Positions 1 to 64,000 of a stretch of DNA of 64,000 nucleotides are shown here, one piece after another. Source of the stretch: a virus. Lineage: Duplodnaviria > Heunggongvirae > Uroviricota > Caudoviricetes. A program made the translations under genes and the position numbers. The stretch's first letter is position 1; each line of letters starts with the position of its first letter. The notes beneath the pieces are model-generated. The model was not told where the DNA came from and made no database searches. It worked only from the letters and a program-made list of their open reading frames with translations. The stretch covers positions 5,905-69,904 of IMG/VR virus record IMGVR_UViG_3300021399_000001; one strand, 5' to 3'.

Positions 1-517
1 TTTTTACATATGGTTCATGCTCTCCAGTTAATGGATTATCATGTGATAATTCATTATCTATTTTACCATAAACTTTTCTTTGTCCAACATCCCTTTCATA
101 TTCATAAATAAATATTTTTTTCTGTGGTGGGAAAATTGGAGTATGATTTAAATAAAAACCATTATTATCATCTAATTCAAAAGGGCCTTCCCTTACTGGA
201 ACAGCGAGAGAAATACCTTTTTGTTTTTCAGTCATATTTGCACTTAATAAAATCCCCATACTAATTGAGGACATAACTCCCTCTGTTAAAGAGAAAGTAA
301 CTTCTGAACGATCTTCCCAAATAACACGCGGCATATTGGACCAACCTCCGCGTGCCATTACAGGGGAATTTCGTTCAGAAAGCAATGAGATATTAACGTT
401 CTCAAAATAAAGAACGGGTTCTCCTTCCTCAAGGCGACGTGCGCCAAATTGCATAGGGACTTTAGCTTTTAATACGACCTCATAAAGTTCTTTTACACCA
501 AAATATTGATCTAACAT
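1..517 (-). CDS. Second tail-tube-like protein (paralog of 1076-2074), truncated by the window edge
   Basis: Not in the ORF track. ATG at 517 after AGGGAG. Manual translation MLDQYFGVKELYEVVLKA...EGEPVLYFENVNIS...ARGGWSNMPRVIWEDRSEVTFSLTEGVMS aligns with tail tube DKYGIKEVANVYFEA...KGDIVLFLDTLKVS...ATGGWGNPKLISWDYGKEITVTLEDALIS. Confidence 0.75.
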   Translation of the reverse strand, partial: MLDQYFGVKELYEVVLKAKVPMQFGARRLEEGEPVLYFENVNISLLSERNSPVMARGGWSNMPRVIWEDRSEVTFSLTEGVMSSISMGILLSANMTEKQKGISLAVPVREGPFELDDNNGFYLNHTPIFPPQKKIFIYEYERDVGQRKVYGKIDNELSHDNPLTGEHEPYVK

Positions 518-540
518 AACTAAATCTCCCTATAAAAATA

Positions 541-560
541 TAAGGGGCCGAAGCCCCTTA
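541..560 (-). terminator. Intrinsic terminator after tail tube and its extension
   Basis: TAAGGGGC-TTCG-GCCCCTTA on the minus strand followed by TATTTTT. Confidence 0.8.
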
Positions 561-601
561 TATTATGTATTTTTAAATTGAGTAGATTAAATGAAATAAT
601 T

Positions 602-1075
602 TTATTCAAGAATTTCAATTTGAATGTAATCTACCCATAAAACTGGGCGACCAGAAGTCCAAATAGTTAATTCAGTTACATTTTCAAGTGTAATATCTCT
701 TTCTGTCAAAGTAATAGGATTACTTGTTACAGTATCTATTTCACTAGCTTCTCCTAAATTATCAACTGTTATAGGCATATTAAGACGATTACTACCGTCT
801 CCAGTTTTATAATTATAATACAAACCGACACTAGGCGATGCGCTTGAACCAGCATACATTTTACCAATAGCATAGTTCATTTGTATGTTACTTGGTTGTT
901 CAAACTTTATAACATGAGAAACAGGATTCGTATCATCACTTAAAAGTGTTTCATTAATAACTATTGGAGAAGTTCTTGGAGCAGTATATTTATAATTAGT
1001 TAAATAATAACCATTATCATCTATACTCCATTTATCTGAATCGCCCATCCATTCTTCATTGAAATTCAGAGCTCT
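602..1075 (-). CDS. In-frame C-terminal extension of the tail tube (beta-rich domain), likely made by UGA readthrough
   Basis: ORF 602-1048 stays open up to the tail-tube TGA (1076-1078) in the same frame, 9 codons upstream of its ATG. No SD before ATG 1048. Confidence 0.6.
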   Translation of the reverse strand, partial: RALNFNEEWMGDSDKWSIDDNGYYLTNYKYTAPRTSPIVINETLLSDDTNPVSHVIKFEQPSNIQMNYAIGKMYAGSSASPSVGLYYNYKTGDGSNRLNMPITVDNLGEASEIDTVTSNPITLTERDITLENVTELTIWTSGRPVLWVDYIQIEILE

Positions 1076-2074
1076 TCAAGAACCAGAGACGATAGAACCC
1101 TTGTCGTCACCAGCATTAGTTTCATCAGCAGCGGCTCCGCCGTAACGGATTAGCTTCATCATTTCCTTATCGCCACGCTCATTATCAGAACGTAGAACAT
1201 TTAGAGTCATTTCAAAAGTAGAAGGATCGCCTTCAGCCTCTAGAGTAATAGTAACCTCAGACTGGACCTTGGCCTTACCAATTACGAACTGGAAGGCTTC
1301 ATCCTTACCAGTAGCCTGAGAACGCATGAAAGTATCGCCAACTACACGATATGTGCCTGGGAAAGTATCAGGAGAAATAGTTACTTCAACAGCACTATCG
1401 ACATTGTTTGTGTCATTATGTACTTCTTCCCAGAAAATACGAACATGATCTCCTTGAATTGGGTTAGCATCGCTAATGCCCATAGCGGTATTATTAAAAG
1501 TTAATACACAATTAGCAGACATTGCATTTACTGCACCAGATTCGCTAGAATATACAATCTGAGTACGACCACCGGCACAAGGACTTGGCTTACCATTGCT
1601 ATCAACACCGCCACCATAGTTAATAAAACGAATTGGATGGCCTGCAGTTGCAGTAGGAGTTAAAGTATTACCAGTAATATGGTCTACTGGTAATGGTAGT
1701 TTACCATCTGCTAACGCAACAACTTCTTCTGTACGACGAACGATAACACTTTCAACCTTTGAATTTTTAGTAGCACCGGCACGATGAATAGCACCACCAA
1801 GCATAAAACGTAAAGATTCAAGAGAAATTAAAGCATCTTCTAGAGTTACAGTAATCTCCTTACCATAGTCCCAAGAAATTAGCTTAGGATTGCCCCAACC
1901 ACCAGTAGCATCGGTAGTCTCAGCAGTTGTTTCAATAGTAGAAACCTTTAGGGTATCTAGGAATAGAACGATGTCACCCTTATAAACATTAGACTTAGGA
2001 TCGTCCTCTAGGGCCTCAAAATAAACATTGGCAACTTCCTTAATACCATACTTATCAAAAATATTAACAGCCAT
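1076..2074 (-). CDS. Major tail (tube) protein
   Basis: 332 aa, strong AGGAGG RBS, GGWGNPKLISWD and LEAEGDPSTFEMTLNVL segments typical of siphovirus tube proteins, located after the neck genes. Confidence 0.75.
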   Translation of the reverse strand: MAVNIFDKYGIKEVANVYFEALEDDPKSNVYKGDIVLFLDTLKVSTIETTAETTDATGGWGNPKLISWDYGKEITVTLEDALISLESLRFMLGGAIHRAGATKNSKVESVIVRRTEEVVALADGKLPLPVDHITGNTLTPTATAGHPIRFINYGGGVDSNGKPSPCAGGRTQIVYSSESGAVNAMSANCVLTFNNTAMGISDANPIQGDHVRIFWEEVHNDTNNVDSAVEVTISPDTFPGTYRVVGDTFMRSQATGKDEAFQFVIGKAKVQSEVTITLEAEGDPSTFEMTLNVLRSDNERGDKEMMKLIRYGGAAADETNAGDDKGSIVSGS

Positions 2075-2093
2075 GTGAGTTACCTCCTATAAA

Positions 2094-2873
2094 TCATGAT
2101 TTATCAGAACTCGCAATGGAACGCATCCAATGCTTTAGTTGTGATTTTTTTAATTTTGCGCCAGCTAATGCGGCTTGATTGTTTATATTAAACTGATCAC
2201 GCCATCCCATTCTTTTTAGCTGGTCGTGAAAAGCGTAATATGTAATGTTCCAAATATTTTCCATATTTAATCCGCAATTATCTATTGTGATACTGCCAAT
2301 AAGGTCGGAGAATTTTAAATCTGAACCTTCCTGCGCAGCTTTCTTAGCTTTTGCTTTACGAACTTTTTCTCTGTTCCTTCGCATTTGTTCTTTAAGCCGA
2401 CGTGTCGCAGGCGGATCATCTGGCAAAATGATTATTTCTTCTCCTTCTTGTTCTATGAAATACATACGTTTTAGCACACGCTGAAAATCATAAAACTTTT
2501 CCTCTGTTAATAAGTGTTTTTCTTCTACAGGTCCTATAATGATTTGCGCGGGATCTAAAGAAAAAATAACATTTTCATGAGTAAAAAAACGAAAAGCGCT
2601 TTTTAACGTTTGATTAATTTCTTCATCAATCATAGTCATCATAAGTAAATATTGAAAGTCTGTGAGTTGCTCTATTAATTCTTTAAACTCATTATCTTTA
2701 CTTTTACTTACATCAGGTTTTTCGCTTATTAAAATACTCAAATATTTTTGAAAATTAGAATAACCCTCATCAACAATTTCACCCATTTTCGCGGGATAAA
2801 TCGCGCAAATATCATCTAAAAAAACTGGTGTACCACGTTGAAATTTTAAAATCTCGTCATCAGTTAAATTCAT
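2094..2873 (-). CDS. Virion morphogenesis protein (SPbeta YomV-like position)
   Basis: 259 aa between putative tail terminator and tail tube; synteny only. Confidence 0.45.
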   Translation of the reverse strand: MNLTDDEILKFQRGTPVFLDDICAIYPAKMGEIVDEGYSNFQKYLSILISEKPDVSKSKDNEFKELIEQLTDFQYLLMMTMIDEEINQTLKSAFRFFTHENVIFSLDPAQIIIGPVEEKHLLTEEKFYDFQRVLKRMYFIEQEGEEIIILPDDPPATRRLKEQMRRNREKVRKAKAKKAAQEGSDLKFSDLIGSITIDNCGLNMENIWNITYYAFHDQLKRMGWRDQFNINNQAALAGAKLKKSQLKHWMRSIASSDKS

Positions 2874-3381
2874 TGATTTTATACCTCATAGAATATCCTC
2901 CAATCCAAGGAGAAAGAGTAAGATTATCTGCACGATAAAATTGTAAATTACCAATGCCGGATAATTCTTTTCCATTAAACATCATATCAATTTCTTGCAT
3001 AATTAAATATGGACGTAAAGATTGCTCATTTAATATCCACTCATCATAAGGACAAGCAATATCAAAGCGAACAGTGGAATATTTAAATTCAGAATTTAAT
3101 TGATTTACAGTAAAATCATCAAATACAGAAACAATATACGACATTTTTTCAGTACTATCATCAAATACTTTTGGAACTATGAGTATTTGCTTATGTATTA
3201 AATCTACTCCGTCTATGTCAGGTTGTTCCTTGCCAGTTACTGGATCAATTTTATTGAATGGATCTTTTGTCTGATATTTTAAGAGCCGACAAATTCTTTG
3301 ATTTTTCATAAGACGATTCGCAATTTTAAATGTGTTATCACCCATTACTGCAAAGCGTCTTTGTGTATTATTTAAATCCAT
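2860..3381 (-). CDS. Putative tail terminator/neck protein
   Basis: 173 aa; position and size in the neck block. Confidence 0.45.
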   Translation of the reverse strand: MDLNNTQRRFAVMGDNTFKIANRLMKNQRICRLLKYQTKDPFNKIDPVTGKEQPDIDGVDLIHKQILIVPKVFDDSTEKMSYIVSVFDDFTVNQLNSEFKYSTVRFDIACPYDEWILNEQSLRPYLIMQEIDMMFNGKELSGIGNLQFYRADNLTLSPWIGGYSMRYKINEFN

Positions 3382-3390
3382 TCAAATCAC

Positions 3391-4596
3391 CTACCATAAT
3401 GGAATAATTTTTATTTCTTTAGTAAATTCTTGCTGGTTGTATAAAGCAGTTAAAATAACAGAACCTAGTTTGTTTTTTGCATTAGCATGTATAGTACATG
3501 TATTATTATCAGACGATACAATTACTCCATAAGATTTATCACTAATAGAAAATTCTACATTTGCAGTAATTGAAGAAGTACCATTTAATACATAATTCGC
3601 CTCTCTATCAAGACGAATAGAATCTGGTCCTTCAATATATCCACTAAATTCTTGAATTTCTTCTTCCTCACCAACAGTAACAGAAATTTGCTGATAAATT
3701 TCTGGATAGTCTTTTAAAGTAGCAATAATTGTGACTGTTCCTTTGCCAACCGCTATTAATTCTCCATCAATATTACGCACAATTTTTTTATCCGTAGTAG
3801 ATAATTCAATTGCCGCATCATAAGGTTTACCATTTTTAGTTAATGTAAAAATAGGCTTTATATGATCTCCTAGATGGAATATTTGAGTTAATGGTGGCAT
3901 ATCTAAATTATATTTAGCCAATTTATCAGTATCAGCAATATTATTTTCAACGTCATCATAAATAGAATTTATTTTACCTTCTGTTAAAGAAAGATAAATA
4001 ACGCCAGGAACACTTGTATGGTCATATTCAACAACCGTCCAGGATTCTTCTTCAATAATAAAGTTTGTTGCTCTATCTATAGGATAACGAGGCATAAGTA
4101 ATTCAGCATATTTATTTGGTTGCGGTGTAATTAAATTATTCCAAGTTCTAAAATTACCTTTTATTTTGCTATCTAATGAACTTACAAAATATGCCCAAGA
4201 TTGCTGTAAATGCCCTTGCGCATCAATCCATTTCATTAAATAATTACACTTTACAATCCAAAAACTTCTAAAAGTGCCATTGACTTTCTTTTCTTCTTGA
4301 ATGAGTATCCATTTTTCAATAGAACCATCATCAAGCGTCCAATTCATAATATCTCCAATTAAAAGAGGAATATCATTGGCAACTTCAAGAAACATAATTT
4401 TTTCATATTCCTTATCCTTACTAGTAAGAATAATTCCGTCAAAATAAATTCCACGCTCTACAGATAAATTTCTTATAGTATGCGGAGATTCTGCTAACCA
4501 TTTATTAAAAGAACGAATACCACTATTCCTAATACGTTCAGCAGTAGTTTCTCCCATATGATTTATGCGGGAAAAATATACATCCAAATAATTCAT
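3391..4596 (-). CDS. Putative head-closure/neck protein with C-terminal Ig-like domains
   Basis: 401 aa; C-terminal STTDKKIV..IDGELIAVGKGTVTIIAT resembles a bacterial Ig-like (Big_2) domain; synteny. Confidence 0.5.
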   Translation of the reverse strand: MNYLDVYFSRINHMGETTAERIRNSGIRSFNKWLAESPHTIRNLSVERGIYFDGIILTSKDKEYEKIMFLEVANDIPLLIGDIMNWTLDDGSIEKWILIQEEKKVNGTFRSFWIVKCNYLMKWIDAQGHLQQSWAYFVSSLDSKIKGNFRTWNNLITPQPNKYAELLMPRYPIDRATNFIIEEESWTVVEYDHTSVPGVIYLSLTEGKINSIYDDVENNIADTDKLAKYNLDMPPLTQIFHLGDHIKPIFTLTKNGKPYDAAIELSTTDKKIVRNIDGELIAVGKGTVTIIATLKDYPEIYQQISVTVGEEEEIQEFSGYIEGPDSIRLDREANYVLNGTSSITANVEFSISDKSYGVIVSSDNNTCTIHANAKNKLGSVILTALYNQQEFTKEIKIIPLW

Positions 4597-4865
4597 TCAC
4601 TATCTCTCAATTCAAGTGCGCCAACCAAATTCATACATTCGAATATTGTTTTTCTAAAATACTCATATGATAAATGACGCAAAGAATTTAGCTTGCCAAG
4701 TAAGGGCCAATAATTTATACAAGTTGGCCCTAGTCCTTCAAGCTCTATAATAATAGAATCTAAAAATTTTTCCCATTCGCCATTTTTTTCTTTTTCACAA
4801 AGCACACCATATAAACGGCCTTTTAATTTATTTTTGTAGCCGTCAAAAGTAACGTCATAAGGCAT
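4593..4865 (-). CDS. Hypothetical neck-region protein
   Basis: 90 aa ORF overlapping both neighbours in the operon. Confidence 0.55.
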   Translation of the reverse strand: MPYDVTFDGYKNKLKGRLYGVLCEKEKNGEWEKFLDSIIIELEGLGPTCINYWPLLGKLNSLRHLSYEYFRKTIFECMNLVGALELRDSE

Positions 4866-5343
4866 TTTTCTTACCCGCTAATTTTTTAAATAATATAGCT
4901 GGACGCTTTTCGCGCGAACGGTCATAAATACCTTCCGCACGCCGCACGTCATTTGCGATGGAGGCTTCCAACTTATTTAATTTATCCAAATGATTTGCTT
5001 GTGAAAAATCTTTATCTGCATAGAGCTGCCGTATATTCTCCCAACTTGCAATACAACGTTTTACCCATTCATGCTTCATATATAAAGCAAGTAATTGAAT
5101 TTCATCATTTGTTAAATCATCAACAAACTGATACATTTTCAATTCATGTGGATTATCGTTATCGCGAGGCTCAATTTCTTCTCTCTCCAGACTAACGCGC
5201 GGATACTTGAACCTAAAAATTGCGATATTAAGGAGTTCTTGCCAATCCCGCTCAACAATGGCGAGTTCTTCCTCAAGAGTCCATTCATCCGCGGTAATTC
5301 GTGCTAGAAAGGCATCATACACCTTGAGAAAGGGCGTTGCCAT
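4855..5343 (-). CDS. Putative head-tail adaptor
   Basis: 162 aa helical protein two genes after the capsid gene; synteny. Confidence 0.5.
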   Translation of the reverse strand: MATPFLKVYDAFLARITADEWTLEEELAIVERDWQELLNIAIFRFKYPRVSLEREEIEPRDNDNPHELKMYQFVDDLTNDEIQLLALYMKHEWVKRCIASWENIRQLYADKDFSQANHLDKLNKLEASIANDVRRAEGIYDRSREKRPAILFKKLAGKKNAL

Positions 5344-5346
5344 AAG

Positions 5347-5796
5347 TTACTTCTCTTCGGCTTGATGCTTTACAGAAATAGCCTGAATGACATCTACGCC
5401 GCAATAAGTTTTAATAAGAGCGGTAAAAGCATTATCAGTGATATTATTATCTACTACATACTGTACAATTGTATCTTTTGCAGCGGAAGGCGCGATCTTA
5501 ATGTACTTTGCAAAAGCAGTAATATCCTTATCATTAATCATCTTAATAATTTCATCCTTATCCTTCACATTGGTAGGAGTTTCAATAACTGCTCTATCCT
5601 CTTGGACGCCATCAATTTTAATATATCCGCCATGAATCATATTTTGAATGCCAGGCTCATACATTAGATCTTCATACTCATTTGGAGTAAGAGTAATAAC
5701 ACGTCCGGGCGCAAGACTGCGCGAATGCATAGTACCATTCGTAGAACCAATAACAACAGTAGCAGAACTAATATTCTTTAAAGTAATTTTTGCCAT
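5347..5796 (-). CDS. Hypothetical virion-associated protein
   Basis: 149 aa, AAGGAGG RBS, directly after the capsid terminator. Confidence 0.6.
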   Translation of the reverse strand: MAKITLKNISSATVVIGSTNGTMHSRSLAPGRVITLTPNEYEDLMYEPGIQNMIHGGYIKIDGVQEDRAVIETPTNVKDKDEIIKMINDKDITAFAKYIKIAPSAAKDTIVQYVVDNNITDNAFTALIKTYCGVDVIQAISVKHQAEEK

Positions 5797-5825
5797 AATA
5801 ATTTCCTCCTTTAACTCAAAAACAA

Positions 5826-5858
5826 AATGGGGCGGGCGAGATTCTCACCCACCCCATT
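5826..5858 (-). terminator. Intrinsic terminator after major capsid gene
   Basis: ATGGGGTGGGTGAG-AAT-CTCGCCCGCCCCAT followed by TTTGTTTT on the minus strand. Confidence 0.8.
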
Positions 5859-5879
5859 GAAGTGATTTATTTATATTAA

Positions 5880-6986
5880 TTAGCCATTTGGATGTGCCTG
5901 ACGATATGTGCTAGCAATATCAGCATCTAGATTATCATTGTAATCCTTCCAGCCATCAGCTTCGATACCAGCATTGTAATAAATACCCCAATAATTAGGA
6001 GTACCAAGCATACCGATACCAACCTTTAGATAGCCCTGTAGAACGATAGAATTGTCGCCCTCATGGTCATCCCACTCACGGAAATAAGGAGAGCCTTCAA
6101 AGCCTAGCTTGATTAGCTTTTCCTTACCAGCAGGAATTACATAAGCGAAGGAAGGATTCATAACTAGCTTCTCATTCTTTTCATCAGTATAAGACTGTGG
6201 CATTACAACCACTGGGAAACCACGGAAACGGCCAATGTAGCCACGCTCACGTACTTCCATCATATCCTGATCAGAAATCTTTGTAGTATTATTATAAACA
6301 ATAGCATTTACCATTTCAGCAGCAAACTCTGGAGTGCAGTAAATCACTGGAGAGCCATAAGCAGCTACTACATTGCAAAGCTTGACCATTGCGGCTGGAT
6401 CAAAAGAAGAAGCAATGACCTTATTCTTAGCTGGACGACCAGCTAGATTCCAAGAACTTAGTAGAGTTTCCTGAACCATTTCAAAGATACGATCAGTAAT
6501 ACCCTGCTGAATGACATCATAAATATCAGTCATGCTCTCAACGCCATCAAGATAGCGCTCGAAATCAACATAACCAGCTCCACCAATAGCCTGTGGATAT
6601 ACGTCAAAACGATCACGGTCTAGACGGAAGGTCTCATAGTTACCGGACTCTGTAGCACGAGTAACAAACTGGCGACCGCGCTGCTTACCGCGAGTTACAC
6701 GGAACTCTAAACGAGAACCCTGTGGTACACGAATAACTTCACAGAACATGTCTAGAGCCTTCTGAATATTCTGTGGTAGAACCTCTTCTAGGTTCTGTTC
6801 AAGTAGCTCAAATAGCTCGATCTTATTACGACGATACTTGGAGCGACTAAAACGGCCCTTTTCGTCGCAAAGTAACTTAACTAGCTCATCGTGTAGAGCA
6901 GCTTCATAGTCATAATTTTCGGCAGCGAACTCGGCTGGAACCTTGCGGCCGAAAACACCATTCATTAGAATCTGTAGATTATTCAT
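5880..6986 (-). CDS. Major capsid protein (HK97-type)
   Basis: About 368 aa from ATG 6986 (AGGAGG RBS); highly biased codons (CTA, GAG); follows protease and decoration genes; followed by a terminator. Confidence 0.8.
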   Translation of the reverse strand: MNNLQILMNGVFGRKVPAEFAAENYDYEAALHDELVKLLCDEKGRFSRSKYRRNKIELFELLEQNLEEVLPQNIQKALDMFCEVIRVPQGSRLEFRVTRGKQRGRQFVTRATESGNYETFRLDRDRFDVYPQAIGGAGYVDFERYLDGVESMTDIYDVIQQGITDRIFEMVQETLLSSWNLAGRPAKNKVIASSFDPAAMVKLCNVVAAYGSPVIYCTPEFAAEMVNAIVYNNTTKISDQDMMEVRERGYIGRFRGFPVVVMPQSYTDEKNEKLVMNPSFAYVIPAGKEKLIKLGFEGSPYFREWDDHEGDNSIVLQGYLKVGIGMLGTPNYWGIYYNAGIEADGWKDYNDNLDADIASTYRQAHPNG

Positions 6987-7001
6987 AGTTCGCACCTCCT
7001 A

Positions 7002-7652
7002 TTATAGACTAATAATCTGATACTTAACGCCGGGCTCGCCGTTAGGTACAGTATAGAACTTAGCAACTTTTGCATAAATGCCAGAATTTGGCTTAGTTTT
7101 GGTTAGTACAGGAACAGCTTTAGAAGTAGTAGTACCATCAGCAGCTACACCGGGAACTACATATACAGGTGTAATGTCAATTGCCTTTAGAGCATCGAAT
7201 AGAGCTTCTTCAGCAGTCTTCTGATTTTCACCAGTAGTAACAGCTTTAAATTCAGTATCATCATACTGTAGGCAGTTAGTAGTTACAGTATCACCGATGC
7301 CTAGTAGACCTACACGAGGATAGTCACCAGCAATCTTGCGACCAAAGGTCTGTAGACCATAATGGAAAATATCATATTCCTTTTCAGTAGTATAAACAAT
7401 ACCAATAGGCTTATCAGTAGCAGCAACAGGAGACTTAATGGCCCCAGCAGCCTTGTCAGCTACAACCCACATACCATTCTCACAAGGAGCGTCTAGAGTG
7501 AACTCGTCACCTAGTGGGGTCTGTGAAACTACCATACCAGTTTTTGGGAAAGCTACCTGGTTTAGCTCTAGAGTAGCATATAGCTTCTCGCCAGGGCGAT
7601 ACTTGCTAGAATAGCTATTGGCACTTGTTAGTGGAAATCTCTTCATAGCCAT
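7002..7652 (-). CDS. Head decoration/cement protein
   Basis: 216 aa between scaffold and capsid genes, same high-expression codon bias as the capsid gene. Confidence 0.55.
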   Translation of the reverse strand: MAMKRFPLTSANSYSSKYRPGEKLYATLELNQVAFPKTGMVVSQTPLGDEFTLDAPCENGMWVVADKAAGAIKSPVAATDKPIGIVYTTEKEYDIFHYGLQTFGRKIAGDYPRVGLLGIGDTVTTNCLQYDDTEFKAVTTGENQKTAEEALFDALKAIDITPVYVVPGVAADGTTTSKAVPVLTKTKPNSGIYAKVAKFYTVPNGEPGVKYQIISL

Positions 7653-7666
7653 AATAATTTCCCTCC

Positions 7667-8293
7667 TTAATTTTTACGATAATTTTTCATAAGTTGAGCG
7701 AATTGATTTTCTTTAGGATCTGGTAGTGGCACTTTCATTTCTTTTTCTTCACTGCCAGCGATCTTTGCATTAGCAAAAGTAATTGCTAATTTAGATTCCA
7801 ATTCATCATAAGAAAGGTCATTGACCGCTTCTTTAATTGGGCTAATTTCTTCTTCACTCATTATTTTTTCATATTTTTCTACTAATCCATTTTTACGATT
7901 GTTCTCGGCTTCTACGGCCTGAGCTTGATAAGATTGTAGAGAAGTTTGTAATTGCTCGTTTTGAGCGCGTAAATTTTCAATTTCTGAATTTGCATTTGTT
8001 TGGAACTGTTCAAGCTCGGTGATGCGAGTTTGGGCGTTCTCATAATTTGATTGTAATTCGTTGTAGGAATTTTGTAGTTCGTTGAATTGTTGCTGTAGGG
8101 CTTCAAATTCAGAAGGTTCTTCTGTTTCTGGCTCTTCAACAGCTTCATCCTCAGTTTCAGTAGATTCTGTTGTTTCTTCAGTTTCAACAGTTTCTTCAGC
8201 CTGAAATGAATCGGGAGTTTCTTCCACTTGAGGATTCTCAACTTGAGTCTCTTCAACCTGTTCTACAGTTTCCTGGTTTTCAAACTCATTCAT
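7667..8293 (-). CDS. Nested in-frame scaffold protein
   Basis: Internal GGAGGAG 8 nt before in-frame ATG 8293 (MNEFENQ...), at the start of the acidic coiled-coil. Confidence 0.55.
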   Translation of the reverse strand: MNEFENQETVEQVEETQVENPQVEETPDSFQAEETVETEETTESTETEDEAVEEPETEEPSEFEALQQQFNELQNSYNELQSNYENAQTRITELEQFQTNANSEIENLRAQNEQLQTSLQSYQAQAVEAENNRKNGLVEKYEKIMSEEEISPIKEAVNDLSYDELESKLAITFANAKIAGSEEKEMKVPLPDPKENQFAQLMKNYRKN

Positions 8294-8959
8294 TGGTTGT
8301 TCTCCTCCTTCATTATTTTTTTCAGCCTCTTCAACTTGTGCTTTGAGGTCAAACAGAAGTGAAGAGAACTTCTCTTGTTGAGATGTATATGCGTCATCAT
8401 TCTTAGCAAAGAATGAAGATACAGAAAAACAAGGTTCATGTTCACCAATAATACAAAAGCCTAGCATACTTGCTTTAGTATATACAAAATATTCAACATT
8501 ATCAATACGTGTCCAAGCCCCATCAATAGAATCAGGGTCTAGTTCCATACTTTGATTCTGTCCAAATACTTTATTTGCTTCTTCAAAATAATTGGTGAAG
8601 AGAATAATTGAGAATACAGCATATTCTCTAATAACGCCGTCTGTGTCTTCAAACGGTTCCCATCCTAAAAAACTTTCTACATAACCATAAGCATTCGCTA
8701 AAGTTGGACCACTATGAGAAGCCCAACTTTGCGTTTCCGGATCAAAGAATCCTACTACTGGAGTAGTGCCTTGTGTAGCAGAATTAATTAATTGTTCAGC
8801 TACCTTATCAGTAATGTATGAGCCATTGCGATTTCCATATTTAGTAAATACTCGCACTTTGAGGCGGCCCAAATTAGGATTTGACTCCGAAATTCTTTCG
8901 ATGGGAGAAGAGACTACAACGCTATCAAAATAAATAGGTATCTGTCTATCCATAGTCAT
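7667..8959 (-). CDS. Prohead protease-scaffold fusion
   Basis: 430 aa; N-terminal NRNGS/LGFCIIGEHEPCF protease-like region, acidic linker and coiled-coil C-terminus; between portal and capsid. Confidence 0.7.
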   Translation of the reverse strand: MTMDRQIPIYFDSVVVSSPIERISESNPNLGRLKVRVFTKYGNRNGSYITDKVAEQLINSATQGTTPVVGFFDPETQSWASHSGPTLANAYGYVESFLGWEPFEDTDGVIREYAVFSIILFTNYFEEANKVFGQNQSMELDPDSIDGAWTRIDNVEYFVYTKASMLGFCIIGEHEPCFSVSSFFAKNDDAYTSQQEKFSSLLFDLKAQVEEAEKNNEGGEQPMNEFENQETVEQVEETQVENPQVEETPDSFQAEETVETEETTESTETEDEAVEEPETEEPSEFEALQQQFNELQNSYNELQSNYENAQTRITELEQFQTNANSEIENLRAQNEQLQTSLQSYQAQAVEAENNRKNGLVEKYEKIMSEEEISPIKEAVNDLSYDELESKLAITFANAKIAGSEEKEMKVPLPDPKENQFAQLMKNYRKN

Positions 8960-8964
8960 TCTCC

Positions 8965-10536
8965 TTATCCTGCGGCCGCAATATTGGCCTGAGTTTTCTC
9001 GGATTTTTCTTCATCGGGGAGTTCTGGACGACCTCCCTTATTATTTATGTCTTTGTTCTGCGAAGAACCTGTAGTATTTTGTGACGGATTTTCTTTTTTT
9101 CCTTCAGCAGCTACTTCAGTACCAGAAGTAGTAAAGGAAGATTGTAGAGGAATCATCTTTTCGGACATCTTTAAGAAATCGTTTTCAAAATTCATAATTG
9201 CTAATTGATCCATCTGTTTGATTCCCATAGATACACCCGCCAGCATTTTAGAATAACCATACTGAGCGCCACTAAAATATGTGCTTTGTAAATCTTTACG
9301 ATTAAACACTGTGGTAGGTAATATTTCAAAATCAAAAGTTAAACCTGTGCGCGCAAATTTTTCATTTATATGAAAACGTATCCAAGTTTCATATACATTT
9401 AAGAAACTTTGCATTAGCGCTTCATCTTTCTTAATAGAATAAGCAAGAGTAGAACTACCATCCGCGTTAAAAATAATAGAACTACGTCCTAACGCATCAT
9501 AGGCGTTTTTCTTATATTTTTCTATTCGGTCGGCGGATTGAGTCGCCGCGGATGTCTCTTGTAAACTTTCTAAATCAGTATCACCGAAAGTAGTAAGTAC
9601 ATCAACAGTATCTATATCACTCAGCATAGAAGCAACTGAAGAGTGTATATCAGCCACTTCATCTAATTGGAAAACTAATTCACCATCAGCTGTTATTGGC
9701 ATCCGTTCAATAAGTAATTTATATAACTCATTTTCATCACGTTTTTCTTCTCGTTTTACTGCATCTTTTAATTGTTTTAAATCTGGAATACTAGCAATTA
9801 AAAGAGGAGTTTGGTCGCCAGAAAAACAAAAACATACTCCACCCGAAGCGGATGGAATTTCTACCCAAGGGTCTAACATTCTTCTGCTACCTTCCCATTG
9901 CCAGAATGCTTCTTGTACTTCCTCTGGGAATGTTTCTATCATTTCAGCTTTTAACTCTGGAGTAAGAAACTTATCAAAATAATGTAAATTAAATTCAAGA
10001 ATATTTAAATTATTCATATCCTTAAATCTAGTACGACAATACTCTAAAGGTAGCTCATGAATAACTGCTTTTTCACCTTGCTGCCGCAAAATACCATTAT
10101 ATACCCCGGTCTTTAACCATTCAGTAGTAATTCGCATCAAAGTGTTTGGCAAATCTAAATTATCAACGAAACGGCAAGCATTATAAAATGCTTTTAATAT
10201 TTGTGCTTTAGAGCCTTTTCCCTCTTCAAACACAGGAATAACCATAGTATCATAAAGAAACAGACGAGCAAGAAAATCAATGTTATTGCGATATTCACCA
10301 TTCGTGCGATAATAATACCTTGATAATTCGCGCAAATCTTCTAAATCGCCTTCACAAATAATTTTTTCAATTTCGTCTAAACTAAAGTCTTGATAACGAA
10401 CAGGGTCATTAGTACGATAGCCCCAGCGTGAATATGCTCTATCACCAATTGGTAATCTGGGGCCACGATTTTTTATTGCTACCTTAAAATTGGTAAAATC
10501 GTATCTTTCTCTATCTTTTGCACTCACGCTATTCAC
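8965..10536 (-). CDS. Portal protein
   Basis: 523 aa directly after the terminase; C-terminal NKGGRP tail typical of portals. Confidence 0.75.
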   Translation of the reverse strand: MNSVSAKDRERYDFTNFKVAIKNRGPRLPIGDRAYSRWGYRTNDPVRYQDFSLDEIEKIICEGDLEDLRELSRYYYRTNGEYRNNIDFLARLFLYDTMVIPVFEEGKGSKAQILKAFYNACRFVDNLDLPNTLMRITTEWLKTGVYNGILRQQGEKAVIHELPLEYCRTRFKDMNNLNILEFNLHYFDKFLTPELKAEMIETFPEEVQEAFWQWEGSRRMLDPWVEIPSASGGVCFCFSGDQTPLLIASIPDLKQLKDAVKREEKRDENELYKLLIERMPITADGELVFQLDEVADIHSSVASMLSDIDTVDVLTTFGDTDLESLQETSAATQSADRIEKYKKNAYDALGRSSIIFNADGSSTLAYSIKKDEALMQSFLNVYETWIRFHINEKFARTGLTFDFEILPTTVFNRKDLQSTYFSGAQYGYSKMLAGVSMGIKQMDQLAIMNFENDFLKMSEKMIPLQSSFTTSGTEVAAEGKKENPSQNTTGSSQNKDINNKGGRPELPDEEKSEKTQANIAAAG

Positions 10537-12311
10537 CCCCTATTTCTTGGACTGAAAAAGGCATACTGCCCAAAATTTCTTTTCTTTGCTTTTCGCGCAG
10601 CTTTATCTTCATAATACTTTACCCTATAAAGACAATATTCTAATGCGGAAAAACGGTCTTTTGGGGTGGAAGCAGAAATACGCTCTACTTTAAATTGATT
10701 TTGAACACCGGTTGGTTTCAATTTCAAATTATTCAATTCATCCATTAAACGAGAAGTCATTTCATAAGGCAGTAAATAAACTCTTCTATCATATAATGTC
10801 ATTTTACGACCGCGCGCAGTTTTTAAAAGTTTATCTTTTACAATGCGTTCGTTAGCCAAAAATGAGACAGAGCCATTATTAATCTGCGCAAAGAAATTAG
10901 AATGAATTAAATCGTCATTAGATGAACCAGCTTTTATATCATATATAATAGCGTTTAGTTCTGGCATAGGCTCCTCCATTTCCTTTTTCTTATCAGGAGG
11001 CAAATGGTTTTCATCATTAAAAGTAAAATAAGCAGGAAAGGTTTCTCCTGTTTCTTTATTAAAAGAAGGAAGTACCATTGCATCTAATAAACCAATGCCG
11101 GGGCCATTACCGTCAATTACTATTTCGCGCGGATTGTATAATTGTATAAGTTTTTTCAAGCGAGGAGCCTGTTCAGTAATATAATTCGCGCCATGAATAA
11201 CTTCTGTATATACAATATTCTTTTTAAAACCATTAGAGTTTGGTAATACTTTTGCTACCATAATAGCCGTGTTAGCAGAATATCTAGCTACGTCTACCCC
11301 AATCATATAGAATGTATTTGGATTTGTAGGATTTTCTTGTGCTTTACGCTCGCATTTTAATAAAGTTCTGCGTTTGCTTAGCCGTTTAGAATCTAGCCAT
11401 GCTTCTTTACTATTACCAGTCCAAATAGATAAAGACTCACGCGCGAAAGAATCCTCATTCATTGTATTAGAATAGCGCTGGTCCATCAATGTAGCTTTAT
11501 CAATTAGACCGTAATGTAATGGCACTTCATATGAAAGACCCCATACAAAATATTCATTTGGCCGCAAAACGGCATTTACTGCGCACTCAATAAGTTTACT
11601 ATACATAAATACAGTTTTCTCGCGTGCTGTAGTAATGAAAATTTGTGCAGCGGTTGGCTCCTCTGGATTTAGAGAACCATCGACTTCACGGCGCGCCACG
11701 TTCATTTGAGGAAGTAAGACTTCATTGTAATCTTCTTCTTCAATAGTTGCGCACTCCTCTAATATACCAGCAGTAGCACGTAGACCACGGCTTGTATCTT
11801 TTGAGACAACAGTAATCATGCTACCATTGCGGAAACGTAGTTCATAGTAGTTACCGCTTTTCTTTTCACCTTGTTGACCACCGCTTTCGCGTGTCTGTAG
11901 TTCCTTTTGAAGCATTGGCCAATGGCGCCAAATTTCATTAAATTTAGCTTCGGCAATTTTGATTACCGTGCCTTTTACATCAGAAGAAATGAAGATATTG
12001 GAGCCAGGTAATAGGACCGCGCGCACAACAGAACTCAAATATGCTGTGAAAGATTTGGAAGTCGCGCGTGTAGCAGTCCAGTAATGATAGCGATAGCGCA
12101 TGGACGCGCGCAAAGCAATACGCTGATAGAAAAATAAATGAAAATGTTTTTTATCATCTTCTGGCTGTATTGCGTCCAAGAATAAATCAGGGTACAACAG
12201 CCAATAATTCAAATAAGAAGTAAAAAGTGTTTGATTATCATCAAGAAATTGTTTAGTAAGAACTACGCCCTTTTCAAGCGCAATGCCATCACGGATAAAC
12301 GTTTCCGCCAT
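10533..12311 (-). CDS. terL: Terminase large subunit
   Basis: Walker A-like ATRATSKS, Walker B GILEE, FITTA motif, RNase H-like IGVDVAR and DRFSALEY. Confidence 0.9.
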   Translation of the reverse strand: MAETFIRDGIALEKGVVLTKQFLDDNQTLFTSYLNYWLLYPDLFLDAIQPEDDKKHFHLFFYQRIALRASMRYRYHYWTATRATSKSFTAYLSSVVRAVLLPGSNIFISSDVKGTVIKIAEAKFNEIWRHWPMLQKELQTRESGGQQGEKKSGNYYELRFRNGSMITVVSKDTSRGLRATAGILEECATIEEEDYNEVLLPQMNVARREVDGSLNPEEPTAAQIFITTAREKTVFMYSKLIECAVNAVLRPNEYFVWGLSYEVPLHYGLIDKATLMDQRYSNTMNEDSFARESLSIWTGNSKEAWLDSKRLSKRRTLLKCERKAQENPTNPNTFYMIGVDVARYSANTAIMVAKVLPNSNGFKKNIVYTEVIHGANYITEQAPRLKKLIQLYNPREIVIDGNGPGIGLLDAMVLPSFNKETGETFPAYFTFNDENHLPPDKKKEMEEPMPELNAIIYDIKAGSSNDDLIHSNFFAQINNGSVSFLANERIVKDKLLKTARGRKMTLYDRRVYLLPYEMTSRLMDELNNLKLKPTGVQNQFKVERISASTPKDRFSALEYCLYRVKYYEDKAARKAKKRNFGQYAFFSPRNRG

Positions 12312-13236
12312 TTAAATCCCTCAATAAAGAATCTTCATCTTCATATTGGATATTTGCTGTTTCATCAAATTCTACTTCTTCATTTTCAATATTCTCTAAT
12401 CTTTCTGTCAAATTGAAACGTTCGCGTTTATCTTCTACTTGCTCTGCGAAATTACCTTCATTTACTACTAAGCGGCGCAAGTAGTTTTGAATATTTTGCA
12501 TACAGAAATCAACATCGTCTTTTGGTTCTGTATGCCATTTGGGGTGCCAACCCTTTTTGCCGTAGTACACCATTAATTCACCTACCGATTCAAAGTCTGC
12601 GGCATTTTTGGCATTGGAAGCTTCAAATTTAGCTATTTTTATTATGTTATCGCGGGCGTCCATATCCTTCTTTATATCTAGGCCTTCACGCAAACCTTTC
12701 TTGATGCGCAATTCAATTTCGCAAAGATCGCGCGCGTAGTGCTGAAGGATAGGAGTGGAAACATTTTGGGTCGCGATTATTTGGTTATAGTATTCTTCAA
12801 GGAATAGAAGTTCGTCTGGTGTGTAGGCGGGAGACCAAGTTTTTTTAAGTTTGCGCATTTTAGCTTCACTTAATTCTTTGATTTCTTCGTCTATTGTTTG
12901 TTCTTCGCGCGCAATACGCCACCGTTCATTTTCATCGGACCACGATACACTGTTATATCGTTCGTCAAGAAGGGTGTTGAAGTAAGCGGAAAGCGTGCGG
13001 TCGCCATGTATTTTATAAAGCGATGCCCATTTATCCATATCGAATGGTAAGTCTAGGTACTGGCAAAGTTTATCAACTTCATTAAAGTTATCTTGCCGCA
13101 CCATTTTCTCCAAACAGGAAGTACAAATCATAGAACGATGCCCTGGGAAGAAAGGTGATTCAGTATGGGCAAATTCATATTCAGGTTTTTCCTGTTTGCA
13201 TTTTAGGCAACGCCGAGTCTTTATTGCGCCTGTCAT
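12289..13236 (-). CDS. Putative terminase small subunit/packaging protein with N-terminal Zn ribbon
   Basis: 315 aa overlapping terL; CLKC...CTSC; position matches SPbeta yonG. Confidence 0.5.
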   Translation of the reverse strand: MTGAIKTRRCLKCKQEKPEYEFAHTESPFFPGHRSMICTSCLEKMVRQDNFNEVDKLCQYLDLPFDMDKWASLYKIHGDRTLSAYFNTLLDERYNSVSWSDENERWRIAREEQTIDEEIKELSEAKMRKLKKTWSPAYTPDELLFLEEYYNQIIATQNVSTPILQHYARDLCEIELRIKKGLREGLDIKKDMDARDNIIKIAKFEASNAKNAADFESVGELMVYYGKKGWHPKWHTEPKDDVDFCMQNIQNYLRRLVVNEGNFAEQVEDKRERFNLTERLENIENEEVEFDETANIQYEDEDSLLRDLNGGNVYP

Positions 13237-14509
13237 ATTGTGACTGACCTCCTTTTGCTATGCGTTTTTTGCGCTCACATTCTTTACAGTTGGAGGCGAA
13301 TTTATCTTTGCGGCTGTTGTTAGTAGCGAAAAAATAGTTGTTGCGCGGCAACCATTGTTTGCAGGTGAAACATTGTTTACGCTCTGATTGTGGTGCTGTT
13401 AGGAGCATACGGTGCTTGGTTGCGGCGGCTGCCATCTTTTCTGGTATTTCTTTGGAGAGGATGGTGCAAAGATGATTTTCGTTGTATTTAAGACCAAATT
13501 TTTCTTGCAACTCGGCCACGATGGTTGGGTATGGTGCTTTGTCGATCTTGCGTGTAAGAATGTATTCACGCACAGGTGAAAACCCTACCATATCAAAATA
13601 GCGGTCAAAATCATAAATTAGGGTACGGCCCCAACTGTCGAGCTTTTCGCCCAATTCCATATAGATAGCGCTATAATTGTTGATTAGTGCCTTGATGTGG
13701 GCTGGGTTTTCCCAATCAAAAGTGTGCCGGCGCACTACCCATTTTACTTCTTTTTCTCCGGTAGCAGGATTAATACGAGTTTCGTAATCATCTAGGTTGC
13801 GGGAGATAGTGTGAAGAAGGGCGTTATCTACACGTTCTTGCCATTGGGATAGTGGCATCCAATAGTATGCGTCGGAGTCCCAATTGTAGGTTTGAGCCTT
13901 GGGCGGAGTAATAGCAAGAAAATGAAGTGTGGGTTTATAGCTGTCTTTTAGGTAGTATTGGTGGCGCTTGATGTCTATAAGGGCATGTTTGAATTGGTAG
14001 AAACGGTAAGAGTCGGTGAATAGTTGAGTGTCTGGATCGGGCGGGACAGTGCCTTCATTTACTGCCTTGATGTGGTCTAGGCGGTCAATAGTTTCCCAAA
14101 GTTGGGTCATGCCTGGGACATCGCTATCACCTGGGTCGATCATTTCGCCGGTGGTTTTGTCATATTTTGGGCGGCGAATAGTTGGTTTCTTTTTAGTATA
14201 AATGTAGCGAGATTCTAGAGTTTGAAGGGATTGCTGGTCGCTTAGGGGGTTATCTAGAATTTCGTCTAGGGAGTGAACTTTGTCTGCGGCTTTCTGAAAC
14301 GATTTGTAGCGTTTGTCAGAATCGGTGGTTTCGCCGCGCTGGACTGCGTTTTTGCCTTCTTCATCTTTGCCGTAGAGGATGTAGGAGGCCATTTGCTCTA
14401 ATTCAGAGTTGGTGGGGTTGGTTTCCAAAGTGTCAAGAATTTCGCGGACTGCTTCTAAGCGATCTACGTCTCGCTCTATGGAATAGTCAAGTGAGTATTT
14501 TTTCTTCAT
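13181..14509 (-). CDS. Putative DNA-binding regulator (HTH-like plus C-terminal Zn finger)
   Basis: 442 aa; PYPTIVAELQEKFGLKYNENHLCTIL HTH-like segment; CFTC...CKEC; has its own promoter. Confidence 0.45.
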   Translation of the reverse strand: MKKKYSLDYSIERDVDRLEAVREILDTLETNPTNSELEQMASYILYGKDEEGKNAVQRGETTDSDKRYKSFQKAADKVHSLDEILDNPLSDQQSLQTLESRYIYTKKKPTIRRPKYDKTTGEMIDPGDSDVPGMTQLWETIDRLDHIKAVNEGTVPPDPDTQLFTDSYRFYQFKHALIDIKRHQYYLKDSYKPTLHFLAITPPKAQTYNWDSDAYYWMPLSQWQERVDNALLHTISRNLDDYETRINPATGEKEVKWVVRRHTFDWENPAHIKALINNYSAIYMELGEKLDSWGRTLIYDFDRYFDMVGFSPVREYILTRKIDKAPYPTIVAELQEKFGLKYNENHLCTILSKEIPEKMAAAATKHRMLLTAPQSERKQCFTCKQWLPRNNYFFATNNSRKDKFASNCKECERKKRIAKGGQSQYDRRNKDSALPKMQTGKT

Positions 14510-14551
14510 GCTTTACATCTCCGTTGGGAGATACAACTTCCTTCATTTTAC

Positions 14552-14580
14552 AGTTTATCATATTTTGGAGGATTTGTCAA
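14552..14580 (-). promoter_or_regulatory. sigmaA promoter for the leftward packaging operon
   Basis: TTGACA-17-TAAACT on the minus strand upstream of ATG 14509. Confidence 0.7.
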
Positions 14581-14743
14581 GTGTTTGAGTTAGGAATTTT
14601 GGCGGTTGGTGGTTACGAAAATTTCTGGTTGGTGGAATTTGGGGAGGGGCCCAGGTTGGGCCAAAAAATGAGGTCAAAAATCCCGCATGTATCCCGCCCA
14701 TAGCTGCATTTTTGTAAACTTGATGTAAATTGGCAAATATCTA

Positions 14744-14772
14744 TTGCATTTTATCAGCTATCATGTTATAAT
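14744..14772 (+). promoter_or_regulatory. sigmaA promoter for the rightward GC-rich operon
   Basis: TTGCAT-17-TATAAT with TG extension. Confidence 0.7.
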
Positions 14773-14778
14773 TCAATC

Positions 14779-15090
14779 GTCGCAAGGGAAAACCGAGCGG
14801 CGGCCACCCCGATGGGGTCGCCCACTGTAGCAGCGCGAGGGCCAGCGCGTGACGGCCCAGCACCACCCAGCTCCTTGACAATTTCATAGCCCCAGACCAT
14901 CACCACGAAGTGAGGAAAGACGCAGACGACCAGCGATGATGAGCGACCCCGGAATGCGACCGAGGAAGCGAGCGGGAATGCGTGAAATGTTGTAACGACG
15001 TGGAGCTGGTATGGTTTTAGAGGAACGTGAAGCACATGAGGCCAGCCACCTCGGACGTAACTATGTCAACCAACGACCGTCAATGAAAAG
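14779..15090 (+). ncRNA. Long GC-rich structured leader or candidate ncRNA
   Basis: About 320 nt with no convincing ORF between promoter and ATG 15102; hairpins ACCCC-GAT-GGGGT and GGGCC...GGCCC; long-range CCAGCTCC (14867-14874) / GGAGCTGG (15002-15009). Confidence 0.45.
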
Positions 15091-15101
15091 GAGGAACCAC
15101 C

Positions 15102-15698
15102 ATGAAGAAGCCCGAATTTTTCCGCGACACCATCATGTCTGTCGAGGAAGCCATCGCCATCTTGTCTTTGCTTGCAGACGCTGAAGGCATCGTGAAGGTC
15201 GAGGACAAGTTGGGAGGCCCCAGCCACGAGGCGCGACTTGCGTCCACGAAGGCCACGAAGGACACCACGCCGATTCAGTCCGCCATCCAGTACATCATCG
15301 ACAGCCCTGCCGATGTGTTTGCGGTGAACGTGACCATCGCCGGAACCCGCGGCCGAGCGAAAAATCCCCAGCCCGACCGAATGTTCTCAGCCTTCTATCC
15401 GAAGGCGGCCATCCTTGCAGGCGCTAAAGCCTTCGGCCCGACCTTTACCGTTCACACAAACTGTGTGACCTTCCATCGTGTTGGAGCGCGCGAAATGACC
15501 CAGACGTTCGGCCTACCGTTGTGCGCAGTCGAGTGCCCATTCGCCTTGAAGGATGTTCCAGCCGACTACAGCCGACCCGCTGCTCCCTATGCGAAAGCGT
15601 GGGAAAATTACCTGTCCACGACCTTCCATGCGCACAACGTGGCGAACCTGAACGGAAGCCGTTACGACATGCGCTTGAAGTTCGTCAATAACGACTAA
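15102..15698 (+). CDS. Hypothetical protein (GC-rich operon)
   Basis: 198 aa, AAGGAGG RBS. Confidence 0.75.
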   Translation: MKKPEFFRDTIMSVEEAIAILSLLADAEGIVKVEDKLGGPSHEARLASTKATKDTTPIQSAIQYIIDSPADVFAVNVTIAGTRGRAKNPQPDRMFSAFYPKAAILAGAKAFGPTFTVHTNCVTFHRVGAREMTQTFGLPLCAVECPFALKDVPADYSRPAAPYAKAWENYLSTTFHAHNVANLNGSRYDMRLKFVNND

Positions 15699-15764
15699 TC
15701 GACCACGGCAGGGCGCAAGCCCTGCCGAACCAACCAATCAACGATATTGAAGGGAGATATAACC

Positions 15765-16070
15765 ATGAAGTTCAACACCATCATCATCTACGCCACCAAT
15801 GAGAACGCCGAGCAGATTCTCAAACATGCCGAGCACATTCTCCGCTTTAGCTGGAATCTTTACGGGTTCAAGCGCATCAACTCGGGTTATCAGACCATCA
15901 TGACCGACGGGTTCGGTAATCCCTGGCCCTATGAGCGCCTGCTCAAGTTGTTCGCCATCGCCATCGAGGTGCCGGAGTGCATGGACTACCGCACTGTTGT
16001 GGCCTACCTGCACGAGGCCGCTTGCCACGTCAACTGCTACGCGGAATACCATTTCGTGAACCTTGACTAA
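15765..16070 (+). CDS. Hypothetical protein
   Basis: ATG 15765 after AGGGAG; C-ending codon bias. Confidence 0.7.
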   Translation: MKFNTIIIYATNENAEQILKHAEHILRFSWNLYGFKRINSGYQTIMTDGFGNPWPYERLLKLFAIAIEVPECMDYRTVVAYLHEAACHVNCYAEYHFVNLD

Positions 16071-16126
16071 TCAACAAGGGAGGGCGCAAGCCCTCCCATT
16101 CCAACAAACAAAAGGAGGATACAATC

Positions 16127-16354
16127 ATGAAGTATGTTTTCGTTACCCACGAGGGCGCCGACCTGTTCCCTGTTCGCGAGACCATGGAGGCCGCGATTGC
16201 CATGGTGATGCAGCGCGCCTTGATTTTCGACCTGACTGTTCAGGCGATTGAGTTCGACCGCGACGAGACCAAAATTCTTCTCTACGACGAGAAGAACGAC
16301 GAGTTCCACGACTACATCATCGAGCGCTGCCCCTTCGCGAAGGGCATCATCTAA
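16127..16354 (+). CDS. Hypothetical protein
   Basis: 75 aa, AAGGAGG RBS. Confidence 0.7.
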   Translation: MKYVFVTHEGADLFPVRETMEAAIAMVMQRALIFDLTVQAIEFDRDETKILLYDEKNDEFHDYIIERCPFAKGII

Positions 16355-16405
16355 TCGACCGGGAGGGCGCGAGCCCTCCCAACCAAATAAAAGGAGGATA
16401 TAATC

Positions 16406-16687
16406 ATGAAGATCATCAACTGCGGCATCGTCACCTACGTCATCAGCGGGAACCACATCGCAACCATCGTCTACAACTACAACGACGGCAAGCCTGCCGC
16501 TGCTATCTACCTTGACGGCCAGCACGGCGGCGTCGTCGAGGCCGAGAACGGCCAGACTATGCGCTACGCAATGCGAATCGCCATCTTTCACGTCAAGGCT
16601 GACGCCTATTGGGACGAGGTCAGCCGCTATGACGTCAGCGCGGAGGACTTAAACGAATGGCAGGCCGCAAGCTGTGGCCTGTGCTAA
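16406..16687 (+). CDS. Hypothetical protein
   Basis: 93 aa, AGGAGG RBS, followed by a terminator. Confidence 0.7.
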   Translation: MKIINCGIVTYVISGNHIATIVYNYNDGKPAAAIYLDGQHGGVVEAENGQTMRYAMRIAIFHVKADAYWDEVSRYDVSAEDLNEWQAASCGLC

Positions 16688-17005
16688 AAGAGGGCGCAAG
16701 CCCTCTTTTTTTTCGCCGTCTGTTAGTTGCGGCTAACCTCGGCTTCGCGCGCTGTTAAATTTTTGTTAAGTTTATGTTAACCTCGGCTTCGGCCGGCGCG
16801 CGAATTAGGCACGGCCAATTGAATGTTAAGAATGTTAATTAGATTATACGTGAGGTCTAATTTACACACATTTAACATACAACTTTACGCGCATTTAACA
16901 CAATTATGCTTTTTTCTTAACACACTTGTGCTATACTATATATAATGAGAGTATGTTAAGGATAAGTTAAAATTGTTAAGAGTATGTTAAGGGGAGGTTA
17001 AAATT

Positions 17006-17284
17006 ATGTTAAAATTGTGTAATTTTTCTGTTAAGTATGCAGGTTACAGGTATGTTAAGAAAGCGTTTAGATTGTATAACGCCACCGAAATCTGTCAATA
17101 TTGGTCAAAGAAAGACTATATTGTAGGCAGCTGGGAAGCTGGAGACGATATTATGCCAGCTGGGTATTATTATTGGAGCTGTCACACCACGCGGGCAGCT
17201 GCTGAAAAGAAAGCAGCTGCGTTAAAAGATGGTAAAGTATTCCATAGATCGCAAATAGTGTTTTGTCACGTTGACGAATTTTAA
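17006..17284 (+). CDS. Cassette hypothetical protein
   Basis: 92 aa, GGGGAGG RBS. Confidence 0.6.
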   Translation: MLKLCNFSVKYAGYRYVKKAFRLYNATEICQYWSKKDYIVGSWEAGDDIMPAGYYYWSCHTTRAAAEKKAAALKDGKVFHRSQIVFCHVDEF

Positions 17285-17357
17285 TCAATTCTTAACTTGA
17301 CAGTGATTAATAAATTTGGTATAATATAATCAGAAAGAAACGAAAGGGGTAATTCAA

Positions 17358-17612
17358 ATGAAGTTTTACATGGTAATGTGTCATCGTGGACACTGTGGGA
17401 CGGGCCATAGCACTGAAATCAAGTTCGCAATTATGGCGAACAATCTACTTGAAGCGTGCGACAAGGCGCGCAGGATGCCAAGCGTAAAACATACCCGCAT
17501 GGCGATATTCGGTAAAGAAATTACCGAACAGGAATATAACAGTTACAGACAAGTGAGCGCGTATGACAGATTTAACCAACAAAGTGCAAAACTTAACAGG
17601 AAACGGCGCTAA
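17358..17612 (+). CDS. Cassette hypothetical protein (CHRGHCG motif)
   Basis: 84 aa, own promoter, stop codon within the terminator loop. Confidence 0.75.
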   Translation: MKFYMVMCHRGHCGTGHSTEIKFAIMANNLLEACDKARRMPSVKHTRMAIFGKEITEQEYNSYRQVSAYDRFNQQSAKLNRKRR

Positions 17613-17696
17613 GGCACCGTTTCCTTTTATTATCGTTATGTTAATTATAATACACGTATATTTTATTTTTCCTAAAATTAATATTCCATTTTTGAA

Positions 17697-17867
17697 TTAA
17701 TGGAATAATGCGGGAATAAGAAAAAGTAAAATAAATCCCAAAAGCGCAATTACAAATTCAAACGTAAAAGAACAAATTATATTTACCGTTTTCTTAATAT
17801 CCTCAAAAGTCAACCGATAGAACCACATTTTAATTTTATAAGACCACGATTTACGAGTACGTTTCAT
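17697..17867 (-). CDS. Inverted cassette, small membrane protein
   Basis: ATG 17867 after GGAG; hydrophobic C-terminus; TTGCTT-17-TATAAT promoter on the minus strand. Confidence 0.6.
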   Translation of the reverse strand: MKRTRKSWSYKIKMWFYRLTFEDIKKTVNIICSFTFEFVIALLGFILLFLIPALFH

Positions 17868-18112
17868 TTTTGATTCACTCCTTGCCTTTTCTTTAATCCT
17901 ATTATAGCACAATCCCGAAACTAAAGCAAGTACAAAATTAAATTTATGTTATGACAAGATTATGACAGAAAATAATTTCAAAGTCAAATTTCATTTTAAT
18001 TCTATGTTAATTACATTCAACGTATATCCTAATTTACAATCCTTTAACTTGACATTTCATTATAGATTTGATATAATCATTACAGAACAGAAAAGAAAGG
18101 GGTTTTCCTAAA

Positions 18113-18253
18113 ATGAAGATTTACGTTATTGATTGCAATGGTTTCCAGGGTAGCGCGCGTTATTCCCGTTTTGACGAAGCACAGGCCGCGGCCGAATGGC
18201 GCACACATTGCACAGGAATGGAATGGAAAGTACGGGAGTTGATACTCCCGTAA
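18113..18253 (+). CDS. Cassette microprotein, 46 aa (MKIYVIDCNG...)
   Basis: Below the ORF-track cutoff; complete palindrome-promoter-RBS-terminator context. Confidence 0.7.
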   Translation: MKIYVIDCNGFQGSARYSRFDEAQAAAEWRTHCTGMEWKVRELILP

Positions 18254-18377
18254 TTTCATTTTAAGTTTATGTTAATTAGACATCACGTTGTCTATAATTT
18301 ACAATCCTTTAACTTGACATTTCATTTCTAACGTGATATAATCATTACAGAAACAAACGAAAGGGGAGTATCCTAAA

Positions 18378-18527
18378 ATGACTAAACACAACACTGTTCG
18401 CACATGGGAGGATTTGACCGATCAGGAACAGGTTTACATGTGGTGGGATTATAATTTCGCCAATCCCGATGATCCGGTTTCATTTCCGACTTTCGATGAA
18501 ATGATGCAGGGATTCACTTTCGAGTGA
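18378..18527 (+). CDS. Cassette microprotein, 49 aa (MTKHNTVRTW...)
   Basis: Upstream ~110 bp nearly identical to that of the 18113 cassette; terminator GGGATTCACT-TTCG-AGTGAATCCC. Confidence 0.7.
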   Translation: MTKHNTVRTWEDLTDQEQVYMWWDYNFANPDDPVSFPTFDEMMQGFTFE

Positions 18528-18608
18528 ATCCCATAACTTATATTATCGCAATGTTAATTACATCACACGTAGAGTGTAATTAACATGATTTCAAAATAAA
18601 ACCGTATG

Positions 18609-18797
18609 TTAGACATACGGCGCGAAAATCTCTTCAAGTTCCCGAATTTGGTATGGATAACACCAAACACCAATTTCCACATATCCAGATATACTACTAA
18701 GTCGATAGTTATAAGAATTAAAACCATGATCTTCCAGAATCTCAAACAGGCCATCAAGAGCAGAATTGAATTCAACGACATAGCACTTAACTTCCAT
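18609..18797 (-). CDS. Inverted cassette hypothetical protein
   Basis: 62 aa; lies between palindromes 18553 and 18873 with its own promoter and terminator. Confidence 0.7.
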   Translation of the reverse strand: MEVKCYVVEFNSALDGLFEILEDHGFNSYNYRLSSISGYVEIGVWCYPYQIRELEEIFAPYV

Positions 18798-18979
18798 TTC
18801 AAAAATACCTCGCTTTCCTAACTTTCAAGAATATTATAGCATATAAATCCTAAAACGTCAAGTTAATTGTTTGTTAATTACAATAGACGTATTATGTATT
18901 TTACATACTTTTTACTTGACATTTCATAAAGATTATGCTATACTATCTATAGAAACAAAGAAAGGAACGGTATCCCGAA

Positions 18980-19243
18980 ATGAAGAAGATTGTTGTTGCT
19001 ATCATGTTGTTTGTTCTCGCCTGTCTGTGCCTCACTGGATGCCAAGTCGGTAACCGTCAAATTGGCTTTGATACAAAGCAACGATTTGATGAAGCCGTTG
19101 TCTTTACGCCAACATATGAAGTTGTTCGCGGCGACATCGAAGCATGGCGCGATTTTTCAGAATCAGACGTTGTGCAGGTCACTATTGATGGTGTCACTTA
19201 TCTCACCCATTACAGTAATGTAATCCTAATTAGACATGATTAA
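18980..19243 (+). CDS. Cassette lipoprotein
   Basis: MKK plus hydrophobic stretch plus LTGC lipobox. Confidence 0.7.
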   Translation: MKKIVVAIMLFVLACLCLTGCQVGNRQIGFDTKQRFDEAVVFTPTYEVVRGDIEAWRDFSESDVVQVTIDGVTYLTHYSNVILIRHD

Positions 19244-19378
19244 CGCGGGCAACCGCGTTTTATTTTATGTCAATGTTAATTACATCATACGTTTATTGTA
19301 TTTCACAATCATTTAACTTGACATACACTAATATATATGTTATACTATATATAACAAAACGGAAGGGGATTCATTACA

Positions 19379-19687
19379 ATGGCAACTATTTATGATGCTT
19401 CTACACTTCTTCAAATCACCCGTGAAGCGCGCTTAGCCGAATATACCCGTATAAAAAATAATTACGTTCCTGCCGCGCTCAACAAAATTAATGATGCTAA
19501 TTTCGCCGCAGCAAATGCCGGCTTTCAGTCCGCAACTGACGACTTTAATCTTCTGTGCATGGGGCTCACCACGGAAGAAGTACAGGACTATTTCAGAATT
19601 GGTTTGAAAACCGAATTAGAAAAACTCGGATTCAAACTTAAAATCGAACTTAATAATGGCATGATGAAAGTAACATGCAAATGGTAA
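19379..19687 (+). CDS. Cassette protein of the AA..G...L..LGF.V...W family
   Basis: 102 aa; shares the pattern with 36364, 36620, 37035 and 43701. Confidence 0.7.
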   Translation: MATIYDASTLLQITREARLAEYTRIKNNYVPAALNKINDANFAAANAGFQSATDDFNLLCMGLTTEEVQDYFRIGLKTELEKLGFKLKIELNNGMMKVTCKW

Positions 19688-19917
19688 TTGCGGGCAACCG
19701 CAATTTCATTTTAATTTCATGTTAATTACAATATACGTAGATTCTATTTTACTTTCCTTTAACTTTGCACAATTTCATTTCAAATCAAACATCCCAAAAC
19801 TAATGTTAATTTCATATTAAGTTTCCCAATTTCATATTGACAATTTCATTTTTATTTGCTATAATATAATTGTTCCAAGGGGAACGAAATACATATCCTG
19901 AAAGTGAGGATACTTCA

Positions 19918-22070
19918 ATGAAACAGATTAATAAGAATATCGCGCGCAAACTGTACAAGGAAGGTAAACCCTTCATCATCGTCCCCGCGAACATGCGGCC
20001 TGATTCACAGTTCGCAGTCCACATGAAACCCGGTTGGATGTGGCGCAACTTCGACAACTTCTATAATGAGTTCTGTTTCTATAACTGCAACAACGAAACC
20101 GGACGCTACCCGCGGTTCTATGTGGAGGATTAATCCTCCACTTTTTATTAAGCGTATGTAAATTAGATACAACGTATAGTCTAATTTACTAACGTTTAAC
20201 TTTATCATGCTTACTTCTTAACATTCAAAATGGTATAATATATACAACAAATGAAGGAGGTAACAAACATGAACATGGTTGGCAACAAGTATCATTACTA
20301 CACTTGGGACAGCTATCAGATGCCCGATGGCAAATACCATGTCGGTGAAGGCGGCATGTGGGGATGGCGTCTTGGCAAGGGATTCAAAACCGAAGCCGGC
20401 GCGCGACGTTGGGCAATCCGGCAGGCGGGCACTGATACCTATACGGATTAAAAAGAAGGCGAAAGCCTTCTTTATTTTTATGTTAATTACATACAACGTA
20501 TATTCTAATTAACTATCTTTTAACTTGACTTCTATCGAATTATTTGCTATAATAGACTTGTCGAAAGGGAGAAGGGAGCGTTGATAGGATGCCGCCCTAC
20601 TGATGCAAGGGGCAACAGACCACTTGGCGGTGGAGAACTGGCCCCACTTTACGATCGAAAACCGTTCCCCATTGATCTTGGGCAAGTCAATGATGTTTAC
20701 GCCCTCCGCGCGGAGTAGCTAACCGCGCGGCTTTTATTATGTTAATGTTAATTAGACCCACCGTATATCCTAATTAACACAAACTAAACTTGACAATCTG
20801 TACCCTATATAGTATAATGAATACAGAAATTGAGAGGAGGCCAACCAAATGAAAACCTATCGCGTCACTACCAAATTCGTCACCATGTACACCAAAGAGG
20901 AATACAATAAGGTAGAATACACGACCGATTTTCAAGCCGCTTTGGGCGCGTACATCGTATACATTGAAAACCCGGAAACGGTTTTTTGCTCTATTGATCT
21001 TGTTGGCAAGAACAACACTTGCAAGAAAATCATTGCCGCGTTTAATGCAGGATAGGCGCAAGCCTATTCTTTTTTATGATAGTGTTAATTAGATTCAACG
21101 TCTACTCTAATTTACCAACTGTTAACTTGACTTTTAAGCGCTTTAGGTATATAATTAAACCATCAAATGAAGGAGGTAGACACCATGAATCTTCCGCTTT
21201 ACACTATTTGGTATGACACTTTTGAGGGCAATCTGAATCACGTTTACGCGGACACTACTGCCGCCGCGAACAAAATTGTTTGGGAACTTCACAAACAGCA
21301 CTATACCGGCATTGAAGTATGGTCTACTCATAGCATGACCGACGTCACAAAGGATTTTAAGAGGTTGATGTAATCAACCTCTTTTTTATTGAATCTTTGT
21401 TAATTAGACTCAACGTATAGTCTAATTCACACAAATTTTACACTAAAAAGGATTGACAACTATAAACAGAATATGGTATAATTAGGTATCAAATAAAGGA
21501 GGACAAAACAATGTTCGTAGTCATTACCACTTATGAGGAACTCGGAACCGGCAACATTATCGTAAAGCGTGAAACCACTAACAACGGCCGCGCCGCAAAA
21601 GAAGCCTTCTGCATTTACATCATGGACCCCGACTGTGCATCGTGTGCCGTGCTGGACACCACGGAAAATAATAAGTATGTCCTGCGTTACGATCAGGACC
21701 GCTTTAATTAATAGGGCCATGGCCCTATTTTTTATCGCTATGTTAATTAGATAATACGTAGATTCTAATATACACAAACTTAATATTCAAAACCTATTGA
21801 CAAATAAAAATCTTGTGGTATAATAAAATAAAAAACGACGAATTGAGAGGAGAACAAACAATGAATAAGGCAATGTCTTTCCGCGATTTTGAAGGTGCCC
21901 TGGCCGCTTTTGATGCTTTCTTTGGTTGGACTTTCAACATCCCTGCGATTAAAAAGATGGAAGTTAACAATTTCTTCCAAATTAACATTCACTGCGATAA
22001 TGGCAAGTTCTACCAATTCACGCCCGACACTGGCGAAATCACTGAAAACGACGAAAATTGGCGCCGCTAA
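19918..22070 (+). CDS. Run of single-gene cassettes: 19918-20133, 20269-20451, 20581-20718 (TTG start, 45 aa), 20849-21055, 21185-21373, 21511-21711, 21861-22070
   Basis: Each has an RBS, promoter and terminator and is separated from the next by one palindrome; products unknown. Confidence 0.7.
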
Positions 22071-22443
22071 GGTGCCAATTTTTTTATGTAAATTCTGTGT
22101 TAATTAGAATACACGTACAACCTAATTTACAAACATTTAACTTGCCAACGGCCCGATTTTGTGCTATAATAGTCTATGGTGGAATATGGGGGAAAGAGGT
22201 GAATGTTATGTTTAAGTTAAGGAAGTGTTAACTTTGAGTAAAGCTACCGTTAAGAATGTGTTAATTGCCGGATGTGTTCCGGTTGTTAAGGTTGCGTTAA
22301 TTAGAGGGCGCTCAGTACGAAGCGTTCTAATTAACATAAATTTAACATGGAGCTGGGAGCTGTTCTAATTAACATAAACTTAACTTGACACAAAGCTGCG
22401 AAGCTGCTATAATATATGTAGAAAACGAAAGGAGCTACTAATT

Positions 22444-22749
22444 ATGAAGAAGATTAGCTACAAAGATTTTGCCTACCTGATGAATTATGAACTGCGTCAC
22501 CCTTTTATTAAATACTGCTGTAACTGCTATGTCATAGAACGTGATGCCAGCGTCATTCTGACAGCTAAAGTTAAGTGGCTTTTTTACATTCTGCTTTTTA
22601 TTCCTATTCATATTATTATCTTTCTTTACAGTTTATGGGATGGCGGCATTAAAAATTTTGAACTGTGGGAGCGCACTATTACTAATCTGCATTGGTTTGA
22701 TATTTATAATAAAAAATATAAAGAATGGAAGGAACGAAGTGGAATGTAA
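22444..22749 (+). CDS. Cassette small membrane protein
   Basis: 101 aa with a central hydrophobic segment. Confidence 0.65.
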   Translation: MKKISYKDFAYLMNYELRHPFIKYCCNCYVIERDASVILTAKVKWLFYILLFIPIHIIIFLYSLWDGGIKNFELWERTITNLHWFDIYNKKYKEWKERSGM

Positions 22750-22859
22750 ATTCCACTTTATTTACAACTCACGTACTATCAAATTAACAAATAATTAACT
22801 TGACTTTTTCAAATAATAAGATATAATATATATATAGAAAAAGAAAGGGGATACCGATT

Positions 22860-23057
22860 ATGGCTATTAACATTCGTCACACTTATACTACTCAAGTTGA
22901 AGTTATTCTTGATAGTGTTTTTCGCTATAAAGCGAATGGCGATTTAGATGAAATCGCACAAGGGGTTTGCGAATATTTCACTAAGTACAATTTTACCATC
23001 GCCGATGTGTGCTCTGTCGAAACGGGTGAAGTTCTCATGACTATTAAGCGGACTTAA
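22860..23057 (+). CDS. Cassette hypothetical protein
   Basis: 65 aa in complete cassette context. Confidence 0.7.
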   Translation: MAINIRHTYTTQVEVILDSVFRYKANGDLDEIAQGVCEYFTKYNFTIADVCSVETGEVLMTIKRT

Positions 23058-23179
23058 CGTCTGCTTTAAGTCTATGTTAATTACAACGCACGTTCATTCT
23101 ATTTAACAAACACTTAACTTGACAAAATATCCCTTTTGATGTATACTATATACAGATAAAAGAAAGGGGAACACACAGA

Positions 23180-23626
23180 ATGAAAAAGATTTGGTTTGAC
23201 ATGGATGGCACAATCGCAGACCTTTACGGCGTTGAAAATTGGCTGCCTATGCTGATTGACGAGGACCCCACGCCCTATGAAATCGCGCGCCCTCTTGTGA
23301 ATCTTTCCCGCCTTGCGCGTTATCTGAATCGCCTTCAGAAAATGGGGTTTGAGATCGGCGTTATTTCGTGGCTGTCTAAAACCAGCACGCCGGAATATGA
23401 CGCACTTGTGACGGGCGCTAAAATGTTTTGGTTGGGCTTGCACTTGCCGAGTGTTAAATGGGATGAAATTAAAATCGTCCCGTATGGAACTAACAAATGG
23501 GAAACTTGCGGCGGCGGTTTTCTGTTTGACGATGAAGCGCGAAACCGTGAAGCGTGGAAAAGCGGCGCGGCCTATGAACCCGAACAGATTTTTGAGGTTC
23601 TGGCAGAGTTTGTTAAGTCGGCGTAA
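23180..23626 (+). CDS. HAD-superfamily phosphatase (5'-nucleotidase-like)
   Basis: N-terminal WFDMDGT (DxDGT) and C-terminal FLFDD motifs. Confidence 0.8.
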   Translation: MKKIWFDMDGTIADLYGVENWLPMLIDEDPTPYEIARPLVNLSRLARYLNRLQKMGFEIGVISWLSKTSTPEYDALVTGAKMFWLGLHLPSVKWDEIKIVPYGTNKWETCGGGFLFDDEARNREAWKSGAAYEPEQIFEVLAEFVKSA

Positions 23627-23750
23627 AGCCGACTTTTCTTTAAGCCAATGTTAATTAAATTGTACGTTCATTCAAATTAACAAAAAATTTACTTGACTTT
23701 TTATAGAAATTGTGCTATAATAATTATAGAAAGTGAAAGGAGAAAGTCAA

Positions 23751-26119
23751 ATGATTATTACTATTGAAATTAACACCAACGACCCGCATACTGTCTATAC
23801 ACACAATGAGGATAATTCCATCTCCATTGAATACAGCGACATTGAACCCGATGAATTATATCTTGAAGAGATTATTAACGATTTCTTAACTTGACTTTCC
23901 CTTCCGAATCTGCTATAATAATTCCAGAAGGTGAAGGAAAACACCACAAACCAGAAAGGAATAACGCCCATGAGTAAGGCTTCTCTTGAAACTGAAATTC
24001 GCAATCAGGTTCTCCAGACCATCATCGACGCCGTGAACCCCATCAGCGACATTCTCCCGATTAGCGCAAGCGAACTTGCCTTGCCTGTCGTGGATAGCGA
24101 GGGCAACGAAAAGTTTGCCGTTATCAAGGTCAGCATCCCGCGCGGTGAGCGCGACGGCAACGGCGGCTATATTCCCTTTGACGGTTACGCCGCCGCAGAG
24201 GATTGGAAACTTGTGCTTGCCGACCGCGCAGATAAGGCAGCGAAGCGCAAGGAAAAGGCGGAACGCGCCGAAAAGGAAAAGGAGCGCAAGCGTGCCGCGC
24301 GCAAGGTCGTGAAAGACCTTAATACCGTGGGATTCAAGGCGCTTGTCTCCCAGCCGGTGGAGGGTGAGTAATCACCCTTCTTTTTTAATTCTATGTTAAA
24401 TAGATTGTACGTGCAGTCTATTTAACTAATAATTAACTTGACTTCTTTATGCAAATCGTGTATACTATATACAGAAAGTGAAGGGAGAATAGTTAAATGA
24501 AAATTACCTACACAATAAAAATAAAACTTAGTCCTTGGCTTGCAATTTTTGCACCATTTATCGCTTTTTTCTTTGCGTGTTGGATGAATATAAAATTTCT
24601 TTACAAAAATTTAACTTGACTTTCCGCTCAAATCTGTTATAATAATTACAGAAAGTGAGAAAACACAAATGGAAAAGAAAAATCAAAACCGTGAAACTTG
24701 GGTCGGTTATCGTCCTTCCGTGATGCCTGCAAAGAAAAAGAATAAGAAGCACGACCGCAAAGAGGGCAAGCAGATTTGCCGCGATGCTATGAAAGGAGAA
24801 AAAGAATAATGATTGATTTCTCTAAATATAATTTATGGTTTGAGGATTATTGTAAAGAACACAATAAAGTTTTCAAATCACAAAAAGAAGCAGATGAATT
24901 TTACGCCATCTGGATTGAGGGTTTTAATTGGGCTTCATACGTTTATTATTAATTACACAATTTCATTTTGTACTATAATAAAACATTTCAAATTTATATT
25001 AGTATTAAATATCCCACAATTTCATTTTAATTTCAAGTTAATTATATAGCACGTACATTCTATTTTACATACCTTTAACCCTCCCGATACTTGACATTTC
25101 ATTCTATTTCTGTTATACTATATACAGTTGAGAGAGGAAAGGAAAATCCCCTCCGCGCGTTACCCTTCCGATAGGTTTTTCCGTGGCTAACTGGAAGTAA
25201 AAGATAGGCAAGAAACGGAACTTCACGAAATCTTAACTTGACAAGGTTGGGAAATCATGATATAATAAAGACGTTGAAAGGGCAAGGCACACTCAACGCG
25301 AGGTCTGTGAACCGAGTACGTGATTGCGCATAAGTCGTACAAAGCGCGGTGTTTGTTAGGGCTAAAGTCACTGGGCCATTTCCCAGACTTCAACTTTCAA
25401 CTTCACAAACTCTTAACTTGACATTACAGCACGAACGTGCTATAATGAATACATCAAAGGGAAGGAAAACCCTCCAAACCAGAAAGGGAAAACACTATGA
25501 AGAAGAACACCATCACCGCTCTGTATAACTACTTTGTGAACTCTGACAACACCACCGACCTGTCCGCCGCGGTTGAGGACATCCGCGCCGAGTATGAGCG
25601 TTTCGCGGACAAGGCGAGCGAAAAGACCGCGCTGTATGACGCCGCAGAAAAGGTTCTGCTGGGCGCCCTGACCGACACGCCGCAGACCTCGCGCGCGATT
25701 TTCGACGCCAATGTGTGGCCGGACGGCTTCACCGTCGGCAAGCTCAACTACGCCCTGCGCGTTATGTGGGCTGACAAGGTTGTCAAGCATGACAACGGCA
25801 AGTCCGCTTTCACCTACACGGCTAAGCCGTAATCACAAGCCGCCCAATGGCGGCTTTTATTTTAAGTATATGTTAATTACAATGCACGTGCTTTCTATTT
25901 AATCTAAACTTAACTTGACTTTTCTCTTTAATTGTTATATACTATATATAGAAAAAGAGAGGAGATTTCATTATGAATATTGAAAAAAGAATCCAGCGTT
26001 TGCGGGAAAATGGTTATCCCATTATCCACCTTTTCGGTAATTGGTATTGGGGCCGCGTCTATTCCAAAAATTATAAAAAGTTTTCTCTGTGGTGGTTTCA
26101 TCACTTTACAGAAAATTAA
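23751..26119 (+). CDS. Microprotein cassettes: 23751-23894, 24497-24619, 24669-24809, 24809-24952, 25973-26119
   Basis: Manually translated 40-48 aa ORFs with RBS or translational coupling; several stop inside the TTAACTTGAC box of the next promoter. Confidence 0.55.
23970..24371 (+). CDS. K/A/E-tailed paralog 1
   Basis: Helix plus beta-strand core, then KAAKRKEKAERAEKEK tail, ending VEGE; hairpin leader. Confidence 0.75.
   Translation: MSKASLETEIRNQVLQTIIDAVNPISDILPISASELALPVVDSEGNEKFAVIKVSIPRGERDGNGGYIPFDGYAAAEDWKLVLADRADKAAKRKEKAERAEKEKERKRAARKVVKDLNTVGFKALVSQPVEGE
25125..25410 (+). ncRNA. Two promoter-driven cassettes with no clear ORF (about 25125-25225 and 25268-25400)
   Basis: Consensus promoters at 25091 and 25238 followed by about 100-130 nt with hairpins and no RBS-ATG ORF. 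Confidence 0.45.
25497..25832 (+). CDS. Cassette protein, possible winged-helix
   Basis: 111 aa; TPQTSRAIF...TVGKLNYALRVM..DKVVK pattern; GC-rich codons; hairpin leader. Confidence 0.6.
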   Translation: MKKNTITALYNYFVNSDNTTDLSAAVEDIRAEYERFADKASEKTALYDAAEKVLLGALTDTPQTSRAIFDANVWPDGFTVGKLNYALRVMWADKVVKHDNGKSAFTYTAKP

Positions 26120-26181
26120 CTTGACATCCTCCCAAATCCATGCTATAATAAATACATCAAAAGAAAGGGGAATAAACCACT

Positions 26182-26541
26182 ATGGATTCTAATTTTGTTG
26201 TTAAGATGATGCACTCTTTCTCGCACTATCCTTTTGAAGATCTTAAAATGATTGCGGAAGATGAAAGTGTCACCGTTCCCGACCGCGTCTCTAAGGTTGA
26301 ACTTATCGCCCTTATTCTCATTGCGCGTGCTGAACGCGAAGCCCGCGGCAGCGTATACAAGATGGTAAGAGAAACCGACAACAACCGCGGCAAGTATTGC
26401 CTTCGCACGGAAGATGAAAAGTATCATCTACGCCTAACCACTGAACAGGCAACTATGCTTGACTGGTGCATAGATAATGAAATCAATTTCTATAACGCCG
26501 AACTTGAGAGCATCTGCGAGGTTGAATGGGAAATTCCGTAA
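26182..26541 (+). CDS. Cassette hypothetical protein
   Basis: 119 aa; N-terminal FEDLKMIAEDESV...SKVELIALIL helix-loop-helix. Confidence 0.7.
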   Translation: MDSNFVVKMMHSFSHYPFEDLKMIAEDESVTVPDRVSKVELIALILIARAEREARGSVYKMVRETDNNRGKYCLRTEDEKYHLRLTTEQATMLDWCIDNEINFYNAELESICEVEWEIP

Positions 26542-26670
26542 GGAGTTTCCCTTTATTATATCTATGTAAATTACATTAAACGTACTTCCTAATTAATATA
26601 AAATTAACTTGACTTTTTATATAAAATTTGCTATACTATATTCAGAAAAAAGAAAGGGGAACAAAAAATT

Positions 26671-26979
26671 ATGACTACTATCACCGCGAACGAAGCCAAC
26701 ACCATCATGAACGCCATTTGCTACACTGTTATCAAGATGCTCCAGCCCTTCACCACCGAAGAGGCCCTCACATCTCCCGAAGGGCTTGATACTCTGGCGG
26801 AGACCACCCGCTCAATTTTCGTTGATTTCTGTGAAAAGGAAGAGATTTATGAGATTGAGGATGAGGCCGACAGCGATGTCCCCGATGATGTAGATGAAAC
26901 TAACTATGACCCCTATATGGGGTGTGATGATTACGAAGATCATTATACCTTTGATGATCTCGGCGCGAATTGGTATTAA
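26671..26979 (+). CDS. Cassette protein with a strongly acidic C-terminus
   Basis: 102 aa, D/E-rich tail. Confidence 0.7.
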   Translation: MTTITANEANTIMNAICYTVIKMLQPFTTEEALTSPEGLDTLAETTRSIFVDFCEKEEIYEIEDEADSDVPDDVDETNYDPYMGCDDYEDHYTFDDLGANWY

Positions 26980-27144
26980 CCAATTCGCCATTTTATTTTT
27001 AATTCATTGTAAATTATACCGCACGTTCATTCTAATTAACCAACCTTTAACGCATCCCGCTATTGACAAAACCCCTCTCCCATGATATAATATATCCATC
27101 AGGTGAAGGGAAACACCGAAAAACCAGAAAGGAACTTAAAACCT

Positions 27145-28161
27145 ATGGCTAAGAAACTGTATTATATGGTTACTGATACCGAAACCGCTACCCTGCCTTT
27201 TGCCAATGAAGTTGCCAACGGCGACCCCGAACGCAAAAAGCGGATAGCCATTGCCAAGCCCCTTGTTTATGACATTGGTTGGACTATCACTGACCGCAAG
27301 GGCGTTATCTATGACCGCAAGCAGTTTTTGGTTGCCGAAACTTTCAGCGTTCCCGCCGTATTCAATACCGCATACTATGCGGACAAGCGCCCGATTTACC
27401 TTGAAATGCTTGCCAAGGGCGAAACGCAGGTTTTGCCGTGGGATAATATCATGGATATTTACATGGCCGACCTTGCAAAGGTTGACGCCGTGGGCGCGTT
27501 TAACTCTATGTTTGATTTTAAGAAAGCAATTCCCTTCACCGAATTGTATATCCGTAAACTGTACAGCCCGAATTATTATGAATGGGAAAACATTCAGCGC
27601 CACGCCGCCGCAATCATTGCCGAAGGTAAAGCAAAGAATAACAGTAACCCCGACTTTGAAGCCGATGTTTTCCGTTTTCGTGGTAATGAATATGTGTTGT
27701 TTGACCTTTGGGGGCTTGCTACTACTCATCTTCTGAATAATGCCACCTATAAGAATGAATGTATCAATCATGGACTTTTCACCGCTTCGGGCACGTTCTT
27801 TAAGACTTCCGCAGAATCTTCTTATCAGTATTTGCGCGATAAGTATGATTTTGTAGAAAGTCATACCGCGCTTGATGATGCTATCATTGAAACTTACATT
27901 CTTTCCAAAGTAGCACAGCGCCACGCCGTCACCCCGGGGATTAAGTTTTTCCCCTTCCGCGATTTGGGCGGCACCGATGAATTTTGTATGCGGCGAAAGG
28001 TTCCGAACCTCAATGAATGTTATGCCGTATATGAAGCAATCGCAAATTATGTCAATGCAAAAATTGACGAAACGTGCGGCGACGTTTCCAATTATTGCAA
28101 AGGGCTTATGAATCGTTTGAATCGCCTTGCCGCATACATTGGAATTGACCCCGAATATTAA
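27145..28161 (+). CDS. DnaQ-like DEDDh 3'-5' exonuclease
   Basis: VTDTETAT, YDIGW, AFNSMFD and HTALDDAIIE motifs. Confidence 0.8.
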   Translation: MAKKLYYMVTDTETATLPFANEVANGDPERKKRIAIAKPLVYDIGWTITDRKGVIYDRKQFLVAETFSVPAVFNTAYYADKRPIYLEMLAKGETQVLPWDNIMDIYMADLAKVDAVGAFNSMFDFKKAIPFTELYIRKLYSPNYYEWENIQRHAAAIIAEGKAKNNSNPDFEADVFRFRGNEYVLFDLWGLATTHLLNNATYKNECINHGLFTASGTFFKTSAESSYQYLRDKYDFVESHTALDDAIIETYILSKVAQRHAVTPGIKFFPFRDLGGTDEFCMRRKVPNLNECYAVYEAIANYVNAKIDETCGDVSNYCKGLMNRLNRLAAYIGIDPEY

Positions 28162-28282
28162 GGCCCAGCAGGGCCTTTTTATTTATTAAGTTAAAGTTAA
28201 TTACAATGCACGTACATTCTATATTACGCAATCTTTACACAGAAAACTATTGACAATCAGCGGATTTTCTGCTATACTATAT

Positions 28283-28372
28283 TTGTCGGTGGGGGAAACA
28301 GGAGCGCGCAGGCGCAAGCGCGTTGTGGTAATTAGAAACATGCAACAGTTGATCGGCCACCTAAAACCGACT
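28283..28372 (+). ncRNA. Candidate small RNA cassette, about 90 nt
   Basis: Promoter at 28250; 5' GTCGGTGG pairs with 3' CCACC-TAAA-ACCGAC; internal GCGCGC...GCGCGT; no ORF. Confidence 0.5.
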
Positions 28373-28441
28373 TAACAAAGAATTAACTTGACAAACGACT
28401 GAATCTCTGATATAATAAAGATGCTGAAAGGAGAACACAAG

Positions 28442-28567
28442 ATGTTAATATTGATTCTTAGACTATTAGCGCATTGTATCGGTTATGCTCTCGGTGCTTA
28501 TATCGGTTATCGAATTGGTTTTTCAAAATGGTTTGATAGAATTTATAAATACTTAACGAAGTCTTAA
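28442..28567 (+). CDS. 41-aa membrane microprotein
   Basis: GAAAGGAG RBS; hydrophobic; stop inside CTTAAC. Confidence 0.6.
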   Translation: MLILILRLLAHCIGYALGAYIGYRIGFSKWFDRIYKYLTKS

Positions 28568-28648
28568 CTTGACATTACATCACAAACGTGATATAATGAA
28601 TACACAAAAGGACAAGGAAAAGTCCTAAAAACCAGAAAGGGATTTACT

Positions 28649-28984
28649 ATGAAGATTTCCAAGGCCGTCGTCGATTCCAACATCCGCACCGCTATCTTCT
28701 CCGCGCTCAACATCGCCAGCATTGAGGGATTCCAGAAAATCAATGATCGCCAGTATGGTTGCATCGTTGAGGACGTGAACGGCGAGCGCCGTTACGCCCG
28801 CGTGGGTGTCATCGTTGCCGAGCAGCGCGAGGACTGCACCGCCGACGAGCTCATGGCCGCCGAGATCGCGGACTATGAGGACAAGCAGGCCAAGAAGGCC
28901 GAGCGCGCCGCCGCCCGCGCCGAGAAGGCCGCAAAGGACAAGGCCAAGCGCGAAAAGGCGAAGGCCGAAAAGGAAGGGGAGTAA
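28649..28984 (+). CDS. K/A/E-tailed paralog 2
   Basis: Tail KQAKKAERAAARAEKAAKDKAKREKAKAEKEGE; hairpin leader. Confidence 0.8.
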   Translation: MKISKAVVDSNIRTAIFSALNIASIEGFQKINDRQYGCIVEDVNGERRYARVGVIVAEQREDCTADELMAAEIADYEDKQAKKAERAAARAEKAAKDKAKREKAKAEKEGE

Positions 28985-29109
28985 TCCCCTTTTTTTAATT
29001 TCATGTTAATTATAATGCACGTGCTCTCTAATTTACATACTATTAACTTGACAAATAACTTACCCCGTGATATACTATATATAGAAAGAAACGAAAGGGG
29101 TAATACAAT

Positions 29110-29548
29110 ATGGTAACTTGGGTTGTAGTTTCTAATTACTTTGATAACATGTTTTTCGGCACGTATTCCAGCGTTCTTAACGCCCGCAAAGCGATTGAGA
29201 ACTTTGTCATTGAAGATGACGACGTTGTATCTTATATGGAGGAGGACGGTTATAGATATACAATTACGACCAAAAATGGTAAAGCCTATTGGATGGAAAT
29301 TCTTTATGATATAATGGATGCTGATTGTGAATAATAAGGAGGATAAATAATTTATGAAGTGTCCTTTTTGTGGTAGTCTTGATCTTCGCGCGGTTGACAC
29401 TCTTGATACCGAATACTTTAACGACTCGTATCATGATGTCGTTGAAGGTACTTGCCCCGATTGTGGTATGTCGTGGCGATGGGTTGAGGTTTTCACCTTT
29501 GACCATTATGAAGATATAGAAGGGATAGAGATTGACGGCCATCTTTGA
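29110..29548 (+). CDS. Two-gene cassette: 29110-29334 hypothetical and 29354-29548 Zn-ribbon protein
   Basis: ORF track; CPFC...CPDC in the second gene. Confidence 0.7.
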
Positions 29549-29626
29549 TGGTCGTTAATTTTTTATTAATTACAATGTACGTACATTCTATTTAACATAC
29601 GCATAAAATATTAAGCGCTTTCGCGC

Positions 29627-30157
29627 TTAATAATTATTTCTTATACATACTTCCTGCGAAAATGCGTAGTCAATCAAACACGCTTTACCGTTGCGGATTC
29701 CCCAATTATAAGAATGAATATCTTTATTAAATTTCCTAACCCATTTATATTCATCCAGCGTTAAGTAAGCCCCTATGTCGCCGCCGTTATTACTTCTACC
29801 GATGCGATTAATGCGCGGCATAATCATAAACGAAAAGCCATTGTATTCAATCAATGTGGCTTCCGCAAGCAAGTATTCATAACCCGCTTTAGCGGCTTCC
29901 TGATAGGCGTGGTATTCATCATCACACCCACCAATTTCATCAGCGCACTTGTTATCATAATCCCATTTGATAACATAATCAGAGGTAATAAGGGCAATCC
30001 GCGCAGAACCACAGCTAACAATAACATGCCGCTTCTTATCCTCGTTATACTTTTCCACCTGATACATCACGTCATCAAAATCCCACATATAGCCGTCAAT
30101 ATAAGGAAAGATGGACTTCAAAAACTTCTTTGCGCGGATACGATAGTCAGACTTCAT
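29627..30157 (-). CDS. Protein kinase-like (APH/PKL fold) protein, inverted cassette
   Basis: GSAR...VIKWD...DIHSYNWG...LIDY motifs. Confidence 0.65.
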   Translation of the reverse strand: MKSDYRIRAKKFLKSIFPYIDGYMWDFDDVMYQVEKYNEDKKRHVIVSCGSARIALITSDYVIKWDYDNKCADEIGGCDDEYHAYQEAAKAGYEYLLAEATLIEYNGFSFMIMPRINRIGRSNNGGDIGAYLTLDEYKWVRKFNKDIHSYNWGIRNGKACLIDYAFSQEVCIRNNY

Positions 30158-30296
30158 ATTGATTGGCCCCTTTCGTTTTTCTAATATAATTATACAGTCT
30201 ACCAGCCATTTTGTCAAGTTAAAAGTATGTAAATTACATGGCACGTTCCTTATAATTAACATATATATAATAAAAATAGCGCTTACGCGCTATTTA

Positions 30297-37453: not shown

Positions 37454-38596
37454 ATGGAGCTGTTGAATTTCATGAATACCCACTCCGACTGGAAGACTCT
37501 GCTCGCGGCTGAACCCTACTGTCTGGATATTCGTGAGGACGAAATTGATGGTGTGCATTACTTTCTTTTAAAGTATAATATGATTTTGTCTGATATGAGC
37601 TTGCGTGTAGTGCAGGAAGCTCGTGGTTCCATCTTTCGTCAGAACGAAGAAGGTTATTGGACTTGTGTTTGCTATCCGTTTGATAAGTTCTTTAACTATG
37701 GGGAGCAGTATTCTGCGGTGAACAACATTGACTGGACTACTGCGTCTGTTCAGCAGAAGGTTGATGGTTCTCTTATCAAGATTTGGTGGGACTATGATGG
37801 TTGGATTATTTCTACTAATGGTTCCATTGATGCGTTTAAGGCTGAGTGCGGCGATACCACCTATGGTAAGTTAGTTGAAGAAGTAATTGACCGTATTCCT
37901 GATTTCTTTAAGATGCTTGACCGCGACTACACCTATATGTTTGAACTTACTTCTCCGTACAATCATATCGTTGTGCGCTATGAGGGTATTAATCTTTGGT
38001 ATCTTGGTCGGCGCAACATTTTAAATTACGAAGAGGACCGTGAACATTTGCGGCTGGAAGGCTTGCTATACCCCGAAGTGTATCCCCATCATTCTCTTGC
38101 AGAATGTATTGCGGCAGCTCATGAAATGGGCGATGACGAAGAGGGTTATGTTGTGTGCGATGCGCACTTCAATCGCATTAAGATCAAGGGTGACGAATAT
38201 CTTGCTCTCCATAAGATGCGTGGTAATGGCCCGCTGACTGTTCTGCGCGTAGTAGAAATGTGGCAGAACGAAACCCTAGATGATTTCGTTGCTTACTATC
38301 CCGAGTTCAAGGATTTTGTTGATAATGTAATTCAGCATATTCGCTATTACATTGAAGTGTGTGATACTGCCTTCAAGGTAGTGTCTAGCGTTGTTGGCGC
38401 AATGGGCGAACGTCGTGATTTTGCGATGTATGCCAATACTTATATGCCTATTGTGCGGGCGTACCTCTATGCGCGACTAGACGAAAAGGTAGAGAATGCT
38501 ACTACCTATTTTGTAAAGATGCGGCCGCGTTCCTTGGCTTCTCATTTAGCGGCAGAATTGGATAAGGTACAAGCGGGAGTAGAGGAAGATGAATAA
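37454..38596 (+). CDS. RNA ligase, T4 Rnl1 family
   Basis: KFFNYGE, KVDGS (motif I), FEL, EGYVV and RIKIK motifs. Confidence 0.9.
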   Translation: MELLNFMNTHSDWKTLLAAEPYCLDIREDEIDGVHYFLLKYNMILSDMSLRVVQEARGSIFRQNEEGYWTCVCYPFDKFFNYGEQYSAVNNIDWTTASVQQKVDGSLIKIWWDYDGWIISTNGSIDAFKAECGDTTYGKLVEEVIDRIPDFFKMLDRDYTYMFELTSPYNHIVVRYEGINLWYLGRRNILNYEEDREHLRLEGLLYPEVYPHHSLAECIAAAHEMGDDEEGYVVCDAHFNRIKIKGDEYLALHKMRGNGPLTVLRVVEMWQNETLDDFVAYYPEFKDFVDNVIQHIRYYIEVCDTAFKVVSSVVGAMGERRDFAMYANTYMPIVRAYLYARLDEKVENATTYFVKMRPRSLASHLAAELDKVQAGVEEDE

Positions 38597-41500
38597 GTAC
38601 ATAGTAGAGTTGTTAATAAAATTATATTTTATGGTTGTATGTGGATTAGGAATTATTTATAACATCACAGAGTTAATAAAAGTAATTAAGAGGTATAAAA
38701 ATAATTAAATGGAAAAAGCAGTTTGGTTACGAATAGGAGCAGTAGCTTATTGTAGTTACTGTAGTTGCTGCGTATCTCAACGAGAAGCAGAAGTTTATAA
38801 ATATTGTCCACGATGTGAACATGAAATAGAGGCAATAGTAGATGAACATTGAGTGTCCATATTGTGGCGGCCGCATGACACTAAAAGAAGTACCAAATAT
38901 GAAATGTAAGTCATATTATTGTGAAAATTGCATTGCGATTATTCATCTTACGCACTATGATGAAGAATATGTAAAAGAATTTCTCAATACTATTAAAAAG
39001 AAGAAGGATAAAGTAGAATGAATAGAGCAGATGATTTAATTCCACGGGCTGCGGCAATTGAAGCGTTCGACGATGAGCGCGTGGAGCGGAATTATGGTGA
39101 TGTAAGTCCTGAAAGCGTAATCAGGGTTATTGAATCCATTCCTACCGTTGACGCTGCGCCAATGACGTATGGGCAATGGATCGAAAAAAGATGGATGACA
39201 GAATGTGATTGGTGCGTGATAAATCACAGAGCGTTGGTGTGTACTGCATGTAACATTGAAATAGCCGATGGTGAAAAAACACCATATTGCCCATACTGTG
39301 GAGCTAAAATGGAGGCAAAGAATGAATAGGTTATATGTACCAGCTGATATTCAATGTTTTTGGTGTAATGGTCATATGCAAGAAAAGGGTGCTACTTGTA
39401 TGGGTAGTGGCCTAAATTGCGTATCATATTTCTGCAAAGATTGCGGCGGAATAGCGCATTTTGCGCGCCATGATGATAGAATTATTAAGACTTTTACTAT
39501 AGGCTATGATATGAGTGAAAAACCTAAGGAAAAAACTGTTAGCCATTGGCTAGATGATAGTGATGACCTCCCTCCTATTGGAGGTTTCCATGAATGATTA
39601 TTGCCCTTGGTGCTCTGCTCCAGAAACTAATTGTCCTCATTGGATAGGAGTCGATTGTGAATTAATAGAAAAAGAAATAAATTTTAAAGCATTAGAAAGG
39701 TATTTATTAAAGGTGCGTAAAGATGAATAAGATTGTAGAAATCCTTATGCGGCGAGATGGCATCTCGCGGCTTGAAGCTGAAAGCCTTGTAGAAGAATGT
39801 AAAGAAGAGGCATGGGATGCGGCTGCCCGTGGAAATTATCAAGAATGCGAAGATATTATTGCTTTGTATTTAGGTTTGGAACTTGATTATCTTGACGAAA
39901 TGCTATGGTAATATTGAAAATTATATATCATATTATTTTAGATATTTTTGGCGCTTATATTGGATTTAAAATAGGAATATGGTTGGAGGAGATACTATGA
40001 AAAAGATAATTTCAATTTTAATTATATTAATTATATTTATTTTTATGCTATGCAGTTGCTCCACACCAGAAGATAGGGATTTACAGGATGGAATATGCAA
40101 TACTTGCGGTGGAAATTGGCGTTATAAAGAAACTTACAATTTAGTATCTACACGGTATCTATATCAATGTGATTACTGTGGAAAAGAAATATTAACTTAT
40201 AAATGGTGGGGCAAATAATGAAAAAGATAATTTCAATTTTAACCCTGGTTATTCTTATAGGAACATTGCTATGTGGCTGCTCTCACAAAACCTATACCGA
40301 TGGTAGCAAAACAATGTATAATTATTTTGTTTTAATTCGTGTAGACAACGACCCAATAGCAGGTGACACCAGATTAGCATACGATAAAAATACAAAAATT
40401 GTTTATTTATTCGCAGGGTACGGCATGTCTCCTTACTATATCGTTGTAGATGGGAACCTACTATCGCAATTTATGGAGTAAATTATGAATATCAAGAACA
40501 GAATTATTAAATGGCTTGGCGGCTACACTCAAAATGAACTTATAGAGCAAAAGAAAATTGAATTTTGCCGCACAGAAAAGCAAATTTTTCCTATTACTGT
40601 GGAGTTTGCTGTTGACGCACAATATGGAAAACCAGATTCTGATAGACTAGAAGCAATTAAACATAATCTCTGTCGTCAAGCAGCAAATTTTATGTTTAAA
40701 CATAATTTACTTTATTATGATTTTTATTATGATGAAGTAAGTAATTGCTATATTATGCGCGCGAAAGCATATGTGAGGGAACCATAATGACATTTACAAA
40801 TAAAGAAACAAAAATTATTCGTTCAATTATAGTAGCATTTGTTCCGATGGCAGAAGAAGCAATAGAAGCAGCATTTTTTAATATTGAAAAAGATCCAGAT
40901 AAATATTTTCGTTTTGTGGATGCTCTTCATGCTGCAAAGGGAATATTAAATAAAATTGATAGGACAACAGAATTATGATAGCACTGAATAGAGAAATGCC
41001 TAAAAATTGTCTGGAATGTCCTTGCATGGGAACATATGATATACTTAATGATAAGAATGAAATGTATATGCTTCGTATATGTCATGGTAATTATATGACT
41101 ATTTATCAAACTACTAGAGCCCAATATGACGAAAATAAAGATATTCAACAAGAATGGGCGAGTTTACCACGACCAGAATGGTGCCCTTGGATAGATGTAG
41201 GAGATGCAGGTTTAAAGTGGGCAATGACTTATCCAGATGACTATGACGACGAAGAACGATGGCATCATAATATGGCTGGCTTTGGAGGAGATTATTAATG
41301 ACATTACGGAATTGTCCACTTTGCGGGAAAAATCATATGCGTCATTTTGAAGAAGGAGTAGCGCGCCGCGATGAATATGGTGCAATGTGGTTCACAGAAA
41401 AAACTGAAAAATTTATTGAATGCCTTACTTGCGGACATTCAGCTTCTGGATGGGAAGAAGAAGAGGCTGAAGAAGAATGGAATACAAAAGAACCTGATGA

Positions 41501-43991
41501 ATGGGAATTAAGGTGGTGGAAAAAGAAATGCGGTATGTAAAAAAGCCGATTGCTGTTGAAGCAGTTCAATGGACTGGTCATAATTTTGATCAAGTATGTA
41601 ATTTTATAACTAATGCGCCAGTAGTAATTATGGCAAATAATGATTTAGTTATCTCCACTCTTGAAGGGGATATGCACGCGCCAGCTGGCAGTTACATTAT
41701 TCGCGGCGAACCATATCATGAATATTATCCTTGCCGCCGCGAAGTGTTTGAGGCTACATATGAGCCTGTGGAGGAATAAATGTCTTATTATAGAAGAGAA
41801 TACTCAAAATCCTTTGACTGGGAATTTTTAGCTATTGCTATTATTCTTTTAATTGTATTATATCTTATGCGTTCTTGTGCGAGTGAAAGTTTATGGAATA
41901 ATGGTATTTGCTCCTATTGTGGTGGTCATTATAAATTTCAACAGGCTATTGGCCATAATCATTATACTGAATATATGTATACTTGTGATAAATGCGGCCA
42001 TAGTATTGAAGTGGCACAACATTATCCGGAGGTCAACAATGAATGAAGAATTAATCTATCGCCGCGATTGCAATTTATTTGCTGAATCACTTGATTATGA
42101 AGGTATAATTCATGACACGATGGCAGAATATGGATTTACTTGGCTTAATAATAAAGGTGAACAAGATGACCCTGACCATATTTTTGATTTCGCATGTGCG
42201 ATACTACAAAAAGCGCAAAATGTAATTGATAGCGCAGATACAATTGCCTATGAAAAAAACTTTGTTTCTGCTGATGGTACAATAACTACTTACTTAACTT
42301 ATGAAGAAAATGATAATGAACAAGAATATTAAAGATTATATTGAGCAAGCAGATTATAATGAACTTCTTGACATTATGGAGTGCGCGAATAATCATATTT
42401 TAAATCTTGTTGCTGTAAAAGAAAATCCTTGGGAATGGTTAATGTATGTAATGAGGGTGGCCGCGGATTATAAAGAACGCTTACATCTTGTGCCCGCACC
42501 ACAAGAACAATATCATTGTAATTGTACGAGTAATAATTATGAATAAGTATGTAATAGAAAATATATTTTCTTTAAAGATAATAAGTAAGGAGACGGGAGA
42601 GGTTTTAGCTGAATGGAAACCTCTGATGATAAATGAAAATGATTACACATTTAGTAAAGAAGCCGATAGGTTATATTTGCGGCAATTGTCGCATGAAACA
42701 GCAGGAAATTAAAGAAACCTGCTGGTTTTGTGGTTATTTTTTCTCTAATTATGAAATAGTGTTGTTAGAAAATTATAAGGAGCAGAATAATGAAGCTTTT
42801 GAGCAATGAATTAAGTAATAAGTATCAATATAAAAAGTTACCTGAAAAATTAAGTAGTATTGCTCAAAATATCTATACTGAAACTATTCCTACTTTTTTA
42901 CTTACGACAGCGAGCGCTCATCCTCTTTATACTATAAATGGTTCTTTAATTTGTAACGGTTATGATAGAATTGTTATAGGCGATTATGGCGCTTATATTG
43001 AATTTTCTTCAGAACAAGCAAATAAAGATTTATTTATTATCGCACCGGGGCAAGAATATAGACTTGAACCACGTTATAGTAATGTAAAATATATTTGGCT
43101 AACAATAGATGATGGAAGCCAAATAAAAATTTATTATCAAAAGAATACAGTTTCTTATGCTGATTATAAACCTCAATATTACTATATAAGTGTTTATGAA
43201 GCATATCCAGAAATAATTACTAATTTAATTGGAGGACAAAATGATTAAAGTAAAAGATTTTGATAGTGCCAGAGGGCTTGAGTATATTATTAACCGCTAT
43301 CATATTAAACGAGAAGATATTATTGATATAAAATGGGCAGCAACTAGTCATTGCAGTACCTATGGTCTGATACTCTATGAAGCGCCAATAGAATCATCTA
43401 TACATGAAGAAAATTGTATTACTTCTTCAGATTTTACTTATAGGGGGTTTGGATTATAATATGTTTAAAGTAAAATATTTTGACAATGAAAAAACATTAG
43501 AATACCTTCTAAATACTTATTGTGAAGATAGACATGATATTGTAGATATTATTTTTTCTTGCAATCATACGGGTAGTCACGGCTATCTCATTTATGAAAC
43601 TGATGAGGTATTTAATCCAGATTACTATCAAAAAAATATTTGACAAATTCCCCAATTTCTGCTATAATTATTATAGTAAAGAGAGAGGGGATAATTCATT
43701 ATGGAAATCATGAAGGCTACTACCGCTCATGAAATGACTATGAAGACTATTGAAGAAAAGCGTGTCCGTATGTTGGATATAATGAAGACTCGCATTATAA
43801 CTAATATTTCTTTAGGCAAGTTTGAATGTGATTTTATTATTGACTCTCCTGCTATTCAAGATGAAATGTTTGATTACTTTGTTGCTCGTGGTTATGCGGT
43901 ACGTTTTTCACCGGCGGGTAAGCGGCATACTCTAGAGTGTCCGGATAGCCGCGTTATGACTATTTCTTGGGAGGATGCTGTCAGTGAGTAA
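38591..43991 (+). CDS. Dense run of small hypothetical ORFs, many with CxxC Zn ribbons (e.g. 39018-39329, 39322-39597, 39979-40218, 40975-41298, 41780-42046, 42790-43248, 43701-43991)
   Basis: Overlapping or abutting ORFs with GGAG RBS in the ORF track. Confidence 0.65.
41298..41540 (+). CDS. Lar-like restriction alleviation Zn-ribbon protein
   Basis: LRNCPLCG...IECLTCG...EEAEEEWN matches the Lar-family pattern CPFCG...C..CG...A...WN. Confidence 0.55.
   Translation: MTLRNCPLCGKNHMRHFEEGVARRDEYGAMWFTEKTEKFIECLTCGHSASGWEEEEAEEEWNTKEPDEWELRWWKKKCGM
41528..41779 (+). CDS. PGDYG-like phage protein
   Basis: YVKKPIAVEAVQW...TLEGDMHA..GSYIIRG...YPCRREVFEATYE. Confidence 0.6.
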   Translation: MRYVKKPIAVEAVQWTGHNFDQVCNFITNAPVVIMANNDLVISTLEGDMHAPAGSYIIRGEPYHEYYPCRREVFEATYEPVEE

Positions 43992-44344
43992 ATATTGTTG
44001 TGTTTGCGGGCGCGAAATTGTAACTGATTTGCCCTATTATTGTGAAGGCTATAATACCTTCACTTGTTCTAATGATTGTCATAATATGCATCGTTGGGAC
44101 GTACTTGCTGCGCGATTCAATGTAGAGGGACAGCATACCTATTTTGTGGTTAATAATCATCTTTATGAAATAGGTGATGAAAGAGATGAACCACAAGGAA
44201 TGGGCGGCCAGTATTATGTAATACAATTTGAAGATGGAACTATACGTGATACACATTCACTTTGGTTTATCGCGGATATCCCAGAATCCAAGCGTAACAT
44301 TTTTAAGCAAAACGTGCGCCTTATGCAGAAAGGATAAATAGATT

Positions 44345-45235
44345 ATGTCTAAGACTTGTTTTTATATGGTTATGGGTTTGCCTGGTTCTGGTAAGACTTA
44401 TTGGGCTTATAATGAGGCTCGCCCTTATGATGTCGTGTTGGATAGCGATGAAATTCGCTTTGAAGAATATGGTGACGCGGAATGCCAGGATGACCCTGCC
44501 CGTATTTTCAACATTATGTTTCAGCGCACTCGTGCCGCTTTGCATGCCAGCCGTGATGTTTATTATGTTGCGACTAATCTTTCCTCTCGTCGTCGTATGA
44601 ATCTCGTGAGATCCTTGAAGAAGATGTTTCCTGATATTCATTATTATTGTGTAGTCATGGCTACTCCTATTGATATTTGCCATGAGCGTAACGCCGCGCG
44701 CGAGCGAGTAGTTCCTGCATATGTTATTGATCGTATGCTGCGACAGTTTGAAATGCCGCTTGAAGGCGAAGGATGGGATAAGATTCTCGTCAATTATGAC
44801 TATGCGCCCAATTATGATATGGACTATTATCGCCATTCTTATGCCTGTCTTGTAGAAGAACATGGAGAACAGGGTAATAGTCATCATACTCTTACTTTAC
44901 AGGAGCATTGTTATGCTTGTGGAGACGTCGCTTTTATGCAGGGAAGTAGTCCTGATATTGTGCGGGCAGCTTATTTACATGATTATGGTAAGGTTTGGAC
45001 TGCTATCCGCTGGGAGAAGGATGATTATAAGGAAGTCCATTATCCTAATCATGCAAATGTAGGCGCATATATGGCTCTTACTATGGGCTATAGCGCTCAT
45101 ATAGCACAGCTTATAGCTTATCATATGATACCTTATACTGACCAGAAGTGTCAGGATGCTTGGCGTTCTCGTATGGGCGAAGAATTTTGGAAGGAGGTAG
45201 TGGAACTTCATCGTTATGATGAAGCTGCGCATTAA
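44345..45235 (+). CDS. Polynucleotide kinase-like P-loop kinase fused to an HD domain
   Basis: GLPGSGKT, LDSD, YVATNLS, RNAARERVVP; then EHC...AAYLHDYGK...HANVGAY. Confidence 0.85.
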   Translation: MSKTCFYMVMGLPGSGKTYWAYNEARPYDVVLDSDEIRFEEYGDAECQDDPARIFNIMFQRTRAALHASRDVYYVATNLSSRRRMNLVRSLKKMFPDIHYYCVVMATPIDICHERNAARERVVPAYVIDRMLRQFEMPLEGEGWDKILVNYDYAPNYDMDYYRHSYACLVEEHGEQGNSHHTLTLQEHCYACGDVAFMQGSSPDIVRAAYLHDYGKVWTAIRWEKDDYKEVHYPNHANVGAYMALTMGYSAHIAQLIAYHMIPYTDQKCQDAWRSRMGEEFWKEVVELHRYDEAAH

Positions 45236-45400
45236 AGTTCATATGAATAAACATGAATCTTGTATTTATTATCTCTTTAAAGAGTGTTTTAATAATACAG
45301 AATGGTTTAAACATACAAATTATCCCACTTTATTGGGAATGAAAAATATGCTTACTGAGCTACTAGAAAAAATTGATAGAGAAATGGATAGGTATGAATA

Positions 45401-45941
45401 ATGACATATTATAGTCGCGAAATTCTTGAACAGTATCTTAAAGATACTCGTTTAAATAAGATTTTAGATATTATAGATGAAACTGAGCCATATTTAACAG
45501 AAGGCAAAACGGTCCCGGCAAATATTAAAGTACGTTTTTGCCGCGATTGTCCTTTGTTTGATATAAATGGTATTCAGCCTGACCCTGGTATTATTCATGG
45601 CCGGTGCCTTCGCTTTTCAGATGAACACGTGCCTTACTATGTTCGTGTAGATGACACGGATTTTTGTAATGAGGATAAAATAGAAAATGAAATACTATAG
45701 TGAAGATGATGTGCGCGAATTGGTAAGTGAGATAGAAAGTATGTATCTTTTCGCGCACTCTACTCCTGTTAATATTCGCTTTTGCCGTGACTGTCCTTAC
45801 TTTATTAGTGATTATATTCCTGACGAAGATGGGCGATATAGCGGATGGTGTGAATGGCGTTCTGAAAGTGAAGAAGGTTGGCATTACGAAGTCATGGAAG
45901 ACAGTTTTTGCAATGAGGATGATATAGTAGATGTATATTAG
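45401..45941 (+). CDS. Tandem paralogous Cys-rich proteins (45401-45700, 45687-45941)
   Basis: Both show YYS...NI(K/R)..FCRDCP...C...FCNED. Confidence 0.7.
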
Positions 45942-48257
45942 TTTAGTTATGTGTTTATTTATCATATTCTTTGTAATTTATGAAAGCACACATGATGGTG
46001 GTTGGCCAGGAGGCCGTGCATAGTGGAAGTTTTGGCTAATAAGTACCCAGGTATTATGATAATATGTGAAGGGTGTGGCGCTGTTTTAGCAAACATCCAA
46101 CGAAGTGATATTTATGGTTCAAATTTGGTATACTGCCCGCTATGTAAATTTCAAAATGTTTTAGAATATGATAAAAATTATGAAGGGGAAGTAAAAAGTG
46201 ATTCTTGATTTAATCGCGTGGGGTTTCGCGGTCGGAGCCTTATTTAGCACTGTATATTTTCTTGTCCAAGACCGTTGGTTTTGGAGCACTTTGAGTGTTG
46301 TATTCGCGGCCGCAATGATTGATTTTGGTATCTTATTGATGCCTTTTTGAGGTGATAGTTATGTATGAACCTAATTATGCTACTTTTATGCCACAGGGAT
46401 GGGAGTGTCCACGATGCCATAGAATATACAGCCCATCACAACCTTTTTGTTTATATTGTAATGACAGGAGAATTACATACGGGTCCACAACCGCTACTCC
46501 TGAATGGATATATAAAGAAGATACTACAACTGGCTCATATCCGTCTTATGCTAAATATGGGTCTATAACTATAGATGATTTTTTACGTCGTGATTACTAT
46601 GATGACGAAGATTTATGGGGTAAGCCACTATGACAGGTTATGGATTAGCGCGATGCCCTTGCTGTGGGGTAGAATTAGCAGTATGGTATGATGAATTAAC
46701 TGGCACTAGTCTATCTATTCCAGTATTTAATACAATAAATGGTCAGCCATCCTCTTACATTAAAGATTTCATGACAAATCCAGATATATATGGCTTAGAG
46801 AAAGCTATACAAGCAAGCGAAGAAGCAAGATTACGAATGCTTGTAGACGCGCAAAACAGTGTTCCACAACAAGGAGTGATAGAAAATGTTGATAGACAAA
46901 AATTTTCAAATTAATACAGAAACATTGAAGAGAATTGATAAGTTTCTTCTCGTTTGTAAAGAGTGTATAACAATAAATGGTATTAATATTCAAACCATTC
47001 CGATGTTTATTTTTGATAGTTATCGGGATGCATTTAATTATATGATGATGCTTAAACCACCTATTAATAGCACTGTTATTAGTGATACGCGAAACGATGA
47101 GGGGCGGTCTATTAAATACACCATTGATCATGACGATAATGTACTTGAACGTGAACGTATATATTATGTACAAACTATTGTATATAAGTAAATAATATTT
47201 TAATATATTTGTAAATTATTTAATAGACTATAAAGGAGACGAATAATGATTACTTCCGCAGCATGTCGTGTAACCCTGGCTAATGGCGAACGTGTTACTT
47301 TACGTTGTCACAGACATTGTGATGTATTTGAAACGTTAAAGTTACTTCATGTAGATTATGATAAAGCAACCGTAGAACAGGGCTTTATTGATTGGAATCC
47401 AATAGAAGAAAAAGAAGAATTTGTTTCGCGCGTGGAAGCCTTTAAGCGAGCGCAATGGGCGGATCAAATTCCAAAATGGAAAGCATTAACTGAGTTATTT
47501 TCGGAGGATTTGTATTAATATGAAGTATCCAATGAGACTGCTTGAAAATGAAGATTATTACAAGGATGGAATTGATTCACAAGCCCTATGTTGGGATTAT
47601 GACAATTTTAAGGGAAAATTTAGAGTAAGCGATTTATGCGAGTGCCCAGAAGATGCTATTATAGGTCGTGATTTATTCACAGCAGATGATTTTATTGATG
47701 CTGTGCGTTTCGGTATGGATTTAGCAAAGAAGGGATACACTGATGTTGATGTAACTCGTTTTACTTATACCGACAGAGAGGAATATTGTGACAATTTATA
47801 AGGAGAGAAAATGTTATTAATTATTACTTTAGCTGTCATATTTATACTTAATATAATATTAATATATTGTAATCATGAGTTCTGGGATGAAGATTTAATA
47901 GACATATTCGCAAGTATTTTTAGTATTATTGGCGGTATCACACTATTTTTAACATCAGTGTTTCTTATCACCATCCTCTGTGCTGCTCCTATTAATCAAG
48001 CGGAGTATGAAGAACGTTACTATAAACTAGAACAAAAGGTGCAGCACATTGATTCTTTTAATAAGGAAGAAATTATAAAAGAAGTAGATAAATGGAATAA
48101 TGATTATCGTGCGAATATTCATGGCGCCAATTCCCCTTGGGTGAATTGGTTTTACACAATTGATACTAGCACTACAAATTTGATAGAAGTTAATTATTGA
48201 CTTTTATAAGAAATTATTGTATAATATATACATAAAAAAGAAAAGGAGAAAAATATT

Positions 48258-48830
48258 ATGAATAACTTTTTTAATGGTATGTTTGGTAAGGTAAAGAATG
48301 GCATGTGCCGTATTTCTATGGACGGTAAGATTGCAATTAGCACCCCTAATGGTTATAAGACATATGATGTGAATACGGGTTCGCTAGTAAACTGTGATGA
48401 TTTTGCTTTTGATATTGGGCAGGATTTCTTCTTTATTATTCCAACCAATAAGGTTCAGAAGGGCGATATTATTCTTGCAGGTGGCAAGCCTTGTTGTGTA
48501 ATTGATGAAATGCCTAATTCTCTAAAGGTTCTTCGTTATGAAGATGGCGCAATTCAGGAAGTAGCTATTGAAAAGCATTTCTTTATGGGAAAGCAGTACT
48601 TCTATGGTAAGATTGTTTCTATGTTTGGTAATCTTGCTAAGGATGGAAACATGAATAACATGATGAAGTATATGATGATGTCTGAAATGTTTAAGGGCGG
48701 TAACAGTTTCGGTGGAAATAATTCTGTACTACCAATGATGATGTTTATGAATGGCGGCATGGGCAACATGTTTGATGGAATGTTTGATTTTGGCAACGAT
48801 GCAACTGCTGAAGAGGATAAGGAGGCTTAA
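48258..48830 (+). CDS. Hypothetical protein with Met/Gly/Asn-rich C-terminus, first gene of the vWA operon
   Basis: 190 aa, own promoter at about 48198. Confidence 0.7.
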   Translation: MNNFFNGMFGKVKNGMCRISMDGKIAISTPNGYKTYDVNTGSLVNCDDFAFDIGQDFFFIIPTNKVQKGDIILAGGKPCCVIDEMPNSLKVLRYEDGAIQEVAIEKHFFMGKQYFYGKIVSMFGNLAKDGNMNNMMKYMMMSEMFKGGNSFGGNNSVLPMMMFMNGGMGNMFDGMFDFGNDATAEEDKEA

Positions 48831-48836
48831 TTAATT

Positions 48837-49694
48837 ATGGGTGGCGGATATTGGGATACTAATACTGTAACTGCTTATACCACGGCTAATTATGGTGTAA
48901 AGGACATTAGAGATCTTGGTACTTTTAGAGTACAAGATGTTTATCGCGCAAATCACCTTGATTCTATGCTTAATCCCAAGAATGTTGTAAGAGAATGCTG
49001 TGACAGTGAAGACCATCCACATTCCCTCCCTATTATTCTTGCGCTTGATGTTACCGGAAGTATGGGACATGCCGCCACAATGTGTGCGGCTAAACTGGAT
49101 GAAATTATGACAGAGCTTTATAAGAATAATAAGGATGTAGAGTTCTGTGTTATGGGAATTGGCGATCTGGCCTGTGATGATGCACCTCTTCAGGTAACTC
49201 AATTTGAAAGTGATATCCGAATCCTAGACCAGACCACTAAAATTTATTTTGAAGGCGGTGGCGGTGGCAACGGGTATGAATCTTACACCCAGGCATGGTA
49301 TTTCGGACTACATAATTGTAAGCTAGATTGTTGGAATCGTGGAGGAAGAGGTATCATTATCACTCTTGGAGATGAACCTTTGAATCCTTATCTCCCCTAC
49401 CGTCAGCTTCGTAATACAATCGGCGGAGAGATTTTGCATGATGTAGAGACTAAGCAGCTTTATAAGGAAGCCTGTGAAAAGTTTGAAATTTATCATATTG
49501 CAATCACGGATGAAAGTTCTTATAATTGGTATAAGGACCAAATTAATGATACTTGGGCTCCGCTACTAGGCTCTAATTTTATTACGGCTGAAAGCAAGCA
49601 ACTACCACAAATCATTTCTGGTATCGTAAATAATTATTCTTGTGTCGCAGCTAGTGACCCAGTAGTATTTAATGACGAAGGCATCTCTTGGTAA
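48837..49694 (+). CDS. von Willebrand factor A domain protein
   Basis: LALDVTGSM (MIDAS DxTxS), GGGGNGYES, IITLGDE. Confidence 0.8.
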   Translation: MGGGYWDTNTVTAYTTANYGVKDIRDLGTFRVQDVYRANHLDSMLNPKNVVRECCDSEDHPHSLPIILALDVTGSMGHAATMCAAKLDEIMTELYKNNKDVEFCVMGIGDLACDDAPLQVTQFESDIRILDQTTKIYFEGGGGGNGYESYTQAWYFGLHNCKLDCWNRGGRGIIITLGDEPLNPYLPYRQLRNTIGGEILHDVETKQLYKEACEKFEIYHIAITDESSYNWYKDQINDTWAPLLGSNFITAESKQLPQIISGIVNNYSCVAASDPVVFNDEGISW

Positions 49695-49713
49695 TAAAAT
49701 AAAGGAGTAGTTT

Positions 49714-50790
49714 ATGGAAGTTAAAGTTGTAATTGGTGCAAATTACGGCGATGAATCTAAAGGACTAGTATCTGGATGTTTAGCGCGCGAAGCTATTGAA
49801 AACCAAAATAAAAAGGTTCTTACTGTACTTTATAATGGTACAAGTCAACGAGCACATACATATCAAAACAAGATTTATCGTCTTGAAGGCACTGGAGCAG
49901 CTCACGGTGCTGATACATTCTATCATCGTGCCTTCGTTGTAGATCCGATTATTCTTTGGCTTACCAAAACTACTCCTATTATTGACCCTCGTTGTAGGGT
50001 TATTTTTCCATGTGATGTTTTGTATGGACAAACACGTGAAAAGAGAGTACAGCACGGTTCTTGCGGGTGCGGACTTTTTGCCGCTGTTAAAAGAGCAGAA
50101 GCAATGCAAGAACCATATATAGTAGGAGATTTTTTTCTTCCTGAAAATCATGCTTTTTATCAGAAAATTCAATATACTGATAGATGGTATAATTATGAAC
50201 CAAATGAAATTCATAATTTAGCTAACTTTTTGCGTGCTGTTAAGTGGGTAAAAGAGAATTGCCGATTTTTACGTTTTGAAGATATAGTTGAACAATATGA
50301 TACTATTATTTTTGAAGGCGGTCAAGGTCTATTATTAGACCAGACGAATACTGGTGATTTTCCGCATCTAACTCCTTCTTCTACCGGCGGCCACTTTATT
50401 CATGATGACATTGAACAATTAGGTGTGTGCGCGGACCTATTTTATGTTTCGCGTTCTTATATGACACGTCATGGTAATGGCCCTATGGATAAAGAAGTTA
50501 AAAAGGAATGGATTAATCCAGATATTGTTGATTTAACTAATCAGCCTAATGAATGGCAAGGCACACTACGATATGGCCTATTAGATGTGGATAAATTAAA
50601 TACTCGTATAATTAGGGATGCGGCGCAATATAATTGTAATAAAACTATTAATATGGTTTATACGCATTTAAATTATACTGATAATAAATTAGCTTCTGTC
50701 CATGGTAAAATTAATATTATAAAACCAGATTTTGTAACTACAATGTGGGGATCGGATAAAAAAGATTTTATAGAAAAAATTGATGCTTGA
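49714..50790 (+). CDS. Divergent adenylosuccinate synthetase-like protein
   Basis: GANYGDESKG, FEGGQGLLLD, TRHGNGP; shorter than canonical PurA. Confidence 0.75.
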   Translation: MEVKVVIGANYGDESKGLVSGCLAREAIENQNKKVLTVLYNGTSQRAHTYQNKIYRLEGTGAAHGADTFYHRAFVVDPIILWLTKTTPIIDPRCRVIFPCDVLYGQTREKRVQHGSCGCGLFAAVKRAEAMQEPYIVGDFFLPENHAFYQKIQYTDRWYNYEPNEIHNLANFLRAVKWVKENCRFLRFEDIVEQYDTIIFEGGQGLLLDQTNTGDFPHLTPSSTGGHFIHDDIEQLGVCADLFYVSRSYMTRHGNGPMDKEVKKEWINPDIVDLTNQPNEWQGTLRYGLLDVDKLNTRIIRDAAQYNCNKTINMVYTHLNYTDNKLASVHGKINIIKPDFVTTMWGSDKKDFIEKIDA

Positions 50791-51173
50791 CTTTCTTTAA
50801 ATTCTGTGTTATAATATTTATAGAAAGTGAAAGGAAAGAATAATGTATGAAAATTGAAATGTCTGGCGCCTATTGTTCTAATCTTAGGGTATTTCGTATT
50901 AATGATATTGATGCGGATGTAGATGATTTTGGCATTAGTGAAGATAGTGAACCTTGGAACGCGCCAGAATATGGCTGCGGCAATAGACAGTTTCATCCTT
51001 ATGACGACCCGTCAGAAAATGTATTAGAAAAATATCACATTACTTATTATGAATGGACTAATATTTGTGATATATTATGTAGTGAACTTGACTGGGGAAG
51101 ATGCGCTTTATGTGAATAAATTTTGAAATTCTGTTATAATATTTATAAAAAATGAAAAGGAGATATTTATTCT

Positions 51174-51959
51174 ATGAATAAAAACGAGGTTTTTGCGCAT
51201 TTCTCTTCCATTTTGAATGATATGTTAGATACCTCTCTTTTCTTTGCAACTTTCTGGCAGGCCCCTTGTTCGTCAGAAGATTTTTATGGCAGTTATGATG
51301 ATGAAGCCTTGCCAGAGAATTTAAACATCAAATTTGGCGCGACCCGTGGCTGCATTATAGACGATAACTATGATTATGTTGTCAAATTTGATGTTGAAAC
51401 TGATGCTATGGGCTATGCCTGTGAGCGAGAAGAGCATCTCTATAATGAGGCCAGTCGTGAAAACCTCAATCAGTATTTTGCTGAATGTGTCTATCTAGGC
51501 ACTTATACCAAGGTCATTCATTTCTATGATTATTACGAAATTTCTCGTCATATAAATTGGTATGGATATGATTGGCGAGAATTTGAACAGGATTTTATGG
51601 CACATGAAGATGACTTTGGTGATATTCATGATATTGTTATCTCTGTGCCGCTTTACGCCTATCCAAAGGCTAAGCCGCATCGTCCTATGGGCATCGCGGG
51701 CACTCGTGATGACAATGAATACGTAAACAAAGCTCAGAAAATCTATAGCCCCATGCGTAATGAGAACCTCATTGTCGCAGTAGATTTTATTCGACAGTAT
51801 GGTGAAGAAGAATATCATCGTATCACTGATTTTCTCTTGCGCGAAAATATAAATGACCTTCATCAGAGTAATCTGGGAGATATTGACGGTCATTATATTC
51901 TACTGGATTATTCTGGTTATCATGATGGTTATAGTAACACTGATGAAGAAGATTATTAA
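51174..51959 (+). CDS. Protein kinase-like protein
   Basis: GATRG...VVKFD...CEREEHLY...DLHQSNLG...LLDY. Confidence 0.65.
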   Translation: MNKNEVFAHFSSILNDMLDTSLFFATFWQAPCSSEDFYGSYDDEALPENLNIKFGATRGCIIDDNYDYVVKFDVETDAMGYACEREEHLYNEASRENLNQYFAECVYLGTYTKVIHFYDYYEISRHINWYGYDWREFEQDFMAHEDDFGDIHDIVISVPLYAYPKAKPHRPMGIAGTRDDNEYVNKAQKIYSPMRNENLIVAVDFIRQYGEEEYHRITDFLLRENINDLHQSNLGDIDGHYILLDYSGYHDGYSNTDEEDY

Positions 51960-51972
51960 GAAAGGGTAAATT

Positions 51973-52803
51973 ATGATTGATAAAATGGGCGACCGTTTTA
52001 AGGCATATGAAAATTGCTATCGCATTTATCTTCCTAAACGACAGGTTGTAGTAGTGCGCGTTGATGGCCGTGCGTTCCATTCCTTCACTAAAGGTTTTGC
52101 GCGACCATACGATATTGTATTTGCTGAAGCTATGCAACAAACAGCGCTAAAGTTAGCAGAAAATATTTCTGGTTGTAAATTTGCATATACACAAAGTGAT
52201 GAAATTACACTTATACTTACTGATTTTGAGAATATTAATACTGAGCCTTGGTTCGGTAATAATTTACAGAAGATTGTAAGTATTAGTGCAGCAATGGCAT
52301 CTGTTTTCTTTAAAGAAAAATTTGTTGAATTAATTGAATGTGAATATGTTGATCATTATTTAGAGGGGAAAATTGGGGATGAAAAGCATCAATTACTAAA
52401 GAAACATAGCGAAGCATATAATAATAAACTATGCGTATTTGATAGTCGTACTTTTATTATTCCGCGTGAGGAAGTAGTGAATTGCTTATATTGGCGCCAA
52501 GCAGATTGTATTCGTAACTCTATTCAACTTTTAGGCCAAGCTAATTTTTCTCATAATCAACTACAAGGCAAAAATTGTAATGAAATTCAAGAGATGCTTT
52601 GGCAGGAAAAGGGCATTAATTGGGCTAATGAGCCTGGTTGGTTTAAAAATGGCGTAGCAATTTATAAGAAGCCTACAAAAGTGACACATATAATGCCAGA
52701 TGGCGTCACTACAACTATTGAACGCAATAAATGGTTTATTGATAAGAATATTCCTATTTTTACGCAAGATCGAGATTTTATTAATAAACATTTTAATTTT
52801 TGA
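51973..52803 (+). CDS. thg1: tRNA(His) guanylyltransferase, Thg1 family
   Basis: VRVDGRAFHSFT, YTQSDEI, FDSR and WRQADC motifs. Confidence 0.9.
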   Translation: MIDKMGDRFKAYENCYRIYLPKRQVVVVRVDGRAFHSFTKGFARPYDIVFAEAMQQTALKLAENISGCKFAYTQSDEITLILTDFENINTEPWFGNNLQKIVSISAAMASVFFKEKFVELIECEYVDHYLEGKIGDEKHQLLKKHSEAYNNKLCVFDSRTFIIPREEVVNCLYWRQADCIRNSIQLLGQANFSHNQLQGKNCNEIQEMLWQEKGINWANEPGWFKNGVAIYKKPTKVTHIMPDGVTTTIERNKWFIDKNIPIFTQDRDFINKHFNF

Positions 52804-52879
52804 GAAAGTTAGTCAATATTTGACTAACTTTTTAATTTATGGTATAATAATTATACAAAAGGAGAAAGGAAGAAATATT

Positions 52880-53308
52880 TTGAAAAGTGATAGCCATTTG
52901 TTTAGGTTGGCGCGAGAGTGTAGTTTTAAATCGGATTATAGCGGTGGAAGTCGTGCGCGAATAGGTGCTGTAATATCTTATAAAGGCACTGTGCTGGCAA
53001 AGGGTTTTAACACTGATCGCACGCATACTGACCAAGCTAAATACAACAGATGGCGTTATAAGGAGTGCGGAAATAATTATCTGCCTTCTAAGAATCACGC
53101 AGAAATGATGGCACTTTCCAAAATAAAATATTTGGATATTGACTTTTCAAAAGTTCATGTGTATGTTTATCGTGAGCTTAGAGACGGTAAATTGGGTATG
53201 GCAAGGCCTTGCCCGGCGTGTATGGCAGCTATTAAGCGGCTTGGCGTTAAGCACATTCATTACACAACTGATAGCGGTTATGCCGCGGAAAGGATAGAAA
53301 ATGTGTGA
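52880..53308 (+). CDS. Zn-dependent cytidine/adenosine deaminase-fold protein
   Basis: TTG start after AGGAGAAAGGA; NHAE and RPCPAC motifs. Confidence 0.8.
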   Translation: MKSDSHLFRLARECSFKSDYSGGSRARIGAVISYKGTVLAKGFNTDRTHTDQAKYNRWRYKECGNNYLPSKNHAEMMALSKIKYLDIDFSKVHVYVYRELRDGKLGMARPCPACMAAIKRLGVKHIHYTTDSGYAAERIENV

Positions 53309-56300
53309 GTATTGCGAAAAGTTAACGTTAATTGATCTTCCCAAAGCTGACGATGGTGAAAGTAGTTTTTCGGCATATATAGACCATAGAGGTGGTTATG
53401 GTTTGAAGTCTTATCATGTTCTTAATGTTAGTCATTTATTAGATTTAGGATACTGTGGAGATAAGTATTTTGAAGCAGATATTTTAATTAATTATTGCCC
53501 CTTTTGCGGGAGAAAGTTGAGTAATTAAAATGAAACCAGTAGCACAAGTCTTGTTCGGTTCCCAGAATTACCAGTTAGATGGTCCCGATTCTGACTTTGA
53601 TTATAAACTCCTCATGATGCCCGATTTCAATGATTTTTATAACTACCACAAGGTAGACAAGAATGATTTGCCTGAAGGCTATGATCCAGAGCATTACAAT
53701 GTTATGAGCATTCTTACTTTTGATAAGAATGTGCGTAAGGGAAATGTCAATGCTCTTGAAATGCTTTTCTCTCATTATGTTAAGTGTGTGGGAGCGGTTG
53801 AAGTTTATTTTGATGCCGCAAAAAGAGCTTATTCAGAAGGCTATCTTTTTACAGTGTGGGATAGTTTTATTGTGACGGTTGAGGGTATGATTAAGAACTC
53901 ACTTGACCGCTATGGTGTTAACCGCAAGTCTGCTTCGCGCGCGCTTTATCTTATCAATCTTTGCTATTTTGTAGCAGAGCATGACTTCGCTATGGATAAT
54001 ACAACTTGGGGAGAAAAACAAGTATTTACAGATGCTCGTGAACTTCGTTTTAATGAAGATAAGGAGCTTCCCACAAAAGAAGCAATTTTTGCAACTTTTG
54101 AAGATATGAAGCGCTTCGCAGATGAATGCCGTGATTATTATCGTCTTATGAACTCGCAATCAGAACTTGATTTAGTTGCTTTATGGGATGATGATTTAGC
54201 AAATTGTATGAAAAATGTAGTAAAGGAGTATTTAAAGAAAGAACTATGACACTTTTTAAAAATAAAAAGCAAAAAACTGCGCTAAATTATAGTTTAGACA
54301 AGGCATTAGAAACTGCACGATTGCGCGGCGAAAATTGCTTCTATTTCCCTGTATTGGATGGAGAATATGATAGAGTAAAGGCTTGGACAATAACACACCG
54401 CTTGATGTTAGAATTAAGTCATAAGCAAGATAATGATCTAGTATATAAAATTAGTGGAGTAGCATTATGAGAAGAGCACAATATGATGATGTTTATTATG
54501 ATTGGGTAGAAAACCGTGTATTTCTTGAATTTCTGGACTATGAAGATGAAGAATGTTTCGCGCGAACCCTCCATAGGGTTCATTATAGATAGCTATTCAC
54601 CTTATCAAAGAAATAACAATGTTATTTCTGTATTCAAAATACATGGAATGCCCTATTGTATCAGAGAAATAGATGAATTTAATTGGGGTCAACCTATTTT
54701 TCCTGAAAAGAATATAGATGATGACTTTGATAATTATTGCGTTTATGATACTATAGAAGAAGCGCAAGGGTATGTAAGATATTTAAAACAACTAGAAGGG
54801 AGCAGAATGTAGTATGTGTATGTATTGTGAAAGCGGCAAAAATTTTGATGTTTATTCTGATTTAGGTTTGCGCGCGAATATTGAAACCAGACGCGGGAAT
54901 CCTTATATTGAGTTTTGGGGTTCTTTAGACGCAGGATATTTTGGCTATGCTGATATTGATGGCGAGTTTGAAATTAATTACTGTCCTGTATGCGGCCGCC
55001 AGTTAGCAGAAGTAGCCGATGCGGAGTTTGGAGAGGTGCGAAATGAGCCTACTTAATGTTTTAAATGATTTTACTTATAGACCACGATACTATTTGAAGA
55101 AGCCTTGGCGTTTTTTTCAAGAGTGTTCTTCAAATCTTCAAGCGGCCTGGGCGCGTGCGACGAAAGGCCATGCTTGGCGTGATAGTGTAGAAATGGATGA
55201 GTTTTTACTTCACATTATTCCTTCCATGCTACGTGATGTTGCTAATGGAGACGCTTATCCAGGATTTGAGCCATTTGAAACATATGAAAAATGGCAAGAT
55301 TGGTGTAATTCATTAGCCGATGTATTCGAATCGGTTCAAGAAGAAAATTGGGATACAACCGGCCGCAACGAGTGGGAAGAAGAATGGGAGAAAGCGTTTG
55401 AAGTTCTACACCCACATCCTAATATTACTACTACTACTGAAATGACAGAAGCAGAAGCCCAAGAAATATGTAAAATGTATTTTGAGCGTGAAAAAGAATT
55501 ATCTGAAGAACGCGAAAAAATTATACGAGATGCTTATGCTGAACTAGCTAAATATCATGCTTGTCTTTGGATTTAAGGAGGAAAAATATTATGCTTTATA
55601 ATAAGGAAACTACTATTGCTATTATTGATTACCGTATTAATCTACTTCGCGCCCGCGGCGAAACTATGAATCTACGACTAATTAAGGCGCTGGAGCGCGA
55701 AAAGCGTAATCTTGAAGCCAAGTGTTAATACTTGACTTCTTTTTTATTTTTTGATATAATATATATAGTAAGAGAAAAGGAGAAAAATATATGTTTATTC
55801 TGAAGCTAGTTTGTTGTATTGGTGGCACTGTTATTCTCGCGGGCGTAGTAACTGCTTTTATGAATTGGTGGGAAGCGCGTCCAATTGTAGAAGAAAATGA
55901 ATCACCTTTTTATATCACTCGAACTTATAAGGAGATTAAAAATGACTACAATTAAGTGCCCTAATTGCGGCGCGAATAAATATATGGAGCGATATATTAC
56001 TCGTACAGCTATGTATTTTCCGCCCATTTATGAAAATGGTGTTAACATTAATCCTGATAGAAATATTTCTACACATATATGTCAATGTATGAACTGCAAT
56101 GAAGTATTTTCATATCAAGAACGGGGCGGTGAAATTATTGCGTGATTTTTTAATTATGGTTGGGAGTTGCATTATAGCACTCTTATGGCTATTTATTGTA
56201 TTGGTGGTTTTAGTTTTAATGATACCACTACTTCCAATTATCGCTATTATAATTGTATTTGAAGAATTATTTATGGGAGATAAATATGACTAAATGCGAA

Positions 56301-56789
56301 TGTTATGAAGTTACGACTGAAAATCGTGGAATAGTTGAATGCCGTTGTAATGGCACAAAAGAAAGAGAATTGTGTACTTGTGGCGGCGATAAGAGTAAAT
56401 GTAATTTTTATAATTTAGAAAAGCCTACAGTCGGCGAAGAAATTATGGACGCTGTTACTTTTCTTAAAGAAAAGAAGCGTATGTGTGATTATGAAGGTAA
56501 AGAAGGGCGTGGCTGTACTCATTGTCCAATTTTTATAAATCTTATCAAAGGGCTTGATTCTTGTGAAGATATAGGTGAAAAATATCCAGAAGAAGTAGTG
56601 AGACTAGTACAAAAATGGTCACACGAAAATCCTGAATATCCTACTTGGAATGAATGGCTACACTATATATATGACTATTATAATGGTTTTAGTAATTCAT
56701 TAGGCTTTATGGATTGGTTAAATACCAGAATTACTCAAGAAGAAGCAGACCATTGGAACATACCATATAGAAAGGACATAGTAAAATGA
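53301..56789 (+). CDS. Small hypothetical ORFs including paralogous Zn-ribbon proteins 53301-53528 and 54814-55056, plus 55034-55576, 55942-56145 and about 56287-56789
   Basis: MCxYCE...INYCPxCGR in both paralogs; ORF track. Confidence 0.6.
53530..54249 (+). CDS. DNA polymerase beta-superfamily nucleotidyltransferase
   Basis: LFGSQNYQLDGPDSDFD (GS...DxD); NALEMLFS. Confidence 0.8.
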   Translation: MKPVAQVLFGSQNYQLDGPDSDFDYKLLMMPDFNDFYNYHKVDKNDLPEGYDPEHYNVMSILTFDKNVRKGNVNALEMLFSHYVKCVGAVEVYFDAAKRAYSEGYLFTVWDSFIVTVEGMIKNSLDRYGVNRKSASRALYLINLCYFVAEHDFAMDNTTWGEKQVFTDARELRFNEDKELPTKEAIFATFEDMKRFADECRDYYRLMNSQSELDLVALWDDDLANCMKNVVKEYLKKEL

Positions 56790-57307
56790 AGGCACTAATT
56801 GTTATTGACGCACAGAATGATTTTGCACATCCAGATGGTGTTCTAACCACACCTGAAGCACAGGCTGCCGTTCCAGAAGTCAAAAAGCTAGTAGATACTT
56901 TTTTAGCGGCTGGAGATAATATTTATTGTACTAAAGATACGCATGATGAAAATTATCTTCATACGCAAGAAGGTCAAAAACTGCCAGTAGAACATTGCCG
57001 CCATGGTAGCTGGGGATGGGAATTTGTAAAAGAATGTGGTATTATAGAGGAAGAAGTCTATGTCCTTCCGAAGGAAACTTTTGGATTTGATAAATGGAAT
57101 TATGAGCCCTTTAATATGTATGATGAAATATATATTTGTGGATTTGTTAGTTCTATTTGCGTGGTAACTAATGCGCTCCTTATCAAGACTTTTTTCCCAG
57201 AAGTGCCAATTAAGTTTATTGCTTATGCAAGTGCCGGCCTGACACCTGAAAATCATAAGGCCGCGATTGAAGTTATGCGTTCGTGCCAAATTGAGGTAAT
57301 TGAATGA
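56786..57307 (+). CDS. pncA: Nicotinamidase (isochorismatase family)
   Basis: IDAQNDF, KDTH, PVEHC and GFVSSICV catalytic motifs. Confidence 0.85.
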   Translation: MKALIVIDAQNDFAHPDGVLTTPEAQAAVPEVKKLVDTFLAAGDNIYCTKDTHDENYLHTQEGQKLPVEHCRHGSWGWEFVKECGIIEEEVYVLPKETFGFDKWNYEPFNMYDEIYICGFVSSICVVTNALLIKTFFPEVPIKFIAYASAGLTPENHKAAIEVMRSCQIEVIE

Positions 57308-58119
57308 TTAAAGTAGATAGAGAAGAAGTTAAATTTAAGAACTTCAATGATGGTACTTTGAGATTACGATTTGTACCATATTCACTAGTAGGTGGATGTA
57401 CTATTACTTGGCTTTATAATTCTGATGAAGAAATGGCTGATTTGTATTTCCTTGTAAATCATTTGCGCGATAATTATAAAATTTCGTATTTAATTCTTGA
57501 AATGTGGTATGTCCCACACGCGCGAATGGACAGAATTAAGGAAAATGATGAATGTTTTACTCTTAAACATTTTTGTAAATTTATTAATTCACTTAATTTT
57601 AATAAAGTAAAAATTTATGATCCACATTCTAATGTTACTCCTGCATTACTAGATAGGGTTGAGGTTTATAGACCTACTCTTGAAATTAATGGATTATTAG
57701 ACACGTATAAAGATGCCACTTTATTTTTCTGCGATGAAGGCGGCGCCAAAAGATATAAGGATATTATTGGAGATAATTATTTCGCGTTTGGTGTAAAAGA
57801 CCGAGAATGGTCAACTCAAAACATTAATTCTCTTCAAGTTATGGGCGCGAAACATATGATTGCCGGGCATGATATTCTTATTGTAGATGATATTATTTCT
57901 CGTGGAAGTACGCTTTATCTCGCGGCAAAACAGTTAAAAGAAATGGGCTGTAATAAAATATATGTGTGGGCTTCACATTGCGAAAATACAGTGCTTGGAC
58001 CGCATCTTAATGGACAATCTCTATTAGATATTCCTGATCTAATAGAACATGTATATACTACAAATACAATCTATACTGAAAATCATCCTAAAATCACTGT
58101 AATTCGACAGTTTGAATAA
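57304..58119 (+). CDS. PRPP synthetase-like protein (Prs/Adps-type)
   Basis: FNDGT, YVPHARMDR, DPHS, DEGG, IVDDIISRGST and SH motifs. Confidence 0.85.
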   Translation: MIKVDREEVKFKNFNDGTLRLRFVPYSLVGGCTITWLYNSDEEMADLYFLVNHLRDNYKISYLILEMWYVPHARMDRIKENDECFTLKHFCKFINSLNFNKVKIYDPHSNVTPALLDRVEVYRPTLEINGLLDTYKDATLFFCDEGGAKRYKDIIGDNYFAFGVKDREWSTQNINSLQVMGAKHMIAGHDILIVDDIISRGSTLYLAAKQLKEMGCNKIYVWASHCENTVLGPHLNGQSLLDIPDLIEHVYTTNTIYTENHPKITVIRQFE

Positions 58120-58182
58120 TTGACATTTTGTAAAAAATAAGTTATAATATAAAGGAAGAAAAGAAAAGGAGAAAAATAAATT

Positions 58183-58635
58183 ATGAAGATTAATATTACT
58201 AAGGACAAGGCTCGATTTATTGTTAACAAGGACGCGCGCAAGGTAGTGTGTATTATTGACCACACTTCTGACCTATTTCTCGACTATGCCGATAAAAATC
58301 TAAAGATTGTTCCATATTGTGATAATGTCTGGAGTGGTAATCGTTCTCGTCTATATCTTAAGCTAAAGATGCCTAATAAGTTCGTTGGCATTGCTTCTTG
58401 TAATCCTGATGATGAGTTTTCTGTTGAAACTGGCAAGCTAATTGCTTTTTCTCGCGCGAAGGATAAGATTCATACCAGCTTCTTTAAGCGTGCGAATACT
58501 TATGTAAATACTCTTGATAATTGGCTTACTGATGCTGTAGAGAGTATTAATAGCTATGGCGCGAAGGTTGAAGCTAATACTGAGCGTCGGCATAATAAGA
58601 TCGCAGCCATCGTAGGTGAGCCTGATGGGGAGTAG
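58183..58635 (+). CDS. Hypothetical protein
   Basis: 150 aa; GIASCNPDDEFSVETGKLIAFSRA; own promoter. Confidence 0.7.
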   Translation: MKINITKDKARFIVNKDARKVVCIIDHTSDLFLDYADKNLKIVPYCDNVWSGNRSRLYLKLKMPNKFVGIASCNPDDEFSVETGKLIAFSRAKDKIHTSFFKRANTYVNTLDNWLTDAVESINSYGAKVEANTERRHNKIAAIVGEPDGE

Positions 58636-59161
58636 GATTATACTCCCCTATGGGGCGTCAGGTAATTATATTCAAAAAGCAATTCCGACCGATGAAAATA
58701 TAAAAGGGATTCGCTTTCCTTCTTTAGATGAATACTATGACGATAAAAGTTCATTGTATTCACTAGAGGAGGACTTTCCTATTTGGAACGCTATAGAACA
58801 GCAGTATCAGGAATGGTATAATTGGCGTACTACAGATGAAGAAGTTCGAAAATTCCTCGCGCCAATAGTCGATAGTAGTTATGATAATAATGGGCTGCCC
58901 ATCTTATGTTTCCCTCGTTTTAAGCCTTTGGTTGACGAAGCATTGGTATATGAGTATAACGAAGTAGAGAACTTAGTCACTTTAGGTATGCGTGCACAAG
59001 AGTGCGGCGTGCGCGAAGTAGATTTGGTAAATTTTTTGCGCGATTTGAATTGGGTTTGTGATTGTTTAGAATTAAATACAGATGATATTATTAAGAACCC
59101 ATCAAATATTGGGTATCATCCTGATTTTGGTTTAAGAATTATTGACTACGGATTAAATTAA
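58616..59161 (+). CDS. Degenerate kinase-like protein
   Basis: GSRIILPYG...SNIGY...RIIDYG, sharing terminal motifs with 29627 and 51174. Confidence 0.45.
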   Translation: MSLMGSRIILPYGASGNYIQKAIPTDENIKGIRFPSLDEYYDDKSSLYSLEEDFPIWNAIEQQYQEWYNWRTTDEEVRKFLAPIVDSSYDNNGLPILCFPRFKPLVDEALVYEYNEVENLVTLGMRAQECGVREVDLVNFLRDLNWVCDCLELNTDDIIKNPSNIGYHPDFGLRIIDYGLN

Positions 59162-59222
59162 AATATTCCTATTATATGTTCATTACTTATAAATAAGAAA
59201 GAGTTTATAAGGAGGTGGAGGT

Positions 59223-60712
59223 ATGCCAATAGTTTTAAATACCGCGCCAATTAATGTTAAAGATTCAGATGGAAATTATGTTACTTTAAATAGTTTTTCT
59301 ATGGATTCTTTAAATAATATTAAAAACCAGACACGTGATAGTATAACGGAAATAAATAGTGCTACTGAAAGTAAAGTAGCAGATATTGATACAGCAAAAA
59401 CAGAAGCTATAAATGCTGTTAATGAAACTATAAATGCTATTGATGAAGCTGTTAATGATGCAGTTGATGAGGCACTCAATAATGAGAGTAATGGGGCATT
59501 AAAACAAATAGATGATGCCAAAGATATAGCCATTAGTAGTTTAAAATTATTAAAGGTAGAAATATCTGCATATCACAATGATGAAAGTGGTTCAGCTACA
59601 TCATATAATACTGCTGGAATGACAGAAGATATGGCTCTAGTTCATTATATTATAGACGATCCCGCTTCATTAATAACAGATTTAAATATAATTACATCTA
59701 ATAATGCTGTAATTATATCAGGCTCCACTATAAAAACAATTAGTTTAATATTATATTTTTTGCCATTAAAGGAAACAATTTAAGGAGGGTAACATATGAC
59801 AAAAACTATTTTTTATACTACTCTAGAAAATCAAATTCGTGCAGATGGTAGTAAGGGATTATTATACGATCATTATGATAATTTACATGATGCATTAGCT
59901 AAATATTATACTATATGTGCCGCGGCTGTTAATAGTGATTTACCATATCATTCAGCGCATATTTTACGTTCAGATGGCGTTATAATTGAAGCTCATATTT
60001 TTGATAATCGTAGTCCTATTATTGAAGGAGGACTTAATTAATGGCAGAGTCTATAATTAAAGCAGGCCCTAATAGCTGGTCTACTTTTATAAAACAATAT
60101 TGCGCTGATACACCCACACCTGGATATGGTAGTTGGACGATCCATAACGATGGAAAAACTTTAAGATTAATGATGCCAACTGGTCTTTTTATTCCATATT
60201 CCTTCGGTAAAGATCTTAATTCTGAAACTCCTATAATTGATTTTTTGTCTGCTCAAATATCAAATAGTAATGGATATTTTAATTTTCATCAAGTCTTTAA
60301 GAATAATCAAAATGAAAAATATTTAACTTTTGGAAGTCCGAGTTATCAAGGTAAAAGTAATTCAAAACAAACAGCTATTATAAATAATAATACTATTGAA
60401 ATTTCACCAACACAAATATTCTCAAATATTTTAAATGAGGAAGGAGGAACTAAAGAAAGCTTTACAGACTCTATTAGTAGTAAACCTCCCTTTTATCCTT
60501 GTACAGCGCGTTTTTATACTAATGGAATATTTTCTTTAGATTTCAGAGTCCCTGAAAGTAGTACAAGTAATATACAAGATGTAGCGCAATGTAAGACACT
60601 TGAAAATGTACGTGAATATAGCTTTATGACAATAGGAGCTTATGGACATCTTTGGTATACATTAAATTTAAATGAGACCAAAATGAAATCATTATTACAA
60701 GTAATACAATAA
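59223..60712 (+). CDS. Three-gene block (59223-59783, 59796-60041, 60041-60712), possibly fibre/appendage related
   Basis: GGAGG RBS; first has a helical heptad-like middle, third is beta-rich; function inferred only. Confidence 0.5.
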
Positions 60713-60999
60713 AATATTTAATAATAAATTTTAATATCAGGATAAAATATATTATTATCCTCTTATTCTTATTACATATTTTACGAAAAGGAGTTTTTAT
60801 GAAATATTATTCAGAAGAAGAATATCTTGCTTCTCAAGAAGAAGCAAAACAACCTACTACTATTGAATTTGGTTGCGGATTTTGCTGGGACAAAAAGAGA
60901 AATAAGGAAAAAGAATTATTTTTCCTTGACAACGCAAATAATATGAGGGTATGTACTTATTGCCCTTCTTGCGGGCGCAAGTACAATGGAGACTAATTT

Positions 61000-61606
61000 A
61001 TGAATGGATATAATATGATGAATGGAATGGGGATGTATAATCCAAATCCACAACAGGATTATTTATCACGCATGAATATGAACGTAAATAATTTCCCACG
61101 TTATGAAATTATTAAGGTGAAAGGACAAAATGGCGCTGAAGCATTTCAAATGGCGCCTAATAGCCAAGTATTACTATTAGATGAAAATGACCCATTAATC
61201 TGGTTCGTTCAAACTGATGGCGCCGGATATAAAACTGCTACACCATATTCTATTACGCCATTTCAACCGTCCCCTCCAATTGACTTAAATTCAATTGAAC
61301 AACGCCTTACGGCTTTGGAGGAAAAAATAAATGCCAAATCCTATAATGGAACAAATAAACAGCGGAAGTCCAATGTCCGCAATGAACAAGCAGACGATGC
61401 AACAAGCTAAGCAAATGTTTCGTCAATTAATGAGTATGGGTAATCCGCAAGCAATGATGAATCAAATGCTTATGAATAATCCCAATACTCAACAAGCACT
61501 TAACTTTATAAAACAAGCAGGCAATAGTCCTCAACAAGCATTTGTTAATTTAGCAAAGCAAAAAGGCATTGACCCGCAAGAATTTATGAAAGAATTAATG
61601 AGCTAG
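61000..61606 (+). CDS. Two N/Q/M-rich small proteins (61000-61410, 61331-61606)
   Basis: ORF track; low-complexity M/N/Q composition. Confidence 0.75.
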
Positions 61607-61688
61607 TAATTTTACTAGCTCTTTTATTATGTTTAAAAATCCACTTTATAAGTGGATTTTTTTATTATATAATAAAGAGGTGTCCCTT

Positions 61689-62411
61689 ATGAATGGTAAT
61701 GAAGGACTAACTGCTTCTGATGTTGCTTTACTAGCTGGCAACAATAATGATGGTTTTGGCAATGGAGGCTGGGGTGGCATGATTTGGCTATTCGCAATTC
61801 TCGCTCTTATGGGCGGCTGGGGCAATGGCGGTTTTGGTGGCAATAATTTTGCCAACGCTATTGGTTATGAAAATCTAGCTACTTCTAACGAAGTACAACG
61901 TGGTTTTGACAATCAGAATCAAATGGCTAATCAGCGTGATATTTTAGCTGCTGTTAATGCTGGTACTGCGCAGGCTGTAGCCGCTACTAATCAGGCCAAG
62001 TATGATAACATTAATGTAGCCAAAGATATTCAGGCTGCTATCATTGCCCAGATTGGTGACGTTCGCACGAATCAAATGCAACTACTAGCCAATCAGAATG
62101 ATTGCTGCTGCTCCACAAAGATGGCATTAATGGAAGGCTTCAATGGCGTAAATGCTGGCATCGCCCAGGCTCGTTATGAGAATGCTATGAATACTGCTTC
62201 CATTAATCAGACCACCAATGCTGGCGTACAGAAGATTATTGACGCTATTACTGGTAATCGTATGGCTGATATGCAGAATCAGATTGATGCTCTACAGCTA
62301 CAGAATGCTCTAAATGGCGTAGTACGCTATCCTTCTGGATGGACTTATAATGCTGGCAATAATCCTTTCTGCAACAATAACGGTTGCGGCTGTAATGGAT
62401 TCAATATGTGA
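61689..62411 (+). CDS. G/N/Q/A-rich protein with an N-terminal hydrophobic segment and coiled coil
   Basis: ATG 61689 after GAGGTG; GGWGGMIWLFAILALMGGWG; C-terminal CNNNGCGC. Confidence 0.8.
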   Translation: MNGNEGLTASDVALLAGNNNDGFGNGGWGGMIWLFAILALMGGWGNGGFGGNNFANAIGYENLATSNEVQRGFDNQNQMANQRDILAAVNAGTAQAVAATNQAKYDNINVAKDIQAAIIAQIGDVRTNQMQLLANQNDCCCSTKMALMEGFNGVNAGIAQARYENAMNTASINQTTNAGVQKIIDAITGNRMADMQNQIDALQLQNALNGVVRYPSGWTYNAGNNPFCNNNGCGCNGFNM

Positions 62412-62438
62412 TTAAACACCGAACACATTTAGTGTGTC

Positions 62439-62480
62439 TAGTTTAATGAGGCACTTGTTTTCGGACAGGTGCCTCTTTTT
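62439..62480 (+). terminator. Intrinsic terminator inside the N/Q-rich cluster
   Basis: GAGGCACTTGT-TTTCGG-ACAGGTGCCTC followed by TTTTTT. Confidence 0.75.
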
Positions 62481-62499
62481 TATTATAGGAGGAATTAAA

Positions 62500-62913
62500 A
62501 TGATTCAAGCTTATAGTGATGGCGTAACTGTCGCCGCTAATGGTACTTATCCTTTAAATAATGTTGTTTTCCTCAAAGGAAATACAGCTGTTGCCGCGGG
62601 TGCTGGTGGTATAGCTCTAACAAAACGTGGTATTTACAATGTCCATGTTAATGGTTTTGCTACTTTAGCTGACGCTGGCGATTATTCCATTCAGCTCACC
62701 CGCAATGGTGTGCCAATACCACAAGCTATTAGTACAACTACTCTTACAGCCGCGGGCTCTGCTAGTGGTGCTTTTGAAACACTAGTCGTAGTAGAAGAAA
62801 GTGATTGTCCTTGCAATTGGACTTCTGCCGCGGTAACTATTGGTGTTATTAATCCTAGTACAGTAGAAGCGACAAACGCATATATTAATGTAGTTGTTTC
62901 CAAGTTAGTGTAA
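62500..62913 (+). CDS. Beta-sandwich protein resembling BclA-CTD/C1q-like domains
   Basis: ATG 62500 after AGGAGG; GIYNVHVNG...SIQLTRNGVPIP...ETLVVV pattern. Confidence 0.55.
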   Translation: MIQAYSDGVTVAANGTYPLNNVVFLKGNTAVAAGAGGIALTKRGIYNVHVNGFATLADAGDYSIQLTRNGVPIPQAISTTTLTAAGSASGAFETLVVVEESDCPCNWTSAAVTIGVINPSTVEATNAYINVVVSKLV

Positions 62914-62926
62914 GGAGGGACAGTTT

Positions 62927-63745
62927 ATGGCTCAAAACAATCAAGAACTACAGACCCTCTACTCCGAATTAATTAACAGAATGAAGCAAGGCGTAGAGAT
63001 GCATGAGCAACTCGCGGATTATTATGCTTTCTTAAATTTGCCTGGCTATCAGAAGTGCCATGAATACCAAATGCTTTGTGAATTACTTACTTATCGTAAG
63101 GCAAAAGATATGTATATGAAGGAGTACAACCAATTAGTACAGCCTACGTATATGGTTAGCGGCATGTTATCTAATATGGCAAACAATAATAACCAGAATA
63201 ACAATAATCAAAATAACCAAAATAATATGAATAACATGACGAATATGACCAGTATGATGAATAGCGGCAAAAATTATGCTAACAATGTTATTCCTACAAA
63301 CTGGTATAGTTATACTCGTTATGATGTAGACCAGGGCACCAAGCGCACCGCAGTTAAGGATGGCTTCAAGAAGTGGCTAGAGTATGAGAAAGAAACTCGC
63401 CAGTATCTATCTCAAATGGCACAACGTTTGGAGCAGATGAATGAGCGCGAAGCCGCGCGCAAACTAGACCATCTTATTGAGCATGTAGAGAAAGAAATTG
63501 CTACTGCTGAAGATAAAATGATGAACCTTGAAAGCACTGGCTATGATATGAATTATATCTTACAACAGCAAGAAGAATTAAAGCGTCATTATGCGGACAA
63601 AATTCGCAAAATGAATGAGAAGAATGTACAATTCCGTCGTCGTGGAGATGGAAATTACGCTAATTATAGTTTCTATGATGACGATGAGGACGAGGAAGAA
63701 GAAGATAATTACAATATGCGTAACTATCGTAGATATTATCGTTAA
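62927..63745 (+). CDS. Ferritin-like four-helix protein with an N/Q-rich insert
   Basis: GVEMHEQL...HEYQMLCE...WLEYEKET...HVEKE diiron-like E/H pattern; NNNNQNNNNQNNQNN insert. Confidence 0.55.
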   Translation: MAQNNQELQTLYSELINRMKQGVEMHEQLADYYAFLNLPGYQKCHEYQMLCELLTYRKAKDMYMKEYNQLVQPTYMVSGMLSNMANNNNQNNNNQNNQNNMNNMTNMTSMMNSGKNYANNVIPTNWYSYTRYDVDQGTKRTAVKDGFKKWLEYEKETRQYLSQMAQRLEQMNEREAARKLDHLIEHVEKEIATAEDKMMNLESTGYDMNYILQQQEELKRHYADKIRKMNEKNVQFRRRGDGNYANYSFYDDDEDEEEEDNYNMRNYRRYYR

Positions 63746-63760
63746 AAGTAGGTGATAAAG

Positions 63761-64000
63761 ATGATTAGATTATTACAACGTCGTCTAATCATACCACGTG
63801 GTGATACTGGCTCTTTTACAGTACCACTATTAAGCCAAGGAAATACTGATAATATCGCAGTTTTTACTATTTTTGATGAATTAACTCGCACGAGATTATT
63901 TCAAAAAATAATACAATGTGAAGGCGACGTGATGAACGTCGTCTTCACTCATAATGATACGGTAAATTTAAAACCCGGTAAGTATTTATGGGACATTAAG
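63761..64000 (+). CDS. BppU-like N-terminal domain protein, truncated by the window edge
   Basis: MIRLLQRRLIIPRGDTGSF...HNDTVNLKPGKYLWDIK; RGDT and DT..L.PG.Y.WDI pattern. Confidence 0.55.
   Translation, partial: MIRLLQRRLIIPRGDTGSFTVPLLSQGNTDNIAVFTIFDELTRTRLFQKIIQCEGDVMNVVFTHNDTVNLKPGKYLWDIK

Follow-up and report, generated by a model that had tools for sequence, protein, structure and literature searches.

Does the tail tube gene of this phage simply end at its stop codon, or do some ribosomes read through that codon into a second coding segment, so that some tube subunits carry an extra domain? An initial annotation of the locus had proposed the latter, as programmed readthrough of a single UGA. 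The window that we analyzed is a 64,000-nt stretch of an IMG/VR record of 184,104 bp. The record has direct terminal repeats, and its 29 tRNA genes include no suppressor. The source virus is a large uncultured long-tailed phage, probably from the rumen. The locus contains the following features (coordinates are positions in the window):

2088-2083, minus strand: strong Shine-Dalgarno (SD) sequence of the tube gene, AGGAGG
1076..2074, minus strand: gene for the major tail tube protein, 332 aa and 35.6 kDa, with its ATG at 2074
1078-1076, minus strand: stop codon of the tube gene (GGT TCT TGA), the candidate leaky stop; the next base is A (UGA-A)
1049..1075, minus strand: nine-codon in-frame spacer, RALNFNEEW, without a stop codon, an alternative start codon or an SD
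602..1048, minus strand: open reading frame of the add-on module, 148 aa and 16.6 kDa from the ATG at 1048-1046, with a TAA at 604-602
580..1079, minus strand: insert of about 500 nt relative to the related locus L006; it opens with the tube stop codon and extends 22 nt beyond that of the add-on
564-537, minus strand: intrinsic terminator with a 12-bp stem, which lies 3' of the add-on here and directly 3' of the tube gene in relatives
1..517, minus strand: start of a tail tube paralog (291 aa, extending beyond the edge of the window) with its own SD; it matches phrog_2729 (1.8e-07)

The layout is as the initial annotation had described it. The sequence 3' of the TGA reads AGA GCT CTG AAT TTC AAT GAA GAA TGG ATG, and the tube's frame stays open behind this single TGA for 157 codons, up to the TAA at 604-602. 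The ATG of the module lies nine codons (27 nt) 3' of the tube's TGA. By calculation, readthrough would join the tube and the module into a protein of 490 aa and 53.5 kDa, which agrees with the product of about 490 aa that had been predicted. We found no terminator between the TGA and the extension: the sole terminator comes after the extension, again as proposed. An error at the TGA can also be considered. However, the assembly is unlikely to have slipped at this codon, because a second, independent contig from a metagenome (L081) matches at 100% identity for 1909 nt, TGA included.

The upstream gene encodes a true siphophage tail tube protein, as had been claimed. It matches phrog_2729 (2e-53), and by tblastn it also matches proteins of large siphophages of Bacillus (Tsamsa-like), Lactococcus (949-like), and Brevibacillus (Sundance) whose annotation is "major tail" or "tail tube protein". 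We modeled the tube protein alone with AlphaFold (AF2), using 44 homologs as input (pLDDT 73). The model matches the cryo-EM structure of the tail tube protein of phage SPR (8ygm_A/8xkn_B; Foldseek E of 1.7e-10) as well as the tube proteins of YSD1, Chi, and JBD30. Synteny across relatives is consistent with this assignment. The GC content of the tube gene (41%, vs. 36% for the genome) and its GC3 are both above the surroundings, which is expected because the protein is very abundant. The C-terminus of the protein (residues 316-332) is rich in G, S, A, and D and is disordered in the model (pLDDT below 50).

The tail tube paralog adjoins the tube gene throughout the tube family, and in about 70 relative loci, tblastn placed it immediately behind the tube's terminator. 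After the paralog comes an open reading frame of more than 1826 aa (window 1-517 together with L083, G000:C1:1-5904). No recognizable G/GT chaperone pair was found between the paralog and this long open reading frame.

Comparison with relatives indicates how the extension arose. L006 is the closest syntenic relative that we compared: at the DNA level, its tube gene is 85% identical and its paralog region is 94% identical. When we aligned the window to L006 with blastn, positions 2174-1080 aligned at 85% identity and positions 579-1 aligned at 94% identity, with nothing aligned in between. In other words, homology ends at 1080, with the last sense codon of the tube gene, and restarts at 579, upstream of the old terminator. 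Judging from this alignment, the insert that carries the module has the tube's stop codon as its very first codon. No homolog of the module was found in 76 relative loci from IMG/VR, and about 150 relatives are without it. In the 76 loci, the stop codon of the tube gene is mostly TAA, often in tandem, and the terminator and the paralog usually follow directly.

In ENA and Logan assemblies, we found homologs of the module that form nine protein clusters, at 62-99% identity, as well as two distant homologs (P0010 and P0011). Within the set of close homologs, 58 of the 148 columns are invariant, which argues that the module is a selected, folded protein. All 10 of the full-length homologs were called as separate open reading frames of 148-164 aa, and all 10 have a Met at the same column as the module's Met, including P0011, which is just 36% identical. 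The N-terminal part contains a conserved motif, W-x-I-D-x-N-x-YYLT-x-Y-x-Y. The GC content of the module is 31%, and its codon usage resembles the background (GC3 of 0.135). When we scanned IMG/VR, JGI metagenomes, GTDB genomes, and GenBank phages for the module, only the identical contig (L081) was found.

Sequence searches of Pfam, PHROGs, and PDB with the module gave no match. In the AF2 model, the module is a beta-sandwich (pLDDT 64), with the first 50 or so residues uncertain. Its structural matches are weak but consistent: they are galactose-binding-like or carbohydrate-binding-module (CBM) jelly-rolls (best Foldseek E of 3e-3; VIA Z of up to 6.1), and they include CBM16, CBM22, CBM32, and CBM35, receptor-binding domains of toxins, and CBMs of tailspikes. 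Hits in the ESM Atlas, which we take as leads only, point the same way. Based on the model, the module is likely to be carbohydrate-binding-like. The extension had been expected to form a beta-rich surface domain, and the AF2 model, at its pLDDT of 64, would fit the beta-rich part of this expectation.

How would the module be translated? The initial annotation had noted that the downstream ATG has no SD, unlike neighboring structural genes, and the numbers bear this out. The duplex energy before the ATG at 1048 is -1.7 kcal/mol, which is close to the median for random positions (-1.3) and far from the median for genes (about -9.6). We also considered 58 pairs of genes on the same strand that are separated by 5-60 nt. 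Just two of these downstream genes have no SD at any candidate start codon. One is the module and the other is a doubtful open reading frame of 41 aa, so the module is the only credible case. As for signals in the RNA, we found no structure around the tube's stop codon beyond what shuffled sequences give (minimum free energy of -17.8 kcal/mol; z = 0.46). A stimulatory 3' context or RNA structure is not obligatory for programmed readthrough.

The in-frame arrangement is not in itself unusual. Among the 242 gene calls in the genome, 16 are followed by an in-frame open continuation of at least 100 codons (15 of them behind a TAA), with the next gene sharing the frame. The in-frame layout alone is therefore within chance expectation. 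Similarly, in four relative loci (L012, L102, L120, and L121), the paralog is accidentally in frame behind the tube's TAA. TGA as such is not a special signal either, because it is the commonest stop codon within the structural gene module.

TGA is also an ordinary stop codon in the rest of this genome, as had been stated for the window. Of the 242 predicted genes, 71 end in TGA; the frame behind it stays open for a median of 5 codons, and long continuations are not in excess. None of the 29 tRNAs has the anticodon UCA. These results rule out a genome-wide reassignment of TGA. TAG is another matter: in-frame TAG codons occur inside the tube genes of 10 relative loci (L018, L032, L052, L053, L062, L066, L117, L122, L149, and L164), and the related genome L085 has a tRNA with the anticodon CUA. 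Part of this clade of phages apparently decodes TAG as sense; the phage in the window does not.

Other members of the tube family have gained add-ons in the same slot. In a set of about 150 relative loci, every beta-rich add-on in this slot is in the -1 frame, overlaps the tube's stop codon, and has no SD; the terminator and the paralog come next. These add-ons are as follows:

L037, 4786-5076: add-on in the -1 frame, with the slippery pattern A_AAC_CCT and then TAA
L075 (the same as L086 and L087), 4834-5247: add-on in the -1 frame, with A_AAC_CCT_TAA as in L037
L115 (also L116), L115:3175-3729: add-on in the -1 frame, with two Big_2 domains (Pfam, 9.8e-24) and no start codon

Because the add-on of L115 and L116 has no start codon, it could be made only as a frameshifted extension of the tube. 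In L037, the ATG of the add-on overlaps the tube's stop codon as TAATG, which is a classic layout for coupled translation. Going by their sequences, we consider the -1-frame add-ons to be candidates for programmed -1 frameshift extensions of the tube. They resemble the module in that they occupy the slot before the tube's terminator, lack an SD, and are beta-rich. They differ from it in that they would need frameshifting instead of readthrough, and their sequences are unrelated: in hhalign comparisons, neither the L037 add-on nor the L075 add-on showed similarity to the module. Since SD-less add-ons in the -1 frame recur in this slot, it seems that this tube family repeatedly gains C-terminal modules that depend on recoding. 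The recurrent add-ons fit the model of chance landings that is quoted in PMC5009743.

The slot has also received inserts of other kinds: among the roughly 150 relative loci, two are of the endonuclease type and one is a duplication of the tube. In L039 and L040 (4917-5708), the slot contains an open reading frame for a putative homing endonuclease of 263 aa. In L079 and L080 (4841-6460), it contains a second tube-like gene of 539 aa with its own SD. In L042 (4673-7427), the tube gene seems to be split into a 5' part of 224 aa, two open reading frames for GIY-YIG-like endonucleases, and a short open reading frame that corresponds to the conserved C-terminus of the tube (..EMMKFIRY..). This is likely to be an intron or an invasion of the tube gene by homing endonucleases.

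We looked for a fused tube-module protein in collections of 5.8 and 1.84 billion proteins. None was found among proteins of 276-2000 aa that share words with the module or in an HMM search over the 1.84 billion representatives. Similarly, more than 6,400 homologs of the tube protein are known from our searches; the best 120 are all 308-347 aa, and none of these 120 is fused. Tube proteins at 98%, 77%, and 73% identity have the same end, KGSIVSGS. One tube protein with this end is on an ENA contig of 2051 nt, and the contig that encodes the module homolog P0009 is equally long. These observations suggest that the position of the tube's stop codon, and perhaps the junction, is conserved, as judged from the ends of the proteins and not from the frame.

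The genome also encodes a tRNA with features that bear on the decoding of UGA:

G000:C1:99990-100063 (L082), outside the window: phage tRNA-Trp(CCA), with a U27.C43 mismatch and with A24 paired to U11

The anticodon stem of this tRNA has 4 bp, and no other tRNA among the 29 is unpinned at the top of this stem. Copies of the tRNA were found in two of the five related genomes that we searched (L084 and L085). Both copies are also unpaired at 27:43 (C.U and U.C), and the four remaining pairs of the stem covary. In E. coli, unpinning 27:43 of tRNA-Trp(CCA) is reported to have raised readthrough of UGA by about 2.5-fold (2026; PMC13092985), and G24A variants of tRNA-Trp had been shown earlier to ease UGA readthrough (cited in PMC13092985). 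That study does not deal with phages, and we found no mention in the literature of a tRNA-Trp with an unpaired 27:43 in phages. Because the phage tRNA-Trp(CCA) is also present in relatives that lack the module, we view it as an enabling background and not as a signal that is linked to the module.

How might these parts work together? We propose that a cassette of about 500 nt, which encodes a beta-sandwich of about 150 residues that is probably carbohydrate-binding, landed exactly at the stop codon of the tube gene. Its location upstream of the tube's terminator makes the cassette part of the late mRNA that is most abundant. UGA is a leaky stop codon that can be read as Trp: in wild-type B. 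subtilis, readthrough of a reporter is reported to reach 6% (PMC7918605). Given a leaky UGA at the end of the late gene that is translated most heavily, the production of some fusion is almost unavoidable. A small share of ribosomes would decode the tube's UGA as Trp, with the host's tRNA-Trp and the phage's tRNA-Trp(CCA), and these ribosomes would pass the nine codons of the spacer and enter the module. With the frame open behind it, misreading of this UGA must in every case yield the 53.5-kDa fusion of 490 aa. The expected tryptic peptide at the junction of the fusion is GSIVSGS-W-R, which would be followed by ALNFNEEWMGDSDK. The fusion would co-assemble with the 35.6-kDa tube protein, so that a minority of the tail's subunits would show the adhesin, with the disordered C-terminus of the tube protein as a potential linker to the module. 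Some free module (16.6 kDa) might also arise by re-initiation at the ATG at 1048. We infer that readthrough may reach a useful level, that virions would contain the fusion, and that the module would bind sugars.

In the main alternative, the module is a small accessory gene in its own right. After termination at the TGA, ribosomes would remain on the mRNA and re-initiate at the ATG at 1048 (termination-reinitiation coupling), and the product would be a free beta-sandwich of 16.6 kDa, which might be a non-covalent decoration of the tail or an adhesin on it, or else a non-virion protein. The shared frame would then be a 1-in-3 coincidence, and in-frame neighbors are common by chance. This reading accounts for the Met that is conserved in all 10 full-length homologs, for the fact that every gene call is separate, and for the lack of fused forms in our searches. 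The conserved motif at the module's N-terminus could be a docking segment, and the TAATG overlap in L037 is what coupling would look like. However, every other credible gene of this genome that lies more than 5 nt from the preceding gene has an SD, and re-initiation at a site that is 27 nt downstream and has no SD would be inefficient; the use of strong SDs by the phage argues that its host depends on them. Also, the add-on of L115 and L116 is in the same slot and does not have any start codon to re-initiate at. We consider coupled translation of a separate gene to be a serious possibility, although somewhat short of an even chance. It is quite unlikely, on the other hand, that the module is a recently gained passenger with hardly any expression and no function in the virion. 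The module's absence from about 150 relatives, its lack of an SD, and its background-like codon usage (GC3 of 0.135) would all fit with a passenger. But at least nine clusters of homologs, at 62-99% identity, have kept 58 invariant columns and the full length, which argues for purifying selection across diverged phages, and the module is located on the most abundant late transcript.

Two other explanations concern the TGA itself. It could stem from faulty sequencing or assembly, or from a new nonsense mutation, and the true gene would then be a single fused one of 490 aa. The open frame would be consistent with this, and nothing more is. The identical sequence in another metagenome contig, the homologs that are always called from the Met as separate open reading frames, the ...KGSIVSGS end shared by tube proteins at 98%, 77%, and 73% identity, and the lack of any fused protein in our searches all argue against it, and we think it highly improbable. 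Alternatively, since some relatives in the clade recode TAG, TGA might be read as sense throughout this genome (code 4 or 25). With 71 of 242 genes ending in TGA, a median of just 5 codons from there to the next in-frame stop, and no tRNA(UCA) among the 29 tRNAs, we give this idea almost no credence.

Returning to readthrough, all of the premises of the initial annotation held up: the gene encodes the tube, the frame behind it is open, the module lacks an SD, the terminator comes after the extension, and TGA is a normal stop codon. The insertion at the stop codon, the SD-less add-ons in the same family, the features of the tRNA-Trp, and the beta-sandwich model also favor readthrough. On the other side are the separate open reading frames with the Met conserved in 10 of 10 homologs, the absence of a fused form from the searches, the absence of RNA structure around the stop codon beyond that of shuffles, and how common the layout is. 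Weighing these, we consider the case for a functional readthrough fusion of the tube and the module to be evenly poised. The more specific proposal, that programmed readthrough of the UGA makes a minor, adhesin-bearing form of the tube at a level that is set by the conserved phage tRNA-Trp(CCA) with its 4-bp stem, is a good deal more speculative, and we think it improbable as a whole.

Extension of the tail tube protein by frameshifting is a known way for siphophages to show a few adhesins along the tail. In the lactococcal 936 group (Skunavirus), TpeX is a carbohydrate-binding module that is added by frameshifting to the C-terminus of only a fraction of the tube subunits, where it functions as an ancillary adhesin for the host (PMC6669499). 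Our case resembles TpeX in that a CBM-type module would be reached by recoding at the 3' end of the tube gene. But TpeX relies on a programmed frameshift and has no sequence similarity to our module, which is in frame behind a UGA and has a conserved ATG. Similarly, SPP1 (gp17.1 and gp17.1*) and the Listeria phages A118, A500, and PSA (with their long tail-shaft proteins) have two forms of the major tail protein due to recoding at the end of the gene (PMC5009743; PMC6669499). As in our proposal, the long forms have a surface beta-domain. However, they arise by +1 frameshifting and have Ig- or FN3-like domains, whereas our case would involve readthrough and a domain that is modeled as a jelly-roll. 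Because the extension is in frame 0, the present case would be a mechanistic variant and not a member of the frameshift class.

For readthrough, the precedent is an RNA phage. In Q-beta, the UGA that ends the gene for the major virion protein (the coat protein) is read by tRNA-Trp at a low percentage, which yields a minor extended protein, A1. A1 is experimentally proven and essential, and its extension has no start codon of its own. As in the tube gene, where 157 codons are open behind the TGA, a single UGA separates two coding segments. The differences are that Q-beta is an RNA phage with a proven A1, while in our tailed phage the extended protein is a proposal and the module has a conserved ATG at its start. 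By analogy, then, the closest systems in function would be TpeX and the long forms of SPP1 (gp17.1*) and the Listeria phages, and the closest in mechanism would be A1 of Q-beta. Our literature search for virion proteins that are made by readthrough in tailed phages found none; the only phage that we found to use readthrough for such a purpose was the RNA phage Q-beta.

If our proposal is true, this would be the first virion protein of a tailed phage that is made by readthrough, and the first with a trans-acting factor that is encoded by the virus. If it is confirmed, then in-frame landings behind a leaky UGA would be used in the same way as out-of-frame landings behind a slippery site, which is what the model of chance landings (quoted in PMC5009743) predicts, and phage genes for tRNA-Trp with a shortened anticodon stem would have a natural role. 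Since gene callers split such products in two, tail adhesins, and with them determinants of host range, may be missed in phages from metagenomes.
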